DNA of 10,592 nucleotides, taken from NCBI GenBank assembly GCA_963775895.1, contig CAVZKL010000004.1, positions 1-10,592 of the forward strand, in the 5' to 3' direction. Origin of the DNA: Candidatus Bathyarchaeota archaeon. GTDB lineage: Archaea; Thermoproteota; Bathyarchaeia; Bathyarchaeales; Bathycorpusculaceae. A model generated the notes under the pieces. That model saw only the letters and a list, made by a program, of their open reading frames with translations, did not search any database and was not told the DNA's origin. The position numbers were made by a program, and so were the translations under genes. Of the stretch, positions 1 to 10,592 are shown piece by piece (the first letter of the stretch is position 1; each line of letters opens with the position of its first letter).

Positions 1-9
1 CGAGCCAGT

Positions 10-1281
10 TTAAGAATAACTCCATTTAACGCGTAGGACTTTTCTGTAGGCTATGACCGCTAGAAGTGTTACCACCATGAACAGCGCAGGGACCAAAAAT
101 AGCGGAAATTCTGATACAGCACTCTGGACACCAAAAGCATAGATCTTGTGGTCGTTTGAGCCCACGAACACCAAGCCATCGGCGACGGCGGGGGAGGACT
201 CTATTTCGTTGCCAGTTTTGTAGCTCCACACCAAGGCGCCAGTAATAGCATCGAAAGCATAGACGCTGTGGTCGTAGGAGCCGATGAAGACCTTACCGTC
301 AGCGACGGCCGGAGAAGATTCCACGTGACCTCCTGTTGTGGAGTTCCATATCAGTGCACCCGTTGAAGCATCGAAAGCGTAGACACAATTGTCAAATGAG
401 CCAATGAAGACTCTACCGTCAGCCACCCCAGGGGTAGACCACACAGAACCTCCAGTCGCATACCTCCAAACGAGAGACCCAGTGGAAGCGTTCAGAGCGT
501 ATAAGTTGTCGTCGTTTGAGCCCACGTATACCCTGCCGTCGACAACTGTTGGAGAAGACCACACGTAATAGCCGGTCGTGTAAATCCACTTGATTGCCCC
601 AGTGGAAGCGTTCAGGGCGTAGACTTTATGGTCGTTTGAGCCAATGAAAACTGTGCCGTAGGCAACGGCTGGAGAAGAGTGCACCTGATTGGCGGTCGTG
701 TAGTTCCATACGGATGTTCCCGTGGAGGCGTTCAAGGCGTACACTTTGTAGTCGTTTGAGCCTAAGAATACCAAACCTTCGGCGATGGCTGGAGAAGAGT
801 GCATCTCGTCGCCTGTAGTGTAGTTCCATATTGGAGCACCGGTCGACGCGTTCAAGGCGTAGACTCTGGTGTCCCGTGAGCTTATGTAGAGTATGCCTTC
901 AGCTATCGCTGGAGAGGGCCAAACATCATACGCTGTCGTATAGTTCCATACAAGAACGCCGGTGGACGCGTTGAAAGCGTACACCTTATGGTCATTTGAA
1001 CCGACGTAAAGTATGCCTCCGGCCATGGCAGGGGAAGACCACACCTCGTCGCCGGTTGTGTACGTCCATGCAGTTCGGTTCGTGTTTGGCGTCGTTGAAG
1101 TTGAATAACCAGCATGTGCTAGGTCATGGTGAAACATCGGCCACCAGTCTTGGTTGAGCTGTGTCTGAGAAAACCCGGTGCTACTGCGAGGATTGACTCG
1201 TGCCTGAGAAGAACTGATGAGAAGAGTCGAGGCCAGTAACAGCAAGACTGTGACGCAAATGGCAGTTCTCCCTCTCTTCAT
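10..1281 (-). CDS. Secreted, membrane-anchored PQQ-like (BamB-type) beta-propeller repeat protein with PEF-CTERM-like C-terminal sorting signal
   Basis: Signal peptide MKRGRTAICVTVLLLLASTLLISSSQA. WPMFHHDLAHAG N-terminal motif typical of PQQ-like propellers. Eight 40-aa repeats W.YTTG..V.SSPA...G.V.iGS.D..VYA.NASTG. C-terminal VSEFP + hydrophobic helix + RK. ATG at 1281 (purine-rich upstream, directly before the signal peptide) is preferred over the ORF-track start at 1320. Confidence 0.9.
   Translation of the reverse strand: MKRGRTAICVTVLLLLASTLLISSSQARVNPRSSTGFSQTQLNQDWWPMFHHDLAHAGYSTSTTPNTNRTAWTYTTGDEVWSSPAMAGGILYVGSNDHKVYAFNASTGVLVWNYTTAYDVWPSPAIAEGILYISSRDTRVYALNASTGAPIWNYTTGDEMHSSPAIAEGLVFLGSNDYKVYALNASTGTSVWNYTTANQVHSSPAVAYGTVFIGSNDHKVYALNASTGAIKWIYTTGYYVWSSPTVVDGRVYVGSNDDNLYALNASTGSLVWRYATGGSVWSTPGVADGRVFIGSFDNCVYAFDASTGALIWNSTTGGHVESSPAVADGKVFIGSYDHSVYAFDAITGALVWSYKTGNEIESSPAVADGLVFVGSNDHKIYAFGVQSAVSEFPLFLVPALFMVVTLLAVIAYRKVLRVKWSYS
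135..1070 (-). repeat. Intragenic tandem repeat, 8 x 120 bp (propeller blades)
   Basis: gtcgtttgagcc-like motif recurs at 151, 271, 391, 511, 631, 751, 871 and 991, an exact 120-nt period. Boundaries are approximate. Confidence 0.9.
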
Positions 1282-1449
1282 CTTCTGAACTCTTCCTTCT
1301 TTCCGTCGGCTGAAGAACATGCTTCAGACAATAAGCGAAACCAGACCGTGTGCACTAATAACGCTTGTGATCGCTCAAATAGGGTAAATGGACACTACTT
1401 GGCATCCTGTTGATCACAGTAACTCACAAGCGCACTTTCAGGCGCTATT

Positions 1450-1559
1450 CAGCATGCGCTCCGTGAACATCCTGCACCGGGCATATTTGGATCCTAATAT
1501 TCATGATACATCGAAACCGAGGAGGGGAGGGTACACAATAAGCCTTTTTTCAGCGAATA
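1450..1559 (+). repeat. Non-coding element, copy 1 (inverted relative to 7883-7991)
   Basis: Hand alignment of 1466-1559 with the reverse complement of 7883-7975 gives 88/94 identities, including a perfect 38-bp block aacatcctgcaccgggcatatttggatcctaatattca. Weaker similarity extends to ~1450. Confidence 0.95.
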
Positions 1560-1595
1560 GACCGCACGTTCTCGACAGCCCATGACACGTGCACC

Positions 1596-1603
1596 GTTAA
1601 ATA
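1596..1603 (+). promoter_or_regulatory. Putative archaeal TATA box for alaX
   Basis: gTTAAATA ending 33 nt upstream of the ATG at 1637. Confidence 0.5.
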
Positions 1604-1636
1604 CAACAAACCCCTTGACTCTCATCCTGATAACGA

Positions 1637-2344
1637 ATGACAAAAACCCTCTACCTAGAAGACAGCTACCAAAAAGAATGCGACAGCACCGTCCTCTCAG
1701 TCAAAGACGAAAAATACGTCGTCCTAGACCAAACCATTTTCTACCCAAAAGGCGGCGGCCAACCCCACGACACCGGAAAAATCACCAAACAAAACGAAAC
1801 CTACAACGTAGTCTACGTCGGCAAATTCCAAGGCGAAATCTCACACGAAGTCGACCACCCCGGCCTCAAACAAGGAGACAAAGTCCACTGCCAACTCGAC
1901 TGGAACCGAAGATACAAGCTGATGCGAAGCCACACCGCAGCCCACGTCTTCGCCTCCCTCCTCTGCACCGGAGTCGGCGTACTCGTAACCGGCAACCAAC
2001 TCGAAGAAGACAAAGTTCGCTTCGACTTCAGCCTAGAAAAATTCGACCGCCAAACCCTCGAACAATACATCAACAAAGCAAACGAACTGTTCAAAAAAGA
2101 CATCCCCGTAAAATGGTACGAACTCCCCAGAGACGAAGCACTAAAAATCCCCGGTCTCATAAAGATGGCCGAAGCCTTCCCCCCCAACCTACCCCGCCTC
2201 AGAGTCGTAGAAATAGTCGGCGTCGACAAGCAGGCCGACGGAGGAACACACGTCAGAAACCTGAAAGAAGTCGGACAGATAAAACTCCTCAAGACCGAAA
2301 ACAAAGGCAAAACTAACAGAAGAGTCTACTTCACCCTCTCATGA
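1637..2344 (+). CDS. alaX: Alanyl-tRNA editing protein AlaX-M (free-standing AlaRS editing domain)
   Basis: 235 aa. LYLEDSY and LDQTIFYPKGGGQPHDTG glycine-rich N-terminal motif, HTAAH (HxxxH) and DGGTH (CxxxH-equivalent) metal motifs. Confidence 0.93.
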   Translation: MTKTLYLEDSYQKECDSTVLSVKDEKYVVLDQTIFYPKGGGQPHDTGKITKQNETYNVVYVGKFQGEISHEVDHPGLKQGDKVHCQLDWNRRYKLMRSHTAAHVFASLLCTGVGVLVTGNQLEEDKVRFDFSLEKFDRQTLEQYINKANELFKKDIPVKWYELPRDEALKIPGLIKMAEAFPPNLPRLRVVEIVGVDKQADGGTHVRNLKEVGQIKLLKTENKGKTNRRVYFTLS

Positions 2345-2382
2345 ACCTCAAAGACCACGGACACACAAACATTGATTTCTAC

Positions 2383-3735
2383 TCAGATGTCGTTCTTCAA
2401 CAGTCTCGCGACAAAGAACCCGTTACACTCGTCAAGATGAGGATAGAGCCTACGACACTTCTCCAAACCCCTCAGTCCAGCCGAACCCATTCTCTGCGGT
2501 ATTTCGCCAAGCGAAAACTCCAGATGCCATTTCAAGAACCTTTCAATAACCATCTCGTTCTCCTCCACCGTCACACTGCACGTAGAATAGATCAACGAGC
2601 CTCCCGTCTTCACTCTGTCCGCGCAGTTGTTCAGCATTTGCCACTGAACCCCAGCCATTCGCTCCACAGATCTGGGACTAATCCGCCACTTGGCCGAAGG
2701 CACCTTTCCAAACGTGCCCGTACCCGTGCACGGTGGATCCAAAACCACGACGTCTGCCTCTCCTGTGAAAGGCAACGGCGCCCGCGCATCCGCAACGATC
2801 GGTTCGGCGATCTCAACACCCAGGCGAGCGATCTGACTCTTCCAAACGGTGATCCTGCGCCTCGAGTAATCCACGGAGAGGATGCTGCCGCGGTTCTGCA
2901 TCAACTGAGCCAGAAAGGTGGTCTTTGCACCAGGGGCCGCACAGACATCCAGAACAGTCATTCCAGGCTGCGGGTTTGCAGCCTCCACCATGAAGCAGCT
3001 TCCCTTGTCTTGAACATAGATCAGGCCCTCCTTGAAACACGACGTTCTCGTCACGGGTTGCCTTGAAGCCACTACCCTGTAGGTGCAACTCAACTGCTCA
3101 ACCTTCTCAAGCCTGACACCCTCTTCAACGAGTCTTTCAAGAATCTTTCCTTCCCCAGCCTTGAGCGCGTTCAGTCTGAGATAAGTTGGCGGTGGCCGCA
3201 CATCCGCTTCCAGCATGGCGATCGTCTCGTTTCTACCGAACAACTTGAAGCAGTAGCTCACAAACCACGCCGGATGAAAAGTCTCAAGCCCAACCCGCTC
3301 CTCGTCACCCAGCCCCGCGAACACCGTTTCGCGCCGCCGAGTCAGCAGCACGCCCAGGAACGGTTCAATATCGGTCAGCGTTTTCCATCCTAGAATGCTG
3401 CGTGCCATCTTGGCCGCACTCTCAGCTTCCCTGAGATTTGGCTCAGACCAGTTCCTGGCGATTCGAGTTTGATAGACGTAAAGCCGAAGGAACGCCTGCA
3501 CGCCCAAACTGTATTCGTCAATCGTTCCGGGTTTCATGACTTCATTTACGAATCTGTCTATGAAGTTCTGCCGGCGAACCGTCTCAGAAACAAGCCTGTG
3601 AGCAAACCTCAGAGAATCATAGTCTTCTATGCCCAGCTGCTTAACTGTTCTCGCGAAGGCGAGAGGCTCACTCAACCTGCGCATTTCCATCCAGCTCAGA
3701 GTTTCAATCGCAAGCGTCCAAGCTTCTTTCAGCAA
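2383..3735 (-). CDS. RsmB/NOP2/Fmu-family RNA (cytosine-C5) methyltransferase with N-terminal NusB-like helical region
   Basis: 450 aa. VQD motif, LDVCAAPGAKT (motif I), LDPPCTGTG (motif IV Cys), YSTCS (motif VI catalytic Cys), ENE and GFFVARL. TTG start. Confidence 0.92.
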   Translation of the reverse strand: MLKEAWTLAIETLSWMEMRRLSEPLAFARTVKQLGIEDYDSLRFAHRLVSETVRRQNFIDRFVNEVMKPGTIDEYSLGVQAFLRLYVYQTRIARNWSEPNLREAESAAKMARSILGWKTLTDIEPFLGVLLTRRRETVFAGLGDEERVGLETFHPAWFVSYCFKLFGRNETIAMLEADVRPPPTYLRLNALKAGEGKILERLVEEGVRLEKVEQLSCTYRVVASRQPVTRTSCFKEGLIYVQDKGSCFMVEAANPQPGMTVLDVCAAPGAKTTFLAQLMQNRGSILSVDYSRRRITVWKSQIARLGVEIAEPIVADARAPLPFTGEADVVVLDPPCTGTGTFGKVPSAKWRISPRSVERMAGVQWQMLNNCADRVKTGGSLIYSTCSVTVEENEMVIERFLKWHLEFSLGEIPQRMGSAGLRGLEKCRRLYPHLDECNGFFVARLLKNDI

Positions 3736-3855
3736 ACACGTTCACACCGATGACAGAGACAAGATCGTGAATAAAAGGAGCGCGTCAATGAAAGACGCAA
3801 TACAATTTCATTGATCGAACAAGCCGACAGCCACCAGTCAGTCTCGCGCGGTGCA

Positions 3856-3868
3856 AAAACATTTAATT
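3856..3868 (+). promoter_or_regulatory. Putative BRE/TATA for the zinc-ribbon gene
   Basis: AAAACATTTAATT ~35 nt upstream of TTG 3904, with a GAGGA-like RBS just before the start. Confidence 0.4.
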
Positions 3869-3903
3869 TCGAACCGACCATATCCACAGAAGAGGAACTG
3901 AAG

Positions 3904-4251
3904 TTGTCTGAAGTCGCGAAGATCGCACTACTGCAAGAAGTCATGAGGGAAGCAAAACGAAATGAAAGAAGCGGCCTAGTGGTATGCATCATCGGCGTCA
4001 TCGTCGCAGTCGCCGGATTCTCGACTTCTTCGCTGGCGGGCAACTCGATCAACCTTGGCGTCATCGGGGTCGCCGTTGCCGCGGTAGGATTCGTCGTTTA
4101 CCTCTACTACGCCCGCGTCTACCTCAGATTCGTGGGGCAGTTGGCGTCAATGGTCTCCAAAACCGCGTCACCGTGCCCAAAGTGCGGGAAGCCACTGCCA
4201 GAAGGCGACTTCGCTTACTGCCCGTTCTGCGGAACGCCGCTAAAGTCTTGA
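3904..4251 (+). CDS. Small two-TM membrane protein with C-terminal zinc ribbon
   Basis: Two hydrophobic segments followed by CPKC-x10-CPFCG. The TTG at 3904 (MSEVAKIALLQE...) is preferred over 3811 because TATA- and RBS-like motifs lie between the two starts. Confidence 0.75.
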   Translation: MSEVAKIALLQEVMREAKRNERSGLVVCIIGVIVAVAGFSTSSLAGNSINLGVIGVAVAAVGFVVYLYYARVYLRFVGQLASMVSKTASPCPKCGKPLPEGDFAYCPFCGTPLKS

Positions 4252-4319
4252 ACCCATCTCAAGACATCAACATCTCAACACTTCACACATCGGATCTCCA
4301 GAAAAGCAACGTGTCAAGT

Positions 4320-4877
4320 TCACTTTTTCTGTCCGAGCGGCTCTTGCCCCTCTACTCTAACGATCGGTCTCGACATAACCTCCCTTATCCGCGCAGCAAC
4401 GTTCAGCGGGTAGTGAACCCTCGTCATCACCAAGCCCTTCTCCTCTTCACTCTGCGTGCGAATGACTATGTTTCCAGAATTCAGTATCCTGTCCGAAACG
4501 GATCTTACCACTTCCAAGTCCGAAAAACCGGAAGGCGAGATCATTTCCGATTTGGAGGTCAAGATCCCGAACCTCAACTCCAAACTATCGTCCCTTAGAA
4601 CATAGGTGCTCGAAGCCCTCACCAACGCCAAGTGCAACAAACTGAACACCCAGATCAACAGGAACACCAAAGCCGTCCACGACACCAATTGCATACTTGA
4701 GAACTTCAGACTTGAAAAGCGTCTGCTAAACATGTCTGCTAAATCGTAAGCCAATTCGAACCAGGAAACAACCACGGCAACCACGAAAACCACTACAGTT
4801 CTGACCACGACGCCTGGAACTATCCACGGTTTGCCCTTCCACAACACCGAACGAGATTTTCCAGAACCCTGCGTCAA
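4320..4877 (-). CDS. Membrane protein with bacterial-type PH domain (bPH_2/YdbS-like)
   Basis: LWKGKP N-terminus, two TM segments, then Y.L....LE.R.GIL ... V.RS..DRIL.SGNI.I.T pattern characteristic of bPH_2 domains. Confidence 0.75.
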   Translation of the reverse strand: MTQGSGKSRSVLWKGKPWIVPGVVVRTVVVFVVAVVVSWFELAYDLADMFSRRFSSLKFSSMQLVSWTALVFLLIWVFSLLHLALVRASSTYVLRDDSLELRFGILTSKSEMISPSGFSDLEVVRSVSDRILNSGNIVIRTQSEEEKGLVMTRVHYPLNVAARIREVMSRPIVRVEGQEPLGQKK

Positions 4878-4912
4878 AGTCAGAGACCCAGAGCGCAGTA
4901 TATCGAGTTAAC

Positions 4913-4920
4913 TATTTAAA
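4913..4920 (-). promoter_or_regulatory. Archaeal TATA box for the PH-domain gene
   Basis: Consensus TTTAAATA on the - strand ~35 nt upstream of the start at 4877. Confidence 0.6.
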
Positions 4921-4956
4921 CCATCAGAACTCGTCCTACGTTGTACCGTGTTTTCT

Positions 4957-6432
4957 CTAGAGAATCGGAAGAGAATCTATCCTGTAGCGGTTCATGGTTT
5001 CCTTGAGCACGTTTCTTAAGTCATTTTCAACGTCAGTCGGCAAAGGTTCGGGAACGTGCTCTTTCAGCACACGGTCGACGGTTTCTCTGGCTCTGGTTAC
5101 GATGTCCTTCGATCCTTGCTTTCTCTCAGCCTCCAGAGTCAACCTGTCAATCACGTCAGAGGGCATGAAACGTTCCTTCTCCAACCACTCCCGCGTGTGT
5201 TTCTCTCCGAGATAATGACCGCCAGGACCAACCTTGCTTATCACGTCATACGCAAACGTTTCGCTGTTGACGGTTACTCCGTCAGCAAGCCTCAGGGCCA
5301 TTCCGCAGATTTCATTGTCGATGACCAGTTTTTCGAGCGATTGGCAGTTCTCAAATATGAGCATTCCTGGTCCAGAAACCACGTTTATGCCCGCTAGGAC
5401 GGCAAGTAATATTCCTGCGCTGGTTTCGATTCCGCTTTGCGCGTCAACGGCCTTAGAGTCGCTCAGCCCGAGATACGCGTGAGATGGCACGTCGTACCAT
5501 TTGGCAACTTGAGCAGCAGCACATGCCACGATCATGTTTTCGATCGATCCGAGACATGATGAAAGACGTTTCATGTCGAACGTCGTCGGGGAACCTCCGT
5601 AGATGACGGGTGCTCCAGGTCTTGTGAGCTGAGAAATGACCACGCCGCTCAGAAACTCCGCATTGGACTGCACAAGAGTTCCTGCCAGCGTTATTGGACT
5701 TGTTGCACCCATCTGTGGTGCTGGTATGATTTCAGCGGGGATTTCGTACCTTGCGCAATCGATGAGGTTCTGGCAGGCAATGTCGCTCCACACGAGCGGA
5801 GAAGACGGGCACACGTCAAAAATGGCCATCGGTCTATTCACCAACTTGTTCTCTCCGCCAGCAACGGTCTCCAGCAACTGTTTCATGTCGGTCAATCCTT
5901 TCTTCGTGAACGCGCCCGTTATGATGCCCTTTGTCGAGTTTTTCAGCACGAGATAGAGACGGTACAGGTCGCTCACTTCGTTGGGAACTTCGGAGGGCAC
6001 CATGGCTGTGCTTTGGGCGTGAATGTGCTTGAGTGCATCGACCAGTTTCACCAAGTCCACTAGGTCTTTCGAAACCGGTTGCCTCGTCTCGCCCGTTATG
6101 TGGTCAATGAAGTATGTTGCGCTGGATCCGGGGTTGAAAATAACGTTGTCTTTGCCGATTATCTGTTCGTGCTTTCCGTTTCGGTCATACAGTCTCAAAG
6201 TCGACGGTGTTTTGTCGAGACACTCCTTAACTAGGTTTTGAGGTATGTGTACGATTTTTCTGTCAGGATCAACCTCGCAACCAGCTTTCTTGAGCGAAAG
6301 TATGGCTTCATCGTTTTTTACGTTGACACCTACTTTTTCCAGGATTGTTAACGAATTGTTGTGAAGGTCTTCGATGTCGTGTGTGGAAAGCAATTGGAGC
6401 AATCGTCTTTTGGAACGGGAGAACTGGCTCAC
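4957..6432 (-). CDS. mttB: Trimethylamine methyltransferase (MttB/MtgB) superfamily protein, non-pyrrolysine
   Basis: 491 aa. IxDLHxxSLxILEKVGV start, SPL, GATSPITLAGTLVQSNAEFLSG, QLTRPGAPVIYG, SDSKAVDAQSGIE, EKLVIDNE and VGPGGHYL motifs. GTG start with a GGGATGA RBS. Confidence 0.92.
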   Translation of the reverse strand: MSQFSRSKRRLLQLLSTHDIEDLHNNSLTILEKVGVNVKNDEAILSLKKAGCEVDPDRKIVHIPQNLVKECLDKTPSTLRLYDRNGKHEQIIGKDNVIFNPGSSATYFIDHITGETRQPVSKDLVDLVKLVDALKHIHAQSTAMVPSEVPNEVSDLYRLYLVLKNSTKGIITGAFTKKGLTDMKQLLETVAGGENKLVNRPMAIFDVCPSSPLVWSDIACQNLIDCARYEIPAEIIPAPQMGATSPITLAGTLVQSNAEFLSGVVISQLTRPGAPVIYGGSPTTFDMKRLSSCLGSIENMIVACAAAQVAKWYDVPSHAYLGLSDSKAVDAQSGIETSAGILLAVLAGINVVSGPGMLIFENCQSLEKLVIDNEICGMALRLADGVTVNSETFAYDVISKVGPGGHYLGEKHTREWLEKERFMPSDVIDRLTLEAERKQGSKDIVTRARETVDRVLKEHVPEPLPTDVENDLRNVLKETMNRYRIDSLPIL

Positions 6433-6473
6433 TTGTCATCCCTTGCCTGTCTAGAGTTTATTATTCCTTGACG

Positions 6474-6483
6474 ATTAAGCTTT
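6474..6483 (-). promoter_or_regulatory. Putative BRE/TATA-like motif for mttB
   Basis: AAAGCTTAAT on the - strand ~40 nt upstream of GTG 6432. Confidence 0.35.
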
Positions 6484-6578
6484 AGCGTATTATTCACGTG
6501 GAAAGCGCGCAGACTGTTTTTCGGTAGGCAGGCTTCATAAATCTAATAAAAGACGGCCAGCAGATTTGGAGGAGAGAA

Positions 6579-6996
6579 TTGGCGATGAAGATTCTTCGTA
6601 GGCAAAGGTCTGCGTTTGCGCTCAGCTTGATGTTGTGTTTGTTAGGCGTGGCTGCGCTTTTGGTTACGCTGTGGAAGACTTGGCCTCAGGTTTCGTCGGT
6701 CAAGGATCCTTTTTCAACTTTTTTGGGGCTTCTGTGGACGGAGAAGCTGGTGAGTTTTTCCTGGCGTTGAGTTTAGCCTGATATTTCTTGTCATCTTGGG
6801 TGATGCGATGTTGGTTTTAGGGGTCGTGGTCTATGCTTTGAGCGTGCAATGGTTCTATTTGCCTGGGAAGACTGTGTGGTTTCGGTGTCCTTTCTGTAAC
6901 AAGGAGTGGAGATCGACCGGGGACAAAGCGCTGGTGCATTGTCCTCATTGTCGGCAGCTGGTTCACCCGGTCATGATAGAAAAGCCTTCTTATTAG
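6579..6996 (+). pseudogene. Membrane protein with C-terminal CxxC-CxxC zinc finger, split by an apparent +1 frameshift near 6750-6760 (pseudogene or sequencing error)
   Basis: ORF 6579-6770 has a GGAGG RBS and a TM helix. The frame of 6796-6996 stays open back to 6754 (VFPGVEFSLIFLVILGD...) and ends with CPFC...CPHC. Removing one base from the T-run at 6755-6759 gives one ~138-aa protein. Confidence 0.7.
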
Positions 6997-7103
6997 CCTG
7001 GGCAAAACAGAAGTGCGTTATCGACTTAGCAGGGTGCGTCTTGTTTTGCTTGCAACGCTGGCGGTCTGAAGGTTTAAGTTGGTTTGCCCGCATAAACTGG
7101 CGC

Positions 7104-7205
7104 ATGAGTCTTGAAATAGTGGTTCTTGGCAAGAACGGTGTTGAAGGTCTGTTAGAGGTTTACAGTTCGCCGGAGCGCGCGAGTGTGCTTGCAGGGAGGG
7201 GTTAG
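7104..7205 (+). CDS. Possible 33-aa small ORF or gene remnant (MSLEIVVLGKNGVEGLLEVYSSPERASVLAGRG)
   Basis: ATG ~25 nt after a TATA-like aggTTTAAG (~7070-7079). It ends 2 nt before the methyltransferase start. No recognisable domain. Confidence 0.3.
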   Translation: MSLEIVVLGKNGVEGLLEVYSSPERASVLAGRG

Positions 7206-7207
7206 TC

Positions 7208-7856
7208 TTGGTTGAGATGGATTCGAACTGGGATAGGTATTATTCAACGTTGAAGCGAGTGCCGAGAAGGTTGAGGGTTACTGCTCAGTTCGTTGTGGAC
7301 GCGGTGTCTGTTTTCAAGAAGCATGGGGTCAAGAAGGTTTTGGATTTGGGCTGTGGTGCGGGTAGACACTCTGTTTTGCTTGGGGGCAACGGTTTTGAGG
7401 TTATCGGCATGGACGTTTCGAGGAACGCGTTGAGGATGGCGGGACGGTGGGTTCGGAGGGAGAGACTGGAGAGCGTCGACGTTTGTGGTTGCGGCGATGA
7501 CTAACATTCCGTTGATTGATCGTTGTGTGGATGCTGTCGTCAGCGTCAGCGTTATGCATCACGCGTTGAAGAAGGATGTGGTGACGAGCGTGAAGGAGGT
7601 TTACAGGATTCTCGGCGGGAATGGGTGGTTCGTGGCGAACTTGGCTTCGGTGAACGATCCGCGGTACGGAACGGGCAGAATGTTGGAGAAGAACACTTTT
7701 TGGATTCTGGAAGGTTACGAGGAGAAACGCTTCGGGGAAGTCCATCACTTTCTCACGAAGGCTGAGGCATTCAGGTTGCTGAACGCTTTTTCCAGAAGGG
7801 ACGTTACCGTTCTGGAGGACAAGACCAATTACTGGAAAGTAGTGGCCGTCAAATAG
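7208..7856 (+). pseudogene. Class I SAM-dependent methyltransferase split by an apparent +1 frameshift near 7478-7481
   Basis: N-half has VLDLGCGAGRH (motif I) and VIGMDVS. C-half has AMTNIPL..VDAVVSVSVMHH..EVYRILGGNG. Deleting one G in gtcgacgttt joins the halves into one ~215-aa protein. GGGAGG RBS upstream. Confidence 0.82.
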
Positions 7857-7882
7857 TCGGGCGGCTCGTGTTGGAGGCTGCT

Positions 7883-7991
7883 TATTCGCTGAAAAAAAGC
7901 TTATTGTGTACCTCCCCCTCCTCGTTTCAATGTATCGTGAATATTAGGATCCAAATATGCCCGGTGCAGGATGTTTGACGAGCGCGCGCTG
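7883..7991 (-). repeat. Non-coding element, copy 2 (inverted relative to 1450-1559)
   Basis: Reverse complement reads aacatcctgcaccgggcatatttggatcctaatattcacgatacattgaaacgaggagggggaggtacacaataagctttttttcagcgaata, matching 1466-1559 with 5 mismatches and 1 indel. Confidence 0.95.
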
Positions 7992-8124
7992 TTGGGTTAT
8001 TCTGGCTGTTTATCGTGTTCGTCGTTCTTCATTTTGTTTTGACATGCATATTCTTAGCAGTTAGGATAGGCTAAGAACTTTCGGATTCGAGTTGCGGCGA
8101 AATTGCTCGGAACGAACTGAAAAC

Positions 8125-9765
8125 TCAAGCTTCCATGTTAGAAAGGAGTTTCTTTACGCCTCGCATGCAGTAAGAACGCGTGAGAATGAGAATGACTGTG
8201 CCAACGACCACCGTCAAAATAGTGGACAACAAGATTGATCCCATAGAGCCTCCGCCCAATGGCGAGGAGAATCCAGTCACTAGGTACACTGTCAACGGCG
8301 CAATAGTCGCCAAAGTCGCCAGTCCTCCTATAGTGAAGGCCATAATGAATCCTGTAAAAGTGAGGTATCTTGCTCTAGGCCCGACGGTGAAATTGGGATA
8401 ACGCGAACCTGCCCCAAGACCCACATATCCTTGTACGAATACATTGAAGATCACCGCAATCAAGGTAGCGAAGAACAGCAGCGCCGAAAGAGGAGCCAGA
8501 AACTGCAGCAGCAAAGCAATCACCAAGACTCCTACGCCTGAAATGACCCATGAAAGAAAGAGCTTCCCCTTCACAAACTCGTCAACTGATATAGGAAGCA
8601 TGTAGATGTTAGCGATCGATCTTCCCTCTTGCCCTATGGAAATGGAGGAGAGCATCATCGGCATGATAAAAGATGCTTCAGCCATTAGAACCAAACCTAC
8701 ACCTGACAATGCCTTACTTGCTCTCTCTCCACTTGTCAACGCGGGGATAAAGGAAGCCACTACGAGCATAACTGGAATGGCAAGAAACCTCGCCATATCC
8801 CTCCGTCTAGCAAGAGACCTCAACTCCTTCAAGGCTAATGCAAACGCTGTTGGATCCAGCCACCAAAAAGACTCAGCTTTGGGCGTGTAGACGGTTGAAG
8901 TGGACACCGTAATGGTGACGGGCACTGGCGACCAGTACTTGGCTCTGAGTCTGGCTGCACCCTCAAAAATCACCAACGTGAACAAAAGAGAAAGCAACGT
9001 AAACGCGGTGGTCCTCACCGCGTCGGGAACAAGGGAAGATGCGACGGCAACTGAAGGCCAGATCACAGGCACAACCCAAGCCACATTGACGCCGTAGACA
9101 ATGCTTGAGAGTGCGGTGTAAAGAATGTAAGGGTTAAAGGCTATTTGCACCGCGACGAGTAACACGACAACGAGGACAATGCGAAGGATAACACCGAGCC
9201 TTCCGCTCTTCTTGTAAAGACCAGAGGATATACGGTTCATCACCGCCCTCAAAGCCTCAACGAGCACAGCTCCCCAGATGAAGGCAAGGAGCGTTATCGC
9301 GACGAAAAAGGGAACAACCCACAGCATACCAAGGCTCATGGCGAGAGGTATAGCGACCCCGAGACTAAAACACAGAACTGGCGAGTAAGCGAACTCCAAT
9401 GAACAGCTGGAGGCTACAATGTATTCGTTCGGAGATACTGGAAGCCAGTTCACTGCTTCGCTCGTAGAGAGGCTTGTGGTCTGCCCAAGCTCAAAGAGTA
9501 TACCCGCCAAAAGCACAGCCGAAGTAAGGATAACAGGCAAAACAATGAGCGCCTGCATTTCAAGCGTTCGAACGGCGCTCGCATATTCACTTGGAATCAA
9601 GGGGAGCATATAAGAAAGCAACCCTAATGGAGTCAAGAAAACGATTGCATCTAAAATGACCAGTGCGATGGGTCTAGAAAGGAAGCTCCTGCCCCGACGG
9701 CTGCTCGCTCTGAAATATGATTTGTAGAGAACACTTGCAAGGCTAAGGATCGTTGATCGATTCAA
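8125..9765 (-). CDS. ABC-2-type exporter permease (large, ~12-14 TM, internally duplicated)
   Basis: 546 aa, highly hydrophobic. Twin motifs WLPVSPNEY and MLPISVDEFVKGK, plus LALKELRSLARR. Its TTG start overlaps the ATPase TGA stop (TTGA at 9765-9762). Confidence 0.85.
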   Translation of the reverse strand: MNRSTILSLASVLYKSYFRASSRRGRSFLSRPIALVILDAIVFLTPLGLLSYMLPLIPSEYASAVRTLEMQALIVLPVILTSAVLLAGILFELGQTTSLSTSEAVNWLPVSPNEYIVASSCSLEFAYSPVLCFSLGVAIPLAMSLGMLWVVPFFVAITLLAFIWGAVLVEALRAVMNRISSGLYKKSGRLGVILRIVLVVVLLVAVQIAFNPYILYTALSSIVYGVNVAWVVPVIWPSVAVASSLVPDAVRTTAFTLLSLLFTLVIFEGAARLRAKYWSPVPVTITVSTSTVYTPKAESFWWLDPTAFALALKELRSLARRRDMARFLAIPVMLVVASFIPALTSGERASKALSGVGLVLMAEASFIMPMMLSSISIGQEGRSIANIYMLPISVDEFVKGKLFLSWVISGVGVLVIALLLQFLAPLSALLFFATLIAVIFNVFVQGYVGLGAGSRYPNFTVGPRARYLTFTGFIMAFTIGGLATLATIAPLTVYLVTGFSSPLGGGSMGSILLSTILTVVVGTVILILTRSYCMRGVKKLLSNMEA

Positions 9766-10535
9766 AGACGTAAGGCCTCTACGATCTTTTCAGCGTCTTC
9801 GCTACCGGTGAGCTTCAGGAATATATCCTCCAACGTCGAGCCAGGCATGCCTGCTTTTGCCCTCAGTTCTTGCATTGTCCCCTCAGCTATGATGCTCCCT
9901 TCATTCAATATCGTAATCTTGCTGCACACGGCCTCAGCGATTTCCAAGACATGGGTACTAAAGATGATTGTGACGCCTTCCCCGGCAAGGCGCTGAAGGA
10001 TATCCTTGACGATCCTAGCCGATCGGGGGTCCAGACCGTTCAATGGTTCGTCCAAGATCAAGGCTTTGGGTCGATGAAGCAGAGCCGCTGTGAACGCTAT
10101 CTTCTGCCGCATGCCTTGAGAGAAACCAGCCATGACTTCATTGATTTGTTCATTCATCTGCAAAGCCTGAAGAAGCTCATCAACCCTCTCCCGCCTGCTC
10201 TTCAGGTCGATGTGATATGCCGTGCCCACGAAGTCAAGGTATTCCGAAGCCGTCAGGTATTCGTAGAGATAGGGAAATTCTGGAACATAGCCCACGAGCT
10301 TCTTGGCCTCGACGGGTTGCCGCAGCACGTCTATGCCGCAGAGGCTTATTTTACCGTAGTCGGGCCTGACTATGCCCATCACCATCTTCATGGTTGTGCT
10401 CTTCCCTGATCCGTTTGGACCGAGAAGACCATGTATTTCCCCTGGTGCCACGGACAATGTCAGGTCTCTTACTGCCACCTTATCGCCAAAAGATTTCTTC
10501 ACAGATTCGAGCGTTATTCCTTCCATTGGCGTCAC
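9762..10535 (-). CDS. ABC transporter ATP-binding protein (CcmA/DrrA-like exporter ATPase)
   Basis: Walker A GPNGSGKS, signature FSQGM, Walker B LILDEP, H-loop STH and C-terminal LEDIFL. Start may be GTG 10535 or ATG 10526. Confidence 0.95.
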   Translation of the reverse strand: MTPMEGITLESVKKSFGDKVAVRDLTLSVAPGEIHGLLGPNGSGKSTTMKMVMGIVRPDYGKISLCGIDVLRQPVEAKKLVGYVPEFPYLYEYLTASEYLDFVGTAYHIDLKSRRERVDELLQALQMNEQINEVMAGFSQGMRQKIAFTAALLHRPKALILDEPLNGLDPRSARIVKDILQRLAGEGVTIIFSTHVLEIAEAVCSKITILNEGSIIAEGTMQELRAKAGMPGSTLEDIFLKLTGSEDAEKIVEALRL

Positions 10536-10592
10536 AAATCTTCCTTTTGTTTCTATGCAGTCCCAAAACTATTAATCAACACTTATTAAGAT

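Follow-up and report, generated by a model that had tools for sequence, protein, structure and literature searches.

Results

Two facing copies of a short repeat enclose the genes of the window

The window, a 10,592-nt stretch of a Candidatus Bathyarchaeota contig, carries two inverted repeats that are both copies of a 79-nt element present 36 times in the 1.77-Mb assembly (Table 1). The inverted-repeat arms were confirmed at 1450-1559 and 7883-7991, the similarity between copies A and B spanning 1450-1565 on the copy A side, and the copies point at each other as a convergent pair whose anchors are separated by 6,363 nt. In copy A a near-palindrome (ATATTTGGATCCTAATAT) is accompanied by an AT stretch resembling a TATA box, by a G-run (GAGGAGGGGAGGG) and by a T-run; in the alignment of all 36 copies the order is a TATA-like box, ~25 nt, the G-run and then T6-7, seven copies having an A-run where the others have the T-run. 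The element retains G and T within its own footprint (see below), its promoter-like core is conserved ahead of varied sequences in 9/10 genus genomes, and no Rfam match at E ≤ 1 was found anywhere in the window. No trans-acting protein for the element was identified.

Between the repeats lie genes on both strands. The 16-nt stretch GCACCGTTAAATACAA surrounding the TTAAATA box is shared with the alaX upstream region of a relative (G006) where no element is present; the box is therefore probably alaX's own promoter, and the repeat was rejected for that role. Both halves of the SAM-dependent methyltransferase match consecutive positions of the Methyltransf_11/25 profile (1-48 and 48-97), so they are a single gene interrupted by a frameshift (at about 7477-7504; a base is missing at 7477 in contigs of three other runs). 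Matches of the two small ORFs were weak and below cut-offs (63 aa, no family; 66 aa, zinc-ribbon-like). As the initial annotation had claimed, alaX and the methyltransferase are both on the + strand, and their identities hold.

Table 1. Repeats, genes and compositional footprints in the window.
Feature	Position	Strand	Basis or remark
Copy A, conserved repeat	1481..1559	+	nhmmer, all-copies profile, positions 1-79, E = 4e-25
TTAAATA box within 16-nt stretch	1597..1603	+	Upstream sequence comparison
alaX-type editing protein	1637..2344	+	Pfam tRNA_SAD, tRNA-synt_2c; co-oriented with copy A
RsmB/F (Nop2/Sun) RNA methyltransferase	2383..3735	-	Pfam; anti-oriented to copy A
Small zinc-ribbon protein	3811..4251	+	Pfam Zn_Ribbon_1, 26.1 bits
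bPH_2-domain protein	4320..4877	-	Pfam bPH_2, 22.2 bits, right at cut-off
MttB-family methyltransferase	4957..6432	-	Pfam MTTB, E = 1e-101
Two small G/T-rich ORFs	6579..6996	+	Anti-oriented to copy B
SAM-dependent methyltransferase	7208..7856	+	Methyltransf_11/25; anti-oriented to copy B
Copy B, same repeat, facing copy A	7883..7960	-	nhmmer E = 1.5e-22
Footprint of copy A, + strand C/A-rich	1300..4900	+	G+T 0.34 by the element, rising to ~0.45-0.49
Footprint of copy B, - strand C/A-rich	5700..8100	-	+ strand G+T 0.56-0.65

A polar compositional footprint is anchored on the element

Counted per 600-nt window, + strand G+T was 0.34 at 1501-2400 and 0.635-0.647 at 6301-7800 (genome-wide mean 0.502, sd 0.051; 17,561 windows), and the hand counts by which the bias had initially been noticed (12/60 at 1741-1800, 29/60 at 5521-5580 and 43/60 at 7321-7380) proved exact. 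The footprint of copy B peaks adjoining copy B, and cumulative GC skew has its minimum at ~5250-5550, inside the MttB gene, where both footprints meet. The upstream start of the copy A footprint, at ~230 nt, was taken from the genome-wide profile. In that profile, the oriented mean of 36 copies, element-strand G+T was flat upstream, ~0.38-0.39 in the first kb downstream and back at 0.49 by ~4-4.5 kb; the downstream value (20..2020) was 0.410 vs 0.499 upstream (Wilcoxon p = 6e-7, n = 34), and 18/34 copies fell below 0.40 downstream vs 2.3% of 5,000 random oriented 2-kb windows. The skew seen in the window thus recurs at other genomic copies, 31 of 33 being lower downstream than upstream, with about 10/35 weakly skewed and lacking a contiguous domain. 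Copies with the A-run were as skewed as those with the T-run (0.416 vs 0.406). The onset is sharp and precedes the element by ~230 nt as a short tail of the same sign: the DNA downstream is C/A-rich in the element's own orientation, as the initial annotation stated, but the skew does not start at the 3' edge and fades over ~4 kb rather than 2-3 kb.

Across the genome the copies form 10 convergent pairs, spaced 4.2-25.8 kb, and three tandem pairs, with no divergent pair within 30 kb among all genomic copies (P < 5e-5 in two permutation tests). Such inward-facing pairs resemble Ter sites, which in a fork trap stand in opposed groups. The element, in the predicted orientation, also marks 10 of the 19 sharpest domain starts (~0.3 expected by our own estimate). 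Some equally strong skew patches do lack it, namely the other nine sharp starts and a 20-kb domain on contig C15. These would suit a passenger, i.e. a mobile short repeat that would prefer to insert, with one set orientation, at the margin of DNA already skewed by, for example, integrated elements or old domains: two of the sharp element-free domains set out from tRNA-integrated elements that carry tyrosine recombinases, strong skew is found in patches of relatives too (1.5-3.5% of the 600-nt windows sampled, vs 2.0% in the present genome, G000), and the copies are 90-97% alike despite flanking synonymous sites near saturation. We nevertheless consider this the least probable of the readings weighed here, as alaX and RsmB are housekeeping genes with unskewed orthologues elsewhere, in 31/33 copies it is the element that anchors the gradient, and so exact an insertion preference would in turn call for a mechanism that ties insertion to the process. 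Moreover, no terminal inverted repeats or target duplications were visible by eye in the 36-copy alignment, and a transposase search found none, Y1 included (the sole TnpB-like hit was sub-threshold). As opposed to MITEs and REP/BIME sequences, which the element resembles as a 79-nt, intergenic, palindrome-bearing unit in 36 copies that breaks short-read assemblies, it thus lacks such ends and a detectable transposase, and across the genus its core persists as a conserved, promoter-like module; a literature search found no flanking compositional footprint described for MITEs or REP/BIME.

The footprint ignores gene direction and expression

At four-fold sites the element strand read A.31, C.42, G.16, T.105 in 32 co-oriented genes and, after complementing, A.32, C.38, G.17, T.12 in 31 anti-oriented genes, that is, one shared composition (A.31, C.40, G.17, T.11) vs.25/.27/.24/.24 in 1,194 background genes. 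T is the rarest base, and C/T are more displaced than A/G. The strand bias is therefore indifferent to gene direction, as had been proposed, and the footprint is mutational, not selective. Within the window, alaX codons indeed end mostly in C/A (third positions A.36, C.57, G.06, T.02). Expression level was rejected as the cause, since third-position G+T in EF-1alpha, thermosome and ribosomal-protein genes (0.31-0.53) is far less skewed than in alaX (0.08) or BacA (0.14).

These data also bear on the idea that the element is a strong promoter whose read-through transcription causes the asymmetry. The core is promoter-like, the effect is polar and declines with distance, and background genes lean slightly the same way (sense third-position G+T 0.45), but that lean is almost gone at four-fold sites (0.48) and the archetypal highly expressed genes lack comparable skew. 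In addition, a T-run is part of the element and copies lacking it show the same behaviour, the skew is already present upstream, in relatives the same core is without a footprint, and the sign is opposite to the non-template G+T excess reported in PMC10030826. GC-skewed R-loop zones of CpG-island promoters, as described there, likewise show kb-scale asymmetry from a promoter-like element, but here the strand leading away is C/A-rich, the opposite sign, anti-oriented genes are equally affected and expected expression is not tracked. A promoter effect is very improbable.

The footprint is lineage-specific and dominated by two transitions

Orthologues in sister species lack the codon bias: third-position G+T of alaX was 0.33-0.50 there, and that of the RsmB sense strand was 0.63 here vs 0.36-0.39 in four orthologues. 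Judged by this sequence comparison, the footprint at both genes is lineage-specific. Among 220 RsmB differences at positions where the other orthologues agree, 114 were A>G and 34 C>T on the sense strand, which is element-antisense, vs 8 and 14 for the reverse changes; 10 G>A and 10 T>C made up 20 of 38 changes in alaX. On the element strand T>C is the prevailing change, followed by G>A.

Of mismatch-repair nucleases, NucS/EndoMS alone was detected in the genus (MutS_V, 0/11 genomes). It is represented by PF01939 in 9/11 genus genomes, with no match in G000 or G006; a relative's NucS protein as query also gave no match in G000 at E ≤ 1, an absence that is not proven since G000 is 88.8% complete. 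Sister species with NucS carry the core without a footprint (10 copies in G001, 10 in G005, 12 in G004). The correspondence is imperfect: G006 has no NucS match, yet its three core copies leave no footprint, and G009 has NucS with a mild footprint (0.41-0.44 over five copies). In delta-nucS Streptomyces lines, as reported in PMC11109965, 97% of substitutions are transitions, and in leading-strand sequence A>G exceeds T>C by ~3:1 and C>T exceeds G>A. By that calibration the element strand would be lagging-like, and the spectrum fits uncorrected G-T mispairs. Those lines and MMR-deficient E. coli (same source) resemble the present case in being transition-dominated, ~3:1 between strands and prominent in A:T>G:C, the former also in that NucS was not found in G000, but synthesis would here run toward the element, not away from it.

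Discussion

The initial annotation had proposed that a polar, strand-asymmetric process leaves a kb-scale footprint beside the repeat; the 36-copy mean, the four-fold sites and the orthologues support this core idea, although element-free patches exist as well. The polar mutational footprint is well supported, and a polar mutational process that acts on the DNA and is linked to the element is likely; that the element causes the footprint, and how, we infer from the patterns above. The 79-nt repeat may anchor, in an orientation-specific way, a transaction that recurs on the DNA itself and that would be neither transcription of resident genes nor ordinary bulk replication. On the element strand, from ~230 nt 5' to 1-6 kb 3', T>C and G>A would exceed their reverses, and sites left free by selection would drift towards C/A.

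One candidate transaction is a strand-specific nick or one-ended break near the element, after which the element strand would be resected 5'>3' over 1-5 kb and, for a short distance, 3'>5' on the upstream side; A and C of the exposed complementary strand would deaminate to hypoxanthine and uracil, and fill-in would fix T>C and G>A on the element strand. This would explain the one-sided shape, with its ~230-nt same-sign tail upstream and long tail downstream, on the kb scale typical of long-range resection. As no set fork direction is needed, skew at both members of a pair, and in both orientations on one contig, is accommodated, and the tyrosine recombinases of the tRNA-integrated elements at which some skewed domains begin are DNA-nicking enzymes. 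Spontaneous deamination, however, favours C, while the exposed strand has 114 A>G vs 34 C>T and C/T are the more displaced at four-fold sites; EndoV and UDG genes are present; and no nickase was found in the transposase search (no Y1, TnpB-like hit sub-threshold). Restriction at the palindrome is unlikely, GGATCC being not avoided (1.16 of expectation); by our rough arithmetic the single-stranded state would be needed in most generations, and error-prone fill-in of the resected strand would yield the opposite sign. On balance we consider resection unlikely. In its favour, its two transitions are those of the mitochondrial deamination gradient: in mtDNA, G>A and T>C form a cis-element-delimited gradient on one strand that shapes free-site composition (PMC8565317).

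Four-fold sites here reach values like those of the vertebrate OH/OL gradient, but the pattern belongs to a cellular chromosome, recurs there 36 times and extends over 1-6 kb, and T, not G, is the rarest base. Relative to the anchor, the sign matches OL and the decay OH, so neither origin type fits, and we know of no strand-displacement replication in archaeal chromosomes. A second candidate is a unidirectional origin-like start at which a short G-rich RNA, running from the promoter to the T-run, would prime synthesis into the 3' side, akin to mitochondrial LSP/CSB II, the displaced or late-copied strand accumulating changes. The TATA-like box, the G-run ~25 nt on and T6-7 are in keeping with it, as are a predicted RNA hairpin between G-run and U-run (-12.2 kcal/mol, z = -2.7) and a gradient that fades away from the element as from OH; in human N-domain work, fixed initiation with random termination is reported to give sharp jumps and gradual decay like those found here. 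But the hairpin is not conserved in the seven A-run copies, which are equally skewed, the onset lies ~230 nt upstream of the putative start, and the oriC-like region beside orc1/cdc6 has a different dyad, TTCCAGAGGAAA...GGGG. Moreover, the sign is opposite to all available calibrations: the mitochondrial H strand read away from its origin is G/T-rich. The same holds for the strand read 5'>3' away from a bacterial origin (PMC10030826) and from the origin in delta-nucS lines (PMC11109965). An origin-like start is accordingly quite unlikely.

We tentatively favour a third candidate, arrest and resynthesis, as possible rather than probable. DNA synthesis from the 3' side would run toward the element, be arrested there and be redone, the element acting as a polar barrier, e.g. 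through tight binding at the palindrome or through a short RNA gene met head-on. The element-antisense strand would thereby be made repeatedly as a continuous nascent strand, and in a lineage apparently without NucS/EndoMS, G-T mispairs would stay uncorrected and print the asymmetry. The way synthesis runs and the part played by NucS loss are both inferred. Polar fork barriers (Tus-Ter, head-on tRNA genes, RTS1) act in an orientation-specific manner, and forks arrested at them undergo resection and a low-fidelity restart that extends over kilobases. The Tus-Ter trap has opposed groups facing each other, like the 10 convergent pairs, but here both pair members are marked, and pairs enclose 4-26 kb and are spread over the genome; we know of no compositional footprint at Ter sites.

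Several findings speak against arrest: (i) both members of the 6-kb pair are skewed, and forks from a single origin would reach only one from its 3' side; (ii) the copy at 113,497 on contig C18, where the presumed oriC lies at ~25 kb, is co-directional with oriC forks, yet its footprint is among the strongest (0.32); (iii) the sign calibration is bacterial, and the replicase differs. To keep the model, one would have to invoke more than one origin, recombination-dependent replication or inversion of the DNA lying between the repeats. Replichore skew switches once at the origin and spans megabases, as opposed to the local, repeat-anchored pattern here, whose size over all sites (~0.12) is several times that of contig-level skews (0.02-0.04); fork direction is hence insufficient, and extra rounds of synthesis must be assumed. 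Whichever transaction is responsible, the footprint looks like the scar of a directional DNA process in an uncultured archaeon.

Results

A dispersed repeat anchors strand-asymmetric composition

The three hand counts of + strand G+T from which the initial annotation had started (12/60, 29/60 and 43/60) proved exact on recount. In 600-nt windows, the G+T fraction of the + strand is ~0.34 at 1501-2400 and ~0.64 at 6301-7800, compared to a genome-wide mean of 0.502 (sd 0.051), and the GC and AT skews shift together across the window, from -0.27 and +0.39 at 1501-2400 to +0.48 and -0.21 at 7201-7500. The strands of the mapped genes (see the table) imply that the skewed DNA spans genes in both directions. 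Pfam families matched 8/10 ORFs of the window, the two others being shadow ORFs, and no tRNA was found in it.

Features mapped in the window
Feature	Position	Strand	Support
PQQ beta-propeller protein	10-1320	-	Pfam
Inverted repeats	1450-1559 and 7883-7991
alaX	1637-2344	+	Pfam
RsmB/F methyltransferase	2383-3735	-	Pfam
Zinc-ribbon protein	3811-4251	+	Pfam
bPH_2 protein	4320-4877	-	Pfam
MttB-family methyltransferase	4957-6432	-	Pfam
Two small ORFs	6579-6996	+
SAM methyltransferase, frameshift-split	7208-7856	+	Pfam
Membrane protein without family	8125-9765	-
ABC ATPase	9762-10535	-	Pfam

In the genome under study (G000; 1.77 Mb, 28 contigs, 88.8% complete), to which the window belongs as contig C4, BLAST and a profile search with nhmmer agree exactly on 36 copies of the 79-nt unit, 90-97% alike, on 19 contigs, and the profile added no diverged copies. 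Along the unit lie, in order, a near-perfect palindrome of 18 bp around GGATCC (a hexamer that is not depleted in G000), an AT stretch that is a possible TATA box, a conserved GAAACCGAGGAGGGG block ~25 nt beyond it and an AAGC-T6/7-CAGCGAATAA tail, which is replaced by GGCTG-A6-CAGC in 7-8 copies. Every copy is intergenic, the next gene being co-oriented in 19 and anti-oriented in 16; at two copies an ORF crosses the whole repeat, starting at a TTG within the palindrome.

Averaged over the 36 oriented copies, G+T on the element's strand is 0.38-0.39 in the first kb downstream and reaches 0.49 by ~4.5 kb, while the upstream side is flat (0.48-0.51). Per copy, the mean is 0.410 downstream versus 0.499 upstream (Wilcoxon p = 6e-7, n=34), values below 0.40 occurring downstream of 18/34 copies versus 2.3% of random windows, and a contiguous skew domain of 1.3-5.8 kb adjoins 25/35 copies (≤0.3 kb in the other 10). 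An exponential described the decay poorly and needed a negative baseline, so this fit was discarded. The fade takes ~4 kb in the mean, and not the 2-3 kb proposed from the window. The fine-scale profile places the onset of the skew ~230 nt upstream of the conserved unit, where median G+T falls from 0.49 (-1000..-700) through 0.45 (-400..-230) to 0.37 (-230..-62).

Neighbouring copies tend to face inward. Adjacent copies on a contig form 10 convergent (4.2-25.8 kb), 3 divergent (all 49-113 kb) and 4 tandem pairs; within 30 kb there are 10 convergent, no divergent and 3 tandem pairs, and ten convergent pairs were reached in 0/20,000 orientation shuffles and 0/20,000 random placements (P < 5e-5). 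The two copies of the window are therefore a typical arrangement, in which the footprints point into the enclosed segment. Inversion between paired repeats might spread a one-sided footprint to both ends of a pair; this idea, and the skew of paired versus unpaired copies, were assessed by eye only.

The skew is mutational and follows the strand, not the gene

Gene calls came from a crude home-made ORF scorer (1,592 genes, 75% coding), and in other skewed domains Pfam matched 10/10 ORFs of one set and 8/10 of a second above the cut-off. Within 1.5 kb of an element, third-position G+T on the sense strand is 0.247 in 25 co-oriented and 0.653 in 23 anti-oriented genes (background, 0.450), a mirror bias that leads us to reject codon usage adapted to expression. 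When four-fold sites are read on the element's strand, both classes have the same composition (A.31-.32, C.38-.42, G.16-.17, T.105-.12), compared to a nearly even one in background genes, and first and second codon positions near elements are shifted as well. The bias is thus independent of gene direction, as had been suggested from alaX and the SAM methyltransferase, and the common composition is that of a mutational equilibrium of the strand rather than a codon preference. Four-fold sites had no neighbour preference beyond the background pattern and hence no deaminase-like motif. Variants within the element, counted by site-type, did not give a clean spectrum (T>C 8, G>A 8 versus A>G 9, C>T 3).

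Expression as the cause was rejected on a second ground, namely that third-position G+T in EF-1alpha (0.31), two thermosome genes (0.35 and 0.39) and ribosomal-protein genes (0.31-0.53) is far from that in alaX (0.08) and BacA (0.14). Read-through transcription from the element is likewise a less likely source of the footprint, because the skew does not follow expression, its onset lies upstream of the element, and the element carries a T-run of its own, while copies with the A-run instead are equally skewed (0.416 versus 0.406). Horizontal transfer of the segments was rejected since the genes are housekeeping genes with orthologues, and an assembly or sequencing artefact because contigs of other runs match at 95-99% (e.g. 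7 differences in 670 nt over alaX).

Runs sharing the window's words are labelled as wetland, peat and freshwater-sediment metagenomes, and contigs from four DNA runs represent related strains, with 739 differences to the window and breaks at the repeats. Among the indel differences listed, 11/12 fall between the two repeats (7 further indels). Contigs of three other runs are one base shorter at 7477, within the SAM methyltransferase frameshift at 7470-7505, a change that would join its frames; the split reflects either a pseudogene specific to the strain or an error of this assembly in a homopolymer. Contigs of other runs skip and step back many times across 119-1069, where the PQQ gene contains seven copies of a unit repeated every 120 nt (68-78% alike); these units are propeller blades at the DNA level.

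In a repeat-associated domain at G000:C23:60000-65100 (locus L030), three genes of sugar pathways appear disrupted: those for a GT2 glycosyltransferase and for RmlD are each divided between two ORFs that overlap, and a GDP-mannose dehydratase-like ORF has 246 aa, which is short for a 332-position profile. Dockerin-repeat proteins, probably secreted, are over-represented near the repeats, with 10 ORFs within 3 kb of nine copies (G000 C2:14082-14846, C22:53820-54191, C14:36688-38643 and seven more). This family of 10 is the largest cluster among the neighbouring proteins, which include no conserved enzyme.

Relatives carry the core of the repeat, largely without the footprint

Orthologues of alaX in five other genomes of the genus have third-position G+T of 0.33-0.50 versus 0.08 in G000, and no element was found beside them in the flanking sequence examined. 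For RsmB, which lies on the opposite strand to alaX, the sense-strand value is 0.63 in G000 versus 0.36-0.39 in four orthologues; the same codon bias in orthologues, which by the initial annotation would have refuted its reading, was thus not seen. At 220 RsmB sites the four orthologues agree and G000 differs, with 114 A>G and 34 C>T changes on the sense strand (T>C and G>A on the element's strand) and 8 and 14 of the reverse types, a polarity that rests on composition because the comparison, of G000 with a tight cluster of four, is unrooted. In alaX, 10 G>A and 10 T>C are found among 38 G000-specific changes.

The first ~46 nt of the repeat (the core) are conserved in 9/10 other genomes of the genus, where the sequences behind them vary and tRNA genes often adjoin them tail to tail. 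Core copies in G001 (10; G+T 0.48-0.52), G005 (10; 0.47-0.52) and G004 (12; 0.46-0.50) have no footprint, and those in G009 (5) show a mild shift (0.41-0.44). In several sister species (loci L008, L010, L033, L038 and others) the G-run end of the core adjoins the 3' end of the tRNA, and at loci of other relatives a conserved 60-nt sequence, of which there are two or three kinds and which may be a small RNA, comes after the core. The titles of public records with the core name Candidatus Bathyarchaeia or Bathyarchaeota MAGs, except in two otherwise labelled; the core pattern had no match in viral contigs, nor the repeat in phage records.

The mismatch endonuclease NucS/EndoMS (PF01939) was found in 9/11 genomes of the genus, two of them only 63-65% complete. 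It was not found in G006 or in the 88.8%-complete G000, where a relative's NucS protein also had no match at E ≤ 1; at this completeness, the absence is compatible with loss of the gene from G000 and is not proof of it. Synteny with G001 demonstrated no deletion of nucS: the pyrophosphatase beside NucS there shares only 46% identity with the corresponding G000 protein, whose surroundings are different. MutS was found in 0/11 genomes of the genus; EndoV and UDG are present in G000.

Other anchors of skew domains

A correctly oriented element lies within 700 nt of 10/19 of the sharpest domain starts, where a rough estimate gives ~0.3 by chance. An element is placed exactly as predicted at 18 of the 76 strongly skewed patches of G000 and lies near several others. 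Two starts without an element, at C18:104.7 kb and C23:15.7 kb, coincide with tRNA-integrated elements that have tyrosine recombinases, and G005 holds a similar case. Tyrosine-recombinase genes abut or overlap a tRNA at C18:103696-104727, C23:15600-16774, C23:21452-21922 and 8750-9715 of the G005 locus L047, an arrangement resembling SSV-type integration; with third-position G+T of 0.15-0.17, the sense strand of these genes is extremely rich in C and A, and skew domains begin exactly at these sites in the absence of the repeat. The regions upstream of these domains share tRNA-derived similarity only. A second dispersed repeat, of 43 nt in 4-5 copies (C11:2290-2332, C11:6224-6267 and C23:23260-23302 among them), is found close to patches of skew and to the integrase region on C23 and may be an attachment-site remnant.

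At C2:12700-13100 (~13.1 kb), 1.2 kb upstream of a repeat copy, composition switches divergently, G/T-rich leftward and C/A-rich rightward, with nothing recognisable at the switch point; of the genes on its two sides, one is NrdD-like (third-position G+T 0.11) and the other unknown (0.18). At C15:23000-44500 (locus L025), a 20-kb stretch with several internal peaks has a G/T-rich + strand (0.56-0.67) across housekeeping genes on both strands (HMG-CoA reductase, PRPP synthase, CCA-adding enzyme, BacA, LigT), third-position G+T being 0.74 in the CCA-adding enzyme and 0.14 in BacA; it stops abruptly at ~44.5 kb, where neither repeat nor tRNA was found. When the element-less starts were searched for motifs, neither the palindrome nor the G-run box turned up again. 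Extreme windows make up 1.5-3.5% of sampled DNA of relatives versus 2.0% in G000.

Repeat-anchored strand skew is thus confirmed, G+T being lower downstream than upstream in 31/33 copies. Given the element-less sharp domains and the similar share of extreme windows in relatives, however, the repeat is the commonest anchor of skew domains in G000 and not the sole one, so that the anchoring originally proposed stands in part. Targeted insertion of the element into DNA that was already skewed is a less likely explanation of the association.

Comparison with known kinds of element

Archaeal origins comprise several ORB boxes (a dyad with a G-string) around an AT-rich unwinding stretch, usually beside orc1/cdc6, and the ORB consensus served as the reference here. 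The sole orc1/cdc6 gene detected in G000 (C18:25749-27020; sole Cdc6_C match at C18:26649-26930) is directly preceded, at C18:25000-25750, by TTCCAGAGGAAA...GGGG-type boxes and an AT-rich stretch that make this the probable oriC; one repeat copy lies 2 kb past the gene, facing it. The repeat differs by eye in its dyad (TTTGGATCC.AAA), in being a single unit and in having no AT-rich stretch. Moreover, according to PMC10030826, the + strand switches from C/A-rich to G/T-rich across an origin, whereas crossing the element gives the opposite step, from neutral to C/A-rich on its strand. With both architecture and skew step contrary, the repeat was rejected as an Orc1/Cdc6-type origin.

A MITE is recognised by its terminal inverted repeats, its target-site duplication and the presence of a cognate transposase gene. 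Neither of the former was visible by eye in the 36-copy alignment, and the 88.8%-complete G000 yielded 0 matches to Y1_Tnp, 0 to RVT_1 and one sub-threshold match to the TnpB zinc-ribbon, which argues against a MITE or other transposon derivative. A small RNA gene or promoter module would produce a transcript from downstream of the TATA-like box to the T-run; none of the 21 sequencing runs listed as carrying the stretch is RNA. Rfam (E ≤ 1) had no match to the repeat or elsewhere in the window. The G-run is predicted to fold with the U-run (z = -2.7), a fold missing from the A-run copies, and DNA folds of both strands of both window copies were no better than shuffles.

Like Ter-type polar fork barriers, the repeats form opposed groups, convergent in ten pairs within 30 kb and divergent in none. 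Forks of a single direction do not, however, predict the marking of both pair members seen here, and on C18 marked copies occur to either side of the presumed oriC, one of them co-directional with its forks; these observations argue against a barrier to forks of fixed direction. Among known phenomena, the G>A / T>C gradient of mitochondria comes closest (PMC8565317). A strand-displacement gradient of this type has these transitions on one strand, in proportion to the time spent single-stranded between two origins. The transition types agree with those found here. The sign of the footprint and the direction of its gradient jointly fit neither OH nor OL, and no second-strand origin was identified. 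Our literature search returned no description of a repeat-anchored, kb-scale, paired skew footprint in a prokaryotic chromosome, archaea included.

Discussion

Taken together, these results make it likely that a polar process acting on DNA is tied to the element. The initial annotation had seen in the element the start or stop of such a strand-asymmetric process; the polar footprint agrees with this, but a simple origin at the element has the wrong sign. In the account of PMC10030826, the strand running 5'>3' away from an origin (leading) or a promoter (non-template) is G/T-rich, whereas the strand read away from the element is C/A-rich, so that a simple origin or promoter is a poor fit and an origin-like primer unit at the element a less likely explanation.

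The changes are transitions, and on one strand T>C outnumbers G>A, a spectrum that suggests uncorrected G-T mispairs. Such mispairs have this effect in NucS-deficient bacteria, where the leading-strand sequence gains A>G over T>C at ~3:1, and C>T over G>A (PMC11109965). If this calibration applies, the element's strand would be lagging-like and the continuous nascent strand would run toward the element. The mechanism we tentatively favour, while holding it to be no better than possible, is that DNA synthesis is arrested at the element again and again and then redone, and that the resulting errors would persist because NucS is missing; it would require forks from both sides, or inversion between paired repeats. 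Under this arrest-and-resynthesis reading, the presence of NucS in relatives that carry the core would explain their absent footprint. Its main rival is 5'>3' resection initiated at a nick, followed by deamination of the exposed strand, which accounts for the one-sided shape and for the independence from fork direction, yet not for A>G outnumbering C>T.

A bolder reading, which we regard as unlikely, is that the repeat is the cis site of an undescribed archaeal chromosomal DNA transaction, in which dozens of inward-facing sites bracketing 4-26 kb would launch or stop synthesis or strand processing in one direction every few generations. Such sites would be dispersed replication units or fork traps, visible only through the loss of a mismatch-repair nuclease.

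Strand-asymmetric composition is the main readout of DNA replication, repair and transcription that sequence alone affords, and in this ordinary archaeal chromosome the individual copies of a 79-nt repeat are predictive of a footprint of mitochondrial strength, with a sign that differs from that of an origin or promoter at the repeat. As the footprint shows, codon usage can differ drastically between neighbouring genes of one genome for purely mutational causes, which can mislead gene finders, detectors of horizontal transfer and composition-based binning. Bathyarchaeia are a major uncultured group of sediments, and we know of no experimental study of their replication and repair. If the repeat is causal, a cis element directing a polar DNA process in Bathyarchaeia would have been identified, G000 would offer a natural experiment on the loss of NucS/EndoMS, and the local polarity of DNA synthesis would be readable from metagenomes.
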